Positions 1 through 64,000 of a stretch of DNA of 64,000 nt are shown in pieces; the first letter of the stretch is position 1; every line of letters starts with the position of its first letter. Made by a program: the position numbers and the translations under genes. Below the pieces are notes generated by a model. That model did not search any database. It saw nothing but the letters and a program-made list of their open reading frames with translations, and was not told where the DNA came from. The stretch lies in sequence record KJ190158; one strand, given 5' to 3'. This stretch comes from Escherichia phage FFH2.

Positions 1-1983
1 TTATTTGATGTTATTCTTTGTATCGATCAGTTCACGGTATTCAATCATAGCAGGAGTGTCCCAATATTTCAAGCCTACATGCTTCAAAAGTGGGTATTTC
101 TTTTCCAATCTTGCAATATAGGCCTTCCCGCATTTAACTCGGTTGGCGATTAAGATTTTGGCACGATGATTTAGCTCACTATGCTTCCACGCGGTGTTAC
201 CTTCCCACTTGTGGAAATGTGGCCGATAATTTCCAAAATCTTGCATGGGAATAATTTTCCCTAATTGTCTATACAGGCTGTCATATGAAGTTTCATTTGC
301 TGCGCGAGTCAGTAAGAATTTCCAAGCATCCTCTTTCAACAAATGTTCCACACTCTTCTCTGTAACATACTGGCAATCAGGATCAGTCCAAAGCAGACGA
401 GATTCTGATACCAGGTACAGATCTTCCCCTTCAGGAATCTGGAGTGCCGCACGCACACGGTCATAATTTTGCTGGTAGATGTTACTCAGCTGTCCCAGCC
501 AACAACTTCCACGTTGGATATCACCCTCATAAGGAATGCAGTGCTTAATCTTCTTGAACTCTGCCTTAGTAATACGCTCACGACGGAAGTAACCATCCTT
601 CTCAAGTTTTTTAACCCAATACCCTGGCTCATAGTGAGTTTTTGTTTCACCTTTCTTTACAGGACGGCGAGGGAGCTCTGATAACAATTTGACCGTATCT
701 GCAAAGAACGGGTGGTGTGCCGCTTCTTTAAACTCTTCCACCCGATCCGTGTTACGGCAATAGAAAACGTTGCGTCCGGTGATCTCGCTTAAGTAGTTAC
801 ACTTATTTCGGTTATATTTGCCGTCTCCGTCGTTAAATACAAGGTATACACCTCGTAAGAACTCCGACTTTCCGTAACGAGCATAGCCTATGCGGCCTTT
901 ATTTAAGCCGCCAGCGAAAATTTCACAATCGCCTAAGTCGCCAAGCCCTGTTTCTTCCCAACGGTTCCACATAAAGTTTTTGCCGAAGATGTGTCCGAAC
1001 ACTCCACTGTTCTTCATCATCTCACGTGCTTCTGAGGATGTTTTTGCTGTCTCCAATTCCGCAACAACTTCTGCCCCACGAAGACGTATACCTTCTTTGA
1101 CAAAGGCCTCCAGGCGATCCTGGAATCCACCATCGTCGTGCCCCTCTATGGTCCATTCGCGCCCAGGGTTAATATTGCAATCCCCGATAGGGATCTCTAC
1201 ACAGATTGCAGGGTAGTCTGTCAATGTTTCCAGAAACTTAGAGCGGTAAGGTTGGTGTCCCATCACCACACGGCTCTCATCAGAGCTGGTATAACCTTTC
1301 AGGATAGTCATTTTCCAACCATCTTTCTCGTAATGATACTGTGCCTCAACCTTGTCACCTTCTAACATCTTACTGGTCATGGGATCGGTGACGATGAACG
1401 GAAACTTCGCATAGCGTAAGCACGATGCAATAGCAGTGCGATATTTCAGGACATGCTCTTTCTTAACATGGAACTGAACTTTTACCCCGTTGTGCTCTTC
1501 AGTCTTCCGCTCGCGGATCTTGGTAACGTTTGGGATACCCTGATCCAAGAACAATAGATATGTGCTTTCAATACCATTGTGCACACTGATAACATCGAAA
1601 GTGTCCACCATGCTGAACGGAGCCTTTGAACCAACACCTTTATTGCCAACCAGAGCGTTGCTGTTGCGCTTGGTTGACTCACCGAGGTTCATGAAAGTGT
1701 TGCGGACCATCTCTTCTGACATGCCCAATCCAACGTCCTGCACAAAGAAGTATGGTTCAAGGTCTGTAGGAGAGTGAATAATGATCGGCACATCACCCCG
1801 TCCAGACTCAACATGAGAGTCCACAGCATTGAAGATTGGTTCACGGCAGCTTGCCAGCACCTTATCTTCGTAAATCCCTTTAATGATTAGCCCAAAAGTC
1901 TCTTTGTTAAGAGAAATTGAGCCCCTGGTGACCTCCATATTTCCGGTTAGCACTGCTTTAGTTTCATTACTGTTTACAATCAT
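1..1983 (-). CDS. GHKL-superfamily (Bergerat-fold) ATPase domain protein, 660 aa, with ~400-aa uncharacterized C-terminal region
   Basis: Complete ORF (stop at 1-3). N-terminal motifs in GHKL order: EPIFNAVDS (ExxxNAxD), QDVGLGMS (DxGxG), GNKGVGSKA (Gly loop). Start overlaps stop of gene 1980-2480 by 4 nt (ATGA). Confidence 0.6.
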   Translation of the reverse strand: MIVNSNETKAVLTGNMEVTRGSISLNKETFGLIIKGIYEDKVLASCREPIFNAVDSHVESGRGDVPIIIHSPTDLEPYFFVQDVGLGMSEEMVRNTFMNLGESTKRNSNALVGNKGVGSKAPFSMVDTFDVISVHNGIESTYLLFLDQGIPNVTKIRERKTEEHNGVKVQFHVKKEHVLKYRTAIASCLRYAKFPFIVTDPMTSKMLEGDKVEAQYHYEKDGWKMTILKGYTSSDESRVVMGHQPYRSKFLETLTDYPAICVEIPIGDCNINPGREWTIEGHDDGGFQDRLEAFVKEGIRLRGAEVVAELETAKTSSEAREMMKNSGVFGHIFGKNFMWNRWEETGLGDLGDCEIFAGGLNKGRIGYARYGKSEFLRGVYLVFNDGDGKYNRNKCNYLSEITGRNVFYCRNTDRVEEFKEAAHHPFFADTVKLLSELPRRPVKKGETKTHYEPGYWVKKLEKDGYFRRERITKAEFKKIKHCIPYEGDIQRGSCWLGQLSNIYQQNYDRVRAALQIPEGEDLYLVSESRLLWTDPDCQYVTEKSVEHLLKEDAWKFLLTRAANETSYDSLYRQLGKIIPMQDFGNYRPHFHKWEGNTAWKHSELNHRAKILIANRVKCGKAYIARLEKKYPLLKHVGLKYWDTPAMIEYRELIDTKNNIK

Positions 1984-2480
1984 TTATTGCGCTCCTTGTA
2001 GTAGATATGGCTCCCGAATTGAGCTGTCCTCTGCATCTTTTTTGCCCATTTCGGTCGTACTTTGGTTGTATGGTAGTGTGTTGCTCCACCTGTTATGTCC
2101 ATAGCCATGTATGCAACATGGTTGTTATTATAGACCTTTAGAAGCATCTTTGCAAGACTTTTAGCGTGATCCCATGAATCTTTTTCTGTCACCTTAAAAG
2201 TTTTGCCGTGGTTTGTCCACGAAAACTGGTTAGGTTGGTAGACAATCTTTCTTATGGTGTCTGGGTATTTGGGGTGAGATTTCCTGTTTAGGGTGGCAAA
2301 CCCAGATGCCAGCATACCCATCGTGCCATCCCCTCTAGCTTCCCTGTAGATATTGCATGCCAGAATGTTTTCCTTAGTATCTGAGGGCTTGCAAGTATGA
2401 TATACTTTTTGTTTTGGTGCTGCAACAACAGGCAGCGATAAAAATGCGCTCAAAATAATAGCAAAGATCTTAATTTTCAC
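1980..2480 (-). CDS. Secreted cell-wall hydrolase, SleB/CwlJ-like; candidate endolysin
   Basis: N-terminal signal-peptide-like segment MKIKIFAIILSAFLSLPVVAAP; motif NIYREARGDG resembles the SleB-family signature; GGAG RBS 7 nt upstream of ATG. Confidence 0.5.
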   Translation of the reverse strand: MKIKIFAIILSAFLSLPVVAAPKQKVYHTCKPSDTKENILACNIYREARGDGTMGMLASGFATLNRKSHPKYPDTIRKIVYQPNQFSWTNHGKTFKVTEKDSWDHAKSLAKMLLKVYNNNHVAYMAMDITGGATHYHTTKVRPKWAKKMQRTAQFGSHIYYKERNK

Positions 2481-2490
2481 AATAACTCCA

Positions 2491-2516
2491 AATAGAAAAT
2501 CCCCGCCGAAGCGGGG
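2491..2516 (-). terminator. UUCG-tetraloop hairpin (CCCCGC-UUCG-GCGGGG) with U-tract, minus strand
   Basis: Between gene 2530-2910 and the hydrolase gene; hairpin is followed directly by the hydrolase RBS, so it may act as attenuator or processing site. Confidence 0.5.
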
Positions 2517-2529
2517 GAGGTCTTAGAAA

Positions 2530-2910
2530 TTAATCGTAGTGTGCCAAAATCTCTCCATCGTTGCAAGTTCCCTCTACAAAGTTATGAAGATTCATGCACT
2601 CATCTTGATAGAAGAATTTACCGCTTTTCAGCCGTAAGCCAAACAACTCCGCATCTCCACGATGGCAAGCCTCTACAAGTTCATAGATTTCATACGGCAA
2701 CTCTCCGTCGTCATGGAAGAACCCAGCCTTATCGTTGACATAGATGAAGAAATAATCACTGCTATCGCAAGCGTCCAATATTTTAAACCAGATTTCATCT
2801 ACATCTTTTTCTCGGATATCGATCACGCAAGTGGAGCTGCATTCGTACTCCTTCTCCGGCTCCTCGGTCAATACCACCCGGTAATTTCCCCGCTTACCTA
2901 CTTTAGCCAT
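2530..2910 (-). CDS. Hypothetical protein (126 aa)
   Basis: ORF in operon context, followed by UUCG-loop hairpin; no recognisable motif. Confidence 0.45.
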   Translation of the reverse strand: MAKVGKRGNYRVVLTEEPEKEYECSSTCVIDIREKDVDEIWFKILDACDSSDYFFIYVNDKAGFFHDDGELPYEIYELVEACHRGDAELFGLRLKSGKFFYQDECMNLHNFVEGTCNDGEILAHYD

Positions 2911-2919
2911 ACAACCCCC

Positions 2920-4104
2920 TTAAGCTTTAGCTAAAATGGCGCTAAACTCTTCACCAAACTCTTTTACAATCTTCATCAGGTTTGGGTACGCTTTGATCAG
3001 TTGAGCAACGATCTTGTCACGCCCTTTACCGATAAGCAAGGCATTTCCTAAGGCATTAGGTTTCATCATCGCCATAAAGACTGAGAATACAAAATCTCGG
3101 TTCTCGTCCTTGAAGTTTTCCCAAAGGAAATCGAGGAAGTTTGCCACGCAGCTGACAAGATCTTCATCTGAGATACTTGCATTTTCCATCATATTACGAA
3201 TAGCGATACAACCTTCAGATCCAAGAATCCACAAGATGTCTGGCTGTTTAGGACCTACGTATTCTTTGCAACCCCCTGCCATAATCCGACCGATTTCCGG
3301 TAAGTTGCGTTTCTTGGTGTGGTAGGTCCAGATCTCTACCGCTGCAGTGTGACCAATAGCACCTTGCAGAAGAACACGGGCCATAGCGTCAGAAATAATA
3401 CCGCTGTCAAAATCGTGCAAGATGTCAGATGCAGCAACCCAAGATCGTGGTGTGGCAAAAGATGGACAATTAATCTCAGCCATAGCCTCATAATTATCAA
3501 TAGCTGATGGAACTCTTTTCAGATACCCAATCACAGAGGAGTGAACCCCGTTGAGGAATGCGTAGTCCTCAATAAACACCTCTGCATTGCTTGTAACCTC
3601 TACAATGATAAAGCGGTTAGCCAGAGGGGCTTCGAGCGCCGAAAGAACCGCACCATCTGTAGAACGGTTACCAGCAGCCACAAAAACAGAACCTTTAGGG
3701 AATGCATAGGTACCGCACTTGTGGTCAAGCATAATTTGCATTGCAACCTTTTGCAGGTAGTTATCTGCATGAGTGAGCTCATCCAGAAAGATAATTCCGC
3801 TCCAGTTCGGATCTGCAGGCCAAAATTCTGGAATTGCAAACACTGTACGTGTAGTTCCATCAGCTTCTACAGGGATAGGTAGCCCAGATAAGTCGGCAGG
3901 ATCTTTATCTGACAGTCGCACGTCAACAAGGTTGTCATCTCGCTCACCGAACATATTATCAGCGATCTGCTTCATCACCTGGCTTTTACCCACACCCATT
4001 GGTCCCAAAATTAGGACAGATCGGCTATGACGTTGGGCAAACTGAATAATAGCTGGCAACTCACGGACAGTGATTTGACCACTTTCGAATACGTTTCTTG
4101 ACAT
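2920..4104 (-). CDS. MoxR/CbbQ-like AAA+ ATPase (AAA_5-type)
   Basis: Walker A GPMGVGKS and Walker B IIFLDEL in the translation; size and layout typical of MoxR-family ATPases. Confidence 0.7.
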   Translation of the reverse strand: MSRNVFESGQITVRELPAIIQFAQRHSRSVLILGPMGVGKSQVMKQIADNMFGERDDNLVDVRLSDKDPADLSGLPIPVEADGTTRTVFAIPEFWPADPNWSGIIFLDELTHADNYLQKVAMQIMLDHKCGTYAFPKGSVFVAAGNRSTDGAVLSALEAPLANRFIIVEVTSNAEVFIEDYAFLNGVHSSVIGYLKRVPSAIDNYEAMAEINCPSFATPRSWVAASDILHDFDSGIISDAMARVLLQGAIGHTAAVEIWTYHTKKRNLPEIGRIMAGGCKEYVGPKQPDILWILGSEGCIAIRNMMENASISDEDLVSCVANFLDFLWENFKDENRDFVFSVFMAMMKPNALGNALLIGKGRDKIVAQLIKAYPNLMKIVKEFGEEFSAILAKA

Positions 4105-4373
4105 TAGTAAAAGTCCTCTACTTGTGTGTAAGTGTTTTCAAAGTTTTCCAAAACAGATATCACATCGAATCTGTCAATATCATACGTGACTCTCCAGTTG
4201 TACGCAACCCTTTCTGCTGTTGCCTCTTCTGGCGCTAGTCGTCTGCTGGCATAAAAGAGTGTTGGAGTACACTTTCTTGCTTGCCCTCTAACTTTCCCAT
4301 AATAATATCTGTGAATATCTTTGTCAAAATTTAACTCTTTTTCTGCACGAAGTTCATATTGCTGGTACAACAT
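4104..4373 (-). CDS. Hypothetical protein (89 aa)
   Basis: ORF tightly packed in minus-strand operon. Confidence 0.4.
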   Translation of the reverse strand: MLYQQYELRAEKELNFDKDIHRYYYGKVRGQARKCTPTLFYASRRLAPEEATAERVAYNWRVTYDIDRFDVISVLENFENTYTQVEDFY

Positions 4374-4417
4374 CTCTACTACTCCTTAAGCAGCATCCTT
4401 GCCGCCATTCCTGCCCA

Positions 4418-4798
4418 CTAAAATGCAGTCCGAATCCAGACAAGGTTCTTATCTGCCCAATCATAGAGGCAAGTCATTGCACTATTGAATTGCTCACACG
4501 GAGGATAATCTTCTTCCATCTGGCGCATAGCAGAGCCTTGTGGGTAAAGCTCCCGTGCTGCAAACCACGCATCGTAGTCATCCACGGTATCGAAGTAGTA
4601 TACAACATCCTCCAACTCAGGATCGAACTTTGAACTATCAGGATCCAGTTGTTCAGGGAACTTGGAGCGTAACTTGCCAGCCACAATACTTGCCAACTCG
4701 CTAACATGCTTATTGTCCCACTCCACTAGCTTCCCGTCTTCAGTGATGCGTCCTAACCACTGATCATGAAGGTCAACTGTTGTCTTCCACTGAGCCAT
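4418..4798 (-). CDS. Hypothetical protein (126 aa)
   Basis: ORF in operon context. Confidence 0.45.
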   Translation of the reverse strand: MAQWKTTVDLHDQWLGRITEDGKLVEWDNKHVSELASIVAGKLRSKFPEQLDPDSSKFDPELEDVVYYFDTVDDYDAWFAARELYPQGSAMRQMEEDYPPCEQFNSAMTCLYDWADKNLVWIRTAF

Positions 4799-4800
4799 TA

Positions 4801-5058
4801 TCAGTCCACCTCTTCTTCTCGTTGTAGTTCAAGATACCCGTAGGTCTGGACATCTTGAAGGGTGTGGAACTCCCCCTCTGCCGCTAAGGCACGAACAACT
4901 TGGCACAAAACCTTATGAGGAACTTCATCCAAACCTAGATTCAGTGCAGGAAACACCTTATCTAAGTCAACAAAATAAACGAACTGTAGCTCACCAGCTT
5001 CAAAAGGTGTATCTTCAATAAACATCTTCTCGGCATTAGTCAAGATCTGCACTTTCAT
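4801..5058 (-). CDS. Hypothetical acidic protein (85 aa)
   Basis: ORF in operon; 1-nt overlap with upstream gene. Confidence 0.4.
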   Translation of the reverse strand: MKVQILTNAEKMFIEDTPFEAGELQFVYFVDLDKVFPALNLGLDEVPHKVLCQVVRALAAEGEFHTLQDVQTYGYLELQREEEVD

Positions 5059-5414
5059 TATTCTACCTCCTCTTCTTTTTCTTCGGCATTAGTTTCATGG
5101 CTACTCCACTCGGGAGTTTCCACCTCGATAGTAAACTCACGCACTACACGGTAATTGCCCATGAAGCGCTCTACTTCGTCAAGGCTTATGGAGAGGCCAT
5201 TGGCAACCAGGTCTGCAGCACCCTCTTCTACCAGGTAGTCCAGATTGGCCTCCAGAGCCTCAGGTTCAAACCCTGTCAATGCAATCAGATAACCTTCCCC
5301 TTCATCAGGGAGGACAATACAGCCCAATTGATTTTCTTTAAAAAGGCAGTGACCATCATTATTGATTGGGTGTTCATTGCAGTAAATAGCTGCACGATAA
5401 GTAACTTTAGACAT
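5058..5414 (-). CDS. Hypothetical protein; start revised to ATG at 5414 (MSKVTYRA...)
   Basis: AAGGAG RBS 9 nt upstream of ATG at 5412-5414; track start at 5435 lies inside the upstream gene end. First 29 nt shared with an internal site of the plus-strand ORF at 7253-7281. Confidence 0.5.
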   Translation of the reverse strand: MSKVTYRAAIYCNEHPINNDGHCLFKENQLGCIVLPDEGEGYLIALTGFEPEALEANLDYLVEEGAADLVANGLSISLDEVERFMGNYRVVREFTIEVETPEWSSHETNAEEKEEEVE

Positions 5415-5427
5415 CGGTAAGGTCTCC

Positions 5428-5706
5428 TTAGGCAATTGTCATTTTACATTCTTGAAATTTTAACACAAGACGGTGATTGTGTCTAGTGTCTAAAAAGATT
5501 TTTTCAACCATCAGGCACACGGTATAACCGTCCATCTTGTTGACAACAAAATCTCCAGGATGAGGGAGGATGTCTCCCGGATTGGGGAAACATAGTTCAC
5601 TCAGAAAGGCATCGTCAGTGGTGGACTTAATAGATTTCCACACACTGTCTGCCTGAACATGTTCACCGACGTAATATACATTACCACATGCCTTCATCAT
5701 AGTCAA
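5428..5706 (-). CDS. Hypothetical protein (92 aa)
   Basis: ORF in operon, 4-nt overlap with upstream gene. Confidence 0.4.
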   Translation of the reverse strand: MTMMKACGNVYYVGEHVQADSVWKSIKSTTDDAFLSELCFPNPGDILPHPGDFVVNKMDGYTVCLMVEKIFLDTRHNHRLVLKFQECKMTIA

Positions 5707-6602
5707 ACCCTCGCATAAATTAAACTTGTATCAGTATACTTCTTTAATGGGTAAATATCCTGTCCATAGATGCAATCATTAAACACCTCATCTACCCAAA
5801 GGCTACACTTATATCCCATCATTTCTAAAACACCCATCTCTTCTTCGGTAAACTTATCACCGCTCTTGCAAGATGTCAATACCTCATTCTGAACTCTTGC
5901 CACCTCGAAGCGGTTATTGGCAATATCGCTATTGGCGATCAAATACTCACCTAAAGGGTGTGCGGCATTAAAGATGCACAGTGGACGGCTGACGTAATAG
6001 TCTCCGGGTGTATAAAAATTGTTGAGGTCTTTCACTAGAACATTCTTATCAGTCACTTCATTTATAACATCATGCATATCGCACATCTTTATATGTTTGA
6101 GGATTCCATCCCCCATCACAAAATAAAAACTTGCTGAGACACTTTCGGCATAGATCTTACTAGATCCGTTGTAGTTGTATTCTACTCGGATGCTAACGGG
6201 GGTTTTTCCTGTCGCGTTAGCCATCATCCAAAGAAATGGCAGCTCATACTTCTCCTCTGAGGAAACAAAAGGTGAGGTAGCCAGAGATCGAAAACCTCCA
6301 GAGAAGTTGAAAGTTACAGAACCGCTCCGGCGGTATGATACCGCGTATTCTACTTTTATATCGACGTACCCATTGGAATAGGTGTGTCCTTCATTATCTA
6401 AATATGTCCACTTATCAGACCCAGATACCAATCTACGCTCAATAACCTTCATCACTACAGGAATTAGTGGGTTGGTACAAACCGCTTTTGAAGTAGCTTT
6501 ATCATCTAAAGCCTCGTAAATTGCAGAAAGGATGTCCCCAGCTGAAAGATTGGTTGTTATGTCCTGTTTCCACCGCGTACTAAAACTGTTAAGATTTGCC
6601 AT
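5703..6602 (-). CDS. Hypothetical protein (299 aa), first gene of minus-strand early arm
   Basis: AGGAG RBS about 10 nt upstream of ATG; sigma70-like promoter immediately upstream. Confidence 0.55.
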   Translation of the reverse strand: MANLNSFSTRWKQDITTNLSAGDILSAIYEALDDKATSKAVCTNPLIPVVMKVIERRLVSGSDKWTYLDNEGHTYSNGYVDIKVEYAVSYRRSGSVTFNFSGGFRSLATSPFVSSEEKYELPFLWMMANATGKTPVSIRVEYNYNGSSKIYAESVSASFYFVMGDGILKHIKMCDMHDVINEVTDKNVLVKDLNNFYTPGDYYVSRPLCIFNAAHPLGEYLIANSDIANNRFEVARVQNEVLTSCKSGDKFTEEEMGVLEMMGYKCSLWVDEVFNDCIYGQDIYPLKKYTDTSLIYARV

Positions 6603-6642
6603 AAGTAAGTGCTCCTATGTTAGTTTTCTTTCGAATGGGTGC

Positions 6643-6671
6643 ACTATATTGTGGAGTTAGAGTAAAGTCAA
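6643..6671 (-). promoter_or_regulatory. Sigma70-like promoter for minus-strand early arm (-35 TTGACT, 17-nt spacer, -10 TATAGT)
   Basis: Read on minus strand; about 40-nt leader with AGGAG before ATG 6602. Confidence 0.5.
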
Positions 6672-6678
6672 CACGTTT

Positions 6679-7722
6679 TTGATGTTGACATCTGTTGAGA
6701 CAATTGATACGATTTCTTCACTTACAGAGCACGAGAGACGACTCATGAATCTTGAAAAATATTATACACCAGAAGAGTTAGAGCGCTTGCTCAAAAAATA
6801 TAGACGCAAACAGAATAACGCACGGAAACGAGATATAGAGTTCGACCTGTCATGGGAAGAATACCTCCTATTTGGTAAAAAACTTTTAGGAGATGGAGTA
6901 TGCGACTATACCCTTATACCTTTTGACATGCACACAGATGAAAACGGGCTGGGAAATCCTTTCTACCCATCTCTGGAGCGGATAGATGATGAAGGTCCTT
7001 ATGCGGTTGATAACTGTTGTGTGGTGGGATTGAGATGCAACTCTCTAAAGGACTGTCTGGTAGATAAAAAGACTGCAGTCTTGATTAAAGACGAAACTGA
7101 TCGAAAAATTGTCCAGCAGATGATGCTCCACCTGAGCGAAGAGCGTATGGAGAAATTGAAAGGTGATTATACTTTTGAAGATTTCATCTTGCAATATGGA
7201 ACGGAAGAGGATAAACTAGCACTCTTTGACGAAGAAGAGGAGGAAGATATGCTACCGATGTCTAAAGTTACTTATCGTGCACCCAAGAAGCACATTTCCG
7301 ACATTGTAAACGAGCCTATCACAGAAGAGATTGAAGAAATGACGCAACAGGTGCATGAAGAGGAAAAAGAGACTCAGGAGGTCGAAGAGGAGCTTACAGA
7401 AGAGGTTCCTGCACTACCTGATGATGTTGAGATTGCCAAAGCTTACACTTTCTATTGTCAAACGTTCTACGATGTAGGTATGAAAGTTGATCTGTCGTTC
7501 AGCCAATTTAAGAGTTCGTATATTCGCAAATGCTGTGCTTTAACTGGTGAACGTCTTGGAGCTGGACTTAAACCTCTGTTGGTGACCGACTGGAATAAAG
7601 GTTTCACTAAAGGAAACTTTATGGTAGTATCTCCAATTATGGAGAAAGCTATGACAGATCTTATGAAGACCACCCGCATGACAATGACCGAGTTGGCAGG
7701 TATTTTCAAACACGTTAAATAA
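6679..7722 (+). CDS. Hypothetical protein with Cys-containing N-terminal module and acidic linker; real start possibly ATG 6745
   Basis: Track start is TTG inside the -35 element of the predicted plus promoter; first ATG downstream of promoter is 6745. Segment ...IDDEGPYAVDNCCVVGLRCN... weakly recalls a His-Me-finger nuclease core (unverified). Internal in-frame MSKVTYRA shared with gene 5058-5414. Confidence 0.45.
   Translation: MMLTSVETIDTISSLTEHERRLMNLEKYYTPEELERLLKKYRRKQNNARKRDIEFDLSWEEYLLFGKKLLGDGVCDYTLIPFDMHTDENGLGNPFYPSLERIDDEGPYAVDNCCVVGLRCNSLKDCLVDKKTAVLIKDETDRKIVQQMMLHLSEERMEKLKGDYTFEDFILQYGTEEDKLALFDEEEEEDMLPMSKVTYRAPKKHISDIVNEPITEEIEEMTQQVHEEEKETQEVEEELTEEVPALPDDVEIAKAYTFYCQTFYDVGMKVDLSFSQFKSSYIRKCCALTGERLGAGLKPLLVTDWNKGFTKGNFMVVSPIMEKAMTDLMKTTRMTMTELAGIFKHVK
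6685..6713 (+). promoter_or_regulatory. Sigma70-like promoter for plus-strand early arm (-35 TTGACA, 17-nt spacer, -10 TACGAT)
   Basis: -35 elements of the two divergent promoters form inverted repeat GTCAACA-N9-TGTTGAC at 6667-6689. Confidence 0.45.
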
Positions 7723-7727
7723 TAACA

Positions 7728-7742
7728 GGGGCCAATGGCCCC
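7728..7742 (+). terminator. GC hairpin GGGGCC-AAT-GGCCCC, weak terminator or attenuator
   Basis: Between plus-strand genes; U-tract poor; overlaps upstream ATG of vWA ORF. Confidence 0.3.
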
Positions 7743-9216
7743 TTCTGGAGTTTTAATGGATAGCAGAAGTTCAGAAATCATTGCCTCGCAGAAAGATGAT
7801 GCCCTGAGAATGTTGCAGGCTGCACGTATGTATCTCCTTGAAAAGCTGCCGTTCTATGGCACACTACTGTCAGGGTTGCAGTTCGTAGAAAACCACACAT
7901 GGTGCTCCACCATGGCAACCGACCATAAACGCATCTATTACAGTCCTGAGTTCATTATGGGATTGGCTGATGAACGCAAGGCTATTCTTAAGGCTTCTCT
8001 AACTGACGAGCAGTTTGAGATGGCTGAAGTTTTCTATTCCCCAAAATCTGTGAAAGAGGTGGCCTTCCTTCTGTCACATGAGGTGGGGCATATTATCTGT
8101 GATCACCTAGTCCGTGGTAAAAGCTTTGAGCCGGAACTGTTCAATATTGCTTGTGATCACGTTATCAACACAGGCCTTGTGGTTGACTTTAGCAAACCTC
8201 CTTGTGTTTTCTTCCCGAAGGGGAAAAGCACTACGTTCGTGAAAGGTAAGCCTTTTGGATTCTTAGCCAGCTGCTACTGCGACATGAAGTTTCATGGATG
8301 GATTGCTGAGAACGTCTATGCAGTTCTTGATAAGCAAAGAGATCAGAATAACGGTAAAAGTAAGAGCGGTAAAGGTGAGAACTCTCAAGGAGATAAGCGA
8401 CAAACCGATGATCACATGAGTGGTAACGGTGGCACCAGTGATGATCTTGGAAAGGCTATGGGGTATGATCAGCCACAACCTGTAATCAGTCAATCTGATA
8501 AAGATCAGGCCATGCAGGACTCTGGTGACATGCTGGAGGCAGCAATGCAAGCTTCCGGAGGCCGTTGCCCTGAGGCGGTGCGTGAGTTTGTCAAGAACAG
8601 AGGTAAGCCTGTAATTAATTATATAGACATCATCAAGCAACGCATGTTGTCTAAACGAAAGGCTGAACTGACCTACAGAAAACCTGGTCGCCGATCTGGG
8701 TCTTTGACCAGCACAATGCGAAAAGTTGGGGCTATAAACAAGAACCAGCACGTTATTGTTCCTGGTCGTAATCCGGAAAACACCATAGATATTGTGGTAG
8801 CTTTAGACGTTTCTGGCTCGATCTCTCAAAGAACTTTAAAGAAAATGTTCAATGAAATCACCGGATTGTGCAATCTGTATAAAGAGTTTAAGGTTACAAT
8901 GTTCTGTTGGTCAACTGAAGTCGGAGAGGTTAAAGTATACACTCGCGGCAACATAGACGAGATGATCAATTATGAGGTCCACTCAACATGGGGCACAACA
9001 GCTGCTTGCGTGTTCGAGTATCTGGATGCTAACATACCGAATGCAAAAGATGTCATCGTCCTGACCGACCTATACTTTGAGCATAACTTTGAACAAAAGG
9101 CTGTTGACAACAAGTGGAAAAAGTACGATACTCTATGGGTTCTCACCGAAGGGTATAATAAAAATTATATTCCGAGCTTTGGGAAAACTGTGGAATTAAT
9201 CGAGTACGCTAAGTAA
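7735..9216 (+). CDS. vWA-domain protein with N-terminal HExxH metallopeptidase-like motif; likely start ATG 7756
   Basis: HEVGHIICDH (HExxH) in N-terminal half; vWA MIDAS motif VVALDVSGS with downstream STWGTT and VIVLTDL. ATG 7735 lies inside a GC hairpin; ATG 7756 has GGAG 7 nt upstream. Confidence 0.65.
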   Translation: MAPSGVLMDSRSSEIIASQKDDALRMLQAARMYLLEKLPFYGTLLSGLQFVENHTWCSTMATDHKRIYYSPEFIMGLADERKAILKASLTDEQFEMAEVFYSPKSVKEVAFLLSHEVGHIICDHLVRGKSFEPELFNIACDHVINTGLVVDFSKPPCVFFPKGKSTTFVKGKPFGFLASCYCDMKFHGWIAENVYAVLDKQRDQNNGKSKSGKGENSQGDKRQTDDHMSGNGGTSDDLGKAMGYDQPQPVISQSDKDQAMQDSGDMLEAAMQASGGRCPEAVREFVKNRGKPVINYIDIIKQRMLSKRKAELTYRKPGRRSGSLTSTMRKVGAINKNQHVIVPGRNPENTIDIVVALDVSGSISQRTLKKMFNEITGLCNLYKEFKVTMFCWSTEVGEVKVYTRGNIDEMINYEVHSTWGTTAACVFEYLDANIPNAKDVIVLTDLYFEHNFEQKAVDNKWKKYDTLWVLTEGYNKNYIPSFGKTVELIEYAK

Positions 9217-9222
9217 GAGAGG

Positions 9223-9489
9223 ATGTTATTTATGGCAACAGAGGTAGTAATCAAAGCTGAACGCCCAGTTAAAAAAGCTATCAACACGTTCCCTGTAGGA
9301 ACCATTGTGAGCATGATCACGGAGTCAGGCCGTATATCTACGCTGCTGATTGTGAAATCTGCATGTTCTTCTTGTGTGTGGGCTTACGATCTGGACGAGA
9401 AAGAACTAAAAGATTTTGTTGGGGAGCTGAAAGCAACCGAGCTCGATGCTCGTATCGAAGTATTTGGTGAAACTATGGAGGAAGAGTAA
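9223..9489 (+). CDS. Hypothetical protein (start may be ATG 9232)
   Basis: ORF; GAGAGG RBS. Confidence 0.4.
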   Translation: MLFMATEVVIKAERPVKKAINTFPVGTIVSMITESGRISTLLIVKSACSSCVWAYDLDEKELKDFVGELKATELDARIEVFGETMEEE

Positions 9490-9752
9490 TGACCACAAAA
9501 ATCACTATCGCAGAACCGAAAGCCAACACTCAACCTATCGAAAAGTTTAAGTGCGGTGAGGTGGTAACATTCACACCAGATAATGAAGATGCTAAGATTT
9601 TCGCAATGGTCACAGCTGAGTGGATGTGTGACAACACCACACAGGTTCTGCGTTTTGACACCTACCTCACAGATGAGATCCGAAACGATAAGATCGTGAC
9701 AGGTGTGGACACTGAAATTATTTTCTACAAGAGCTTTTTAGAGGGTTTCTGA
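9489..9752 (+). CDS. Hypothetical protein (87 aa)
   Basis: ORF with start overlapping previous stop. Confidence 0.4.
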   Translation: MTTKITIAEPKANTQPIEKFKCGEVVTFTPDNEDAKIFAMVTAEWMCDNTTQVLRFDTYLTDEIRNDKIVTGVDTEIIFYKSFLEGF

Positions 9753-9753
9753 T

Positions 9754-9987
9754 ATGGCAAAAATTCGTAAATTATCCAGCAATCAGGTTGTGAAAGACTT
9801 TGAATCTGGAGAGATTCTGTATGTTCGTGATGCAGATGACGAAGGTGAAGATCTTGTTATGTTGGTGGGGCACGCTGAGGACGGATGCATCCAAGCTGTT
9901 TTTCTTGAAACAGCTATGGTGCACTGGATAGAGCTGGACCTGAAAGCACGAAAACCTAAAGCAGAAATCCTGATTTACGAAGATTAA
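9754..9987 (+). CDS. Hypothetical protein (77 aa)
   Basis: ORF in plus-strand operon. Confidence 0.4.
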   Translation: MAKIRKLSSNQVVKDFESGEILYVRDADDEGEDLVMLVGHAEDGCIQAVFLETAMVHWIELDLKARKPKAEILIYED

Positions 9988-10002
9988 CAAAAGGAGAGAG
10001 CC

Positions 10003-10452
10003 GTGTTGAGCAAACGTGAATGCGACAGCATTAGCCTGAATTCTTATAAGAAACAATGGTTTGGGGTAGAAGTTTGCCGACTGCGGCTAGGCTCCTACCT
10101 GAACTTCGTTTATTATGAGAGCGATAGTCGTATCGTTTCTTATGAAGTGTTCTACACTAAGAACACCTTCGAACTGCGCCGTAAAGTGGATGGCGGGAGA
10201 ACTACCCCCCAGAATAATTGGGAAACTATCCTCCCTACAGATGTTATAGGAAGTCCCCTGAATGTATCTGAAGATGAAAATCTTATGGTTCATGCTATGA
10301 TGGGACTTGACAGCTTAGAGCTGGCGATCTATGATATGTCCATCGAAGCAGTTAAGCTGGACTACATCGAAAACACTTTAGAGGAAGGTATCAAGAAGTT
10401 TCTCAGTGAGAAATTAAAAGACTACTTTCATAAGGAGCTATACCTGTTATGA
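10003..10452 (+). CDS. Hypothetical protein (149 aa), GTG start
   Basis: AAGGAGAGAG RBS upstream of GTG at 10003. Confidence 0.45.
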   Translation: MLSKRECDSISLNSYKKQWFGVEVCRLRLGSYLNFVYYESDSRIVSYEVFYTKNTFELRRKVDGGRTTPQNNWETILPTDVIGSPLNVSEDENLMVHAMMGLDSLELAIYDMSIEAVKLDYIENTLEEGIKKFLSEKLKDYFHKELYLL

Positions 10453-10694
10453 AGACCCGTAAAGAACGTAACAAAATTTTACCAGGAGCTCTCGAACACC
10501 TGATGAAGTGCAGGTCTATCTGGCACTCTGCCAAGGAAGGGCAGAAGGTGGTTGTGGTTAGTGACAATACCAACCCGTTTGGAGATTATACTACTATGAT
10601 GGCCCCATATGTCCGTGATGGCGTTGTGGAAGTGGTCCCTTACAACGGTCTGCATGAACGGCACTTTGAAAGCACTTTGCTAGTGGAGCTATAG
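10449..10694 (+). CDS. Hypothetical protein (81 aa)
   Basis: 4-nt overlap with previous gene. Confidence 0.4.
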   Translation: MKTRKERNKILPGALEHLMKCRSIWHSAKEGQKVVVVSDNTNPFGDYTTMMAPYVRDGVVEVVPYNGLHERHFESTLLVEL

Positions 10695-10696
10695 TC

Positions 10697-11263
10697 ATGG
10701 CGGTCAATGTGGCTTACAACACAGGAAAGCTTGACAGAGACATTGGGTGTCTTGTCCTTTCAGATACAGAAGAGTATTGGGGTTACGGGTTGCTGTCAGA
10801 CCCACACCCGAGCAACCTTGTATCAACAGTGCTATACCGCTACGACCCTGTGCCAACGGTACACGACAAAGACATTCACGACCTTCGGATCAAGTGTCTG
10901 GAAGATCTGCTGAACAATGGTTGCAACGATCTGCGGGTAGCCAAAGAGAAGCTTACAAACATTCACAAAGAGGAAGTGATGAGCACCCTCAGTAAGAGAT
11001 CAGTGCACAAAAAGATGATGCTGAACTTTGCAATGGGTATCTACATGGACGGGTATAAGGGAGGTGATCCGGTCCTCAAGCTTCGCTGCCCGACACTGTG
11101 GGAAAGAGTGGTTGACAGTAAGGACGGCACTGCCCTGCTCGAACTCCACACCGCAGGTTGGATTTGGCGGTATGTAGACGGATACCCTCTGTGGGCATGT
11201 GGACCTGGGGAATTTGTTGACAGACCTAGCGCGGTGGTGGACTTACTATTGCAGTTTGAATAA
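10697..11263 (+). CDS. Hypothetical protein (188 aa)
   Basis: ORF in operon. Confidence 0.45.
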   Translation: MAVNVAYNTGKLDRDIGCLVLSDTEEYWGYGLLSDPHPSNLVSTVLYRYDPVPTVHDKDIHDLRIKCLEDLLNNGCNDLRVAKEKLTNIHKEEVMSTLSKRSVHKKMMLNFAMGIYMDGYKGGDPVLKLRCPTLWERVVDSKDGTALLELHTAGWIWRYVDGYPLWACGPGEFVDRPSAVVDLLLQFE

Positions 11264-11321
11264 AAAAGGTGAGTTATAAGGTATTCATACACCTACCAAC
11301 AATACAACAGGAGAGACTGAG

Positions 11322-11597
11322 ATGACGAAAGAAGAGGCCGACGTATTAGATTTTGCACTAGAGGATACGCAGGAGGCTTTGGTGTTAGCTTGGAAAATGA
11401 ACCAGCGTGCTGCAGAATGCAACCGTCGCATCAATGAGATTCTGGGCATGTCTATGTATGATTTCACTATGCATGCCGGAGAGATTCCTGAATTAACTGC
11501 AGAGATGAATGATCTTGACAATAAGATTAATATCATTCTGAAGACAGCAGAAACAACTCACCAAACCGCCCGTAAATTTATCAACGAGAAGGTGTGA
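11322..11597 (+). CDS. Hypothetical protein (91 aa)
   Basis: GGAGAGACTGAG leader directly before ATG. Confidence 0.45.
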   Translation: MTKEEADVLDFALEDTQEALVLAWKMNQRAAECNRRINEILGMSMYDFTMHAGEIPELTAEMNDLDNKINIILKTAETTHQTARKFINEKV

Positions 11598-11599
11598 AT

Positions 11600-12064
11600 A
11601 TGGACTACAGTTACTGCGGGGAAGAAGTTCCTTTTAACTGCAGCAATCTTACCACAAGCAATCCATACGAGACTCGCCACGGCACACACATCATTGCCAT
11701 TGACTTTGATGGAACGTTTAACGCGAGCCCTTTCATCTTCTCCCGCCTGATCAGGGACCTGAAGAAGGAGAGGTGGACAGTATACCTTGTGACTTTCCGA
11801 TTCATTACTCAAGACAATGTGGACATTGAGTATTGGCGCAAGGAGCTCGATGTCGGTGTGTTTTATACTGGAGGTATTCAGAAGGCAGCCTATCTGGCGC
11901 AGTTTGATATCTACCCAGATATTTGGATTGATGATTCTCCGGCATGTATTCCGGCTAAAAATCAGTTAGAGTTTGCAATGAAGGAGATCGAGTATAAGTC
12001 TGAGGCTAAGCGGAACGGATGGCCCTTTATTATTGAAGATTACCCAGATCCTGAACCGGAGTAA
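11600..12064 (+). CDS. HAD-superfamily phosphatase-like protein
   Basis: Motif IIAIDFDGT (HAD motif I, DxDGT) near N-terminus; start taken as ATG 11600 rather than track GTG 11594. Confidence 0.45.
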   Translation: MDYSYCGEEVPFNCSNLTTSNPYETRHGTHIIAIDFDGTFNASPFIFSRLIRDLKKERWTVYLVTFRFITQDNVDIEYWRKELDVGVFYTGGIQKAAYLAQFDIYPDIWIDDSPACIPAKNQLEFAMKEIEYKSEAKRNGWPFIIEDYPDPEPE

Positions 12065-12069
12065 GAGCC

Positions 12070-12240
12070 ATGAGGCGAAGATATCATCACCTGATGTGGA
12101 AGTTATATCATGGTGCTGCTAAAGCTTACCGCACCGTGTTTGGTAATGACAATCACTGCATTATGTTACACCTTACCGCCATTGAACATCACAATGAGTG
12201 GATTCGTGCAATCGTAATAGGTGACAAAGATTTTAAGTAA
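12070..12240 (+). CDS. Small His-rich ORF (56 aa), below ORF-track cut-off
   Basis: ATG 12070 preceded by GGAG; reads MRRRYHHLMWKLYHG...DKDFK; fills an otherwise empty 200-bp gap. Confidence 0.3.
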   Translation: MRRRYHHLMWKLYHGAAKAYRTVFGNDNHCIMLHLTAIEHHNEWIRAIVIGDKDFK

Positions 12241-12270
12241 AGTATTGCTTTCTAGATGGAGACTGATTAA

Positions 12271-12651
12271 ATGTGCAAGTGTAAATCCTATAATTGGAAA
12301 GTGAAAGGTGCCAAGCATCAAAATGTTATCGTTGATGTGCCTAAAAAGCTCCGTGACGGCAAAAAACGTGTGTGCCTTGATAAGTGCATGGCTAAGCCTA
12401 TCATGAGTCTATGGGCGGCAGGATTGAAAACTCTAAACTGCTGCTGTGGTCATAACAAAGATGTTCCAAGTATCATTATCCCAGAAGATGCAGACCCTAA
12501 AGCTTATGCCAAAATACTGACCCGCTACCCCAGCACCTTCCTGATCGGAAAATGGTGTCACGATGAACTTCAATGGTGGGTAGCATACGGTAGTATAGGT
12601 ACTGCTTTTGGCTTTCCAGCTTTGTCAGAGCGCTACGTCAAAGTGTCATAA
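12271..12651 (+). CDS. Cys-rich hypothetical protein (126 aa)
   Basis: Several Cys clusters (CKCK, CLDKC, CCCGHN); leader motif ATGGAGACTGAT upstream. Confidence 0.45.
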   Translation: MCKCKSYNWKVKGAKHQNVIVDVPKKLRDGKKRVCLDKCMAKPIMSLWAAGLKTLNCCCGHNKDVPSIIIPEDADPKAYAKILTRYPSTFLIGKWCHDELQWWVAYGSIGTAFGFPALSERYVKVS

Positions 12652-12660
12652 TCGATTTTA

Positions 12661-12678
12661 AGGCCTCAAAAGAGGCCT
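12661..12678 (+). terminator. Hairpin AGGCCTC-AAAA-GAGGCCT
   Basis: Perfect 7-bp stem after gene 12271-12651; no clear U-tract. Confidence 0.3.
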
Positions 12679-12756
12679 GTGCCTTCAATAGCTCCACCCT
12701 CTCTTGTGATTACACCCACCTTTCAAAAAACTTCCCCAAAACGCTTAAAAATGTTG

Positions 12757-12786
12757 TTGACAGCACACACCCCAGTTTGCTATTCT
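12757..12786 (+). promoter_or_regulatory. Sigma70-like promoter (-35 TTGACA, 18-nt spacer, -10 TATTCT)
   Basis: Upstream of ATG 12819, after hairpin 12661-12678. Confidence 0.45.
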
Positions 12787-12818
12787 CATTATCACAGATA
12801 CAGAACGGAGTAACAAAA

Positions 12819-13148
12819 ATGGCACATGTGAATATTAAACTACATTATCATGGTAGAAAACCAAAATATCCAATGCATAAAGTATTTTGGGGATTGCATA
12901 TCCAAGAAAAAGAAGGTATTGGTTACTGGTTTTGTGACCACGATAGACAATGGCATACCCATGAAGAAGTGAGCACTATGATGGAGCAGGGTATTAAATT
13001 TAATTTCTCAAACTATGATCATGGTGTTAATTGCATTCGAAAATTGAAACGATTTCTTAGAAAGAATCCTGAACTTAAAGGGCTTACATTCTTTATGTCT
13101 CATAACTACATGGGGTATAGCGCTACTGTAACTGCAAGGATTAAGTAA
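12819..13148 (+). CDS. His-rich hypothetical protein; start revised to ATG 12819
   Basis: Sigma70-like promoter at 12757-12786 and GGAG 8 nt upstream of ATG 12819; track start 12777 is TTG inside the promoter. Confidence 0.45.
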   Translation: MAHVNIKLHYHGRKPKYPMHKVFWGLHIQEKEGIGYWFCDHDRQWHTHEEVSTMMEQGIKFNFSNYDHGVNCIRKLKRFLRKNPELKGLTFFMSHNYMGYSATVTARIK

Positions 13149-13149
13149 T

Positions 13150-13368
13150 ATGAGCAAAGTAAAATTTGTTAAATTTAAAAATCCTAACGGAATAACAGCC
13201 CTTATGATGGGTGTACACTTTACACCGGGCAAAGAGTATGAGGCAGATGTATACAATGGGATAGATGGTAAAGTTGGGATAGGTGTGTGGACAAACCGTG
13301 GAGAAAGATACTTTATCAAGGATATAGATGCTCACTGGGGTATTTGGGAAGTTGTTGGAGATCTGTGA
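13150..13368 (+). CDS. Hypothetical protein (72 aa)
   Basis: ORF in operon. Confidence 0.4.
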   Translation: MSKVKFVKFKNPNGITALMMGVHFTPGKEYEADVYNGIDGKVGIGVWTNRGERYFIKDIDAHWGIWEVVGDL

Positions 13369-13437
13369 TGATGAAATGAAATACTGTTTCTTCGGCAATA
13401 TGTAATATAGATTGGTTAAATATGGAGACTGATAGAG

Positions 13438-13638
13438 ATGGCTGATTTTTGTAAAGACTGTTCTGAAGAGTTGTTTGGTCGTGACTGCGGAGATCTGAAA
13501 GGATTGATCACTGAGGATCAGTGGAAGGAAGGCTATGCAGCACCTGTTATTTGTGAAGGCTGTGGTTACACCTATGTCGATCATGAAGGTAAGCGTGTCC
13601 AGCCGTCTGAAGATGGGTCGTGTTGGGAATATTACTAA
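13438..13638 (+). CDS. Small zinc-ribbon-like protein
   Basis: Paired Cys motifs CKDC ... CEGC; followed by bidirectional terminator. Confidence 0.45.
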   Translation: MADFCKDCSEELFGRDCGDLKGLITEDQWKEGYAAPVICEGCGYTYVDHEGKRVQPSEDGSCWEYY

Positions 13639-13651
13639 TTATAAAAAGAAA

Positions 13652-13677
13652 GGGGCCGTTTGGCCCCCTTTTTATTT
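13652..13677. terminator. Bidirectional intrinsic terminator (GGGGCC-GUUU-GGCCCC flanked by T-runs on both sides)
   Basis: Sits between convergent plus-strand early arm and minus-strand fibre gene. Confidence 0.65.
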
Positions 13678-13685
13678 GCCTCCTG

Positions 13686-16600
13686 TTAACTAGGGAAGTT
13701 TGTATAAGCTTCGAGATGGTATTGCTGGTTACCAGGTAGCATAATACCTATACTTGCAAGACCTAATGTTCTACCACCAGGGTACCACTGGAACTTAAAT
13801 CCAATCCAGCCCGAGCTTCTGGCTGCATCGATGTTGTCACTGTACCCAAAGGTGGCTAGACCATCAACACCTGCTCCGAAAAGCAGTTGTATCTGGTTCC
13901 TTGGTAGGCCAATAATTTCAGGTATGTAAGCACCAAAAAATGTAGGGTTGGTGGTTGTGGTCGGATTGTCCATGACCGGACCGGTAAAGACCCTCATATT
14001 GGACGTTCCTGCAGGTCTAGGGTAAGCCCCGTCAAGAGGATTTCCTTCCCAAATAAACCACTGAGGTGCCATCTGTCTGACAGTAAACGATGTTGAAGAC
14101 GTTTTGCGGCCTGCATCATCTCTAACTACAAACTTTATGGTGACATTCCCAGTAGCTTTAAATGTTACCAGCCCTGTGGTGGCATCCACTGTTGCAATGT
14201 TGGTATTACTACTTTCCCAAGTCTTTCTAATCCCGGATACGTTGGAAGGGGTGATAGAAGGTTCCTGCATCTGCAGTTTACCGCCCACAATCCCTATGCC
14301 GTTGCCCGGATTATACAGCACACCGACCTCGTCTATAATGTTCCCTGCTTTGAGACTATACTTCCTTGAGAAGTTGTAAGTTCCGTTATAAGTGTGTGTC
14401 CCTGAGAATGTGACATCTGCCTTCCCGTAAGAGATGCAAACCAACGCATACTTCCTGTCAGGCAACGTTTCTCCAGTCTCTGGGTGAGTTTTACCTACCT
14501 GGAACACACTCGGGTCAGTAGAGTCGTGACTATCACTAACGGAGCTTGGACCGCCCATCAATTGTGACAAACAATTCCTTACCCATGTCCAGTTATTATC
14601 GCTGGAGAAGTCCACAGTCAAATCAAACACAACCCACTCATTTGGCTTCCACACAGGTGTTGCAATGGACTTGCCTACACCACCTCCTTGGAGTGTTGCC
14701 GACTGCTCGGTGATCAGGGCCGCATAGGCCAGAGTTCCTAAACTCAGAGTCTGGCTTGCTGTCCTCACTACCTTAGAATCAGCATCTGTGAAGTTGTTGA
14801 TGATTTGGAATGTGCCATAAGTGTTTTTACAGGTAATTCTGGCGTTCAGCGTGTCAATCTTCCTCACATCTGCCATAGCAGTGTTAGACACAGAGAAGTC
14901 AGAAGCTTTAGCTGAGTTTGCCGCAACAGCAGGATCAACGTTAAGAGTTGCGTTGAACTGACAGGCAGGGGTAACCAGCAGCTTGTTATCACCTATTTGC
15001 TTCCATGAAATACTTTGGACAGGTAGATTCCATTTAATACCTGAGAAAACTTTAGCAACCCTTGGCCCCAAAGCTCCAGTCCTGTTGTCTTTACAGCACA
15101 TAGACATGGTGATCGTTGACGGAGTTGCCTGACCAAATAATTGCTGTGCTTTTGCAGAGGACATAGTGTAGAAATTGTCCTTAACAAACTCATCAGCAGC
15201 TAAAGATCCATCAGCTCTCCACCACTGAACCTGGTACCCTGTTTTGTCCCAACCACCGACCTGCTTCAAGTCCTCCCAGGAGATTTCTAGATCCCCAGTG
15301 GTAGGGTTGATTGCAGCAGTTCCCGGTGTTCCGGGTGACCACAATGGAATATCGAACCACGCTGGTTTAACCGACTGCACTGCGCTGGGACCTATTGCGG
15401 CAGCAAGTTGCTGGCCCATCAATACGCGAGCATCTTTCACCAGACCCCACTCGATCATAGACCCAGAGTAACCTTCTTTCTTGTAGGCTGAGGATCCGTT
15501 CAAATGGATGAGTCGGCTTGTGCCAAAGTTATATGCCCCGCCACCATTATCATCTGCAAAATTGTATATGATTCTATCTCGGATATCTTTCCATGCTCTA
15601 CCGCCAATCTCGTAGTCATGGTCATAACATCTTTGCAGTGTTGTCCAGCAGATGATCGCCATCCTTCTGCCGTTACTAAAGCCAAAGGCCTGATCGTTGA
15701 GCTCTCTCCACAAGTAGCAGTTGGTAGTCCACATAGCTCTGTGAATGTTGAACCAATTTATAGACCTGGCTGCATTGTTGTAGGCAGTTCCTTCTAGCGT
15801 AGGCCACACTGCATTAACCAGCATGTCCTCTGTTCCTGCATCTATCAGGAATCCTCTCACTTTCTTACCCATACCTACTCTATCCTTGGCAATCCATGCG
15901 CCGAATAATTTCAGTTTAGGACCGATTACGGCATCCTCTGGATGCTCAAGAGAGACATACTTCAAGTATACTGTAGGATCACCGTAGGTGCCATCACAAA
16001 CAGCTTTGTGCATGTTCTCACCAAGATCCAGACGGATACCTGTGAGAGTCTTGGTATCATCTGTGAACTTATCTGTTAAATCAAACTCGTACCACCACCA
16101 CCCGGCTCCAAGTAAAACTTTCTTACAGCGCTTAGAGTCTGTGTCGGAGATTCTTTTATCTCCCGCATATGGTGAGTCTGCAAACTGGTAGTGCAGAGCA
16201 ACTTCAAAAGGATGTGTGGATGTTCCGTTTTCTGCAAGAACTTGCTTTCCGATCAGATCGCATTTAATAATCATCACGACACGTCTGTACCCATTGGCAA
16301 CTGGAACGTCGAACGGATACCTTGCACCATCCATATTCGCATGCAAAGCTGCGAAATTTATGTATGGGTCAACAGCGTTACCTAAAGTTTCAGGCCCTGG
16401 GATCATCTTGTACTTCTTGACCTGTCCCATGATATAGTCGCTGCCGTAGGTTGCAGCCTCGAAGCAAGAACCGCTGTCAGGCAGTTCAGCAGGCCCCCAA
16501 AAGTATGCCCCGTAACAATTATAGAACCACTTGTTAGGGTCATAGGTATTCTTGAAGGTCTGAACCTCGTTTGCCTGTTTTGTCAAGAAAACCTGAGTAT

Positions 16601-19313
16601 CTGTAAAGATTGCAGGATTTACCCTTGCCTGACGCGGAGGGTAACCTGTAGTTTGGTTAAACCACAGATTGCAAGAGTAATCCCTCATATAGTCATAATC
16701 AGAGTATTTGTTTACATCTTCGTTCCAACACATGTTCAGGTTGGTACCGCCCATGCATACAATATATTCTGCGACATACTTATCACTTCTGGTAGGAATA
16801 CCTATGAACCATCTGTTAACAGGCTCATCCCAAGCTGTGCGCTCATCTTTAACGCAGATAGCAATCCAGTCATGTGTTCCTGTTTTCTTGCACACATCTC
16901 GCTTCATACCATAGTAGAACTCTTTAGTATTCGGCTCAGGTGCATTTATCAGGTAACTCCATGCCTGATTTGCATAAGTCCCATTGGTGCGCGGATCATG
17001 ATCAAAGGCATACATGATGATCCTTTCCCCACCAAGATGTTCGCCAAGAGTAACTTTGACATTCACATCGCCGTAACCGTTGCGAACAACATCCATATTG
17101 TCAATAGAGATGCCTCTAGGAGTGTAGGCAATTTTCAGTGAGTTATTCTCATTAGCGCCACCAAGAGTGACCCCTATGTTGTTTGTTGTCCCGTCGGCAT
17201 ATCTTACTGTAGCTTCCCAGCGTATTCCGAAATATCCTGCATCATGGCTGACAATTTTCAGTGTACGAGCTCCCGGGTGAGGTTTTCCAGGATCAGGCCA
17301 AGGGTCTGGGTGTTCGTGAACAGTCAACGACGTTCCGTTCTGCTCATTAACCTGCAACATTTTACCACCCTTGCCATTAGGATTGAACTCCCACAAGGCT
17401 TGTGTTTTCACAATATTGTCATACGTGGCGCGTCTTTGATCGTAGATCTCTTGGGTCACATCATAAGTGACTGATCCAGCATCCATTCTGTAGAGTCTGA
17501 CCATATACGATGTATCCCCTTCTACTGCAGGCTGGGTCCCATTCAGCCCAAAGTATACAGTATCGTTAACATGGAACTGCTTGTTTCTACCAACGGTATG
17601 CCACTTGCCGTTGGACGGATACGCAGGAACTATAGTGTTCCAGTTCAAAGTCCTTGTCGTATAGGTTCTTCCAGTGCCATGCTTGTCATGGTAGGTGATC
17701 TTGATAGAATACAAACCACGTCTGTTGATGTTACGGTTATACTGGGTGACCACAACTTCGTTAGCACCACCATGGTTCCAGTTAGTGGAGAACTGATAGT
17801 TTGCATCTGTAACAACAGTGCCTGCAGCATTTACCAACTCAATCTTGTCAATAATGAACGTAGCACCCTCCGGCTGAGGTTTCAATTTCATCTTGACAGT
17901 ATCTCCGATGTAAATGTTGCTAACATTGCTCACACCATTGACATCAAAGATGTCTTCGATACCCCAGCTATCTACCGGGACATTTTTATACCAATTCTCC
18001 GGAATCTCTGTGAACCCTTGGCTGTTAAGTCTGCCGCCAAAGAGGTTATTAGATCCTGAAAAACTACCACGTGGTATTCCTGACCACCAAAGCTTTCCAT
18101 TTACCACACAGAATGTGCCTAAGAAACCTTCCCTGTGGATCCCTTGAAAATAAACGCTTTCTGTCCAGCTTACTGGCTCTGTCTGTTCAACAAACTTAGC
18201 TGTTGCCAGCGCTCTGTAATGAATAAAATTGGCCCTAGGACTATTATTAGCAGATTGAGCACCAATATCGTTACACAGGTTTCTGGAGAAACCACGGTAC
18301 TGTTTTGTACCATTATTGAAGAAAATTCCACTAGTCCCGTACCCGCGAGCCATAATTACTTCATGGGTATAGGTGATGTTAAGGCTTCTCCACGTGTCGT
18401 CACCCCAAACATCCTGACCATAAAACACATTAACAAGCTGTTGGTCATCAGGTTTGTGCATCCTTTCTGTGGCTATAATTGCACCATTAGGTCCACACAT
18501 GAACCCTTTCCATGTCTCGCCCACCGGGATGCCTTTAAACTGGTCAAGAGTCACATGCTCGGCTGGATAAACTAGTGTGTTTTTGCTGTTATTTCTTAAG
18601 AAATCGTAACCTGCAATCCAGAATCCGTTAGGACCACCAAAAATAACCGAGTTGTCATGAACTTCACAATTAATTCTTGGATTTTTCCAAGGACCTGTCT
18701 CTGGACTTTCAGATGTTTCACCGATCTTAACTGGAGTAGCGTGTTGACTTTTGTCAACATGAAGAGAGCCGTAAGTATTATTGCCAGAGCCGTACAGGTG
18801 AAGCATACCATCAGCCTCTGGTGCAGCAATTACCCACACTGTATTGTTTACGCCACCCATTACTTCAACAAGTCTCTCAGGATGGGTGTCCAAATGCAAC
18901 CCTGTTACGATCTGTTCCGGCAAAGGTGTCCACTCTCTGACACAAACATCGTTTCCACCTGCTGCCTCCGATCCGATAAGACCAGCTGTGCAACCAATAT
19001 AGAAAAATTTATTATCGAATGTGCGGATTACAAATGCACGGTCAGCTCTCCAAACATGGTCTACGTTCCAAGCTGCCTCATTAGGATAGTTTATTGTATC
19101 AAGATCTCCAGTCCGACACTCTCCGAACCTATTATAGCCAGTAATATTAAGCTGACCATCATCAAAAAGTATAGCTAAGCTATTTACATAGGATACTGTG
19201 TTGCTTGTACCATCACTGTTGTCTATTGGGTATGACAGAACAGCAAGTTCCTTAATTCCACCCCTCTTATCGAGGAAATGACGACCAAGTTTTAGCAAAG
19301 GGATTGGAAGCAT
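13686..19313 (-). CDS. Giant tail fibre or tailspike-like structural protein (1875 aa)
   Basis: Size and position in the fibre block; Ig-like segment TGLVTFKATGNVTIKFVV near C-terminus; Gly/Asn/Thr-rich repetitive composition. Confidence 0.55.
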   Translation of the reverse strand: MLPIPLLKLGRHFLDKRGGIKELAVLSYPIDNSDGTSNTVSYVNSLAILFDDGQLNITGYNRFGECRTGDLDTINYPNEAAWNVDHVWRADRAFVIRTFDNKFFYIGCTAGLIGSEAAGGNDVCVREWTPLPEQIVTGLHLDTHPERLVEVMGGVNNTVWVIAAPEADGMLHLYGSGNNTYGSLHVDKSQHATPVKIGETSESPETGPWKNPRINCEVHDNSVIFGGPNGFWIAGYDFLRNNSKNTLVYPAEHVTLDQFKGIPVGETWKGFMCGPNGAIIATERMHKPDDQQLVNVFYGQDVWGDDTWRSLNITYTHEVIMARGYGTSGIFFNNGTKQYRGFSRNLCNDIGAQSANNSPRANFIHYRALATAKFVEQTEPVSWTESVYFQGIHREGFLGTFCVVNGKLWWSGIPRGSFSGSNNLFGGRLNSQGFTEIPENWYKNVPVDSWGIEDIFDVNGVSNVSNIYIGDTVKMKLKPQPEGATFIIDKIELVNAAGTVVTDANYQFSTNWNHGGANEVVVTQYNRNINRRGLYSIKITYHDKHGTGRTYTTRTLNWNTIVPAYPSNGKWHTVGRNKQFHVNDTVYFGLNGTQPAVEGDTSYMVRLYRMDAGSVTYDVTQEIYDQRRATYDNIVKTQALWEFNPNGKGGKMLQVNEQNGTSLTVHEHPDPWPDPGKPHPGARTLKIVSHDAGYFGIRWEATVRYADGTTNNIGVTLGGANENNSLKIAYTPRGISIDNMDVVRNGYGDVNVKVTLGEHLGGERIIMYAFDHDPRTNGTYANQAWSYLINAPEPNTKEFYYGMKRDVCKKTGTHDWIAICVKDERTAWDEPVNRWFIGIPTRSDKYVAEYIVCMGGTNLNMCWNEDVNKYSDYDYMRDYSCNLWFNQTTGYPPRQARVNPAIFTDTQVFLTKQANEVQTFKNTYDPNKWFYNCYGAYFWGPAELPDSGSCFEAATYGSDYIMGQVKKYKMIPGPETLGNAVDPYINFAALHANMDGARYPFDVPVANGYRRVVMIIKCDLIGKQVLAENGTSTHPFEVALHYQFADSPYAGDKRISDTDSKRCKKVLLGAGWWWYEFDLTDKFTDDTKTLTGIRLDLGENMHKAVCDGTYGDPTVYLKYVSLEHPEDAVIGPKLKLFGAWIAKDRVGMGKKVRGFLIDAGTEDMLVNAVWPTLEGTAYNNAARSINWFNIHRAMWTTNCYLWRELNDQAFGFSNGRRMAIICWTTLQRCYDHDYEIGGRAWKDIRDRIIYNFADDNGGGAYNFGTSRLIHLNGSSAYKKEGYSGSMIEWGLVKDARVLMGQQLAAAIGPSAVQSVKPAWFDIPLWSPGTPGTAAINPTTGDLEISWEDLKQVGGWDKTGYQVQWWRADGSLAADEFVKDNFYTMSSAKAQQLFGQATPSTITMSMCCKDNRTGALGPRVAKVFSGIKWNLPVQSISWKQIGDNKLLVTPACQFNATLNVDPAVAANSAKASDFSVSNTAMADVRKIDTLNARITCKNTYGTFQIINNFTDADSKVVRTASQTLSLGTLAYAALITEQSATLQGGGVGKSIATPVWKPNEWVVFDLTVDFSSDNNWTWVRNCLSQLMGGPSSVSDSHDSTDPSVFQVGKTHPETGETLPDRKYALVCISYGKADVTFSGTHTYNGTYNFSRKYSLKAGNIIDEVGVLYNPGNGIGIVGGKLQMQEPSITPSNVSGIRKTWESSNTNIATVDATTGLVTFKATGNVTIKFVVRDDAGRKTSSTSFTVRQMAPQWFIWEGNPLDGAYPRPAGTSNMRVFTGPVMDNPTTTTNPTFFGAYIPEIIGLPRNQIQLLFGAGVDGLATFGYSDNIDAARSSGWIGFKFQWYPGGRTLGLASIGIMLPGNQQYHLEAYTNFPS

Positions 19314-19320
19314 TGTGTTC

Positions 19321-19354
19321 TCCAGATAAGAAAACCGCCCCGTCAGGAGCGGTT
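19321..19354 (-). terminator. Hairpin AACCGC...GCGGTT with U-rich tail, copy 1
   Basis: Inside duplicated unit. Confidence 0.45.
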
Positions 19355-19361
19355 AGATATA

Positions 19362-19649
19362 TTAACGTTGTGCAATTACTACGTCTACAATATCACCAAC
19401 ACCACAATACGTTAATTGCAGCAAGGTAACACTGTTAGCCTTGTTGTTAATAACAGGTGTTGCCGACAGGATAGCATACTTATCGTGCAAAGTCACGTTG
19501 TGACCTAGTACTGGGCTATTTACATAGGATACTGTGTTGCTTGTACCATCACTGTTGTCTATTGGGTATGACAGAACAGCAAGTTCCTTAATTCCACCCC
19601 TCTTATCGAGGAAATGACGACCAAGTTTTAGCAAAGGGATTGGAAGCAT
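19362..19649 (-). pseudogene. Chimeric ORF made by tandem duplication: N-terminus of the 1875-aa fibre fused to C-terminus of the 581-aa protein
   Basis: First 45 aa identical to start of 13686-19313 product; last ~43 aa identical to end of 19698-21443 product; lies within duplicated copy. Confidence 0.45.
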
Positions 19650-19656
19650 TGTGTTC

Positions 19657-19690
19657 TCCAGATAAGAAAACCGCCCCGTCAGGAGCGGTT
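19657..19690 (-). terminator. Same hairpin, copy 2 (after the 581-aa gene)
   Basis: Identical to copy 1, offset 336 bp. Confidence 0.45.
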
Positions 19691-19697
19691 AGATATA

Positions 19698-21443
19698 TTA
19701 ACGTTGTGCAATTACTACGTCTACAATATCACCAACACCACAATACGTTAATTGCAGCAAGGTAACACTGTTAGCCTTGTTGTTAATAACAGGTGTTGCC
19801 GACAGGATAGCATACTTATCGTGCAAAGTCACGTTGTGACCTACAGCATCCTGAATGACATAGATAACTGCAGTGAATGGATAAGGTTTATCTTCCGCTG
19901 ATGTCCCAGGCCACTGTCCTATTGTAAAATCCCCTTTCGCGTGGACAACATACATGCTGGCCTGCCCGTTAGGTGTCCATGTCCCACTGGACGCGTCAAC
20001 CTCCTCTAAGTCAAAATCTACCTTTCCTGCGTGGAAAGTAGGGGCAGTAATGGTTTTACCCGCCTCAATTTCTTGAGAGGTGGTTATCTTACCACTGGAG
20101 TTAATGCCATTACAGACAAAGTTGACATTAGAGAAGTCTGGCAGCCACCCGGTCACTGTGCCGGATATTTCAAGGTTGTGAAGGTGGGTGGTGCCAGTCC
20201 CTGCGGCGTTTAAACTAACATCTCCATTTACCTGCAAGTTTCTGGTAATGTTGCAGTTTTCAGAGTTTGCAGTTGTTGCAGTTAAAGTGGTGGTGGTTAG
20301 CTCGGTAATTGTACCTTTATTGGCTGTAAGCCCTTCTCCTTCAAAAGTTGCACGCTCATTGACTCTTAGAGTATTCAGAGCTATATTTTGGATAGAGGCT
20401 GTACCTCGAATAACTACAGACCCGCCAACCTCCAAATCGCCATTTATCAATGCATCACCCGTGCTTTCAATATAGCTAGGGTAGATCATGGTGCCATCGA
20501 CAGAGTATGTTATCCCTGTAACGGTACCTGTCACCTCAAGGTTCTTAACCCTGGTGGTCCCATCGACCTGCAATGTCGGTTCGGTTGCTGCCTTCATGGC
20601 ATTACCACGAATGTACACGTAGTCAAAAAAGTTATTACCCAGACCATCAAAATGCACATCGTTATTATTAGCCACTGGTTTCCCAGAAGTTATAGTGTCA
20701 GCTATAACCCTGTGGGTGGACACTTCATGAGGTTGCAGCTCTGTACTTCTCCAGTCTGCATGCTTAGGATCGCTCCACGCAAAAGTAAGTGTAGAAGTAT
20801 TTGCCGTGAGGATTAGATTCCTAAAGCGTGCAGTAGAATCTGCCCCATTAACAGGTCCATGTAAGGTAAGGGTGCCACCAACTATAGTGTTAGCGAGTTC
20901 TGTAAGACCTTTTACCACCAAAGACCCTACAGTAACTTTCATCCCCTCCATGGCTTTAAATATGCTATCAACATAGTCAACAACAAACTCTGTGTTTGCT
21001 ATGGACTCTGACTTATCGTCCATTGGAGGTGTAGGTACTCGTGGGTCACCTTCGAACCTCGGGCTGTTAAGTTTTGCGTAGTATTTTGCCATTACTGCAG
21101 AGTCGGTATATAATCTCCAGTTTGGAGATTGTGAAGGATCTGCTGGCATTCTAACCGGGTTAGATTTTGATGCTGCGGGAGCGTACCACCACTGGGGGCC
21201 TGTGTCCCCTTTAAACTCGTACAGCTGGTTAAAAACTGTTGTGGATGCACCATACGCCCAAGGGATCGGTGGCGTTTTAAAATAAAGGTTGTCAAGCATG
21301 GCTTTTCGTACCGTAGGGATGGTGGTCCCATCCTCTACGACAACTTCATCCACAGCGTTACCGTTGACAACCAAGTGCAAACGTTCAGAATCAACAATTA
21401 CTTGATCTACCGCCTGCTCAAAGCTTGTCATGTCTTGCGCCAT
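19698..21443 (-). CDS. Tail fibre or tailspike-like protein (581 aa)
   Basis: Position in fibre module; Thr/Gly/Asn-rich repetitive beta-type composition. Confidence 0.5.
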   Translation of the reverse strand: MAQDMTSFEQAVDQVIVDSERLHLVVNGNAVDEVVVEDGTTIPTVRKAMLDNLYFKTPPIPWAYGASTTVFNQLYEFKGDTGPQWWYAPAASKSNPVRMPADPSQSPNWRLYTDSAVMAKYYAKLNSPRFEGDPRVPTPPMDDKSESIANTEFVVDYVDSIFKAMEGMKVTVGSLVVKGLTELANTIVGGTLTLHGPVNGADSTARFRNLILTANTSTLTFAWSDPKHADWRSTELQPHEVSTHRVIADTITSGKPVANNNDVHFDGLGNNFFDYVYIRGNAMKAATEPTLQVDGTTRVKNLEVTGTVTGITYSVDGTMIYPSYIESTGDALINGDLEVGGSVVIRGTASIQNIALNTLRVNERATFEGEGLTANKGTITELTTTTLTATTANSENCNITRNLQVNGDVSLNAAGTGTTHLHNLEISGTVTGWLPDFSNVNFVCNGINSSGKITTSQEIEAGKTITAPTFHAGKVDFDLEEVDASSGTWTPNGQASMYVVHAKGDFTIGQWPGTSAEDKPYPFTAVIYVIQDAVGHNVTLHDKYAILSATPVINNKANSVTLLQLTYCGVGDIVDVVIAQR

Positions 21444-21452
21444 GATTTCTCC

Positions 21453-21719
21453 TTAAGCTTTTTGCTCTTCGTTTTTAACGTGGTCAGGGTGCTGGCAACC
21501 CCACCGGAGCGAGATGAATTTGCTAATAAGCTGGGGGCAAGCTACTGAAGGCGCGTATATCCACGCATACCATTCAGGAAGCGTATCATTATACCCCATA
21601 TGAATAAACACCCCAGTCATCACCGCCATGCCTATGTTCGACCATAGCTTAGTTTGGGACACTTTCGTAGGGTCATCAGATGCCGCAACCAGTCCCCATA
21701 AAAACTGAGTTAGTTTCAT
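21453..21719 (-). CDS. Small hydrophobic protein (88 aa), membrane-associated
   Basis: Hydrophobic stretches FLWGLVAA and IGMAVMTGVFIHMG; immediately downstream of RBP paralogue 2. Confidence 0.35.
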   Translation of the reverse strand: MKLTQFLWGLVAASDDPTKVSQTKLWSNIGMAVMTGVFIHMGYNDTLPEWYAWIYAPSVACPQLISKFISLRWGCQHPDHVKNEEQKA

Positions 21720-21730
21720 TTACCCTCTTT

Positions 21731-22774
21731 TTAAGCATAAGATATAGTGATCCATTGACCATTTACAAGTTTTTGGATAGCACCTGTCCAGTAATCACCT
21801 TGATAAGGGTGTTTATAAGCGTAGTTACCAGAGCACATCACATGTCCAGGGTAGACTCTTGACTCTCTGTAGGTGGTTTTGAAACGGTTTGCTATCCTTA
21901 CATCATCAACCCCTCTGCTGGGCATAGGGATAGTAAGGTTACCACTACTGTCTGCGCCGTTACCATTTACCCTGCGGACCACGTTTCTTCCACCAACTGT
22001 TGCATATTGACCCCTGACTGTTTCATTGTTACAATCAACTCTTCCACCTATTTGAGCGCTTCCGCAGGATTGTTGTCCGTTAACAGTGGCTCTTGGTATC
22101 GTGACCGCATTGGCATTTGCAGAGGAACTTTTTGCATCGTTGCATTCAAGATTTCCTTGGATGGCCAGTCTTGCACGGTTGGCAGTTATAGCATTGAGCT
22201 TCATAGCCGAAAACACAGGCTGCCCACCAGAAGGTTGAAATCTCCAACGGAACCCGTCTATTTGGTGAGAAGGATCATCAAGGTCTGTGCCGTCAGCACC
22301 ACCGATGTTGTCCATAATCCAGAAATCCATCGTCGTCTTGTCTGGAGTTATGGTGGTATATATTGCCGCATTGTCTGTTGACGCAGATGCAAACTCGATT
22401 CTTTGAAGACCTAAAGTTTGAGTCTGAGTCATTATGTCTCCAGACTTGTCAACATACAGATCGTCCATTTCTTCAGGCGAGTATACATTGAGAACTTGAC
22501 GTGCAGCAGCTTTGTCTGGAACGTCTGCTAGATTATTAGTGACCCTTAAGAATCTATTATCCCATCCTGGGACAACATCTTCTGTTAGATGCTTTAACCA
22601 CGCAGAAAGCATGTGAAGTTCAAAGTTAACAACTTCACATGCCACTCTTTGTGTCATATCCCAACCTTTCAATCTCTCTTCTTTTTTTGGTTGAGACTTA
22701 TTCAACTCTCCCGTATTTTCAAGCACAACATCCTGATTGGCCCAAATATCAAGAGGGATAACTGGTTTAGTCAT
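21731..22774 (-). CDS. Receptor-binding tail fibre protein, paralogue 2 (347 aa)
   Basis: Conserved termini with 23789-24829 product (N-terminal PLxIWA, central RWRFQP and LNAITANRA, C-terminal QKLVNGQWITxxYA); divergent centre. Confidence 0.55.
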   Translation of the reverse strand: MTKPVIPLDIWANQDVVLENTGELNKSQPKKEERLKGWDMTQRVACEVVNFELHMLSAWLKHLTEDVVPGWDNRFLRVTNNLADVPDKAAARQVLNVYSPEEMDDLYVDKSGDIMTQTQTLGLQRIEFASASTDNAAIYTTITPDKTTMDFWIMDNIGGADGTDLDDPSHQIDGFRWRFQPSGGQPVFSAMKLNAITANRARLAIQGNLECNDAKSSSANANAVTIPRATVNGQQSCGSAQIGGRVDCNNETVRGQYATVGGRNVVRRVNGNGADSSGNLTIPMPSRGVDDVRIANRFKTTYRESRVYPGHVMCSGNYAYKHPYQGDYWTGAIQKLVNGQWITISYA

Positions 22775-22814
22775 CGCGTTCTCCTGAGAAAATTCCTTAG
22801 GACTATTTTAACAC

Positions 22815-22854
22815 TTTAGAGAACAAAATGCAAGAACGGAGTCCTTTCCGTTCT
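22815..22854 (-). terminator. Intrinsic terminator, 8-bp stem AGAACGGA/TCCGTTCT plus U-tract
   Basis: After gene 22864-23178, before RBP paralogue 2. Confidence 0.5.
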
Positions 22855-22863
22855 GACCTTTGT

Positions 22864-23178
22864 TTACCTTTTACTATGCTCTACGAGCATGTGCAAAATC
22901 TTTTGTACATCAGCTCGGATACCGGAGACATCTGTCCTGACATCCTGCTTAAGGTCGTTAATATCGGCCTCTAGCTTGCTTAACCGGGTCTCGATAACGG
23001 AATCAAGTTTATCTTTTGTAACCATGCTGTTTTTCACTAAGATGAGGTCTTTCTCCAGTTCATCCAACCTCTTGGAAATGCCTTTCCATTTGGTGTGCCA
23101 CTGGTTGAAAGCCCATACACAGATCGGGACAACGGTACCCATGCAGATACCGTACAATGCCGCCAAATCCAACTCCAC
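22864..23178 (-). CDS. Membrane-anchored coiled-coil protein (104 aa); holin or other function unresolved
   Basis: N-terminal hydrophobic helix LAALYGICMGTVVPICVWAF followed by heptad-like charged region. Confidence 0.35.
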   Translation of the reverse strand: MELDLAALYGICMGTVVPICVWAFNQWHTKWKGISKRLDELEKDLILVKNSMVTKDKLDSVIETRLSKLEADINDLKQDVRTDVSGIRADVQKILHMLVEHSKR

Positions 23179-23189
23179 AACACCTCCTC

Positions 23190-23774
23190 TTAGAGGGTAG
23201 GTCGCTCCGGGAAGAAAATGTCAGGGGCTTTAGATGTATCTATTTCAAGAAGTTTTACCCTGTACATTTTCAAATCTCTGATGTTACGTTTCTGGTCATC
23301 AGTAAGATCATATTCAAGGTCAATCATGTCTTGATAGGCACCAATTCTAGCAGTAGCCCAAGCAAGTTCTGTCTCTATGACACCCTCTGCCTGTTGAACA
23401 AAGAATTCATTATCTGTGACAAATTCATCACCAACTAAACGCAAAGCGTCGTGGTGAAGCATAATGTTTTCTGGTACCTCTTCTTTTTTGGCGATAACCA
23501 CACGAAGACCTGGAGCAGGCCATAAGGCATCAGGTTCTTCTGTAGATGTCTTAAGAATTCCCTTCTCGTCAACAAGTAGGAAGATACAACCCGGATTTTC
23601 TTGTCGTAATGTTCGTGACTGCACATACCAATCGCCATCATCATTACGTAAAAAATACCCAGTGTATGCGGTGTAATCCTCAACCTCTTGAGGGGTCAGC
23701 TCCTTGGTTTCCTTGTTGGAGTGGTATTCGCCAGATCCCGGTTGGTAAAGTTTAAACTCTTGAAGTATTTTCAT
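23190..23774 (-). CDS. Putative tail fibre assembly chaperone (194 aa)
   Basis: Immediately downstream of RBP paralogue 1; C-terminal KLLEIDTSKAPDIFFPERP resembles the conserved tail of tail-fibre-assembly proteins. Confidence 0.45.
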   Translation of the reverse strand: MKILQEFKLYQPGSGEYHSNKETKELTPQEVEDYTAYTGYFLRNDDGDWYVQSRTLRQENPGCIFLLVDEKGILKTSTEEPDALWPAPGLRVVIAKKEEVPENIMLHHDALRLVGDEFVTDNEFFVQQAEGVIETELAWATARIGAYQDMIDLEYDLTDDQKRNIRDLKMYRVKLLEIDTSKAPDIFFPERPTL

Positions 23775-23788
23775 GCTAGTCCTCCGAT

Positions 23789-24829
23789 CTATGCATAATT
23801 AACAGTGATCCATTGACCATTTACAAGTTTTTGTAAAGGTCCTGCCCAGTAGGTTGAACCACGCATCTCTTTTTTGTCACCGAAATGCCAGCCTGTGACA
23901 ACGTAGCCGTTGCGGATTGGAGATTCAGAAACGCCGTCCACAAGTCTTGCACCGATTCTGATGTCTTGCACACCTGTCTGCGGGATAGTGATCGTTACAT
24001 CACCGTTACCGTTAGCCGTCACTCCATTCACGGAGCGCACCACATTTCTGTTACCGACAACACAGTGCTGGCTTCTTACAACCATACTGTCACAACTTGC
24101 ACCACCATTAACATATACTGACCCAGCCGTCAACTGACTAGCCACATTACAGTTGGTGAATGTTGCTGTATTGCTGATAGTAAGGTTATTGCACCTCATG
24201 TTATCGACAACTTCAACATTGCCTACCACTTTCAACAGCGCACGATTAGCCGTGATCGCGTTAAGGTACATCAAAGTGAACTCTGGATTAATATCCGGCT
24301 GAGTTGGCTGGAATCTCCAACGAAACGCATCTACCGTAGATGTACCACCATCATCAAACGACCCAGCATTATCACTTAACCCAAAGTCGAGAGTTGTCTT
24401 ATCCGGGCCAATAGTTGTCTCTATCCAAGCCTTATCTGTCTCGGCAGCTTTAAAGTTGATACGTTGCAAACCCAATGGGCCTGTCATTGTATCACCTGTA
24501 ACTTTTACATACCTGGCGTCTGCCTCTTCCTTAGTAATAATCCCAAGGTTTCTACGGGCAACAGGAATGTTCAAAAGATCACTCAAGTTATTATCACGTA
24601 CCAGATAACGGCCTTCTTGAGCGGGGATCTGCTCGTCAGCAATGTATTTTGCCCAAGTTCCGAGCATATTGAAAATATAGTTAAGTTCTTCACATGAGGG
24701 CTTTTGACCAAGATCCCAACCTTTTCTCCACAAATCATCAATCGGGCGTAGCCTGTTCTGTCTGTGGGTGTTAGGCAGAACCTGATCCTCCTCTGCCCAA
24801 ATCTCTAATGGAAAACTAGGTTTTGACAT
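23789..24829 (-). CDS. Receptor-binding tail fibre protein, paralogue 1 (346 aa)
   Basis: Paralogue of 21731-22774 with shared termini and divergent centre. Confidence 0.55.
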   Translation of the reverse strand: MSKPSFPLEIWAEEDQVLPNTHRQNRLRPIDDLWRKGWDLGQKPSCEELNYIFNMLGTWAKYIADEQIPAQEGRYLVRDNNLSDLLNIPVARRNLGIITKEEADARYVKVTGDTMTGPLGLQRINFKAAETDKAWIETTIGPDKTTLDFGLSDNAGSFDDGGTSTVDAFRWRFQPTQPDINPEFTLMYLNAITANRALLKVVGNVEVVDNMRCNNLTISNTATFTNCNVASQLTAGSVYVNGGASCDSMVVRSQHCVVGNRNVVRSVNGVTANGNGDVTITIPQTGVQDIRIGARLVDGVSESPIRNGYVVTGWHFGDKKEMRGSTYWAGPLQKLVNGQWITVNYA

Positions 24830-24841
24830 TTTATCTCCTGA

Positions 24842-26914
24842 TTATGAGAAGTCTGGCGGGACAACATCCTCTACATACCCTTTCAGAGCAACCTGCCCCA
24901 TATGAAGCACGGTAGAATCTCTAGCGGTAACAGTGATGCTGTCAGACATTACTTGCGGGTATGCCCACACATACTGTTTTACCTCAGGGTATCTATACTC
25001 TATAGTTGCCATGTTTCCGCAAATACATCTCCATAAAAATTCTTGGTAATTCCTAGTTGGGTCGTATCCATATACCGGAGCAAGCTCTTTACTAGGAACG
25101 AACCCTGCAAGGTATTGTATTTCAGACGGTTGCCAACCTAACTTAACGATAGGTATGTTTACAGACTCTTTTGCCTTTTCAATACCTCCCTGCATCACCC
25201 AATCGTAGCACTCGGTGCAGAAGAAATCAAGAGCACCTGCTTCTTTTTTATATTGGTCGGCAAGGTTCAGCTTTTGCGTAAGCTCGGTTTCCATAATAGT
25301 TGGGAAAAACAGTAAAGCTGTCATCTGAGCTGATGCAGCGTGTGCCTTTATTGCCTTTGAAATAGCCGCAATACGAGCGCCAAGCTTACCACGACAAAAT
25401 GCTACATACTTGTCGTAAACACCGCCAGTTTTAGGATCGTCAATAGTCCCAATATCTAATGCATACTCACCTGTCTCATCATAAAACGCCTGCTTTGTAG
25501 GGTAATCATAAATACAAGGTCTACGAGTATCGGTATTGTACCACCACCACGGTTCACCAACCTGCATAATCACTGGCAGGTTGTTTCTCATAGCGGCTGA
25601 TGCAAAATTCTTAAATACTGCAGTAAGGAAATTCATACCCTCTTCAATGGTTGGAGACAGGAGGTAGCTACAGGGTGTATACCCTGTTTTAGCGTAGTTA
25701 TCGTTCCAGTCTCTTTGGGTCCATTCCAACGGGCAGGCATCGCTGAAAAGCTCAAAACTTACAGATTGCATAACGTCGAAGTTATGTCGTTTGGCATTGT
25801 ACATAAAATCATCGTGCCATTTATAAGCTGCAGCGTTTAGCGCCCCTGTTCTGTTTATAGACCATTGGGTTCCTGACCATGTGTAGTCATAATAATGACT
25901 CATACCAACATAATGGTTTATGGTTCCGGTATAGCCCAGACGCTTGATATTGTTCAACACCCTTAAAGGAGATACGTTCCACATATCGTCATATGCGGTG
26001 CAGATCCCGACGTCGTGCTCTTTAACCTGAATATTGTTAAGTTGCATCATTTTCCAGCCCGTGTCTGGCTGAAGCAGATCTAGGCGCAACTCACACTCTA
26101 CATTTTCCGTTCTCGGGTCTGTGCTATTACTTACCCAGTCTTTAGGCATAAGCGGTATTAAAATCCTTCTCACCTGCCGAGGATCAACACCCATCATGTT
26201 GTTGTTCTGATCCATCCCGACGCAGTCCTCGAAATCAATATGAATCTCTGCAACATTCTTATCCTCTGAGATGCTGACAGCATATTGAGCTAAAGGAACA
26301 TAGATGATTGTGCCATCAACAAGGTCTACAGTCATAATCATCTTTTCAGGAGTGGAGAAGTTGCTGGCATTGGTTATTGACATTCTGAACCAAAGCTTGG
26401 TGTTTCTCATCTCATAGTGATCATCAAACCCAATACCGAAATGGTCATACTTGTCAACTGTTTCCCAAATGCACCCAGCCATACCTCCATATGTTCTTGA
26501 CACTAAACGGTTAATACAACAGTTGTCGTCTGCAACAATACAGGTACTTTCAGTCTGCTGAGTGGTTGTAACCCAATACCTTGGGTGAAACATTCTCTCC
26601 TCAACAGTATCCCAAGATATCCTGTCAAGATTCTCATCTGAAACTATTGTACATTTCGCCCTTTGTGTTCCAATCATCACCCCTTGAGATTTTGATGAAA
26701 ACTCCATAAAGAAGCTTCTTGGCAACCTGTTGGGTAATTTGTCAACAATTTCTACGGGGATCTCAATACTGGTTGCCCCAATTGGGATAGTTACATCTCC
26801 CTCAACATGATTATAATCCCTACCAGGAACGGCAGTATCCTGAACTGTTCGGTAATGAAACTGTGCAGCCATTGTAGAGTAATCACGGTAAGGTTTAAAA
26901 ACAGCTGTTGCCAT
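24842..26914 (-). CDS. Tail-associated protein (690 aa), possibly enzymatic
   Basis: Large ORF between baseplate genes and RBPs; Trp/Tyr-rich globular composition unlike the fibrous neighbours. Confidence 0.4.
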   Translation of the reverse strand: MATAVFKPYRDYSTMAAQFHYRTVQDTAVPGRDYNHVEGDVTIPIGATSIEIPVEIVDKLPNRLPRSFFMEFSSKSQGVMIGTQRAKCTIVSDENLDRISWDTVEERMFHPRYWVTTTQQTESTCIVADDNCCINRLVSRTYGGMAGCIWETVDKYDHFGIGFDDHYEMRNTKLWFRMSITNASNFSTPEKMIMTVDLVDGTIIYVPLAQYAVSISEDKNVAEIHIDFEDCVGMDQNNNMMGVDPRQVRRILIPLMPKDWVSNSTDPRTENVECELRLDLLQPDTGWKMMQLNNIQVKEHDVGICTAYDDMWNVSPLRVLNNIKRLGYTGTINHYVGMSHYYDYTWSGTQWSINRTGALNAAAYKWHDDFMYNAKRHNFDVMQSVSFELFSDACPLEWTQRDWNDNYAKTGYTPCSYLLSPTIEEGMNFLTAVFKNFASAAMRNNLPVIMQVGEPWWWYNTDTRRPCIYDYPTKQAFYDETGEYALDIGTIDDPKTGGVYDKYVAFCRGKLGARIAAISKAIKAHAASAQMTALLFFPTIMETELTQKLNLADQYKKEAGALDFFCTECYDWVMQGGIEKAKESVNIPIVKLGWQPSEIQYLAGFVPSKELAPVYGYDPTRNYQEFLWRCICGNMATIEYRYPEVKQYVWAYPQVMSDSITVTARDSTVLHMGQVALKGYVEDVVPPDFS

Positions 26915-27600
26915 TAACCCTCCTGTCTAGTTGCGTTTACTGTAATACTTTCACAATAAATGGTTGTGGTGTCCCAATCAGGTCTTACGTCAGGAACATA
27001 TAGCAAAGTAGCCAGCCCACCAACTCCGAATTGGTTTTCTTCCCACACTGATCCGAAGCCAAGAGCTGTAGAGTCCCCTTCAAAACCAAAAGCTTGCCCT
27101 TGCGATTCTGTAAGACGCAAATGACAAGGCAATGGTAGCATATCTAAGATCTGATCGATAGACTGCAGTATGTCAAAGCAAGTTTTTCTAATATTTATGT
27201 CAAACCTGAAGTTGTCTCCTTTCCACGTATCGAAATTGTCTCTTCCGAACAATTGTCGCAAGGTGGAGATGACATCTTCGCGAGTCCCGCCCCTTGATGC
27301 TGCGGCCTGCTGAATAATCAGTGTGGCACGAAAATCAGCATCTGAAAGTCCATTCCTAAGAATACCAAGTTGATTACCAACTTCGTCAAGGTATCTTCCG
27401 CTGGCATTGTTAAGCAATCTTCCTTCAGCCAAACCTACCAGCATCTTATCAACATCCTCCAACCTTTTAAGGTATACGGTTAAGAATGTGACTAAATTAA
27501 CCTTCTCAGCCAGAAAATCTCCAGGTAGGTAGTCAAGACCTCCCTGAACAAAATCTGGCAGAGTGTGGATGTGGTTAACATCCGACTTAATCTCTGCCAT
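26914..27600 (-). CDS. Putative baseplate protein (228 aa)
   Basis: Start overlaps stop of baseplate-J-like gene; position only. Confidence 0.35.
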   Translation of the reverse strand: MAEIKSDVNHIHTLPDFVQGGLDYLPGDFLAEKVNLVTFLTVYLKRLEDVDKMLVGLAEGRLLNNASGRYLDEVGNQLGILRNGLSDADFRATLIIQQAAASRGGTREDVISTLRQLFGRDNFDTWKGDNFRFDINIRKTCFDILQSIDQILDMLPLPCHLRLTESQGQAFGFEGDSTALGFGSVWEENQFGVGGLATLLYVPDVRPDWDTTTIYCESITVNATRQEG

Positions 27601-27611
27601 ATCTCGCCGCC

Positions 27612-29102
27612 TTAAATAGTTTGTTGGAAAGTTATATTACTTTCGTCGAGGTCAAACACCTCGGTCATGTTCGCAACAATATCGTTTGTAGTGTAAGCTT
27701 CATCAGAAGCTCCTACGGATTTAACTTGAATTACCAGTCTATTAAATCTACCTATTGACACAGCAGCAGATGCAGCACCTACCAATTGGATATTATACAA
27801 CGTATCTGCAACATCCAGTCCGTTAACAACCTGCAAAAGAGCCTCTATAATGGCATCTTTTTCGGTTGTAGAAAGCGCAGCACCGGAGTAGGTAATTCTT
27901 ACATCTAGGCGGTAGGTGTTTGCCTTGGAGTAATAAATTCTTTCAGTTTGACCGTCAGATGTAGTGACATCGTAGAAAATATTACCATAAGTCCTGTTCG
28001 TACAGGCTATAGTTTGGTAAAGTGCTTGGCAAATGTCTTCCGTTGCACCACCAAACACAACCACTTGGAACTTGTAAGGAGGTATACCTTTAGCATCAGT
28101 TTTATCGGTGTTGTTGGAGAACACTCTCACTTTCTCAACACCTTTCACCTCGCTTACAGCGCTAAGGATTGCAGGACGGGTAGCCTTAGATGTTAACTGT
28201 TTTGTGCTGGAAGCTCTTAAGCGATACTCTGAGTCTTTCTCAACATCCCTGCCCTCATTGAATCTTTCTCGGTTGGTAAGCTTGATGAATCCACTGGGAG
28301 TAGGTGACATTGTTGTCACGGTTTCTGCCTCTCTTGACAGCTCACCAGCCTCGTTAGCGATAACATCCAGTGTGATAGTTCTTTCCCCTACAATCGGGGA
28401 TACTCTGAAATCTACCCTGCTATTAAGTCCAACTTGATCAAGATTCGAATTGTACCCTATCCACAACGTTCCTGTCAACATATCGATCTGAATCAAATCG
28501 TCGTTCAACAGGGTTGTATTATCGACAATGAATTGCTTAATCTCTCCGTAAAAGCTTGGCAAATCAGAAGAGTCCAGAGACTTATCTGTTAAAACCAGGC
28601 TTTTTGTTTTGATACTTCCATCTGTCTGGTTGGTAATTTGAAAGTTGTATTTACCAATCCTTAGGTCCGGAGCATTTATTCTGTGAGCAATAAGATTCCC
28701 TGCTACTTGCACATCATTACTAAGAACAAAGTTGCCACTGTCCAGCGTATAAGTTTTGGAATCATAAATCATATTGTACGGCACAGTTGTGTTGATTGTC
28801 AACTGGCAGGTACCTGATGATTTAGAACGGCCTCTTCGGTAAATACCCTGTCTTCCAAGAAGCTCATCTAGGTAAATACCTTCTGCCCCATACAGCGTCT
28901 GTGATGCGTATACAGATGCTGCCATAAGAATAAGTTGATACTCTCGCTCGTTGAAGATAGTGGTCAGCTTATCTGCAACGGAGTTACTCTGTACGTTGAA
29001 GTTTTCGCCAAAAGCACGGATCAGGCTTTGCTTAGTTTCAACGATTAGGTCATTTAGGGTTGGTATAACGAAACCAGCCTCTGTCAATCCATACTTAGCC
29101 AC
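27612..29102 (-). CDS. Baseplate J-like wedge protein (496 aa), GTG start
   Basis: N-terminal pattern resembles baseplate-J family; GGAGGAG RBS 6 nt upstream of GTG; sigma70-like promoter upstream. Confidence 0.45.
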   Translation of the reverse strand: MAKYGLTEAGFVIPTLNDLIVETKQSLIRAFGENFNVQSNSVADKLTTIFNEREYQLILMAASVYASQTLYGAEGIYLDELLGRQGIYRRGRSKSSGTCQLTINTTVPYNMIYDSKTYTLDSGNFVLSNDVQVAGNLIAHRINAPDLRIGKYNFQITNQTDGSIKTKSLVLTDKSLDSSDLPSFYGEIKQFIVDNTTLLNDDLIQIDMLTGTLWIGYNSNLDQVGLNSRVDFRVSPIVGERTITLDVIANEAGELSREAETVTTMSPTPSGFIKLTNRERFNEGRDVEKDSEYRLRASSTKQLTSKATRPAILSAVSEVKGVEKVRVFSNNTDKTDAKGIPPYKFQVVVFGGATEDICQALYQTIACTNRTYGNIFYDVTTSDGQTERIYYSKANTYRLDVRITYSGAALSTTEKDAIIEALLQVVNGLDVADTLYNIQLVGAASAAVSIGRFNRLVIQVKSVGASDEAYTTNDIVANMTEVFDLDESNITFQQTI

Positions 29103-29134
29103 GTCACTCCTCCGGTATGAAAATCTCTACAAGG

Positions 29135-29163
29135 TATTTTACCAAATTTTGTAACAATAGTCA
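29135..29163 (-). promoter_or_regulatory. Sigma70-like promoter (-35 TTGACT, 17-nt spacer, -10 TAAAAT)
   Basis: Immediately downstream of terminator 29169-29199; upstream of baseplate-J-like gene. Confidence 0.5.
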
Positions 29164-29168
29164 ATCTG

Positions 29169-29199
29169 AGCATAAAAATAAACCCCGCCGAAGCGGGGC
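29169..29199 (-). terminator. UUCG-tetraloop terminator (CCCCGC-UUCG-GCGGGG plus UUUAUUUUUAU)
   Basis: After J-like gene; promoter follows. Confidence 0.6.
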
Positions 29200-29207
29200 T
29201 TTAAAGG

Positions 29208-32200
29208 TTAGTCGTGAGACTCGTTCCAAGGTCCCTGGAAGCTAGAGTTTGAACGACTTACTATCACAGTAGGACAGGAGATTGTGACACCTGTCACGCT
29301 CGACGTTGACCACGGTGTGTAAATCTCGATAACAATGTCTATAGTTTGTTCACCCAGACCTGTTATCCCTACCGCACACATGCCGTTGTTGTCGTTAAAA
29401 TACTTCTTGCCAGCAAGGATCTGATGACCAGCTATCCATGCATTCAGTTGGGAGCTGGCAAGAGTACCATTCAGTTTAAAGAAGAATGTTACGTTCTTAC
29501 CCTGACCTGAAACGTTATCTACGTATCTCCACCTCCAACGGCAAACCCTTTGCTGGGAGTTATATACTGGGGCACAATCCCCGTAAGTCCTGTGTGCAAC
29601 AATTGCACCTTCGAACTGGTTAGCGCGGATAACAGAAGCTTCTACACGACCACGGAAGGTACCTCCGGTTGCATCTATGGTGCCTCTAAAGCTACCATTA
29701 TTGGCATAAACATCCCCACGGAAGGTACCACTAGTGGCGTTAACTGCCCCTGTGAAGTTACCAGAACTGGCGTTGATGTTGCCTTTCACCCACACATCCA
29801 TGAATTGGGCGTGCCCGTTCTTGTTAATATACCAACCGTATTTATGGTACCCGTTGCCGTCGTAGTTGTTTGACGAAATTTCTTGTGCGATCTTGGCAGA
29901 GGAGATCGTGCCATTCTCTATAAAAGCGTCTTTCAAGAACGCTTGGTTGTTCTTGATTGCGAAAGCAAGGGTTGCTGTTCCATTTCCGGGGTTGTATACC
30001 GCAAAATTGTTTGCACTAACCATGAAGTAGGATTGAACTTGGCCCCCAGACCCTTCCATCCCCAGCTGGATACCTGCAACATATTTATTCCCTGCGGAGT
30101 CTACCTGAATCTTAGCTCCCCACTGAGCATCTATTTTACCCTCAAGTGTTGTTACAGCTTTAGAGGTATTAGATACTGTAGCCCTGAGCTCATCAATATT
30201 ACCCATTTCGTCAACAATTTCTTGTTTTGCAGAGGTAAGTTCTTGACGGATCGCTGTGGCTGTATTATTAACAAGATCAACTGTTGTACTATTAGTTTCT
30301 TGAATAGATGCTTGCAGATTGGCAACCTCTTTCTGCACATCATCTTCCAGCTTGGTGATCTTCCCTGTAGCTGCCACCAGATCCTGCTTAATAGCTTCCG
30401 TTGTCTTATTTAGCAGATCGGTTGTTGCCTTGTTGGTTTCTTGAATAGAGGAGTTAAGTTTGCTCTCAGTGTTCTTCAACTCTTCCCGCAGAGTACCTTG
30501 AGTTGCAGTTATTTGCTCACTCAATGCTTGAGTTTTACGATTAACAAGATCAACGGTTGATCTATTTGTTGTCTCGATTAGTGACCCAAGCCTACCAGAC
30601 TCTGCTGCAAGTTTATCGTCAAAGGATTGCTGAGCTGCTACCAGCTTACTGTTAAGGGCAGAAATTTCTCCATTAACCCCTGTAAATTTTTCTGTCGTCT
30701 CTCTGACAACACCCTCTATTGTATCCCCAAGCTCTTCAAAAATGCTAGTAACACGGTCATTGACTGCACCAACATTTTTATCCATTTCCTTGACTGCATT
30801 ATCAAGATTGGCGGTAAGCTCTTTATAAGTCTCTGTCTTTTTGAACTCCGCATCAATCTGTGGCATAAGATCTTCTATGGATGTGTAACAGTGGGCTGCA
30901 CACTCCACAAAAGCAGATGAACCAAAAGCATTTGTTGTCCTGATATACCAGTAATAAATCTTATCGTTCTGCAGACCTTCAGATGTCCAAGTTGAACCAA
31001 CACCCATACGAGTGGCTTTTGAAGTAACGGTTGCATCACTGGTATCTGGCAATCTTGTCATCCCAGATGTCCAAAAGTCGTACTGGGTGCTTACACTAGC
31101 CAAGTCTCTGCTGTGCGGGATCAGGGTAATAGCAAAGTATCCCTGTTTAACCTCCACAGAAACAGGAGCTTCAGGTGCCTGAATGTTGAACTCACAATAT
31201 GCTTCCGGAGATACGCCACCTTTATAAGATGTTGCAACCACGGTTGCTGTGTATGACCCTTTGGTCAAGCCTTCTACTCGGACAAACTGCTCAACTGTTT
31301 GTGCTGTCCAAACAATCTCTCCGTTCTTTCTTACCTGCACAATATTTTGAGCGTAGGTACCAACGTTGTCCCAAGCCAAAACACCGTGAGTTACTTCTCC
31401 AGCTTGGAGAACGGAATATCTGAAGTTTTGCGGTTGAGCTACACCAGATGGAGATATTGGAATATCTACATCGCCAGAATCCGGAAGTTGTCCTGTGGCA
31501 TCATTCCACTCTTTAGCATCTTGACGAAGTTTTACCTTGACACCACCCTTTTTGGTAAACTCCCATTCAAGAACTCTCATTTCTTGGCCCACTATACCAA
31601 TACTTGGGAGGTCCATTGTAACGTAACGACCAGGTTTGAATTTGAAACCTCGCATATTGCAGGTGACTTCAATAATCCTGCCAGCTCTGGCACGTCTTAG
31701 GAAGATTGCAGAAACACGCTGAGCTTGATAAGGACTGGTAACAAAGCGATAGTCTATATCGATTATCTTTCTTTCTCCATCCTTCTCTATCCACTCTGGG
31801 ACAAACACTGATGGAAAATCTGTTTCAGAATACCCTTTGGTAGGACTGGTGAATCTGCCAGTTATTGTGTTGGATCTTTTGTCAAATGAGGCTTCCGGAT
31901 AGATCTTGACCTCACCACAGACACAATCCTCACTCAGTGTCATTGTTGCCGGGCCATAGTATGCACCAACCAGCAAACCATACTTACCAGCTACATAGCT
32001 GAGATCTGCACCACAAGCTTTCAGCATTTCTGCCATAATGCTTGCTGGGGCCTCATCCATGTCAAACTCACCGTTAATGGTGTAACGTCGCTCACTGGTT
32101 CCGTCAGCGTTTTTTACCGCCTCGTCGCATATGTTGGCAGCCTCCTTGAAGGACTCCCAGTTAATGGTTTCGTCAGGACATTTAAGGTACGTTCTTAAAT

Positions 32201-32807
32201 AGTCTAGGATCACCAAGGCCGCGTTATTGGTATACACCTCTTTACTGATACGAGGATCATAGCATTTTTTACCAACCTTGACAAGTGTAACGTTTGGCAA
32301 CCCAAAAGGAAACTTGTTAGGGTCAAACCTGAAGCTGGCACGTAGCCAACTGATCCCTCTACCTATCATGTCGGGTGACCATGATGGGCAGTGTGTACCC
32401 ATGAAAGGATCAGATGTTTTTCTGTCGTTATGTAGCTCCCACGATACCAGATCTCCATACGAGGAAATAGGATTACCGTCGATAAGTATATCTTCTACAC
32501 CTTCCAGAGGGTGATTGGCAAGAACAATAGCACAATGGAGGGTTCTGTCTCTGTCCTGCTCCAAAAACGCAAGCAATCCAGACGTACGTGTCTTACCATA
32601 CACTACAGAGCAAGGTGCAGCAGAAGATCTGAGAAGCTTTTGTCTATCTTGCTGACTTCTGTAAGATTTGTTGCCCTCAAAAATCTTATCCAGAGTTCTG
32701 GTGGTAACAGTGTTCAGGCTGTCAGCCAGAGCTGCCTTGGATGCGTTCCAGTCATAACTTGAAGATCTTGCAGAAGCAACGATGTTATCAATCATTGCAA
32801 TTGGCAT
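29208..32807 (-). CDS. Central fibre or host-specificity J-like protein (1199 aa)
   Basis: Globular N-terminal half, long heptad coiled-coil region, C-terminal GxFxG repeats (TSGTFRGDVYANNGSFRGTIDATGGTFRG); follows three small tail genes in a lambda M-L-K-J-like order. Confidence 0.5.
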   Translation of the reverse strand: MPIAMIDNIVASARSSSYDWNASKAALADSLNTVTTRTLDKIFEGNKSYRSQQDRQKLLRSSAAPCSVVYGKTRTSGLLAFLEQDRDRTLHCAIVLANHPLEGVEDILIDGNPISSYGDLVSWELHNDRKTSDPFMGTHCPSWSPDMIGRGISWLRASFRFDPNKFPFGLPNVTLVKVGKKCYDPRISKEVYTNNAALVILDYLRTYLKCPDETINWESFKEAANICDEAVKNADGTSERRYTINGEFDMDEAPASIMAEMLKACGADLSYVAGKYGLLVGAYYGPATMTLSEDCVCGEVKIYPEASFDKRSNTITGRFTSPTKGYSETDFPSVFVPEWIEKDGERKIIDIDYRFVTSPYQAQRVSAIFLRRARAGRIIEVTCNMRGFKFKPGRYVTMDLPSIGIVGQEMRVLEWEFTKKGGVKVKLRQDAKEWNDATGQLPDSGDVDIPISPSGVAQPQNFRYSVLQAGEVTHGVLAWDNVGTYAQNIVQVRKNGEIVWTAQTVEQFVRVEGLTKGSYTATVVATSYKGGVSPEAYCEFNIQAPEAPVSVEVKQGYFAITLIPHSRDLASVSTQYDFWTSGMTRLPDTSDATVTSKATRMGVGSTWTSEGLQNDKIYYWYIRTTNAFGSSAFVECAAHCYTSIEDLMPQIDAEFKKTETYKELTANLDNAVKEMDKNVGAVNDRVTSIFEELGDTIEGVVRETTEKFTGVNGEISALNSKLVAAQQSFDDKLAAESGRLGSLIETTNRSTVDLVNRKTQALSEQITATQGTLREELKNTESKLNSSIQETNKATTDLLNKTTEAIKQDLVAATGKITKLEDDVQKEVANLQASIQETNSTTVDLVNNTATAIRQELTSAKQEIVDEMGNIDELRATVSNTSKAVTTLEGKIDAQWGAKIQVDSAGNKYVAGIQLGMEGSGGQVQSYFMVSANNFAVYNPGNGTATLAFAIKNNQAFLKDAFIENGTISSAKIAQEISSNNYDGNGYHKYGWYINKNGHAQFMDVWVKGNINASSGNFTGAVNATSGTFRGDVYANNGSFRGTIDATGGTFRGRVEASVIRANQFEGAIVAHRTYGDCAPVYNSQQRVCRWRWRYVDNVSGQGKNVTFFFKLNGTLASSQLNAWIAGHQILAGKKYFNDNNGMCAVGITGLGEQTIDIVIEIYTPWSTSSVTGVTISCPTVIVSRSNSSFQGPWNESHD

Positions 32808-33244
32808 TAATACCTCCAGACATCAACAACGATAGAATCTTTCATGTCGAACATAAAGACCCCTTTATCACCTTTCGCCCAAATCTGGTTGTTCCAGAAC
32901 ACACCAGCGGTGAGCCCGTTCAGACCTTCGAAAATGACAATATCTCCACGCTGAACCTGTTTAGGAGTATCCAGCCGAGTCATAAAGAGATCAAAAATAG
33001 TAGGCAGGTGTGTAGTTTTGAAACGAAGCATGCACCATCTTTTGCTTTCCAACTCTGTTTTATACGTTCCTTCGAAGTTGGAAAGAAAATCTGTTCCGTA
33101 TTGGGCATCAACACACTTAGCCGCAAAGGTGCAACAATCGTGGAATCCCCATTCAAAAGGTATGGTGGCCTCTTCGTCAAACACTTTCCACAATCTTTCT
33201 TGCCAATCAACTAAACGAGGGTGTGTGCTCATTAAACCTCCCAA
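32807..33244 (-). CDS. Small tail protein, possible NlpC/P60-like peptidase fold
   Basis: Position upstream of J-like gene; FHDCCTFAAKC segment with Cys/His; weak. Confidence 0.3.
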   Translation of the reverse strand: MGGLMSTHPRLVDWQERLWKVFDEEATIPFEWGFHDCCTFAAKCVDAQYGTDFLSNFEGTYKTELESKRWCMLRFKTTHLPTIFDLFMTRLDTPKQVQRGDIVIFEGLNGLTAGVFWNNQIWAKGDKGVFMFDMKDSIVVDVWRY

Positions 33245-33798
33245 ATGATCGGGCGGCTCGCCACCTGATCCACATATTTAAAAAATCTGTCATTATCGTT
33301 TCTTGAGCTGTGGCTTTCCTCCGTGTACCGATAAGGAAAACCTCTTAACCAACTGTTGAAGATGGAAGAGATGGATATTGACAAAGCACTATTCTCACCT
33401 GTCTGAATAGCCATATCTGTTATAAGGCCGTCAAACAAGCCATTAGTTGTGACAGGTAGACCATTCTCCATAGCGGTAATGTACAACGTGGCACGACAAC
33501 CAGAATACTCCGTCTTCAGCAGATCACCCACATACTTAGGATCAAACCCGTTCAATGTTGCTACCACAGATCCGAAGTTGGTGGCATCTTTCTCAGACAC
33601 AGCAGTTAATGTTGCTGATCCCCCTATCCCTATAAAATGTTGCCCCTCAATTACTACAACACCAGTGCCTGAGCACACCCTGACAGTTCCTGTCGGTAGC
33701 TCCAGCTTTGCAGCAATTAAGATCTCAACACCATCAAGCTCCAGCTTTTCAAGAAATAAATTATCTAATGGCGCTCTGATCATCTTAGAAATCCTCAA
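33232..33798 (-). CDS. Tail protein (188 aa)
   Basis: Gene order only. Confidence 0.35.
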   Translation of the reverse strand: MRISKMIRAPLDNLFLEKLELDGVEILIAAKLELPTGTVRVCSGTGVVVIEGQHFIGIGGSATLTAVSEKDATNFGSVVATLNGFDPKYVGDLLKTEYSGCRATLYITAMENGLPVTTNGLFDGLITDMAIQTGENSALSISISSIFNSWLRGFPYRYTEESHSSRNDNDRFFKYVDQVASRPIIWEV

Positions 33799-34375
33799 AG
33801 AAGTTGATAACTATATTATCACCTTTTTGCATAGCATCGACTTTTTGCTTAATTTTATAAATATCTCTGATATGAAACCTACCCTTCGGGGATTGAGTTA
33901 TTATCTTCATAGTGTCCCCTGCGGCAATAGGTTTTCTAAGTCTTGGAGATATGCTTATAACAGCAGACCCAACACCATCGCTACGCACTGGAGCTGTTAC
34001 CACTTTCAATTCATCATTGACAGATATTTTATCCCCAGCTCTAGCTATGTCTCTGTTTGGCTCCCACCCAACCGTCTTCAAAAAATCGTCGTTACCAGTA
34101 GGCCCAAGGGCGATTGGCTCATTAGCTGTAACTGAGTGACCGTAAGTTTTAATAAGAAAGATGTTTCCATCTTTATACACCTGATCAACAAAGCTCTTAA
34201 GCTCCAGCAACTGTGACTCGCTGATATTGGAAACCGTCAGAGTGCCTTTCCAATTAGGTGTGGCATAGGTTACTTTTTGCGTTTTACCTGTAAACGGACT
34301 TTTAAACGTAACAATATCTGCCAGCAGCTCCAATCTAATATCCGGAAGGTATCTAGGCCTTTCCCATAAAAACAT
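33785..34375 (-). CDS. Tail protein (196 aa)
   Basis: Gene order; preceded by terminator plus sigma70-like promoter. Confidence 0.35.
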   Translation of the reverse strand: MFLWERPRYLPDIRLELLADIVTFKSPFTGKTQKVTYATPNWKGTLTVSNISESQLLELKSFVDQVYKDGNIFLIKTYGHSVTANEPIALGPTGNDDFLKTVGWEPNRDIARAGDKISVNDELKVVTAPVRSDGVGSAVISISPRLRKPIAAGDTMKIITQSPKGRFHIRDIYKIKQKVDAMQKGDNIVINFFEDF

Positions 34376-34406
34376 TGTGCCTCCAGGTTAAACAATCATG
34401 ATAGTT

Positions 34407-34435
34407 ATTTTACCAGATTTTAAGTTAATACGCAA
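34407..34435 (-). promoter_or_regulatory. Sigma70-like promoter (-35 TTGCGT, 17-nt spacer, -10 TAAAAT)
   Basis: Follows terminator 34436-34467; upstream of gene 33785-34375. Confidence 0.4.
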
Positions 34436-34467
34436 TACAAACAAAAAGCCCCCGCCGAAGCGAGGGC
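34436..34467 (-). terminator. UUCG-tetraloop terminator (GCCCUCGC-UUCG-GCGGGGGC plus UUUUUGUUUG)
   Basis: After gene 34474-34806; promoter follows. Confidence 0.6.
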
Positions 34468-34473
34468 AATACT

Positions 34474-34806
34474 TTAAAGTGCTTCCAAGGTGGATACTGA
34501 TGGGTCGAACATGTTCAACCTTATCGGATCTACAACTTTTCCGCTTTTAGAGACGATGTTTTCTGCATCCTCGTCCAGAGCCAGAACGTTAACATAAAAC
34601 AATTCACTTTTCTCGCAAACCTGGTAGACAACCATGTTGCCAAATTCATCTTCGGCCTCATAAGTGTCTCCAGTCTCTGTGTAAATGAACCCGACAACCT
34701 CTACAAGAAGGGTGTTTTGCAACACCTCATTCTCGTAAAAGCCGATTTCGTCCATGAAACCGTTAAAATCCTCCCTGTCAGTAAACCCAAGGGTAAAAGT
34801 ATTCAT
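34474..34806 (-). CDS. Acidic hypothetical protein (110 aa), possible fibre chaperone
   Basis: Start overlaps stop of the 1479-aa fibre gene; strong UUCG terminator follows. Confidence 0.35.
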   Translation of the reverse strand: MNTFTLGFTDREDFNGFMDEIGFYENEVLQNTLLVEVVGFIYTETGDTYEAEDEFGNMVVYQVCEKSELFYVNVLALDEDAENIVSKSGKVVDPIRLNMFDPSVSTLEAL

Positions 34807-37800
34807 TATTCAACACTCTCCATCATAAGCTGGGTGTCTGTCAGTGCAGAGTTCCAAACTCTTATGTCCTTAATATGACCAAATAAGTGTCTTTCACCTG
34901 TCGCCGTTTGACCACCAATGCGGATGAAAGCGCCTCCTGCTAGGAATTCCCAAGAAGACTGCGTTTCCGTGCTCACCAGTCCGTTAGCAAAAGAGCAGGT
35001 TTTACCGTCATCTTTTATCCTGAACCCAATTTTCAATTTACGGGCTTTAGCCATCTCGTAAACACGTCTGTTTGACCCTCCAATATCACAGTATGGATAA
35101 CCGTCCTCCGCAATATTTGTTGCAGAGCCAAACCCCATGATAAATGAAGCACCGGATTGATGACCCTCTGTATCAATAACCCTAGGGGCTGCGTTAGGAG
35201 CTTTGCCCCAGCCTCTCCAGTTGGCATCAACCGTAGCGGCGATAGTGAATGGTCTGGGAGCTAGGTTATCCGTCATTGGGAATTTACAAAGATCTGCCGC
35301 CCTGGTTACAGGTGAAGACCCTGTAGGGATAAACGAGGACTCACAGGACCCTAACTCAAATTGAGGTATTGCAACATCAACCCAATCTCCTACGGCATGT
35401 TGAGCACCTTCTGGTGGAGCAATTTGGAACTGGCACCCGATCTTATTGTCAGAGGCCACTGCTTCAAACGTAGCAGCAATCCTTATCCAAGCAGGACCTG
35501 CTGTTTGCCATCTCTCAGCTTTTACTTTAATTCTCCCAGCTGCATCCCCTGTTGTTTTAACTTCAAGTGTTGACAGGTTAACATAAGCGTCACCTTGGAA
35601 CACCGTGGTGGATCCATTGTACATGTCGAATCTTACACGCAGTCTCTGGTGGGCTTTACCACCTCTTGCAATAATAGACCCAGTACAGAATTTCTCAGCA
35701 CCTGTCACATCGGCACCCCTGGTGGCTGGAACAGTGGCAAGGTTTAACGCTGTTGTTTCTACACCGGATGTGGTGTTTACTGTAAATCTTGCGCCTTTTG
35801 TGCCGTTAGTATTTGTTACAGTGCTACCGACAGTAATCGCTTGCTGTGCACCCCACTTGCTTGGGTCCTCACTGTTGAGCATGAGGTTTGTCCTTTGCCC
35901 CTCGATAAGCAACCCATCTCTTTCAAAACGTGGTTGGTTTGCTTGTGCAACAGCCATAACACCCCGCTTAGTGAAATAGGTTGCTGTAGAAGGTCTGGAA
36001 AATACCATCTCTCCCTCACCAAGTGCAGGTTTTAAGTTGGAGGTCAAAGGTAACCAAAGATCAGGCATAACTGGGGCTGTTGTGCTTTCCGGGAAGCTTG
36101 TCCTCTTCCAAGGACTCCAAGCCATTCCACTACCAGTGTTATTATAATACCTTTCCCATGTTCCACCAAGGTACATCTTATAGATCTGAATACAGCCCGT
36201 GCCTTCGTTAGCAGAGTTTCTAAGCACAATTAGCGTACCAGCCATCTGCTGTCCAGGCGGGTAATGTCTTTCAGCTGTAGCATTAGCATTCGCCTCTTGA
36301 TGGTAGATACCTTCACGATCTGCTTTATAATCGTTAAGGTCGCTATTCCCCAGTCCTTGACCACGGTGCTGAATAACCTTGTTCCACGCTCTGTGATTTC
36401 CCTGCTCTATGGAACGAGTATACAGCTGATCTAAGCGACCTGCTATCTGGAAAGCATAGTTCCCAGAGAATGCCACAGACAACCCGCCAACAACCATCGA
36501 ACCTTCAGGCCCGTTAACATTACCAGCCATTATTTTAGAAGGGTTGTTATTCCCGAACTGGTTGTTCCAGTCTGCACCTGTGTGGCATACAAAACCACCC
36601 GGTGCTGAGAAAGTACCATCCTTGTTGAAGTTGTAGAATCTATGAGCTGTGCCTACAACATCGCGAACAATAACTTGACCCGCTTCCGGAGTAGATCTGA
36701 ACTCTGCCTGACCTTTGAGACCAGCACCATTACCGCATTTAGAGGTAAACGTACCGTTAGTCAGATCCTCTGTCCCATCGGATGCACACTGGAATCCTGC
36801 ATTAGAGAATAACGCCTTTCTAGGACTGCCGTAGCACAAATAGTCAAGACCGTCTGCCCATAGCTCGACTTTTGGCATATTCATTTTGCTCATCACAGCA
36901 TAGCGTTCAGCAGAACCTATATAGTGCCACTGTGTGCCGCCACCAGTGTAGAATCCTGAAGTACCTTTGAAGTCAACAATAGGTCTGGTATTGGTGTTGT
37001 TATCTCCAAGAATAGCAAGATTCAAATCTGCTGATTGAAGAGGTGCAACGAACTTAACCCCATCCTGATTGTTTGTTACAGAGCCGACTTGATAATCTTG
37101 CTCTCTGGTAAACACTTCGACAACATTTCTACTTGCGTATATGCTGACAGGGAAAGCACGAGCCTCTGCATAGAAAGCAACATACTCTTGTTTACCCCTT
37201 GTTGGAGCAACCATCCCAAGAAGTGCTTTTTCATTCTGGTAGAAATTTACTACCCCGTAGAAAGAGTCTCCCCTGTCCGTCCAGCCGCCAGTTCTATAGT
37301 GACACTGCAGGGTGGCACAGTTCATAGGGTCATTTCCAGATGAAGACCTGGTGACTATAGTAATATCTGTACCTGTCGAAGGGGCGTAATACGGATCTGT
37401 TCTAACGATGATTGGGTAGTATTTCCCATCTTCCATTCCTGCAGTTCTTGGCAGTGTTAAGAAGTCTTTTACACCTGCTGCTATAGGAACTTTGAACAGA
37501 TTCTGAGCATCTGCTAAAGTTGTAGCCCCGGTGCCACCTGCGGCTTGAGGTAGAGGTTCCCACTTGGCCTTCCGGTTGTTATAAACACCCCATTCCAGAG
37601 CGCCGTTACCGGATTCGTCCATCCCACCATCCCAGATAACCATCTTGGCGGCTTTCTTGGACCCCCAGAAGCCTCTTTCTGCTCCTGAACTACGAATCCA
37701 CTCTCCAAGTCCCCAGTTTGTCAGCTGACCAGTAAGATCCCCAACCTGCATGTATTTAGGACAGTCTAACACGCCGTCTTCGCGGAAACCTAAATATCTA

Positions 37801-39245
37801 TGGGTTTCAGATCCTTTTGCACCTTTGTGCAGGTGGATTGTCAACCAAGCCTTATTGTCGTTTCTTACCTCAGAGTAGATCCTATATCCATGCTCAAGGA
37901 CACCGTCAGCGCTGTATTTGTCCCCGTTAACAATACCTGATGCTGACTTAACATCAGCAGAACTTTGAGACAGGTAAAGGTGCCCGAAGGTAGGGGAGTT
38001 TCTAGACCCGAGACCGATGTGCGATCTAAAGGTATCATCGTTACGAGGTCTGACCATTGGCTGCCATGCAGTCCACTGGTTTGTGTTGGCCTGATAGGTT
38101 CTCAAATACCAAACATCCACGTTAGAGAATGGATAGTATTCCTGACGACAACCTGTACCGCCGTTAGCATTGTTCTGCCAAACAATCAAGTGACCAGCAC
38201 CAGAACCTGCAGGGTAACCATTTGCCTCAGTTGCATAAGCAGTCATCGGCTGGTAGTATACACCATCCTGATTACCAGTCAAGTTATTGATATTGAAATT
38301 TGACTCAAGAGCTGCACGTTGCTTATAGAAAGCCCCTAAGTTAATGCGTGCACCTGCGGCATCTCTGGCCCCCGTACCGCCTTGCTCTATAGCAAGAGGC
38401 TGCCACGAGGCTGTTTGTTGGTTCCACATGCCCCAACGGCCTGTTGCGTCAAGCTGCAAGTACCCTGCCGTGTTTAAATCATCTCCAGCACGGATAACTG
38501 TTCTTGTTGGGGTGTTTGCCTCCAGGCGTTTAAATTCATCACGAAGTGCTATTCTTTTTGTTGTTGCTACACCGTTGGTTACTGCAATGGTATACATGGC
38601 TCCGGATGTAGCGCCACGGAAAATACCATCAACAGTTGTAGTATCACGACGAGATACCACACCGTTCAGAAATTTTTCACCAGCTGCTACAGAAGGGTAG
38701 TTGGTGGTTCTTCCCTCTTCAATAACTGCAGGACCCACAAAGTTATCAAGGTGAATAACATCACCTACAGTGTGCACCGTACCAAAATCTACACGCTGTG
38801 CAAGTGCTTTAGCATCGTTAGCTGTCTGAACAGTAACATCCATTACATCCTGGACAGACTGCCCTTCGGCTGTCATGATCATAGATGCGCCAATGGTAGA
38901 TTCCAGCTCCTCCCTTAGGGACGGGTCAGTATATACCATCCATGCAGCGTCAGTAATCCCACCATCGGAGTACGGTGAAGATAGTGCAGGAACAGTGTGT
39001 GGAAATTCGCCTTTCCAACGCAGGTAGAGATCTTCCTCTTCGAAATAGGCAAAATCCATTGGGCCGTTTAACTTACCACCTTCCTTAAAGGAGATTACAT
39101 GAGAAACAGTCCCATCCACATGGACAACATCGCCAATTTTTACACGACGGGTCAGGTCTGGTTGTTGAACAACCAGGTAATCATCCTCTGTCACTGCGGT
39201 AGTGGCAGGAAGAGATTCGATTCTGACAACTTTAATATCAGCCAT
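34806..39245 (-). CDS. Giant tail fibre protein (1479 aa) with N-terminal anchor domain
   Basis: First ~95 aa paralogous to 41880-42548 product (DDYLVVQQPDLTRRVKIGDVV, EGGKL, DFAY, WKGEFP); Gly/Asn/Thr-rich remainder. Confidence 0.55.
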   Translation of the reverse strand: MADIKVVRIESLPATTAVTEDDYLVVQQPDLTRRVKIGDVVHVDGTVSHVISFKEGGKLNGPMDFAYFEEEDLYLRWKGEFPHTVPALSSPYSDGGITDAAWMVYTDPSLREELESTIGASMIMTAEGQSVQDVMDVTVQTANDAKALAQRVDFGTVHTVGDVIHLDNFVGPAVIEEGRTTNYPSVAAGEKFLNGVVSRRDTTTVDGIFRGATSGAMYTIAVTNGVATTKRIALRDEFKRLEANTPTRTVIRAGDDLNTAGYLQLDATGRWGMWNQQTASWQPLAIEQGGTGARDAAGARINLGAFYKQRAALESNFNINNLTGNQDGVYYQPMTAYATEANGYPAGSGAGHLIVWQNNANGGTGCRQEYYPFSNVDVWYLRTYQANTNQWTAWQPMVRPRNDDTFRSHIGLGSRNSPTFGHLYLSQSSADVKSASGIVNGDKYSADGVLEHGYRIYSEVRNDNKAWLTIHLHKGAKGSETHRYLGFREDGVLDCPKYMQVGDLTGQLTNWGLGEWIRSSGAERGFWGSKKAAKMVIWDGGMDESGNGALEWGVYNNRKAKWEPLPQAAGGTGATTLADAQNLFKVPIAAGVKDFLTLPRTAGMEDGKYYPIIVRTDPYYAPSTGTDITIVTRSSSGNDPMNCATLQCHYRTGGWTDRGDSFYGVVNFYQNEKALLGMVAPTRGKQEYVAFYAEARAFPVSIYASRNVVEVFTREQDYQVGSVTNNQDGVKFVAPLQSADLNLAILGDNNTNTRPIVDFKGTSGFYTGGGTQWHYIGSAERYAVMSKMNMPKVELWADGLDYLCYGSPRKALFSNAGFQCASDGTEDLTNGTFTSKCGNGAGLKGQAEFRSTPEAGQVIVRDVVGTAHRFYNFNKDGTFSAPGGFVCHTGADWNNQFGNNNPSKIMAGNVNGPEGSMVVGGLSVAFSGNYAFQIAGRLDQLYTRSIEQGNHRAWNKVIQHRGQGLGNSDLNDYKADREGIYHQEANANATAERHYPPGQQMAGTLIVLRNSANEGTGCIQIYKMYLGGTWERYYNNTGSGMAWSPWKRTSFPESTTAPVMPDLWLPLTSNLKPALGEGEMVFSRPSTATYFTKRGVMAVAQANQPRFERDGLLIEGQRTNLMLNSEDPSKWGAQQAITVGSTVTNTNGTKGARFTVNTTSGVETTALNLATVPATRGADVTGAEKFCTGSIIARGGKAHQRLRVRFDMYNGSTTVFQGDAYVNLSTLEVKTTGDAAGRIKVKAERWQTAGPAWIRIAATFEAVASDNKIGCQFQIAPPEGAQHAVGDWVDVAIPQFELGSCESSFIPTGSSPVTRAADLCKFPMTDNLAPRPFTIAATVDANWRGWGKAPNAAPRVIDTEGHQSGASFIMGFGSATNIAEDGYPYCDIGGSNRRVYEMAKARKLKIGFRIKDDGKTCSFANGLVSTETQSSWEFLAGGAFIRIGGQTATGERHLFGHIKDIRVWNSALTDTQLMMESVE

Positions 39246-39280
39246 TCTTTCTCCTGAAAGGGGGCAAACAGCCCCCTATG

Positions 39281-41878
39281 TTAAAGGTACAATCCACGGT
39301 ATTGAGCATAAAGGCCCAAACCGCGAAGGATTTCGCCAGAGTGGTAGCCCACCGGATCAGAAACTGCCCAGCAGCCGTTTAAAACATTATCCCCATTAAT
39401 GAAGTGGTGCTTTTGCAGCAGCTTCACACAGGCTTCTACAACAATATCTATTTGGGGTATTGTCTCCGAATACCCGCACAGACCTAGCCAGCAGCAGCCT
39501 GCAAGCCATTCACCTACCACCCACATCCTGTCTCCTCTGTCCTGATAAGAATATCCCCCAGAGGTGTTAAAGTCTGTAGGTAGATTTCCTGAATGAGATG
39601 ACTGGAATCTGTTGAGGAACCATGCCCATTTCTGGCAGAACAGGAACAGTCTTTCATCAACAGGTTCTTTATGTTTCTTGAGCTCATATATTGTGCGGCA
39701 CGCAGCAACAAAAGATCTTGACTGGAGCTTAGAGTTATCTACCATCTCCCACCAACCAGTCAACCCCTCATTACCTCTCTGCCATACATAACGTGAGGCA
39801 ACTGGACCCTCTGTCTTAAATGTATTGTTATACCAGACTTGAGCGTCATACAGAAAGCCTATTGTATTTGACAATCTATGGCGATCTATGTTTTCTGCAC
39901 CCATGCAGTATACTGCTGGGTATTGCATGCCAGGGTAGGGCCAATTTGGCTTTTCCTCTAAGAGATAGTTTTCCTTATCTATCACCTTTCCGGCAGGGAA
40001 CACACCTGGTGTGTGCCTGTATGCACCTTGCTTGTAGTTTCTGACATAGCAATCACCAACCTTAGCGGTTGATTCTGTCTTGCTTGCCATCCATACGCTA
40101 AACCATATTAGATAAGCATCCCTATCTGCAATATAGAACTGCGGCAGCGTGTTTACGCAGTACAGATCAAACAAGCCATTACCTATCTGCCTGTCGCTTA
40201 GGCTGAAATCTACAGAGGTGAGCCCCTTAGGATTAGCAAAGAAAGGTTTAATCTCTTCTTCGGTGTGATGAGGTTGTGTCGGATCTAGTTTGAAATCTCC
40301 TAGAGTAAGAGTTTCTGTTATCCATTGTCCATTAGTGGCATATAGATCAGCATACCATAACCACCTATCTTTGTCAAGAAATTTGACCCTTACCATCTCG
40401 TCATCTGATCGATAAGTTACTGAGTTTAAAGAAATCTCTCTCCCAAAATTGAAAGTTACTTTACCTCTTGCTATATTACAACGGGTGAAGTTGTCAGAGT
40501 GGTTGTAAATGTCGGTATCATACTGCATACTAACACTAGCGCCACCGCTTACGACAATGTTTTCCTCTTTAGGTAAGAGATACGGATTACCGTCTTTACC
40601 AACTACCTCTACGAAATCAGTAACCTTGGCAACTATTTCTGTTACCTCTGCCCCTCCAAAAGGAACCCCTATCCTGTACTGTTTTTTGTTATTGTTGCCA
40701 TCATTAAGGATGAAATGTGGCTGGAACAGAACCCCTTCTCCTCCGAAATTCATAACAATTTCAGCATCTCTGCCTATTTTGTATGTAGTCCCTTTTTGAA
40801 TTATTTCGCAAGGCTGGCGTGCGTTCATTCTAAAATTGATATACCCGTCACTGTCCCTGCTCATGGCAGGAACTGTTCCTGCAACAAGGCAAGTACCATC
40901 TGTAAACGGTGCCTTAATCAACGTGGTCTTCCTAAACAGTTTGTCGTAGGCGTTTATATCACTGAAATTAAGCAATTTGTTGTAAGACTGTTTAAACGCG
41001 GTGTAATACTTTTCCTCACCTGTCAAGGTGTAGAGTTGATAACAAGCGTCACACCACATTTCTTCCCCGTCCAACTCTGGGGCCTGATTATCTGCAACCA
41101 CGTTTATAGGATTTACAATTACAGGGGATCCTGCAGGTATCACCGATCCGCCCTGCTCTTGAGGTAATCTTACACAATAGGTCACCTTGTGGCTGCCTGT
41201 AACACCCTTATCTTGTAATTGGATTGTGCCGAACTCTACAGACGTATGACCACTGTCGGCTATGCTACCGTTAGCCCAATAGCGGTTACCATCCCATGCT
41301 ATGTACCACTCAACCCACCAACTTAATCCGGATGTTGTCCAATCTGGGTTAGCATCTGTGCCACCGTAAACATCAGAGTCTACAGTGTTTCTTCCTAACA
41401 CACCGTTATACGCTTGGAATGCCTTGTCAAGGTATTCCCCCCATGTCGGAGATCCAGCTGGGATTTTTCCTCTACCGTTGGTAAAAGACACCACCACATC
41501 TTTAAACCCACCATGTGATGGAACCCCATCTGTGGATAGAGGGTAGTGGGACAATCTTTGCATTTTACTTTCTACTGCATATGCACCCAGAAGATGGCTA
41601 TTGTAAGCTTCCCAAGCATCTTTTGCCCTATCCAGATAAAAATCGCTTTTCGATGCCCTGTATGCTTCAATGTATCCCAGAATCAACACAGCTTGGGACT
41701 CATGCATTGCCCAATCATTATTTATCTTATTACCTGCCCACCCTGCAGCTATAAGACCATCAGGGTTTACTAGCTTATTTTGTGTAGAGGTGTTGGTAAT
41801 ACCTGTGTTGTTATCGAGGCACTTCCTGTGCCCCTCAATCATCTGAAATACGTTATCAATGTTATGTTGAATACGCAT
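39281..41878 (-). CDS. Large Trp/Tyr-rich globular protein (865 aa), putative glycan-degrading tailspike partner
   Basis: ATG 1 nt after stop of the 222-aa anchor gene (TAAGATG) with no own RBS; enzyme-like rather than fibrous composition. Confidence 0.4.
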   Translation of the reverse strand: MRIQHNIDNVFQMIEGHRKCLDNNTGITNTSTQNKLVNPDGLIAAGWAGNKINNDWAMHESQAVLILGYIEAYRASKSDFYLDRAKDAWEAYNSHLLGAYAVESKMQRLSHYPLSTDGVPSHGGFKDVVVSFTNGRGKIPAGSPTWGEYLDKAFQAYNGVLGRNTVDSDVYGGTDANPDWTTSGLSWWVEWYIAWDGNRYWANGSIADSGHTSVEFGTIQLQDKGVTGSHKVTYCVRLPQEQGGSVIPAGSPVIVNPINVVADNQAPELDGEEMWCDACYQLYTLTGEEKYYTAFKQSYNKLLNFSDINAYDKLFRKTTLIKAPFTDGTCLVAGTVPAMSRDSDGYINFRMNARQPCEIIQKGTTYKIGRDAEIVMNFGGEGVLFQPHFILNDGNNNKKQYRIGVPFGGAEVTEIVAKVTDFVEVVGKDGNPYLLPKEENIVVSGGASVSMQYDTDIYNHSDNFTRCNIARGKVTFNFGREISLNSVTYRSDDEMVRVKFLDKDRWLWYADLYATNGQWITETLTLGDFKLDPTQPHHTEEEIKPFFANPKGLTSVDFSLSDRQIGNGLFDLYCVNTLPQFYIADRDAYLIWFSVWMASKTESTAKVGDCYVRNYKQGAYRHTPGVFPAGKVIDKENYLLEEKPNWPYPGMQYPAVYCMGAENIDRHRLSNTIGFLYDAQVWYNNTFKTEGPVASRYVWQRGNEGLTGWWEMVDNSKLQSRSFVAACRTIYELKKHKEPVDERLFLFCQKWAWFLNRFQSSHSGNLPTDFNTSGGYSYQDRGDRMWVVGEWLAGCCWLGLCGYSETIPQIDIVVEACVKLLQKHHFINGDNVLNGCWAVSDPVGYHSGEILRGLGLYAQYRGLYL

Positions 41879-41879
41879 C

Positions 41880-42548
41880 TTAGATAGCTCCTGCGATAAT
41901 CAGTGCCCCGTACCAAGTTAACCCGTTGTCGTAGGTTTCCAACTTGAAAATATCTGTTGCACCAGCTGTAAATGTTAGGATAGGATCTCTTCCGTAGGAC
42001 CATTTAACATTACCAGGCCAATAGACTTTGTTGCCGCCAGAGGTCTGAGTAATGCATACGGTTATAGTTCTCGCCACCCCTTCAAGACCTTCTGTTTGAT
42101 TTTCAAAAGAGATTGTGGTATTTGAAGTTAGTCGAACCTTAAAGGTATCCGCAACTTCAAGATCCATATCAAGCTGACCACCGATAGATCCGTAATCAAC
42201 TATTCTGCCAGAAGAAGTTGCAGCAAGCTCACCAAAAACAGACCAGGCATTTGCAGACACGCCCCCAGCACCCTCTACGGTGGAGTCTGGGAGGATTATT
42301 TTAGGATAATCCCCGTTCCACGTGTAGTAGCGCTTAGTCTCTGGGTCATAAGCAAAGTCCTTCTTGCTCTTAAGATAACCACCCTCTGTGAAATAGACTA
42401 TCTTAGTAATACTAAGATCGTTGACAACATCGTCAATCTTAGCCTTTCTTGTCCCATCAGTCTGGTTGACAACCAAGAAGTCATCACTCAGGACTGTTTC
42501 TGCATCTTCAAGATCTGGAATTGGTATTGTAGGATAAGCTACAGCCAT
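41880..42548 (-). CDS. Anchor or adaptor domain protein (222 aa)
   Basis: N-terminus paralogous to that of the 1479-aa fibre. Confidence 0.45.
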   Translation of the reverse strand: MAVAYPTIPIPDLEDAETVLSDDFLVVNQTDGTRKAKIDDVVNDLSITKIVYFTEGGYLKSKKDFAYDPETKRYYTWNGDYPKIILPDSTVEGAGGVSANAWSVFGELAATSSGRIVDYGSIGGQLDMDLEVADTFKVRLTSNTTISFENQTEGLEGVARTITVCITQTSGGNKVYWPGNVKWSYGRDPILTFTAGATDIFKLETYDNGLTWYGALIIAGAI

Positions 42549-42557
42549 GATTTCTCC

Positions 42558-43274
42558 TTAGTTAACATCAATAGCACGACCAGACTGGTTGGCAATAGCC
42601 TCATCATTGGAGGTAGCAATAACACCAGAGTATTCGCGCTCATCTGGAGCAAGCGTCCAGGTATTGCGGTTAATGGTTTGTTCTGCCTCAGTCATCAGCA
42701 GATCTTTATCCTGAGTCAACAGAGAGCCTACAGGGATCGGATTTTCCATCTCAGGGCCAGCATACTGGTTCCACCATGTGGCATCTCCTGTTCTAGGCAA
42801 TCTGAAGTTGATCAGATAGTACAGTTTATTAGCCCACTTAATCCAACCCTCATCATCACAGAGAGAGGTTGTCCCAGAATCAGGCTGTGGGTAGGTGAAC
42901 TGATCAAGACCTACGAAAGCCAGCCTTACAATCTCGTTCTCTTTGGTAACAACCTCAAAGAACGCTTGGTATGTTCTCGATCTTCGATCCATGGTAGACT
43001 GGAAGTTTATGATGTTTAGCACATCCGGCTCTTGTCTTGCCACTTCCATGATCTTGTTATCAAGAACAGTCTTCATGACCTTCTTACTGAGAAAGTCCAT
43101 ATAAGGGAAGCCAAACAACTCGTCAAAGTACCAGCTCCCCTTCCACGTATTAAACCTCATCCACAAGCGCTGGCGCAGACTTACCTGGTTTGAATCTATC
43201 AACTCAAGACCTTTGTCTATTGCCAAATCGCCTGTTTGTGGGTCCATCAATATATCACTATAAAGCGTAGCCAT
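42558..43274 (-). CDS. Putative baseplate protein (238 aa)
   Basis: Gene order. Confidence 0.35.
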   Translation of the reverse strand: MATLYSDILMDPQTGDLAIDKGLELIDSNQVSLRQRLWMRFNTWKGSWYFDELFGFPYMDFLSKKVMKTVLDNKIMEVARQEPDVLNIINFQSTMDRRSRTYQAFFEVVTKENEIVRLAFVGLDQFTYPQPDSGTTSLCDDEGWIKWANKLYYLINFRLPRTGDATWWNQYAGPEMENPIPVGSLLTQDKDLLMTEAEQTINRNTWTLAPDEREYSGVIATSNDEAIANQSGRAIDVN

Positions 43275-43286
43275 GAAAGCCCTCTA

Positions 43287-43964
43287 TTAGTGCGGTCCAC
43301 TTGTCTCGCCATCAGGGCAAGAGTGGGTATGACCTTTATATTCTGCATAGAATGAATCCAAATCCACACCAGCAGCAGTTATAATTCTACCAGATGGGTC
43401 TATTGTGGCACCATTCATTCTGATATTTCCATCCACAGCAGCTCGCAAATTGGCAGCCCCGTTAGTGAAAGAAAACTCCCCGCTGCTGTCGCACCGTAAT
43501 GTCCCACCAGGTGTTTGAAGCTCAAAATCGCCAGAAGGTGTCAGTTTAAAATAAACCCTATCATTCCATAACTCTACGTTATCAGGATCGATCTGTAAAG
43601 CGTTTGAGTCTGAATGGACAGAGGTGATTGCCCACCCTGGAAACAGGCCGTGAGTTTGTTGATCGTCGTTATTGTTTTCATTTCTCTCTGAAAACTGTAA
43701 TCCTACAACATCTCCAGCCTTGATAGGAAGTGTTAACCTTGCCTTTCCGCTGTTTGCAGACATCACCTGAATTGGAACGTCATAGATAAGAGGGTATCTC
43801 TCCACATCTCCGTCATCAAACGTGGTTTCAGCTATTGGCTGCACGGCTGCAGAAGGGATACTGTAGTCTACACTGACAACTCTGGCCCTGATACTGGTGT
43901 GGTAGTCCCTCATTATTTTTTCTATGAAGGATCTTACAGCAGCATCTTTCCTATTTATTGCCAT
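43287..43964 (-). CDS. Putative baseplate spike, gpV-like (225 aa)
   Basis: Size, position, C-terminal GHTHSCPDGETSGP apex-like His/Cys motif; weak. Confidence 0.35.
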   Translation of the reverse strand: MAINRKDAAVRSFIEKIMRDYHTSIRARVVSVDYSIPSAAVQPIAETTFDDGDVERYPLIYDVPIQVMSANSGKARLTLPIKAGDVVGLQFSERNENNNDDQQTHGLFPGWAITSVHSDSNALQIDPDNVELWNDRVYFKLTPSGDFELQTPGGTLRCDSSGEFSFTNGAANLRAAVDGNIRMNGATIDPSGRIITAAGVDLDSFYAEYKGHTHSCPDGETSGPH

Positions 43965-44968
43965 TATACCTCCTCAGTTTTGTCAACAACTCCACCCACT
44001 GTTTCCCCAAGGCCAAGCTCTGTAGTGTAATCACCACCTTCTATGGTGCCCTTATGATGTACCGTGATCACCTTATAGAAGCCTGTATATTGCTTGCTTT
44101 TAAGATAAATAGTGGACTCTGGGAGGATAGCTCCGTTAAGGCATGTGGTTACAGTAAGGCCAACATCCTCTCTCGGGTTTTTCTTTTTCTTTTTAGATGT
44201 CGAACCACCTTTGGCAGCAGCTTTAGCTTTTCGTTTTTTAGCAGGTTCTGGGTTTTTAGGGGTAGGAGATCCGTGCATCCCAGACTCTGCACTTATTTCA
44301 AACACAGAGTCCTTGAACCTTTTTCCAACCTTGGTCCAATACAAAGCCCCATCCTGAACGCTAAATGTTGAGTTGGTCAGCCTTGCAAACCTGCGGAGGT
44401 TCTCTGCAGTGTTTCCAGAGAAAGCCATAGAGTATTGCAAAGTCTGGTTTCCAAAACCAACAACCCTACCTTTTGGCAAGTTCATATCCTTCAGTAAGTC
44501 ATTAAGCACAGAGTTCAGAGGTGTGCCTTTCTGATAAGATCTTGTGCTTTGGCACTTAATGATGTTCTCAGTACCATCCCCAAAGATGAACTTAGTTTTT
44601 CTGGTCGGACCTTCCCATCTGTCTTCAACAAACTCCACAGTTCCGGAGAATATCAACTGGTTCTCATTATCATAGCCAGCTTCAAACATAACTGCAAGGG
44701 CATCAGCCTGATGCATATCCAAATAGTTAACTGTATCGTCAGACAGGTTGTAAACTGTCACATAACCTTTGTTTGGCTCTTTGGTATTGTCCTTTTGTAT
44801 GTCAAACTCTATATTGGCAGCACCAGTGTCTGAGCTAACTTCATAAACTCCGGAATCACTCTCCCCTTTCTTTTCAACAGATTTTGGGATATTGGTTTTT
44901 GATTTACCGCCATGTTCTACAGGACGACCAAACAATAATCGCCATGTTCTACGTCTGTACTCTGCCAT
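43964..44968 (-). CDS. Putative baseplate or hub protein (334 aa)
   Basis: Gene order; Lys-rich low-complexity segment KKRKAKAAAKGGSTSKKKKK. Confidence 0.35.
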   Translation of the reverse strand: MAEYRRRTWRLLFGRPVEHGGKSKTNIPKSVEKKGESDSGVYEVSSDTGAANIEFDIQKDNTKEPNKGYVTVYNLSDDTVNYLDMHQADALAVMFEAGYDNENQLIFSGTVEFVEDRWEGPTRKTKFIFGDGTENIIKCQSTRSYQKGTPLNSVLNDLLKDMNLPKGRVVGFGNQTLQYSMAFSGNTAENLRRFARLTNSTFSVQDGALYWTKVGKRFKDSVFEISAESGMHGSPTPKNPEPAKKRKAKAAAKGGSTSKKKKKNPREDVGLTVTTCLNGAILPESTIYLKSKQYTGFYKVITVHHKGTIEGGDYTTELGLGETVGGVVDKTEEV

Positions 44969-45348
44969 TATTCTAACCCTTGCTGTTCCTTGTAAAGATC
45001 AACCGGGGTGCCGTATACAAGTTGTAGCTCAGATCTCGCCCCAAGGTTATATCTTCCAACCCTACCCCAATATTGATCGTCTTTAAACGACAGCGCCATC
45101 AGTCTACCTTTCGGTAAATCATCTCTGTAATGCAGTCCGTCTAAAATATCTTGACAAGCTGTTACTTTTCTGGTTACTAAAGGGCTGTCACCTACTGGAC
45201 CAAGAGATAACCACCAGGACTCATCCCTCTCATTCCATTGCATACGCATTTCATACGTTTCATTGTCTAAAACAACACGCATGGTTTGATCAGGAAAGCC
45301 GTCAATGTCCCACACAAAGGTGATTATGCACCAATCTTTAAGCTCCAT
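44968..45348 (-). CDS. Tail or baseplate protein (126 aa)
   Basis: Gene order; start overlaps previous stop. Confidence 0.35.
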   Translation of the reverse strand: MELKDWCIITFVWDIDGFPDQTMRVVLDNETYEMRMQWNERDESWWLSLGPVGDSPLVTRKVTACQDILDGLHYRDDLPKGRLMALSFKDDQYWGRVGRYNLGARSELQLVYGTPVDLYKEQQGLE

Positions 45349-45359
45349 TATACTCTCCC

Positions 45360-46271
45360 TTATTTCCCGTTAACTTTGTCGTAGTTTCCCTGCTCAGATG
45401 GGACTATGGTAGAAGGTCTTCCATATTCCTGATAATACCAATCCGCAGCCGATTGGGTAACACCGTTTTCATCTGTCCACATCATGGATTTGTATGGCTG
45501 CCACTCTTCTGCAGCATTTGTGGATGCAGTGTCTGCGAATGCTCCTGTGTCCCTCTTGTTACCTACGTTACTACCATTCTTACAGTCGTTGACAGCACCT
45601 TTTTGTTGGGTCTTGCCTACTTTCTTAGGATTGCTGTATACAGTTGCATTAACAACCTTATTCAAGTAGAATGTGCGGAACTCTGTAAGTTCTACATCAA
45701 ACACCATTGCAGCGCCTTCACCAACAGACTTGCTGGCAGAAAGACTGGTTATGATGTAGTTCTCAAGAAGTTTCTCCTCGGTAACCAAAGAAACCAACTG
45801 TCGCTTATTGATAATCTCAGTCAAAGCCTCCAATGCAGCGCCTGGTCGCATAGATGCTGCAGGGTTTTTAGAGTCAGTATTCCTATCAATGTAGTTTTGC
45901 TCATAAATTATATGTGGGGATGTATTTACCCTACCAGTAAAAGAAAATACACCATCTTTAATTACAGCGTGGTCTGACAGGGTAGATTTATCTTCCACCG
46001 CAAAATCAGTCTTATCAACAGAATGTTTGAAAGAGTAGTTCTCAATCTGATCGAAGATGATGGCAAGATCGTTGGTAAAGTTTTTACCCTTCATCTCCGT
46101 ATTGCGACCACCATAGTTAAGACCGCTGACAAACATAGTGTACTTTACATCGCTTTCAGTTTGCTGCTCTGCCTTTTCAGCCTTTGGAGATTTAACCTCT
46201 TGAGGCTTGTACAGGTCTTTTTCATCAACTATATTGCTTGGCATAACCTCTCCAGGACACTCCGATACCAT
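45360..46271 (-). CDS. Tail protein downstream of tape measure (303 aa); alternative start ATG 46244
   Basis: Gene order; GGAGAGG RBS precedes internal ATG 46244. Confidence 0.4.
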   Translation of the reverse strand: MVSECPGEVMPSNIVDEKDLYKPQEVKSPKAEKAEQQTESDVKYTMFVSGLNYGGRNTEMKGKNFTNDLAIIFDQIENYSFKHSVDKTDFAVEDKSTLSDHAVIKDGVFSFTGRVNTSPHIIYEQNYIDRNTDSKNPAASMRPGAALEALTEIINKRQLVSLVTEEKLLENYIITSLSASKSVGEGAAMVFDVELTEFRTFYLNKVVNATVYSNPKKVGKTQQKGAVNDCKNGSNVGNKRDTGAFADTASTNAAEEWQPYKSMMWTDENGVTQSAADWYYQEYGRPSTIVPSEQGNYDKVNGK

Positions 46272-46277
46272 CTAGAT

Positions 46278-46306
46278 ATTGTATCATAAAATAGCCGTTT
46301 TTACAA
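46278..46306 (-). promoter_or_regulatory. Possible promoter (-35 TTGTAA, 17-nt spacer, extended -10 TGaTACAAT)
   Basis: Only 6 nt from track ATG 46271, so it fits only if the true start is ATG 46244. Confidence 0.3.
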
Positions 46307-46307
46307 C

Positions 46308-46337
46308 ACCGATAAAATAAAGGGGGCCGGAGCCCCC
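46308..46337 (-). terminator. Intrinsic terminator (GGGGGC-UCCG-GCCCCC plus UUUAUUUUAU)
   Basis: Directly after tape measure gene. Confidence 0.55.
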
Positions 46338-46348
46338 TGCACAGTTTA

Positions 46349-48685
46349 TTACCAAAGGTCGGTAGACATGAAGTTGATATCTTTATTGTTCTCCCACTCA
46401 AGTTTTGCATCAAATATTTTGTTAAACTCACCCTCATCTATTGAAATCGTGATTTTCCCATCACTGATCTCTAAAGGTAGCATTTCCATAGTCCTTAATT
46501 GAGAAGCAAAACCAGGGCCACCTGGCAACGGAAGAGTCCCTCCCGGTAAGGTGTCCAAAGGATTAACAAATCCGTTACCTCCCGATATGATATCTTTGCG
46601 AATCATATCGCTGATAGTATCCAGCTGCTGATTTCTTTCACTTAGGGGGTTGTAACGGTCATTAAATAATTCCCCGGCGCTTAGTATTGTACCGATAATG
46701 CCCAGCTTACCGAGCAGACCAACTTTGCCACCAGGTGTCTTGAGGCCACCTCCACCTTTTCCTGCCGGAGCTCCACCACCAGACCCTTCTGTAGTAGCGG
46801 CACCCGCTGCTCCAGCTGCACCCCTTAGAGAGTTAAGGAATTTAAAGGTTTTTACAAGCATGGATGCCATGACAAAACCTTTTGTTAGGGCGTTGACTAC
46901 CAGCATGATGGCAGCAGCAAACCCTGCCCATTTAGCATAACTAAAGGTGTCATGAAGCTCTTCAGAATATTCCTTCGTCTTAGCTGTTATGAATCCCCAT
47001 TTAATCCCCCATTCAAGGAAAAACATGCGGATCTTGACTATAGTGTTGTTTAGTTCACCAACTACCCAGTTAAGACCTCTCACAAACCCGCTAACAAAAT
47101 CACCAGAGGCATCCCACACAAATTGCAAAGTCTCACCTGTGCGGATCAGTGTATAATAGAACTCTGTTAGTTCGTCAGACCAACGGGTGAACAGTTTCTG
47201 ACGAGTCAGTTCGATAAAGGTTTTCAGTCTGTTTTCTGCCAGCACGTTAGACTTCTGCATTCTTTCATAACCAGCTGCAGATGCCTCGTTCATGTACTTA
47301 GCCACATACTTCATGATCTTGGCTGTTTTAACCTCACCTTTCTTCATCATGTCCATGAACTGATCCATGGAGAGTTCAGAAAGACCAAAAGCCTCTTTGG
47401 TGGCCTTGATAAAAGGTTCGTATGCACCAGGCAATGCTTCAGCAAGTTGTTGCTTCAGTTCTTCGGACATTACTTGCCCTTTACCGAGCATTTGCTGGAT
47501 TGCCATAATACCGCGCTGGTATTTTACCTCATCGGCACCATAAGCAGCAGCATACTGGGAGTATGCAGAAAACAGCTCATGCACTTCCTGATTTGTCATC
47601 TGGTTTTTGGCGTTTACCGACATCTGGGCGTAACCTTGAAGACCAGATTTGAGATCAAAACCAAGACGCATAGCCTCTTGCTGGACAAACGCAACCTCAC
47701 TGTTGGCTTTGTTTGGATCTCCAGTAACAGCAGTAAGAGCAGCACTTGCCCCCTCCATCATGTGACCGGATCTGTTAACCGCAGCAAATCCAGAAAAAGC
47801 TGTATACGCAGCTGTTGCATTAATAACAGATCTACGTAAGTCTCTCATGGCATCGCCTAGTGTAAGCGTTTGGCTGGTGGCGCTTTTAAACCCAGACTGC
47901 AGCGCTGACAGGTGGGCGTTAAAGGTTGACTTTTTCATCTCCCCGCGAGCAAACCTAGACTCTAACTCTGAGTATCCTGGCAAGCTTCCACGGAATCCGG
48001 CCCCATACTTGGCAGAAAGTCTTATCGCGGAGTTGTAGAGGTGGGTTCTTCTTGCCTCACGATCCGACATAAGCCTATTATCCATACCAGCTTTACTGTC
48101 TCTTCTTAGCTGTCTATGATAACGATTCATAGCGGCTGTCTGAGCTTTCACAAGGTTAGGGTCGGAAGCCACACCACCCATATTAGGGTTACCGGGAATA
48201 TATTTGAAAGCTTTGGCATTAGCCAAAACTCTTGCCTTAGGTGCCTTATAACCGCCGTAAGATACTGGTGCAGATTTGGCAGCCTTTTTGGCCTCTTTAG
48301 CTTGCTGCTGGTAGAACTTACGCATCCTAGCCATTTCTGGATTTTTAGCGGTAAGATTACCTACAGCTTGTTTACGTCTCGCATTCTCCCTACGTTCTAT
48401 TGCAGCCCTTACTGCAGCCTCTTTCTTGGCCTGTGCTACGCTCTCCCTGTGCAGCTTGGCATTTGCCTGAGATTGCTGTCTGGCAACCCGCTGCATTGTC
48501 TGCTGGGTTTTAACAGCTACCGCCTGCCATCTGCTCATGGGGTTGGCTGAGTTAAAATCTTCGCCCAGTTTCCTGAACTCCCTCCCAATACTGCGAATTT
48601 TCTCTACAGCTTTTTTGTAGGAGGAGTTCTCTATCTCAAAGCCAATCTTGTTGACTGTTGTGGCAACTATTTTGTTTGTAGCCAT
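46349..48685 (-). CDS. Tail tape measure protein (778 aa)
   Basis: Ala/Gln/Lys-rich helical N-terminal half, hydrophobic segments, Gly-rich tract GAAGAAGAATTEGSGGGAPAGKGGGG; sits after the chaperone pair. Confidence 0.75.
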   Translation of the reverse strand: MATNKIVATTVNKIGFEIENSSYKKAVEKIRSIGREFRKLGEDFNSANPMSRWQAVAVKTQQTMQRVARQQSQANAKLHRESVAQAKKEAAVRAAIERRENARRKQAVGNLTAKNPEMARMRKFYQQQAKEAKKAAKSAPVSYGGYKAPKARVLANAKAFKYIPGNPNMGGVASDPNLVKAQTAAMNRYHRQLRRDSKAGMDNRLMSDREARRTHLYNSAIRLSAKYGAGFRGSLPGYSELESRFARGEMKKSTFNAHLSALQSGFKSATSQTLTLGDAMRDLRRSVINATAAYTAFSGFAAVNRSGHMMEGASAALTAVTGDPNKANSEVAFVQQEAMRLGFDLKSGLQGYAQMSVNAKNQMTNQEVHELFSAYSQYAAAYGADEVKYQRGIMAIQQMLGKGQVMSEELKQQLAEALPGAYEPFIKATKEAFGLSELSMDQFMDMMKKGEVKTAKIMKYVAKYMNEASAAGYERMQKSNVLAENRLKTFIELTRQKLFTRWSDELTEFYYTLIRTGETLQFVWDASGDFVSGFVRGLNWVVGELNNTIVKIRMFFLEWGIKWGFITAKTKEYSEELHDTFSYAKWAGFAAAIMLVVNALTKGFVMASMLVKTFKFLNSLRGAAGAAGAATTEGSGGGAPAGKGGGGLKTPGGKVGLLGKLGIIGTILSAGELFNDRYNPLSERNQQLDTISDMIRKDIISGGNGFVNPLDTLPGGTLPLPGGPGFASQLRTMEMLPLEISDGKITISIDEGEFNKIFDAKLEWENNKDINFMSTDLW

Positions 48686-48739
48686 GGTTTCCTCATAATA
48701 AAAAGGGCCAGATCCCAGAAAAGGAATCCGGCCCTTAGA

Positions 48740-48988
48740 TTATCCTCTCCTGCGCTTAGCTTTCGCAGCAGCTGCGGCAGCCTTCTGCTCCCGCTCCATT
48801 TCCCTGTTTTGGACGGTATCTAGGAATTCTTCGATATCAAGATACTCACAGAGCTTCAGGAAATACGCCATATCTGCAAGATTTAGCGATTCAAAATTTT
48901 CCCCTTTGAAATTCTTGAGCACCCTGCACCAAAGAAAGTCGAACCAGTTGAGTGAACTGTTCTTGGCTGCCCACTCACTGGCCCTCAC
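48740..48988 (-). CDS. Tail assembly chaperone, -1 frame extension (GT-like)
   Basis: In -1 frame relative to 49000-49473; that frame is open from slippery heptamer T_TTT_TTC at 49099-49105; ORF has no ATG of its own. Confidence 0.5.
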   Translation of the reverse strand: MRASEWAAKNSSLNWFDFLWCRVLKNFKGENFESLNLADMAYFLKLCEYLDIEEFLDTVQNREMEREQKAAAAAAKAKRRRG

Positions 48989-48999
48989 AACAACCTTGC

Positions 49000-49473
49000 T
49001 TATTCCTGCTCTTCCGGAGTCTGATCCAGGTTGTTCACCTGCTGAATCATACCCATCTGCTGTAACATTTCCAGAAGGCTTCCTAAACCGTCTTGTGTGA
49101 AAAAACAGCCGTAGTTAACCTCCAGAACCTTACCTGCCAGCTTAATCATCTCCAGCAGATGCCCTGCAAACACAACATCCGGGTTAAGCTTATCCACACC
49201 ATCTACGGTAATATCTTCGAACAAGATTTTAAATAGCTCTTCAATAGAGGTATCATCAAGTTCTTGGAACAGGTAAGCCAGAGCTGTAGGAAGGACCTCT
49301 GCCATATTCTGACCACCAGAGATAATAGATCCACCGATAGCACCTAGCGGGACAGCCACAATCTTACCGATTTTAGGCATGTTTTTCATTGCTTTCATCG
49401 GTCCCCAGTGGGTGATCACAAAGTTGTGCCCTGCTAAATCAATCTCTGTTGTAGGTCTAAAGTTTATAGCCAT
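49000..49473 (-). CDS. Tail assembly chaperone (G-like, 157 aa)
   Basis: Directly upstream of tape measure; contains candidate slippery site; sigma70-like promoter with palindrome upstream. Confidence 0.5.
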   Translation of the reverse strand: MAINFRPTTEIDLAGHNFVITHWGPMKAMKNMPKIGKIVAVPLGAIGGSIISGGQNMAEVLPTALAYLFQELDDTSIEELFKILFEDITVDGVDKLNPDVVFAGHLLEMIKLAGKVLEVNYGCFFTQDGLGSLLEMLQQMGMIQQVNNLDQTPEEQE

Positions 49474-49500
49474 TTTATAGCATCCTTATTAGTCATGTTG

Positions 49501-49545
49501 TGCACCATATTTGTGTATTTTACCATGATTATGGTGCATTGTCAA
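49501..49545 (-). promoter_or_regulatory. Sigma70-like promoter (-35 TTGACA 49540-49545, 17-nt spacer, -10 TAAAAT 49517-49522) with palindromic operator-like inverted repeat
   Basis: Inverted repeat TGCACCATA (49501-49509) / TATGGTGCA (49530-49538) centred on the -10; upstream of chaperone-tape-measure unit. Confidence 0.5.
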
Positions 49546-49570
49546 TTTAACCTTTCAAGCAATTCAAGAA

Positions 49571-49608
49571 CGTGTGTCAAAACCATAAAAGCAAAAAGCC
49601 CCACCCGA
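49571..49608 (-). terminator. UUCG-tetraloop terminator (9-bp stem with one G-U, U-rich tail)
   Basis: After tube gene; promoter 49517-49545 follows. Confidence 0.6.
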
Positions 49609-49635
49609 AGGTGAGGCTTATGCTAAAGTGTGCCC

Positions 49636-50109
49636 TTAGATAATACCTGCAAGACCTGCTAGGCCAGTAAGAGCACCAGTGATGTTATCACGGTTGAGCC
49701 ATGCATCCAGAATACCGATATCCCAGTCCAGTTGACCTACTTCGGTTCCGTAAGTCAGGTCAGGCTGTTTCTGGATCCAACCGATTGTGGAAATACCAGG
49801 ACCCTGGCTACCTTCCAGCAGAACCGGGAAGAATACCAGACCAGTAATCGATGCCTGTTTCTGCCAGTCAGAAAGGTAAGCGTTCCATACAGAAGTGTTC
49901 TGCAAAGATACAGTCATAACACCAGATTGGTTACGAGACAGGGCCGCAGACATTTCGCCATCCACACCAACGTGAGGGTAGATGTTGTCTTCGTTTCTTG
50001 AAACAACGATCTTGGTGTCAGCAGCGAAGCCAGTGACACGCTGCTGCATCAGGTACAGTTTGACCTTTTTAGGATCATAAGCATAAGGAGTTAAAATTTG
50101 AGTTTCCAT
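49636..50109 (-). CDS. Tail tube protein (157 aa)
   Basis: Between sheath candidate and chaperones; strong terminator directly after. Confidence 0.5.
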   Translation of the reverse strand: METQILTPYAYDPKKVKLYLMQQRVTGFAADTKIVVSRNEDNIYPHVGVDGEMSAALSRNQSGVMTVSLQNTSVWNAYLSDWQKQASITGLVFFPVLLEGSQGPGISTIGWIQKQPDLTYGTEVGQLDWDIGILDAWLNRDNITGALTGLAGLAGII

Positions 50110-50119
50110 CTAGTCTTCC

Positions 50120-51496
50120 TTATTCAGTCATTGCAACAGCATTGGTGGATTTAGAACCAACTTTGTCCAGAAGGACGTTGATCCGGATACGAACGAAGTG
50201 CAGGGCGTTGTTATACACCAGTTCTACTTTCACACCTTCCAGAACACGAGCAGCCAACTGATTGGTTGGAATCTCTGCACGTTTAGGAACTGTGATGATC
50301 GGGTCGTAGAACACATTGTTGTCTTCGTCAAAACCTGTCAGGATCGCACCATTCTTAATGCCAGTGTTGATTGGGTTGTTCATCAGGACAGACTTGATAA
50401 CCGGAAGATCATCATCAGACATCTTCATGCTTAAACCCATGTTGGAGCGACGATGCATGTACCCAAACATAGATTCTTCAGATCTGAACTTGATCCAGTG
50501 TGCAAAACGAATAGCGTCTGCATACTGACCTGAAGCACACTTACCTTCCCAGAAAGCACCAACACCGTTAATCATTCTGTAGAAGTTAACGTGGTTTTCC
50601 CAAATAGCCATACGCTGAGTTAAAGTCAGAGACGGTGCAATCACACCTGGCATCTGTTTTAAGTGCAAGCTGTCGCCGTAAGACGGATCGTTGGATGCCA
50701 TAGCACCTATGATACCACCCTCCGGGAAGTCCTTATCTGCACGAGGATCGTACATGCCGACACTGTCATATTGTGCAGCTTTCAGTTTGGTGGCGATGTT
50801 ATTATCTTTACCCGTCACATCTTCTGCAGTAGAGTAGACATGCAGCTTGTAGTTAGCCTGAGCCCACTTAGCACATGCTTCAATATCGGTGTGGTCTTCA
50901 TGGCACAGGAAGTACCAATTGTCACGCTCAGCATTGATCTTATCAACTACTGTAGAAGGTTTTTCAGCATTGGCGATATTTTTGATTGTATAGTTACCAG
51001 TATGGTAACCAACAGTACAGTCACCAGTGATGGTGAGAACACCTTCAGAAGCCTCTACAGTGATATCGTCCAAGTTATCATCTGCTTCGATTTTAGTCTT
51101 CATTGACTCTGCAATCTGAGTTGCAGCTGTTCCACCAGAGATAGGGACTATCAAAGAGGTATTGTAGCTACCTTTTGCAATAGTCATTACGACATCGGTA
51201 TCAGCTGCGGCAGCAATACCTTTAAAATCTACAGTGGTCTTTTCTTTGGCCTGTCTGCCGATCATAACGTATTGTGGAGGGAATACACCACCAAAAGCTT
51301 TTGCTGCAAACTCATACGCTGCAGAGCCTTGTGCGAAACCATCTTCCACCATCTGATCCAGCTCTGCATATACGCGAGCTCGCTCAGTAAAGTTGTTGTG
51401 GATAGCGATGAACAGGGGAGTTTCGAAACCTACAGTGTCAATAGGCTGGGTTCCGAGGTTAACTGTAACATCTACCACTTTATCTAAATATGGCAT
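50120..51496 (-). CDS. Tail sheath protein (458 aa), provisional
   Basis: Size and position upstream of tube-chaperone-tape-measure; not confirmed by search. Confidence 0.5.
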   Translation of the reverse strand: MPYLDKVVDVTVNLGTQPIDTVGFETPLFIAIHNNFTERARVYAELDQMVEDGFAQGSAAYEFAAKAFGGVFPPQYVMIGRQAKEKTTVDFKGIAAAADTDVVMTIAKGSYNTSLIVPISGGTAATQIAESMKTKIEADDNLDDITVEASEGVLTITGDCTVGYHTGNYTIKNIANAEKPSTVVDKINAERDNWYFLCHEDHTDIEACAKWAQANYKLHVYSTAEDVTGKDNNIATKLKAAQYDSVGMYDPRADKDFPEGGIIGAMASNDPSYGDSLHLKQMPGVIAPSLTLTQRMAIWENHVNFYRMINGVGAFWEGKCASGQYADAIRFAHWIKFRSEESMFGYMHRRSNMGLSMKMSDDDLPVIKSVLMNNPINTGIKNGAILTGFDEDNNVFYDPIITVPKRAEIPTNQLAARVLEGVKVELVYNNALHFVRIRINVLLDKVGSKSTNAVAMTE

Positions 51497-51568
51497 TTGT
51501 TTCCTCTTAATATCTGTGCACGGATATCAAACACGCAGTGTAATCATTACACTACACAATTATAACGA

Positions 51569-52120
51569 TTACTGACCACTGTCTGTAACCGCTTTACCAG
51601 AATTGGGTGAAGGGAAGTGTGTGGTTATTTCAGCCTTAATTCCCTGAAGATCCTCAAAAGCCCCAATGTCTGTTTCAACAAACCTTACGTTAAATGTCAG
51701 CATCACAGTGGCTCTATTTTCATACGTCTGCTTATTCAACGGCACTCTTTGAGGTGAGATTGTTGAATTGTTAGAGTAGGCAAAGCACGATCCCAGAGGG
51801 AAATACTTGTCATAAAACATTGGAAGGTTTATTGCTTGCAATACTCTGCTAAGTGCAGCATATGCCCTGCCACGATAAGCTGTTAACAGATAAGTAACAG
51901 TGTAGCTGTGGGTGACGTAAGCATTACCCTCCGCATCTTGAAACTCATTATCTTCCCAAGTGGTGGGATTGATCGCCAAGGTTTGTAAAAGCACAAACTC
52001 ACCTTCCGGCTTCGGTATGGTAGAGCTTTCTGCCAGAACTACAGTTCTTCCTGTGGCAACCTTGACAAGCTTAGCAATGGTTGTTTCAAGATCAGAAAAA
52101 ACTTTTTCGAAAGCTTCCAT
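51569..52120 (-). CDS. Head-tail joining or tail completion protein (183 aa)
   Basis: Gene order between capsid and sheath. Confidence 0.35.
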   Translation of the reverse strand: MEAFEKVFSDLETTIAKLVKVATGRTVVLAESSTIPKPEGEFVLLQTLAINPTTWEDNEFQDAEGNAYVTHSYTVTYLLTAYRGRAYAALSRVLQAINLPMFYDKYFPLGSCFAYSNNSTISPQRVPLNKQTYENRATVMLTFNVRFVETDIGAFEDLQGIKAEITTHFPSPNSGKAVTDSGQ

Positions 52121-52545
52121 CAGTCTTCTCCTTCAGGCTCTTCTACCACAAAAAATCTATATCTCCCACCACCAGAGGTAACATATGCATCGCATTTTAA
52201 AACGGTAAACCATTTCAAGTCACCACGGATGTCAGGCAGCTGAATTTGATCAGCCATTGCATATGTTCCTTCATCTGGACTATACAACTTGGTTGAGGAG
52301 TAGACTGTAAAAGCCTCGTACTGTCTGTCACCTTCTGGATTTATTTGAGAGGAGTAATCTTTAGCTGCCCTTCCTGTCAACGGCTGCACAACACACTCTA
52401 AGACATCAAACTCTTCATACTCAAGTTCTAACCCCTCGTTAGCAAAAGGACCACCAACTGTTTTGTTATACACTCTGTGGCGACCTTTGAATGTTTTACG
52501 GGGTATTAGCCTGTTCTTTCCTATCAGCTTATAACCTGCTGCCAC
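52120..52545 (-). CDS. Head-tail joining protein (141 aa)
   Basis: Gene order. Confidence 0.35.
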   Translation of the reverse strand: MAAGYKLIGKNRLIPRKTFKGRHRVYNKTVGGPFANEGLELEYEEFDVLECVVQPLTGRAAKDYSSQINPEGDRQYEAFTVYSSTKLYSPDEGTYAMADQIQLPDIRGDLKWFTVLKCDAYVTSGGGRYRFFVVEEPEGED

Positions 52546-52554
52546 TCAACCCCC

Positions 52555-53031
52555 TTATTTTTGCTGTCCAATTTTAAAGGTTGCAGATTCCAGCAGCACA
52601 TCGTAATGCCGCATAGCCTCGTTGAAGCCCTTCTCTTGTGCCCACTGCTCACTAACAGTAGGGTTACTAAACTGACCAGCCTCAATAACAAACTGGATAG
52701 CTTTGGCCCCTGTGTCCCCCATCTGCTTAAGAATAGCCTCTGCACTTAATCCTCTAGCCATAGCTCTCAACAATTTTTCTGTCAAGGTCTGTAGTTGAGT
52801 GCTGTGAAATGCAAAAGCTGTCTCCATGAAATTGCGAACAGGCAGCCCGTTCCAACCGAAGTTGTGAATGGCTGCCAATGTTGCCATATTTAAGCCTGAC
52901 GGGTGAGGTTCGTCATAAAAGCCGTAGGTTATTGTTTTACTTTCAAGTCTCACAAGTTCTTTGTAGAAGCGATCTAAACGCTTTAGGTTGAACCTTGTTT
53001 GACATTTAACCTTTAGCATTATATCCCTCAC
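52555..53031 (-). CDS. Head-tail connector or neck protein (158 aa)
   Basis: Gene order. Confidence 0.35.
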   Translation of the reverse strand: MRDIMLKVKCQTRFNLKRLDRFYKELVRLESKTITYGFYDEPHPSGLNMATLAAIHNFGWNGLPVRNFMETAFAFHSTQLQTLTEKLLRAMARGLSAEAILKQMGDTGAKAIQFVIEAGQFSNPTVSEQWAQEKGFNEAMRHYDVLLESATFKIGQQK

Positions 53032-53072
53032 TAATGTATTTTACCACAAAGATACATCAAAAGCAACAATTT

Positions 53073-53750
53073 TTAAAAACTGCGTTTGCGTCTTGGGTGG
53101 CGAGGAGGTTGGTTATTTAGACCGCTGATAGGTGTAATCCCCTGGACATCGAACGGTCCGTTGCTGTTTTCATTAAATTTAACCCGAATTCCTTCGTCTA
53201 CACGAACACCACCAATGATAATCATTCTGCTGTAAGCATCTAGCTCAGAATCTACATAGTCTGGGTGTGCCAGCAGCCAATCAAGGAAATCCTTCCATTG
53301 GGCGTAGGAAGATCCACCACGAATCTCTATGGTCTCATCACCTATTTTTTCCAGACGGGAAGTTATACTTGCATTACCGCTGGACACTTCCTGCATCATC
53401 AGCCACCGCACAAGCTGCACAAGCACATTATACTTAAGTAGAGGTAGCTTATCAGGATCTGCCGGATAATTTAGTTTCAACTTCTCCATGTCAAGGAATG
53501 TTTTAATTACCTCATCAGGGAGGGTTTCCTCATCAACATTGCCAAGCAACAACCTCATAATATTAATAAGAGGTTGGTCTGGATCAGGTTCCGGAGGTAC
53601 AGGATCTTCTTTTGGTGGTTCTTCTGGGGTATCGACTACACCATCATGGTTAGGCGGTGACGGGATAATCTCTTCATCTTCATACCATGCCATTTGAAAA
53701 TACCTCGTAAAAATAAAGCCCCATTCCTGATTTGGAAGGGGCCTTAACAA
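53073..53750 (-). CDS. Hypothetical virion protein with Pro/Glu-rich linker
   Basis: ORF; PEEPPKEDPVPPEPDPDQP low-complexity region. Confidence 0.35.
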   Translation of the reverse strand: MLRPLPNQEWGFIFTRYFQMAWYEDEEIIPSPPNHDGVVDTPEEPPKEDPVPPEPDPDQPLINIMRLLLGNVDEETLPDEVIKTFLDMEKLKLNYPADPDKLPLLKYNVLVQLVRWLMMQEVSSGNASITSRLEKIGDETIEIRGGSSYAQWKDFLDWLLAHPDYVDSELDAYSRMIIIGGVRVDEGIRVKFNENSNGPFDVQGITPISGLNNQPPRHPRRKRSF

Positions 53751-53752
53751 AA

Positions 53753-54598
53753 TTATGCCAGTGCAGCCTCAAAATCTTTCATCATATTTTGGAAAGTTTT
53801 TGCCTTACTTAAGATAACACCGTGCTCTTTGGCGAAGGTTTGGAGTGCATCTTTTGAACCACTTTTGTCATCTTCGTTGTTAAGAGCTGCGGCCTGCTGC
53901 AGTATGGCATCAACATCACTGCGAGAAGATCTTGATTCTTGTGCCTGTTCAGGATCCTGCTCAGTGCCTCCCGGTGCAGCCGGATCTGGGGATTCTTCAC
54001 CGCCACCACCTGGTTCAGTAGGACCTACAGGTGGCTCCGGCTCTGGTTCAGGCAGTGGAGCTACCGTAGAAACCAGCCCAAGATTTACAACCTGAGAACG
54101 TTTCTTAGGCCACTCGATGGTGAAAGTTTGGGTATCTTCTTCATAAACAATGTTGCATTGCTCATCGTTTATGGTCACTTTTTTAGGCATACCTTCAGGG
54201 TCCCACAGATGGCCCTCTGCCACGGAAACTTTGAAAGCAGCATCTACCTCTTTAAACACTGACGGAGTGAGTGTAATATTGACATCCCCGCTTTGCAGTG
54301 TTAAAGTGCTTTCATCAAGGTTCTCTGTGAAGAACAGAAGAATAACACCCATACGGATAGTTGAAATACCAGTATCAATTGGCAGGCCTGTGTGTTTTGC
54401 AATCTTCTCGAAGAAGTCTACAATCGTTCTGCATGGATAGTGAACACTGCCAATAACGAACTCTGTTGGTGGCAGCAGGGCTGATAAACCAACATTGATT
54501 TCTGGATTATATTGTGCTAAAAATTGATAAAAACTTAACTGATTGTTGAAAACTCTTAATAGAGGATCATACTCAACTGGATATACGGCTCTCTTCAC
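53753..54598 (-). CDS. Hypothetical virion protein (281 aa), GTG start
   Basis: AGGAG RBS 7 nt upstream of GTG 54598; Pro-rich linker PLPEPEPEPPVGPTEPGGGG. Confidence 0.4.
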   Translation of the reverse strand: MKRAVYPVEYDPLLRVFNNQLSFYQFLAQYNPEINVGLSALLPPTEFVIGSVHYPCRTIVDFFEKIAKHTGLPIDTGISTIRMGVILLFFTENLDESTLTLQSGDVNITLTPSVFKEVDAAFKVSVAEGHLWDPEGMPKKVTINDEQCNIVYEEDTQTFTIEWPKKRSQVVNLGLVSTVAPLPEPEPEPPVGPTEPGGGGEESPDPAAPGGTEQDPEQAQESRSSRSDVDAILQQAAALNNEDDKSGSKDALQTFAKEHGVILSKAKTFQNMMKDFEAALA

Positions 54599-54618
54599 GG
54601 GACACTCCTGTTAAACCC

Positions 54619-54654
54619 TAATAAATAAAAAGGGGAGGGGAGAACCCCCTCCCC
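54619..54654 (-). terminator. Intrinsic terminator (9-bp stem GGGGAGGGG/CCCCTCCCC, U/A-rich tail)
   Basis: Directly after major capsid gene; next gene RBS follows with no promoter room. Confidence 0.6.
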
Positions 54655-54678
54655 ATATGGGATGAATCACCTTAGTGA

Positions 54679-55686
54679 TTATTCACCTTTCAGAGTTGCT
54701 TTAACAACCAGCTCTGGACGGGTGTTAACTGCCAGCATGGAAGTTTCAGATTCAATCTTCTCTTCACGCAGGTATGCAGAGTGTTTATACCACATGTACA
54801 GTTCCTGTGCTGGAGTGTTTGCTTCGTTAACATCGTCTGCCGGAGCAAAGTGCAGCTGGAACATCTGATCAATACCCATCGGCAGAATGCGAGCTTCTTT
54901 CTTAGGAATATTGCCAGAGATATCTTCGATAAAGGTGATACCTTTATGCTCAAACACACGGTATACGCTGTCTTGACCGCCAGCACCCAGACGGCGACGC
55001 AGAGGTTCCTGAGCAGAGCCGTAATAGGTGTATGCCAGTTCTACCAGCGGGTGATGAGTAACAGCACTGAAGAACTCCGGTGAGCACAGAGCTACAATGC
55101 GATAGCCAGCTGCGTTATCACCAGCTTGCAGTGCGATGTGCAGACGAGCTTCTTCCAGAACCTCCATAGGATCCTGATCTGCTTTTGCAGGGTCGATCTC
55201 AACAGACTTCTGAGACACACCCCACAGAGTGTAGTAATCATACTGACAGGTGGTGTCACCAGGTGCATAGGATTTACCCAGAATAGCCTGGAACAGCGCT
55301 TTCTCACGCAGTGCTTCATGAGAAACACGGATACGGCGAACAACGCGGGTTACTACGTCCTGAACAGTTTTCGGAGCATCAGGAGTGAAGTAACGACGGA
55401 AGTTCTGAACATCTGCGGCAGTGATGCCTTTGTCCAGAGGGAAGAACGGGATGTTCAGGTTTTTAACCTGAGCACGTTCACTACCAACGTAGTTACGCTC
55501 ACCACCACGACGGCGTGCCGGAATGTCGGTTACAACTTCATCAACACGCTCAATCTGAGCAATTGTTGAGGTGCCGAGACGGGTTTCGAACAGATCCATA
55601 CCAGTAATCAGGCGGAATTGACGTGGAACAAGGTCCAGAGTAGCACCTAAATCAACAATGCCAAATTCATCTTTACGAGTAATCAT
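54679..55686 (-). CDS. Major capsid protein, lambda gpE-like (335 aa)
   Basis: Size and position after scaffold and small decoration-like gene; strong terminator right after it. Confidence 0.65.
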   Translation of the reverse strand: MITRKDEFGIVDLGATLDLVPRQFRLITGMDLFETRLGTSTIAQIERVDEVVTDIPARRRGGERNYVGSERAQVKNLNIPFFPLDKGITAADVQNFRRYFTPDAPKTVQDVVTRVVRRIRVSHEALREKALFQAILGKSYAPGDTTCQYDYYTLWGVSQKSVEIDPAKADQDPMEVLEEARLHIALQAGDNAAGYRIVALCSPEFFSAVTHHPLVELAYTYYGSAQEPLRRRLGAGGQDSVYRVFEHKGITFIEDISGNIPKKEARILPMGIDQMFQLHFAPADDVNEANTPAQELYMWYKHSAYLREEKIESETSMLAVNTRPELVVKATLKGE

Positions 55687-55734
55687 TTATTTCTCCAAAG
55701 TAAAACTTAAATATTTTCCCGAACAATTTAGGAC

Positions 55735-56124
55735 TTACTCTTCACCAAGAGTCTGGACGTGAACTTTGTTACCCAGAGCTTCCAGCTTTTCAAGAACAGC
55801 CTGCTTAGCTGCTTCACCGTTAGACCCCAGCAGCTTATCTTTTGCAAAGGTAACACCGTGAACTGCAACAACCAGTTTATATTTCTGACCTGTTTGCAGA
55901 GGCTCAGCAAGATGAACTTTTCCTGCATCTTTTACCAAAGCTCGGTCTACAAGAACACCATAAACGTCTGAGCCATCATCGTTAGCGATAGTGCCAGTTT
56001 TTGTTACAACAGTACCCGCATGGTGGTGCTCTGTCAGTGTAATTTCCATCTCTTTAAAATTGTAGCCAGCATCGCTAGAATCAACTTTGCCGAGCACGAT
56101 ATCAGAATATTGAGCGGTAATCAT
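55735..56124 (-). CDS. Putative head decoration protein (129 aa)
   Basis: Small gene between scaffold and capsid, as for gpD-type proteins. Confidence 0.4.
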   Translation of the reverse strand: MITAQYSDIVLGKVDSSDAGYNFKEMEITLTEHHHAGTVVTKTGTIANDDGSDVYGVLVDRALVKDAGKVHLAEPLQTGQKYKLVVAVHGVTFAKDKLLGSNGEAAKQAVLEKLEALGNKVHVQTLGEE

Positions 56125-56144
56125 TTATTTCCCCCGTTAATGTC

Positions 56145-57122
56145 TTATTTGTTAGATTCTGCACGTGCACGAGCAAGTGCTTTTGCAACGTTTTCAGCAA
56201 GAATTTCTTCTGCGGATTTTGCAATATCATCCACAACAGGTTCGCCATCATTACCATGTTCAGTGGTGGCAAACTCTTCTTTAGTTTTATGCACCTCTGC
56301 TTCCAGCTCTTCAATTTTTGCTTGAGCTTTCTCCAGCATAGCTACGATAGGTTCGTTAGCTTTTTCCAGCATGAAGTCAACCAGGGTTGCGTGATCTTCT
56401 TCACCAACAAAGCTCAAAGCTTGAGCCTTAGTCAGCATTTTAGCTTTTTCAACTTCAACCTGGGCCTTGATGATTTCTTCAGCTTTACTCTGGGTTGCTT
56501 TCAGCTCTTCTACTTGCTTCAGCAGATCCAGATACTCTTTAGTTTTGGTTACGTCCACCGGATTCTCCTCGGTATTTGCGGATTTTGCAACATCATCCAC
56601 CTCGGTAGTTTTACCCACCTCAGCAGGTTCCTGTACCGCCTTGATCAGGTTCCCTTCTTTATCGAAGAGATCAGCGGTTACTTGTTCAAAAATCTGTTGT
56701 GTTTTTAACAGGCTGTACTGATCTACCACGCTAAGCTGCTTACCTTCTTTTGCAGCTTTATGGATGGTCACGTTATCACAACGCTCTTCCAGCCATGCAA
56801 TACAAGACTCTGCGTCAGCTTGCGCCCATTCCCAATCAGGATGCTCTTTAGCCCAAGCCTCCTCTTCAATCTCAAAACCAAGCATGTGTGCAAGTGCTTT
56901 AGCATCATCATACCACATATCGAAGAAACGACGCAGGTATTCTTCAAAACTAAGCTCCACAGTAACTTGGCGAAGTGCCTTAACAATATCGTCTGTTAAC
57001 TGCTCAGGATTAAGATCACTCTTCATCAAAAGAGATACAGGTCTGTTGTTAGCGCTATAGCCTTGCGCCTTATGGCACAGGGCAATCCCCTTCTCTTTAA
57101 TAGTAATCGTTTTTTCAGACAT
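56145..57122 (-). CDS. Scaffolding protein (325 aa)
   Basis: Glu/Lys/Ala-rich coiled-coil composition; between portal and capsid. Confidence 0.55.
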   Translation of the reverse strand: MSEKTITIKEKGIALCHKAQGYSANNRPVSLLMKSDLNPEQLTDDIVKALRQVTVELSFEEYLRRFFDMWYDDAKALAHMLGFEIEEEAWAKEHPDWEWAQADAESCIAWLEERCDNVTIHKAAKEGKQLSVVDQYSLLKTQQIFEQVTADLFDKEGNLIKAVQEPAEVGKTTEVDDVAKSANTEENPVDVTKTKEYLDLLKQVEELKATQSKAEEIIKAQVEVEKAKMLTKAQALSFVGEEDHATLVDFMLEKANEPIVAMLEKAQAKIEELEAEVHKTKEEFATTEHGNDGEPVVDDIAKSAEEILAENVAKALARARAESNK

Positions 57123-57553
57123 TATTCATTGCCCTCTTCTACAACACTGATCCCGAAGTTTACGTTGGTAATTTCACCAGTTTCTTCATCAACATTACCT
57201 GTTGCCTGAATGCTTAGGCCACCAACAATGCCAGCCTTCTTAGCTTCCCATAATTCAGGATTATTGTATTTAACTTTAGCAACCCAAGAGCCAGCCTTGA
57301 TGACCTGCTCAGTGCCAATTACTACAACATCAAACTCTTCTTGAATCCACGTCTTTTCAATAGTGAAAGCATCTGTAGAGGTCAAGTGGAAAAGGTTTTC
57401 AGAAACTAGGCCTGCGGCGTATGCTGCGTCCCAGTTATCTTTAGCCTTTTTGATGGTGTCTTTACTCATCCACTCACCGTGAGCATCTTTAGTGTCAGGC
57501 TCGTAGATGATTTCGTAGGAAATCATTTCTTCCTGTGGCATCTTATTCCCCAT
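57122..57553 (-). CDS. Head morphogenesis protein, possibly prohead protease; trimmed
   Basis: Track ORF 57122-57697 overlaps portal by 89 nt; internal ATG near 57553 removes most overlap. Function from position only. Confidence 0.3.
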   Translation of the reverse strand: MGNKMPQEEMISYEIIYEPDTKDAHGEWMSKDTIKKAKDNWDAAYAAGLVSENLFHLTSTDAFTIEKTWIQEEFDVVVIGTEQVIKAGSWVAKVKYNNPELWEAKKAGIVGGLSIQATGNVDEETGEITNVNFGISVVEEGNE

Positions 57554-57608
57554 GTGGATTATTTTATCACGCCAAAGGAGGTTTTGCAACCCCCTGTGTT
57601 GATAATTT

Positions 57609-59165
57609 TTAATTTTCCATGTTGGATATGGAATTATCTCTGGTTGATGACATCTTAGAAGTGCCGTTACCAGTGGATCCTGCAGCCATTCCATCACCAG
57701 CCCTACTGATGTCTTGGCCCAAGAGCTTCATCAGCTCTTCCTGATCCATGTCCTCGTCAAATCTTTCATCAAACCCGCCTACTTCAAGAATCTTATTAAT
57801 TACTGCAGGAGTTTTTGGCAAGTAACCTACAGCACCGATCCTCTGGACAAACTTGGAGAAGCTCTCCATGTCCACTTCTTCAATCAGACCAGGTTTCAGT
57901 TTAGGCATATCATCATCTTCAAGGATGATACCATTCAATGCCAGAAGCTGTGGAATAAGATCTTTATTGAAGGCCTCAGTGATAATATCTATATCACGCT
58001 GAACAAAATGACCATGGATAGACTGTTTTGACTCAGACAGGGAGAAGGATCCAACGTTATCGTTACCGAGGTTAATAAAGCCAGCACCGAAACGGTCAAG
58101 AATCGCCTTCTTACGGGCATCAATCAAATCTTTAGTGGAATACTGCTTACCCATACCGTCAACCCCCTTCAGGGTCATGGAGTAAAGCTCTTTACCAGAC
58201 TTATCTCTATCAGACGGAAGTATAAAGAAACTTTGCTCACCACTATGGGCGTTTGCTGCGTCAAGCATAAGGTCTGCAACCATTCTCCCTTCCATTGAAT
58301 TCGGGTCAATGCTGGCCTTGTTCAAAATATTGGAAGGAATTTTCAGCTCAAGCACACCACCAAGGTCTTTGGAACAGCCAACAACCTCAAGGTTTTCAAT
58401 CAGAACTTTCTCACGGAAAGATCTGTAGCAACCTATCATAGGTGACACACCTGCAGGGTTAGATTCTGTTCCTGACAGGGTCATGAGCATAAGCTTTTTA
58501 GCAGGGATGAAAATTTCAGGCTCATTAAATCCTTTTGAAGGCATTGCAGCAAGAGGTCCAGCCCAGCGTGCATTCTGAGTGTTTAGAAATGCATTAGGTG
58601 ACTGATAAATACCTGTCAGTGTTCTACTATTCTTGTCAAAGACAAACGGCTCTGATCTGGACAGACTGGCCTGAGGTCGGAATGCAATTTTATCAATAAG
58701 AAGCATCCCGGCATATTTACCTTCTTTCTCTCTGCGGTATACTTTCTCAAACAGTGAAAAACCATACTCGTTAAAGGTAGCTGCGCTTCTTGCAATATCC
58801 CGAAGGGTTTGTTGGTTTGCCAAATTACGCAAAGAATACTCTATAAGCTCGGCAGCTTTCTTAGAGTCTTCACTTTTAACATTATAAAGGATCTTAAAAT
58901 CATTGAATGCTTTCGTGATGAAAACATATTTTGTATCTAAGGCAGTAGCAACTGTGGAATCACATTTCATAGTCTCCACTGTGGCAATCAGCTGAGGCCA
59001 ACGCAATTCCTCAACCATCATAGATTGCGATTCTGCCATAATTTGGGAAAGTGCGCCAGAACCGATCTCACTCATACGAACATTATGAGTTGGTGCGCCT
59101 GCGTTCCCAGATTTATTCACAGTTTTGGCTGTGGCGTTGTGTTTCCTGCGGTTCTTTTTGGACAC
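57609..59165 (-). CDS. Portal protein (518 aa), GTG start
   Basis: Directly downstream of large terminase; GAGGGG RBS 8 nt upstream of GTG. Confidence 0.7.
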   Translation of the reverse strand: MSKKNRRKHNATAKTVNKSGNAGAPTHNVRMSEIGSGALSQIMAESQSMMVEELRWPQLIATVETMKCDSTVATALDTKYVFITKAFNDFKILYNVKSEDSKKAAELIEYSLRNLANQQTLRDIARSAATFNEYGFSLFEKVYRREKEGKYAGMLLIDKIAFRPQASLSRSEPFVFDKNSRTLTGIYQSPNAFLNTQNARWAGPLAAMPSKGFNEPEIFIPAKKLMLMTLSGTESNPAGVSPMIGCYRSFREKVLIENLEVVGCSKDLGGVLELKIPSNILNKASIDPNSMEGRMVADLMLDAANAHSGEQSFFILPSDRDKSGKELYSMTLKGVDGMGKQYSTKDLIDARKKAILDRFGAGFINLGNDNVGSFSLSESKQSIHGHFVQRDIDIITEAFNKDLIPQLLALNGIILEDDDMPKLKPGLIEEVDMESFSKFVQRIGAVGYLPKTPAVINKILEVGGFDERFDEDMDQEELMKLLGQDISRAGDGMAAGSTGNGTSKMSSTRDNSISNMEN

Positions 59166-59176
59166 AAGCTTTACCC

Positions 59177-59218
59177 CTCAAAACAGTATAACAAAATAGC
59201 CCTCGTGTTAGAGGGCTA
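59177..59218 (-). terminator. Hairpin AGCCCUC-N6-GAGGGCU with U-rich tail, in portal leader
   Basis: Downstream of candidate promoter 59236-59264 and upstream of portal RBS. Confidence 0.45.
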
Positions 59219-59235
59219 GTATCTCCGATTACTCT

Positions 59236-59264
59236 ATTCTACCACATCTAATTAAGATTGGCAA
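59236..59264 (-). promoter_or_regulatory. Sigma70-like promoter (-35 TTGCCA, 17-nt spacer, -10 TAGAAT) upstream of portal
   Basis: Lies between terminase stop and hairpin 59197-59218. Confidence 0.4.
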
Positions 59265-59267
59265 CAC

Positions 59268-60815
59268 TTAGATAAAACGCTTGAACATAGAAGGTGATGA
59301 GATTGATGGAATCACACAAGGAAGTGCTACCTCCTCTTTCTCCAGGAAATTAATCGCAGAAGCTACACAGTCTGCCCAGTCGTCTTTTCTGTTAAATGTT
59401 GATCTTTCCCCGTTGAATTTTTCAAGTTCAGTCAGAAATGCTTCCAGAGTATCAGGATGGAAACTGGATTTTACAATCCTCACCATTCCTTGTTGTGCAA
59501 GATTGGCAAAAGGTGAGAACCTTGTCAGTTTAGATTTGTTGGAAGGCATTGGGTCTTCTTCAACCCTGAACCCTTCGGCGAGCAAGGATCTGGATGAGGT
59601 TAAGAACTCACTCTTACCTGCCTGACCAGGGTCCACAGAGAATACGATTATGCAATCATCACCATCAAACTGCGCCTGTTTCCTGATGATCACATCTCGT
59701 TCACCAGCCTTTTTACAGAACTTGCCTTCCAGACCTGTGGAATACCTCCCGTCATCCACGTTCTCAGGACAATAATCACCGGACAGGTAATAAAAGCCGT
59801 CGCTATCTTTACTTACCTTAATACTGGCGGTAAAGTCAGGAAATTTATTACCGGAAGTTCTCTCGGTTCCTGCCTTATCCCATGCCCTGCAAGATACTGA
59901 TCCAAGGGGTACTCTATCGGCATCACGAAGGAAAGATCTTTGAAAATAGTTTGCACCCTCAGGCTTTGCAAACCAGTTACCATGAAGAAGCTGAGCTTTT
60001 TCCAGTTCCGGCAGACCTTCAAGGAAAGCAAGGTATTCTGGGTTGTCTCTTAAGCAGACAGGATTATCGAATATTGTTGCGCCTATAAACGAGAATGACA
60101 ACGGTCTTGGCTTGATCTCCACACCCAGTCCGTTAACCGTGGTGTATTTCTCTATCAACTCTTCTTTAGAGTCTCCCCATATAAATTCACCGTCGCGTCG
60201 GATAAAATATCTTTTCTTACCGCATTTCTCCGGATCTGGATACCCTTCATCGTCCAACCACCATCTAACCAGTTTGGCAAGCATGTGTTCTGAATCGGGG
60301 TTACAGCTGATAACCATTCTTGATGGATACTTTGACTGAGATCGCAGACGAGACATCAGATAGTCTATCTGCTCCCATTCGAACTGCGTGCCCTCATCGA
60401 AGCAAACCATGGTGTACTCAAGCCCCTGATGGTTAAGCTTATCTTGTACATACTCCATGTGGCAGTATTTTACAACAGCTCCCTTTTTGCTTCTATCCCA
60501 CTTGCCAGTGCTCGGATCAAACCGTGGAAAAATGAACTTATGATCCTTCTCTCTAAACTTTGGCTTAATGTTTTCAGGCAGATCACTATAAATAGCTACT
60601 GCTTTAGGCCATAGTCCACCCTCACCTTCCAACTGCGGGGTTGTTCTTCGGAACATAACCACAGAGCTGTGGGGGTCATCAATAATTTTAAGCGGCATCA
60701 ACTGCAAGAGGAACGACTTGCCAGACCCTGCGGCACCGCCGATTACCAAAATATCTGCATCGTTTTCTAGGATCATCTTCTGCTTTTCAGAACACGGTCC
60801 GTAAATCTTAGACAT
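59268..60815 (-). CDS. Terminase large subunit (515 aa)
   Basis: Walker A VIGGAAGSGKS and Walker B-like MVCFDEGTQ in N-terminal ATPase half; Asp-rich C-terminal nuclease-like half. Confidence 0.85.
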   Translation of the reverse strand: MSKIYGPCSEKQKMILENDADILVIGGAAGSGKSFLLQLMPLKIIDDPHSSVVMFRRTTPQLEGEGGLWPKAVAIYSDLPENIKPKFREKDHKFIFPRFDPSTGKWDRSKKGAVVKYCHMEYVQDKLNHQGLEYTMVCFDEGTQFEWEQIDYLMSRLRSQSKYPSRMVISCNPDSEHMLAKLVRWWLDDEGYPDPEKCGKKRYFIRRDGEFIWGDSKEELIEKYTTVNGLGVEIKPRPLSFSFIGATIFDNPVCLRDNPEYLAFLEGLPELEKAQLLHGNWFAKPEGANYFQRSFLRDADRVPLGSVSCRAWDKAGTERTSGNKFPDFTASIKVSKDSDGFYYLSGDYCPENVDDGRYSTGLEGKFCKKAGERDVIIRKQAQFDGDDCIIVFSVDPGQAGKSEFLTSSRSLLAEGFRVEEDPMPSNKSKLTRFSPFANLAQQGMVRIVKSSFHPDTLEAFLTELEKFNGERSTFNRKDDWADCVASAINFLEKEEVALPCVIPSISSPSMFKRFI

Positions 60816-61102
60816 TAACCTCTCTCCTTTGGAAACAGTGTTCTAATATAGTCTTGCAAAATGATCAATTTAGCTCTATCATTGCTACAAGACAGATTAT
60901 TATCCCTCATAATGCCAGAATTCACCGCATCTGGCGCACCCTTCTTTAAAGGTATAGCTTTAGCAGGTGGTTTCATGGCACCTTCCGGGGGTTTAACAAT
61001 CAACCTTCCTACATCTGGAGGGTCAATCTTGTATTCTCTCTCAACGCTGGTTGCACACCCACACAATAACAAGCACACAATAAACAGTGCAGCAACTCTC
61101 AT
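60815..61102 (-). CDS. Outer-membrane spanin (o-spanin, Rz1-like)
   Basis: Lipoprotein-type signal with Cys cluster (FIVCLLLCGCATS), Pro-rich mature region; immediately follows i-spanin with 4-nt overlap. Confidence 0.5.
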   Translation of the reverse strand: MRVAALFIVCLLLCGCATSVEREYKIDPPDVGRLIVKPPEGAMKPPAKAIPLKKGAPDAVNSGIMRDNNLSCSNDRAKLIILQDYIRTLFPKERG

Positions 61103-61497
61103 CGACCCTCCTGATTAATACTCTCATTATAAATATCTATAAGCTGATCAGGGAGTGTTGACTTCTTACCCTCAGGTGATTGGAGGTAAATAATCTGCTT
61201 TTCTTTACCTGCCTTCTCAGCCATATTTAATTTATCCTGCAGGTCAGAAAGGGATTTTTCAAGGTTTTTAACCTCCTCTGCGTGGCCCATTTTAATTTTG
61301 TCGGCCTGCTTTTGTTGCTGATCAAGGATCCGTTCCCACTTTAACTCTGTTGCTGACACACCTTCTTGGTAGGCATCATTAAGCTTAGAGTTAAACCAAT
61401 ACACGGCTCCAAGATAAGCTGTACCTATCGCAGCTGCAAAAACTAAACCTTTTATGATCCCTCTATACCTACTCAGCCATGTTAAAACTGAAATCAT
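61099..61497 (-). CDS. Inner-membrane spanin (i-spanin, Rz-like)
   Basis: N-terminal TM helix GLVFAAAIGTAYLGAVYWF, then periplasmic coiled-coil region. Confidence 0.55.
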   Translation of the reverse strand: MISVLTWLSRYRGIIKGLVFAAAIGTAYLGAVYWFNSKLNDAYQEGVSATELKWERILDQQQKQADKIKMGHAEEVKNLEKSLSDLQDKLNMAEKAGKEKQIIYLQSPEGKKSTLPDQLIDIYNESINQEGR

Positions 61498-61511
61498 TTT
61501 AAGGCTCCAGA

Positions 61512-61546
61512 AACGAAAAAACCCCGCAGCTATACAGCTAACGGGG
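61512..61546 (-). terminator. Two-tier hairpin (CCCCG...CGGGG enclosing AGCU-GUAU-AGCU) followed by UUUUUU
   Basis: Between gene 61603-61872 and i-spanin. Confidence 0.5.
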
Positions 61547-61602
61547 CGGGTTAAAATTGAGTAACCTAAATAGATCGAAACTAACTAAAAGGAGACTAAT
61601 AC

Positions 61603-61872
61603 TTATCGAGGCACTCGGTGGATGATTCTAACAGTAACTGCATTTTCATTCATCAAGTATGCATCTACATCTCTGTAAATATAAAACTTCTGCTCACTAT
61701 CAACAACACAAGCTACCGCCCCTTCAGAGTTGTCTTCAAAAAAGACCACCACTGCATCGCAGCTGAGTTCATGATATGACTCTCGAAGATTTACAGCCAG
61801 AGGATTGAAATCGTCACGAAAATCTACGGTATGAGTTGGATTTACACGCTCTACAATTTTAAGTGTATACAT
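61603..61872 (-). CDS. Hypothetical protein; start trimmed to ATG 61872
   Basis: Track ORF overlaps tRNA-Pro; ATG 61872 has AGGAA RBS and removes the overlap. Confidence 0.4.
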   Translation of the reverse strand: MYTLKIVERVNPTHTVDFRDDFNPLAVNLRESYHELSCDAVVVFFEDNSEGAVACVVDSEQKFYIYRDVDAYLMNENAVTVRIIHRVPR

Positions 61873-61918
61873 TTTAAAGGTTCCTTTTGTTTGTATATGT
61901 TTAAAGTATAACTGAAAG

Positions 61919-61995
61919 TGGTCTCCACGGAGTGATTCGAACACTCGACCTCCTGATCCCAAATCAGGCGCTCTACCAAGCTGAGCTACGCGGAG
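61919..61995 (-). tRNA. tRNA-Pro (anticodon UGG)
   Basis: Hand-folded cloverleaf: acceptor CTCCGCG/CGTGGAG (C1-G72), anticodon stem CCTGA/TCAGG, loop TTTGGGA, T-loop TTCGAAT, encoded CCA. Confidence 0.75.
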
Positions 61996-62006
61996 TATTT
62001 ACTATT

Positions 62007-62081
62007 TGGTGGCCCTGGGTGGAATTGAACCACCGTCTGGCGATTATGAGTCGCTTGCTTGAACCTTCCAGCTACAGGGCC
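62007..62081 (-). tRNA. tRNA-Met (anticodon CAU; elongator or Ile-lysidine type)
   Basis: Acceptor GGCCCTG/CAGGGCC, anticodon loop CTCATAA, T-arm GGTGG TTCAATT CCACC, encoded CCA. Confidence 0.7.
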
Positions 62082-62082
62082 T

Positions 62083-62158
62083 TGGTGCTGATGGCAGGAC
62101 TTGAACCTACAACCTATTGATTACAAATCAATTGCACTACCGATTGTGCTACATCAGC
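62083..62158 (-). tRNA. tRNA-Thr (anticodon UGU)
   Basis: Acceptor GCTGATG/CATCAGC, D-stem GCAC/GTGC, anticodon loop TTTGTAA, T-loop TTCAAGT, encoded CCA. Confidence 0.75.
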
Positions 62159-62163
62159 AAAAA

Positions 62164-62262
62164 GGTGCTAGGTGATGGAATCGAACCACCTATGTATTCA
62201 ACGACTACCTCGTCTATTTTCAGGATTAAAAATCCTCGCCCTTGCCAAAGGGCTTACCTAGC
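62164..62262 (-). tRNA. Atypical 99-nt tRNA-like gene (anticodon loop UUUUUAA, possibly Lys-UUU) with ~31-nt insertion
   Basis: Perfect 7-bp acceptor pairing GCTAGGT/ACCTAGC, D-arm GCCC/GGGC, T-arm GGTGG TTCGATT CCATC, but only 4-bp anticodon stem, long extra arm, CCA not encoded. Confidence 0.4.
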
Positions 62263-62360
62263 TCAGTATGTTGACCATGTTGCTAGTCGGCGATGACGAC
62301 TGTAACATTTGATAATCCGGTTCTGCTTCCGGCTTTCGCTTAATTACAAGGTCAACAATG

Positions 62361-62451
62361 TGGCGGAGAGTAATGGAATCGAACCATCATCGAGTCATCC
62401 TCAACGGGACGGTTTTCAAGACCGCTTGAGCACCATTGCTCCCTACCCTCC
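62361..62451 (-). tRNA. tRNA-Ser (anticodon UGA), class II
   Basis: 91 nt; acceptor GGAGGGT/ACTCTCC, anticodon stem GCGGT/ACCGT, loop CTTGAAA, long variable arm, encoded CCA. Confidence 0.7.
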
Positions 62452-62458
62452 TTTATAA

Positions 62459-62487
62459 ATTATACTGATAATGACACTGATTTTCGA
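62459..62487 (-). promoter_or_regulatory. Possible internal tRNA promoter (-10 TATAAT, weak -35 TCGAAA)
   Basis: Perfect -10 placing +1 at the 5' end of tRNA-Ser; -35 is weak. Confidence 0.3.
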
Positions 62488-62565
62488 GCAGTTAGTGACT
62501 AGTATAAACGACGATAAATATCAATGCCATTATCTGTATTATTTATGCATCTAAAAATATAAATT

Positions 62566-62652
62566 TGGTGGGGAGTGGTGGAGTCGAACCACCCGAGTCG
62601 CAATGACAATAGATTTACAGTCTACACCGCTACCTCTACGGGATAACTCCCC
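62566..62652 (-). tRNA. tRNA-Tyr (anticodon GUA), class II
   Basis: 87 nt; acceptor GGGGAGT/ACTCCCC, anticodon loop CTGTAAA, T-arm GGTGG TTCGACT CCACC, encoded CCA. Confidence 0.7.
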
Positions 62653-62656
62653 AATT

Positions 62657-62731
62657 TGGCACCCCGTACTGGACTCGAACCAGTGTCAACGGCTTAGAAG
62701 GCCGCTGCTTTATCCACTAAGCTAACAGGGC
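62657..62731 (-). tRNA. tRNA-Arg (anticodon UCU)
   Basis: 75 nt; acceptor GCCCTGT/ACGGGGT, D-stem GCTT/AAGC, anticodon loop CTTCTAA, encoded CCA. Confidence 0.7.
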
Positions 62732-62789
62732 ACTGGGTGGCTTTCTTTTACACCTTAGCCGCCAGAAAAGGTGGGAGACCATGTTTACA

Positions 62790-62818
62790 ATATTACACTG
62801 TTAAGCAAAGTTTGTCAA
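62790..62818 (-). promoter_or_regulatory. Sigma70-like promoter for tRNA cluster (-35 TTGACA, 17-nt spacer, -10 TAATAT)
   Basis: About 50 nt upstream of tRNA-Arg 5' end. Confidence 0.5.
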
Positions 62819-62827
62819 GAAAATATT

Positions 62828-63166
62828 TTAGCTATTGCTAACAGGCTGTATTTCTGTAGTAAATGGCATAAAAGGTGCTGGTTTTTCAGCCTCTTCCACT
62901 ACCACCTCTTCCTCTTCACCAAACATCTCATCATATTCTTCCTGCATTCGGTCTGCCTTATCAAGAACATACTCTGCAATGCTTTGACGAATATTTTGTT
63001 TGGTTTTCGGGTCCAACATCAGCTCTCTTAAAACTTTGTGAGCTTCTGGAACCATCGCTATAAAAGATTCCTTCATATCAAGGATGTTCTTCTCTAGCTG
63101 AATGGCGTTGGACTCCTCTTTCATAGGTCTGCCTCTACGGCGACGCTTTTTAGTTGTATCCGCCAT
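62828..63166 (-). CDS. Small basic-N / acidic-C protein with AT-hook-like motif; start revised to ATG 63166
   Basis: GGAGG RBS 5 nt upstream of ATG 63166; N-terminus KKRRRRGRP; C-terminus EEEEVVVEEAE; consensus promoter immediately upstream. Confidence 0.45.
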   Translation of the reverse strand: MADTTKKRRRRGRPMKEESNAIQLEKNILDMKESFIAMVPEAHKVLRELMLDPKTKQNIRQSIAEYVLDKADRMQEEYDEMFGEEEEVVVEEAEKPAPFMPFTTEIQPVSNS

Positions 63167-63178
63167 GTTTCCTCCATT

Positions 63179-63223
63179 ATCACGTGATAGGTGGATTTTA
63201 TCATAGCAAATACTGATTGTCAA
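63179..63223 (-). promoter_or_regulatory. Sigma70-like promoter (-35 TTGACA 63218-63223, 17-nt spacer, -10 TAAAAT 63195-63200) with palindrome ATCACGTGAT (63179-63188) in the leader
   Basis: Consensus hexamers; 10-bp perfect palindrome between +1 and RBS of gene 62828-63166. Confidence 0.5.
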
Positions 63224-63512
63224 GTTCGCCGCAGGGTGGTATTCCCTGCGACTTGTCCAGCGTCCTGGACCAGCAAGACCCAACAAGTGGGTTACCAGAG
63301 GCCTATTACCAGCGCTTCGGCTCGACCTTGTTACAGGTTGGCTGGGGTCACATCGTCATGTGCTGGCTGCCCCTACCATTTTAAGTGTGGTGCACTATCA
63401 AGCCCTCTAAGGGGAACTCAGCCTTCTCCGAACCCTGTTTCAAAGCATCCAGAGATAAAGCCATCAAATTCATCTTTAAATTGGATATTCATCATGATAC
63501 ACGAAAACAACC

Positions 63513-63755
63513 TCATTGTAAAGCACAAATAAATAAAACATACTTAATTTGTTTGTTATCAGGCTCAGGGTAGAAGTAGAAGATCTTGCTATCACCGATC
63601 TGAACACCACCATCCCAACAACATAGCCCATAACCTGTATTCATACAAGCTAAGTCGTTGGCAAAATCTATTGCATCATCCAGTGCACGAAATTCACCTT
63701 CATCTTCTAAATAATCCTCATTCATGGAACGAAAAACGAGCTTAACCTTAAACAT
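63513..63755 (-). CDS. Hypothetical protein (80 aa)
   Basis: ORF with GAGG upstream and sigma70-like promoter at 63807-63835. Confidence 0.4.
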   Translation of the reverse strand: MFKVKLVFRSMNEDYLEDEGEFRALDDAIDFANDLACMNTGYGLCCWDGGVQIGDSKIFYFYPEPDNKQIKYVLFICALQ

Positions 63756-63806
63756 AGCATTACCTGTAGACCTCGTAAGTTAAAATTGTATCACATCATA
63801 TTGCAG

Positions 63807-63835
63807 ATCTTATCAGGTAACATTATTTTTGTCAA
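63807..63835 (-). promoter_or_regulatory. Sigma70-like promoter (-35 TTGACA, 17-nt spacer, -10 TAAGAT)
   Basis: Upstream of gene 63513-63755; -35 overlaps stop of the partial upstream CDS. Confidence 0.45.
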
Positions 63836-64000
63836 CAGATTCCGGCCTTATCTCGCCTGTCTGTGTATTCTTTAATCGCAACCTCATCTGCATTAGTGAC
63901 CAGGTCTTCAAAGTAACTCTCAAGCTCCTCGTCAATGTCAGGAGACCAGCCCTTTTTCCTGTCAGTGTGAATCGCAGACTTGTTAAACTTAGTACAGTTC
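63832..64000 (-). CDS. Partial CDS, C-terminal 56 codons (N-terminus beyond window end)
   Basis: Open minus-strand frame from window edge to TGA at 63832-63834. Confidence 0.3.
   Translation of the reverse strand, partial: NCTKFNKSAIHTDRKKGWSPDIDEELESYFEDLVTNADEVAIKEYTDRRDKAGIC

What the first reader, a model, noticed from the sequence alone, without database searches (positions are those of the whole stretch)
62164..62262. Atypical 99-nt tRNA-like gene inside the tRNA cluster
Between tRNA-Thr and tRNA-Ser is an element with a perfect 7-bp acceptor stem, a normal D-arm and T-arm, but only a 4-bp anticodon stem, loop UUUUUAA, a ~31-nt extra arm with its own 5-bp stem, and no encoded CCA. Too long for class II tRNAs and too short for a group I intron. 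It may be an unusual tRNA, a pseudo-tRNA or a regulatory RNA.
Basis: seen in the sequence. Interest (0 to 1): 0.45.

Follow-up and report, generated by a model that had tools for sequence, protein, structure and literature searches.

The report
Conserved oversized tRNA-like RNA in phages
The odd 99-base "tRNA" in phage rV5's tRNA cluster is a real gene from a conserved, apparently undescribed family of tRNA-shaped RNAs in large enterobacterial phages, which in most relatives cannot read codons normally and so probably imitates a tRNA rather than serving as one.

Summary
The window is Escherichia phage rV5. The element (62164-62262, minus strand) is as described. ARAGORN calls it tRNA-??? at the same ends, and the Rfam tRNA model scores 35.5 bits (threshold 29) only by skipping a 26-nt insertion.

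It is neither a one-off nor a decaying gene. About 190 phage records carry one copy, in Vequintavirinae, Stephanstirmvirinae and one N4-like podophage.
- Across 31 distinct variants every stem pair is kept: 98.9% of cells pair, 13 of 22 pairs show double changes, 0 of 500 shuffles match.
- The tertiary 19:56 pair covaries (G:C to U:A).
- A family model scores members 79-116 bits and ordinary tRNAs at most 33.5.

Shared features:
- a 7/5 acceptor/T domain;
- a D arm that can form 6 bp with a 4-nt loop, as in tRNA-Sec;
- a 31-41-nt variable region with a hairpin;
- usually an encoded U73-CCA.

The "anticodon" loop changes in sequence and length between lineages. The lineage with a 6-nt loop still shows compensatory changes, so the selected function does not need canonical decoding.

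rV5's own loop, UUUUUAA with A73, resembles E. coli tRNA-Lys. Function is unknown. My leading idea is a tRNA mimic or decoy (about 0.4). The main rival is a nuclease-resistant spare tRNA-Lys (about 0.22). Annotations disagree: Lys, OTHER, TERM, ??? or nothing.

The parts
62164..62262 (-). Whole tRNA-like RNA gene (99 nt; 5' end at 62262). It belongs to the conserved phage family defined here.
   Evidence: ARAGORN tRNA-???. Rfam tRNA 35.5 bits. Family model R1 100.8 bits. Fold z-score -3.66.
62256..62262 (-). Acceptor stem, 5' strand (GCUAGGU). It pairs with 62167-62173.
   Evidence: 7 of 7 pairs are kept in 31 of 31 variants. 5 of the 7 pairs show double changes.
62238..62253 (-). D arm, GCCC-UUUGGCAA-GGGC. 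It can be drawn as 4 bp + 8-nt loop, or as 6 bp + 4-nt loop (UGGC) like tRNA-Sec. The GG of the loop is the 18/19 equivalent.
   Evidence: 3 of 4 stem pairs covary. The UU..AA is invariant. Loop G19 covaries with T-loop C56 (G:C in 21 variants, U:A in 10). The MFE fold draws 6 bp.
62222..62236 (-). 'Anticodon' arm, AGGAU-UUUUA-AUCCU. Read as 4 bp + 7 nt the loop is UUUUUAA, which gives the UUU triplet.
   Evidence: Stem pairs 1, 4 and 5 covary across the family. The loop sequence and length differ between lineages. The loop matches the E. coli lysT loop CUUUUAA at 6 of 7 positions.
62191..62221 (-). Oversized variable region (31 nt): A-rich 5' linker GAAAAUA, hairpin GACGA-GGUAG-UCGUU (62200-62214), and 3' linker GAAUACAUA.
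   Evidence: A hairpin is present in every variant, and the region is 31-41 nt long. The stem covaries, e.g. rV5 GACGA/UCGUU against Av-05 GACGG/CCGUU.
62174..62190 (-). T arm, GGUGG-UUCGAUU-CCAUC.
   Evidence: 5 of 5 pairs are kept in all variants. Pair 3 covaries (U-A to C-G). Justusliebigvirus members have UAUGG/CCAUA.
62167..62173 (-). Acceptor stem, 3' strand (ACCUAGC).
62159..62166 (-). 3' end: discriminator A73 (62166), CC (62164-62165), then a U5 spacer (62159-62163) directly before tRNA-Thr. The terminal A of CCA is not encoded.
   Evidence: Sequence. 23 of 31 family variants encode U73-CCA instead. The terminator-like call here is only a consensus match.
62083..62158 (-). tRNA-Thr(UGU), immediately downstream. 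Its 5' processing would define the element's 3' trailer.
   Evidence: ARAGORN. Rfam 76.8 bits.
62361..62451 (-). tRNA-Ser(UGA), upstream, separated from the element by a 98-nt spacer.
   Evidence: ARAGORN.
62790..62818 (-). Sigma-70-like promoter upstream of tRNA-Arg. It is the likely start of the polycistronic tRNA transcript that includes the element.
   Evidence: Consensus scan, TTGACA-17-TAATAT. Annotated as P(tRNA) in DQ832317. Expression was not tested.

Best explanation
The element is a functional gene for a non-canonical, tRNA-shaped RNA.

Biogenesis (inferred). It is transcribed as part of the phage tRNA operon. Like its tRNA neighbours, it is presumably released by RNase P at its 5' end and trimmed at its 3' end. 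In rV5 the host CCA-adding enzyme would complete ACC to ACCA.

Fold (supported by covariation). It adopts a tRNA-like L shape with a 7-bp acceptor stem and a 5-bp T stem. The D and T loops are locked by the 18/19-55/56 contacts. The D arm resembles that of tRNA-Sec. A very long variable region carries its own hairpin.

Why not a normal decoder. The family keeps this scaffold under selection while the 'anticodon' loop changes in both sequence and length. In the large Seunavirus/Mydovirus/Certrevirus lineage the loop has only 6 nt. The selected function is therefore most likely not ordinary codon reading.

Most likely mechanism (inferred, not shown). The RNA acts as a tRNA mimic. It occupies a tRNA-binding protein, such as a host tRNA-targeting defence nuclease or toxin, or a synthetase or modification enzyme. 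The anticodon-arm and variable-arm loops would be the lineage-specific recognition surfaces. In rV5 the loop UUUUUAA plus discriminator A73 make the RNA a look-alike of E. coli tRNA-Lys(UUU), the tRNA attacked by PrrC and PARIS.
For: SHOWN
- Same boundaries from ARAGORN, Rfam and thermodynamic folding.
- One copy per genome in about 127-193 phage records: Vequintavirus, Avunavirus, Seunavirus, Mydovirus, Henunavirus, Cronobacter, Raoultella, Proteus and Enterobacter phages, Justusliebigvirus, and one Schitoviridae podophage. It also occurs in metagenome contigs.
- Covariation over the whole family: 98.9% of cells paired, 13 of 22 pairs with double changes, 0 of 500 shuffles as good. Slid controls pair only 30-45%.
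- The tertiary 19:56 pair switches from G:C to U:A in 10 of 31 variants.
- The family model scores members at 79-116 bits and all ordinary tRNAs in 434 kb of sequence at 33.5 bits or less.
- Loops differ: AUCAA, CAUCCA, CCUCAA, CCUCCA, CAGCCA, CUUCCA, UUUUA, UUAUA.
- Within the 6-nt-loop lineage alone, 8 of 21 pairs show compensatory changes and no cell is unpaired. All of its variants end in UCCA except the unverified GE_vB_MG record.
- Variable-arm hairpins have conserved loops (GAACUAACAGUA; UUUUAGG) on covarying stems.
- The podophage shares only the ~110-nt element with the myophages, so it moves as a discrete module.
- The rV5 loop matches the lysT loop at 6 of 7 positions, and both have A73.

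CONTEXT
- A Vequintavirus encodes RNA ligase, polynucleotide kinase and a phosphoesterase about 4 kb from the tRNA cluster. This resembles the T4 tRNA-repair kit.
- PrrC recognition of tRNA-Lys involves the anticodon loop and A73 (PMC3014915).
- PARIS AriB recognises the tRNA-Lys anticodon stem-loop (PMC11464382).
Against: - There is no expression, processing, aminoacylation or binding data for any member. The decoy mechanism is inference only.
- rV5's own loop is a perfectly canonical 7-nt anticodon loop if the stem is taken as 4 bp (U33, UUU, A37). Together with A73 this equally fits a working tRNA-Lys.
- In lineage B the position closing the loop alternates between C.A and U-A. That is typical of positions 32/38 in real anticodon loops.
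- The loop [C/U]AUCAAA is conserved across distant lineages. It looks like a UGA-reading loop except for A33.
- Natural deletion variants exist (V18, O157 typing phage 4), so the RNA is dispensable in culture.
- The conserved A-rich linkers were partly imposed by my search patterns. BLAST-derived members show the same motifs with small deviations.
Confidence: 0.4

Rival explanations
1. It is a working, structurally eccentric tRNA. In rV5 it would be a tRNA-Lys(UUU) with a 4-bp anticodon stem and a giant variable arm, charged by host LysRS. It would serve as a spare that host anticodon nucleases (PrrC, PARIS AriB) cannot recognise, as shown for T5 tRNA-Lys. Other lineages would read other codons: UAU in Av-05, and UCA (UGA suppression) in Erwinia and phi92-like phages.
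For: - The 7-nt reading UUUUUAA has U33, UUU and A37. A73 is present. It matches the lysT loop at 6 of 7 positions.
- BASEL records annotate it as tRNA-Lys. Hena1 annotates its homologue as tRNA-sup(tca).
- The Rfam tRNA score is above the gathering threshold.
- The anticodon stem sequence differs completely from that of lysT. AriB needs that stem and cuts between positions 40 and 41 (PMC11464382).
- tRNAs with 4-bp anticodon stems, tRNA-Sec-like tRNAs and allo-tRNAs can all function in translation (PMC13092985; PMC7609411).
- In lineage B the 32/38-like position alternates between C.A and U-A.
Against: - Orthologues do not keep an anticodon. The largest lineage has a 6-nt loop closed by a C-G pair, yet its scaffold is still under selection.
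- Lineage B has A33 where tRNAs have a nearly universal U33.
- Most relatives fall below the Rfam tRNA and tRNA-Sec thresholds, or are not hit at all.
- A8/U14/U15 replace the universal U8/A14/R15.
- The 7- and 9-nt unpaired linkers around the variable hairpin are unlike those of class II tRNAs.
- Lys AAA is not a rare codon in E. coli (from memory), so the usual codon-supply rationale does not apply.
- Phages of lineage B show no clear avoidance of TGA stops: 5 of 33 ORFs against 16 of 75. The numbers are small and the test is inconclusive.
Confidence: 0.22
2. It is an aminoacylated carrier that is deliberately kept off the ribosome. It would donate an amino acid to a non-ribosomal acceptor, like the non-proteinogenic tRNA-Gly species used for cell-wall synthesis.
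For: - Most members encode a U73-CCA end (23 of 31).
- G1:C72, C2:G71 and U73 match three of the acceptor-end identity elements of E. coli tRNA-Gly (identity set quoted from memory).
- Many 6-nt loops contain UCC or GCC followed by A. Compare the glyT loop CUUCCAA with its U73.
- The non-canonical core could lower use by EF-Tu or the ribosome.
Against: - No aminoacyl-transferase partner was identified in the annotated Vequintavirus genome.
- Lineages A and B lack the CC of the Gly anticodon.
- The discriminator differs in rV5 (A73).
- The idea is purely inferential.
Confidence: 0.1
3. It is a processing or stability module. A tRNA-shaped fold placed in the polycistronic tRNA transcript would provide RNase P and 3'-end processing sites, or protect neighbouring tRNAs, with no function in trans.
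For: - In most phages it starts 2-3 nt after the CCA of the preceding tRNA.
- In rV5 it ends 5 nt before tRNA-Thr.
- It always sits inside tRNA clusters.
Against: - Any ordinary tRNA would serve that purpose.
- It does not explain the conserved loop sequences on covarying stems, the encoded CCA, the maintained D/T tertiary pair, or transfer as a stand-alone module into a podophage.
Confidence: 0.08
4. It is a decaying tRNA pseudogene, for example a former class II or Sec-like tRNA, with no current function.
For: - Annotation is inconsistent.
- It is dispensable in V18 and in O157 typing phage 4.
- rV5 has lost the full CCA.
Against: - All 21 stem pairs are kept in 31 variants, with many compensatory changes. 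The only non-standard cells are at the loop-closing fifth anticodon-stem pair.
- The tertiary pair covaries.
- Within rV5-like variants there are 0 unpaired cells.
Confidence: 0.04

Closest known systems
Canonical elongator tRNA (Rfam RF00005), in particular E. coli tRNA-Lys(UUU)
   Same: - Cloverleaf with a 7-bp acceptor stem, a 5-bp T stem, the UUCGAUU T loop and a GG in the D loop.
- The rV5 copy passes the Rfam tRNA threshold.
- The rV5 loop UUUUUAA and A73 resemble lysT (CUUUUAA, A73).
   Different: - A 31-41-nt variable region.
- A8/U14/U15 instead of U8/A14/R15.
- An anticodon stem of 4 bp plus a G.G, or 5 bp with a 5-6-nt loop.
- The anticodon is not conserved among orthologues.
- Relatives fall below the Rfam threshold.
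tRNA-Sec and tRNA-Sec-like tRNAs (selC* tRNA-Cys, allo-tRNAs)
   Same: - A long extra arm.
- A D arm that can form 6 bp + a 4-nt loop (UGGC, against the Rfam consensus UGGU).
- The most widespread loop, [C/U]AUCAAA, differs from the tRNA-Sec consensus CUUCAAA only at position 33.
- As in allo-tRNAs, the scaffold is conserved while the 'anticodon' varies (PMC7609411).
   Different: - The acceptor/T domain is 7/5, not 8/5, 9/4, 8/4 or 9/3.
- The discriminator is U or A, not G.
- The anticodon stem is not 6 bp.
- Rfam tRNA-Sec scores are 27-37.6, against a gathering score of 47.
- It is carried by phages, not cells.
Phage T4 RNAC and RNAD (species 1 and 2 RNAs)
   Same: - Stable small RNAs encoded inside a phage tRNA cluster.
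- Partly tRNA-like (RNAC has a T arm).
- Function still unknown (PMC3014915, PMC9697503).
   Different: - No detectable homology: the family model does not hit them.
- T4 RNAC and RNAD are 139 and 119 nt and are not full cloverleaves.
Phage-encoded nuclease-resistant tRNAs (T5 tRNA-Lys against PARIS; T5 tRNA-Tyr against retron Eco7)
   Same: - Phage tRNA-cluster genes whose anticodon arm differs from the host tRNA targeted by an immune nuclease (PMC11464382).
- The rV5 element has a Lys-type loop on a different stem.
   Different: - Those are canonical, demonstrably decoding tRNAs.
- This family has a non-canonical core, and most members lack a canonical loop.

Membership tests
Canonical tRNA (RF00005) | Score at or above the Rfam gathering threshold (29 bits) | tested here: met
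   The rV5 copy scores 35.5 bits. Homologues in other genera do not reach it. Their best clan hit is tRNA-Sec at 27-37.6 bits (gathering score 47), and Klebsiella phage copies have no hit at E <= 0.1.
Canonical tRNA (RF00005) | 5-bp anticodon stem with a 7-nt loop (U33, purine 37), and an anticodon conserved among orthologues | tested here: not met
   rV5 is either 4 bp + 7 nt or 5 bp + 5 nt. Across the family the loops are 5, 6 or 7 nt with different triplets (UUU, UAU, UCA with A33, UCC, GCC).
Canonical tRNA (RF00005) | Conserved core nucleotides U8, A14, R15-Y48; variable region of 4-5 nt (class I) or about 10-24 nt (class II) | tested here: not met
   A8, U14, U15 and A48 are invariant in 31 variants. 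The variable region is 31-41 nt, with 7- and 9-nt unpaired linkers.
Canonical tRNA (RF00005) | L-shape tertiary contacts between the D and T loops (G18-psi55, G19-C56) | tested here: met
   The GG is conserved. Position 19:56 covaries, G:C in 21 variants and U:A in 10.
Canonical tRNA (RF00005) | Aminoacylation and use on the ribosome | not testable with these tools
   Needs acid-gel or periodate assays and ribosome or EF-Tu association experiments.
tRNA-Sec (RF01852) | 13-bp acceptor/T domain (8/5 in bacteria) | tested here: not met
   7 + 5 pairs in all variants.
tRNA-Sec (RF01852) | 6-bp D stem with a 4-nt D loop | tested here: inconclusive
   The sequence allows it (GCCCUU-UGGC-AAGGGC) and the MFE fold draws it. 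The two extra pairs (UU/AA) are invariant, so covariation cannot confirm them.
tRNA-Sec (RF01852) | UCA anticodon, G73, and a score at or above the gathering threshold (47 bits) | tested here: not met
   rV5 has UUU and A73. Lineage B has UCA but with A33 and U73. Scores are 27-37.6 bits.
allo-tRNA | 8/4 or 9/3 acceptor/T domain | tested here: not met
   The domain is 7/5. The definition is taken from PMC7609411.
tmRNA | tRNA-like domain plus a tag reading frame; G3:U70 | tested here: not met
   ARAGORN reports no tmRNA. Pair 3:70 is U-A, C-G or A-U.
T4 RNAC / RNAD | Sequence or structure homology to T4 rnaC or rnaD | tested here: not met
   In the T4 locus L058, family model R1 hits only tRNA-Thr and tRNA-Leu, not rnaC or rnaD. 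What is shared is the location in a tRNA cluster.
New family defined here (Vequintavirinae-type tRNA-like RNA) | 7/5 cloverleaf with A8, UUUG[G/U]YAA D loop, G26/G44, a 5-bp AC stem with a short loop, a 31-41-nt variable region (GAAAA... hairpin ...AAUAC) and a UU[C/A]GAYU T loop; at least 79 bits with model R1 | tested here: met
   Window 62163-62262 scores 100.8 bits. The next-best non-member scores 33.5 bits or less.

The most novel reading that the evidence does not exclude
The family is a portable, tRNA-shaped 'bait' scaffold. Its anticodon-arm and variable-arm loops are swapped between phage lineages to imitate whichever host tRNA the local immune nucleases or tRNA-modifying toxins attack. 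The rV5 version would imitate tRNA-Lys, the target of PrrC and PARIS. This would be an RNA-based anti-defence factor that works by substrate mimicry rather than by replacing the lost tRNA.
Probability: 0.2. Interest if true: 0.8.

Novelty: new variant of a known kind. Interest (0 to 1): 0.55.

Why it matters
Phage tRNA clusters are now seen as counter-measures against tRNA-targeting bacterial immunity. The cases studied so far are ordinary tRNAs.

This RNA is different in several ways:
- It is conserved and under structural selection.
- It moves horizontally between phage families.
- It keeps a tRNA shape and usually a CCA end, but has given up a canonical anticodon loop.
- It sits in well-studied coliphage groups (rV5, PVP-SE1, phi92-like, BASEL collection) that are used for therapy and for defence-system screens.

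It is annotated inconsistently: as tRNA-Lys, 'OTHER', a suppressor, '???' or not at all. That distorts tRNA counts and codon-usage analyses.

If it proves to be a mimic or decoy, it would be a new class of RNA anti-defence factor. If it decodes, it would extend the known structural limits of functional bacterial tRNAs. Either way it deserves its own RNA family model.

Tried and rejected
- Rfam at a permissive E-value, on the window and on five homologous loci. Only tRNA and tRNA-Sec clan hits overlap the element. No other curated family does.
- T4 rnaC/rnaD homology. I fetched and folded both. There is no similarity and no hit with the family model.
- E. coli genomes. No blastn match to the PVP-SE1 copy even at E <= 10.
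- GTDB genome scan with the conserved 3' pattern. Only chance matches in Patescibacteria and other genomes, which are not family members.
- IMG/VR pattern scans. They returned only 12-13 contigs, mostly isolates already known.
- UGA-suppressor test by stop-codon usage in loci of the UCA-loop lineage. TGA was 5 of 33 against 16 of 75, which is inconclusive.
- Literature searches. The queries were Vequintavirinae + tRNA-like; phage tRNA-like decoy; non-canonical phage tRNA; Hena1/suppressor; and tRNA cluster ncRNA anti-defence. None described this RNA. The library lacks most subscription papers, so an older description cannot be excluded.
- A conserved protein partner next to the element. The only shared flank between the podophage and a metagenome contig is a coiled-coil ORF downstream of the tRNA cluster. 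I judged this to be synteny, not linkage.
- Group I intron, attP site and tmRNA readings were rejected on size, on the lytic lifestyle of these phages, and on ARAGORN and Rfam results.
- The GE_vB_MG copy (loop CAUCA, tail UCAA). Its differences from PVP-SE1 are C-run deletions in an UNVERIFIED record, so I treated them as probable sequencing errors.
Full report
WHAT THE WINDOW IS. The region 61900-62760 is 100% identical to Escherichia phage rV5 (DQ832317 / NC_011041; genus Vequintavirus). On the minus strand ARAGORN finds a tRNA cluster: Pro(UGG) 61919-61995, Met/Ile2(CAU) 62007-62081, Thr(UGU) 62083-62158, 'tRNA-??? (atcc)' 62164-62262, Ser(UGA) 62361-62451, Tyr(GUA) 62566-62652 and Arg(UCU) 62657-62731. 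The rV5 record does not annotate the element. Close relatives name it in conflicting ways: tRNA-Lys (AAA), tRNA-OTHER 'Asp|Gly', tRNA-TERM 'Stop(tta)', tRNA-???(atcc), or nothing.

The RNA reads as follows:
- acceptor 5' strand GCUAGGU, then AA;
- D arm GCCC-UUUGGCAA-GGGC, then G;
- 'anticodon' arm AGGAU-UUUUA-AUCCU;
- variable region GAAAAUA-GACGA-GGUAG-UCGUU-GAAUACAUA;
- T arm GGUGG-UUCGAUU-CCAUC;
- acceptor 3' strand ACCUAGC, then A-CC, followed by U5 and tRNA-Thr.

The Rfam tRNA model matches at 35.5 bits (threshold 29), treating 26 nt of the variable region as an insertion and deleting one anticodon-stem position. The MFE fold is the cloverleaf plus an extra hairpin, with z = -3.66. The anticodon arm can be drawn as 4 bp + UUUUUAA, as 5 bp + UUUUA, or as 6 bp + UUU. 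The D arm is atypical. ACC is encoded, but the final A of CCA is not.

IT IS A CONSERVED FAMILY. BLAST with the rV5 copy finds 127 phage records, 118 of them at 95% identity or more. More distant copies occur in Av-05 (Avunavirus) and in the Seunavirus GE_vB_MG. Iterating with these copies finds 180-193 records. They cover:
- Salmonella phages (PVP-SE1, SSE121), E. coli phages (4MG, LNA4), and Klebsiella phages (Mydovirus: KB57, KPP-1);
- Cronobacter, Erwinia (Henunavirus: Hena1), Raoultella, Proteus, Enterobacter and Pectobacterium phages;
- the phi92-like Justusliebigvirus group of Stephanstirmvirinae (PHB05, PaulScherrer, Serratia KKP_3264);
- one N4-like podophage, Salmonella phage UTK0002 (Schitoviridae, Ithacavirus), where the gene is unannotated.

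The podophage shares only the ~110-nt element with the myophage loci and none of the flanks. The element therefore behaves as a discrete transferable gene. Pattern scans added metagenome contigs. They found nothing credible in bacterial genomes.

A covariance model built from 31 distinct variants scores family members at 93-116 bits, and 79-80 bits for Justusliebigvirus. Every ordinary tRNA in 434 kb of held sequence scores 33.5 bits or less. There is one copy per locus. T4 rnaC and rnaD are not hit.

THE STRUCTURE IS UNDER SELECTION. I parsed the 31 distinct variants by segment.
- All 7 acceptor pairs, all 4 D pairs, all 5 T pairs and four of the five anticodon-stem pairs are standard pairs in 31 of 31 variants.
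- The fifth anticodon-stem pair is C-G in 13 variants, U-A in 9, C.A in 8 and G.A in 1.
- On an ungapped core alignment of 21 distinct sequences, 98.9% of cells pair. 13 of 22 pairs have changes on both sides, amounting to 71 such cells against 20 in shuffles. 0 of 500 shuffles reach the observed values. Sliding the partner strand drops pairing to 30-45%.
- The D-loop/T-loop tertiary pair covaries. UUUGGCAA goes with UUCGAUU, and UUUGUCAA goes with UUAGAUU. That is G19:C56 changing to U19:A56 in 10 of 31 variants. This is direct evidence for a tRNA-like L shape.
- The variable region is 31-41 nt and always contains a hairpin.
- Within hairpin types the stems covary. Examples are rV5 GACGA/UCGUU against Av-05 GACGG/CCGUU, and GUC/GAC against GCCA/UGGC against AGCG/CGCU around a conserved GAACUAACAGUA loop. 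A second type keeps a UUUUAGG loop on different stems.
- Nearly identical cores carry different hairpin types (for example KB57 and KPP-1). This suggests that the variable arm is exchanged as a module.

WHAT MAKES IT NON-CANONICAL.
- A8, U14, U15, A48 and G26/G44 are invariant. tRNAs normally have U8, A14 and R15-Y48.
- U14-U15 can pair with A20a-A21, giving a 6-bp D stem with a 4-nt loop. That is the signature D arm of tRNA-Sec (PMC7609411). The Rfam tRNA-Sec consensus visible has the arm cgcccc-UGGU-ggggcg. These two pairs never vary, so covariation cannot confirm them.
- Most members encode U73-CCA (23 of 31). The rV5 lineage has A73-CC-U, and Av-05 has U-AC-A.
- The 'anticodon' loop falls into three lineages.
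  - Lineage B: [C/U]-AUCAA-A. It occurs in Erwinia phages, phi92-like phages, the podophage and several metagenome types. Read as 7 nt it is C/U32-A33-UCA-A37-A38. That differs from the tRNA-Sec consensus CUUCAAA only at position 33.
  - Lineage C: a C-G-closed 6-nt loop (CAUCCA, CCUCAA, CCUCCA, CAGCCA or CUUCCA). It occurs in Salmonella, Klebsiella and Cronobacter phages and in 4MG-like E. coli phages.
  - Lineage A: U-UUUUA-A in rV5 and U-UUAUA-A in Av-05.

WHY I FAVOUR A NON-DECODING ROLE. The 6-nt-loop lineage cannot present a canonical anticodon. Within that lineage alone, however, 8 of 21 pairs show compensatory double changes and no cell is unpaired. All of its variants end in UCCA except the unverified GE_vB_MG record. 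Whatever selection preserves the scaffold there does not need a 7-nt anticodon loop. By parsimony the same function applies to the family as a whole. The conserved A33 of lineage B points the same way. Conserved loop sequences on covarying stems, in both the anticodon-like arm and the variable arm, are what one expects of recognition surfaces for a protein or RNA partner.

THE rV5 COPY SPECIFICALLY. Read as 4 bp + 7 nt, its loop UUUUUAA has U33, UUU and A37. It matches the E. coli lysT loop CUUUUAA at 6 of 7 positions, within GA-loop-UC in both. Both RNAs have A73. A73 is a major LysRS identity element and contributes to PrrC recognition, which otherwise centres on the anticodon loop (PMC3014915). 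PARIS AriB recognises the tRNA-Lys anticodon stem-loop and cuts between positions 40 and 41. T5 escapes with a tRNA-Lys whose stem is altered (PMC11464382). A BASEL Vequintavirus encodes RNA ligase, polynucleotide kinase and a phosphoesterase about 4 kb from the tRNA cluster. This resembles the T4 tRNA-repair kit (my knowledge) and suggests that these phages meet anticodon nucleases. So the rV5 RNA is either a tRNA-Lys look-alike used as bait, or a nuclease-resistant spare tRNA-Lys. The sequence cannot decide between the two. I give the mimic reading about 0.4 and the decoder reading about 0.22.

For lineage C I note from memory of tRNA identity rules that U73, G1:C72 and C2:G71, plus UCC or GCC followed by A in the loop, recall tRNA-Gly. 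The glyT sequence was checked. This is a lead only.

OTHER RIVALS.
- A non-ribosomal aminoacyl carrier (about 0.1). No partner enzyme was seen in the annotated genome.
- A processing or stability module for the polycistronic transcript (about 0.08). The element abuts neighbouring tRNAs by 2-5 nt, but this does not explain the conserved loops, the CCA end or the tertiary pair.
- A decaying pseudogene (about 0.04). This is contradicted by the covariation.

The RNA is dispensable in culture. V18 carries a deletion that fuses the 5' half of tRNA-Tyr to the 3' half of the element. O157 typing phage 4 retains only the 3' end. A stop-codon usage check for UGA suppression in lineage B loci was inconclusive.

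EXPRESSION AND PROCESSING ARE INFERRED, NOT SHOWN. A sigma-70-like promoter lies upstream of tRNA-Arg at 62818-62790. It is annotated as P(tRNA) in the rV5 record. A weaker promoter-like site precedes tRNA-Ser. None lies directly before the element. Release by RNase P and 3' trimming, and completion of ACC to ACCA by the host CCA-adding enzyme, are assumed by analogy with T4 tRNA precursors that lack an encoded CCA (my knowledge).

COMPARISON WITH KNOWN FAMILIES. The element works like, and is related to, tRNA. It fails several defining features of a canonical tRNA: the anticodon loop, the core nucleotides and the variable-region size. It also fails defining features of tRNA-Sec (8/5 domain, G73, Rfam threshold) and of allo-tRNAs (8/4 or 9/3 domain). 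The nearest functional analogues are T4 RNAC and RNAD. These are tRNA-cluster small RNAs of still unknown role (PMC3014915, PMC9697503), and they are not homologous to this family. I found no paper describing this RNA. The searchable library is incomplete.

VERDICT. This is a real, conserved and structurally unusual phage tRNA-like RNA family, so far mis-annotated or unannotated and of unknown function. I class it as a new variant of a known kind (non-canonical tRNA / tRNA-like RNA). Interest is moderate to high, because it is directly testable in tractable coliphages and may bear on tRNA-targeting immunity.

Noticed in passing
window 62007-62081 (-): The tRNA with anticodon CAU is annotated as tRNA-Met in rV5, Murica and JLBYU08, but as tRNA-Ile (AUA) in the BASEL records. 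The second reading assumes lysidine modification. Its identity is unresolved.
   Followed up: no
window about 57970-60815 (-) (rV5 record 58027-60872): The rV5 large terminase gene is annotated as a join of three pieces (ORF64ABC). In phage AlexBoehm it is a single 1.5-kb CDS. rV5 therefore seems to carry two insertions (introns, inteins or homing elements) in the terminase gene.
   Followed up: no
phage records MG065635-MG065690 (hits H3-H6, H44-H48 and others): About 18 records named 'Campylobacter phage' (host C. jejuni) are 99-100% identical to rV5 over the tRNA cluster and are rV5-sized. They look like E. coli Vequintaviruses that were mis-attributed or co-isolated.
   Followed up: no
L067 29167-31175 (AlexBoehm bas56_0209-0211); in rV5 just beyond the window's right end: RNA ligase, polynucleotide kinase and a phosphoesterase lie about 4 kb from the tRNA cluster, resembling the T4 tRNA-repair set. 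A 'ribosome hibernation factor' gene (bas56_0150) is also annotated in this phage.
   Followed up: partly
L007 752-843 (phage V18); H99 (O157 typing phage 4): Natural deletions. In V18 the 5' half of tRNA-Tyr is fused to the 3' half of the element, which removes tRNA-Ser and the element's 5' part. Typing phage 4 keeps only the element's 3' end.
   Followed up: partly
window 62263-62360 (-): The 98-nt spacer between tRNA-Ser and the element contains two small hairpins (CCGGAAGCAGAACCGG and GUCGUCAUCGCCGAC). Its 3' ~38 nt, seen in the extracted flanks, are conserved among rV5-like phages. Its function is unknown.
   Followed up: no
L013 964-1042 and L014 991-1069 (Klebsiella phages KB57, KPP-1): Weak, unannotated tRNA-model hits (34.9 bits) lie between annotated tRNAs. 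They may be further non-canonical tRNAs in these clusters.
   Followed up: no
L005 / MG969411 (Salmonella phage GE_vB_MG, UNVERIFIED, 172 kb): The record holds two copies of the element region. Its copy differs from PVP-SE1 by single-C deletions in C runs (in the loop and in CCA), which suggests assembly duplication and homopolymer errors.
   Followed up: partly
window 62009-62081 (+) and the antisense strands of other tRNAs: The Rfam 'Plastid-ycf2 5'UTR' model matches the reverse complement of several phage tRNAs at 21-41 bits (gathering score 65.7). This is an artefact of that model resembling an antisense tRNA.
   Followed up: no
L030 8139-8747 (+) and L070 2698-3114 (+): A ~200-aa coiled-coil ORF lies just downstream of the element in a 147-kb metagenome contig. 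It has a 69%-identical DNA match downstream of the tRNA cluster of podophage UTK0002. This is probably synteny with lysis or late genes.
   Followed up: partly
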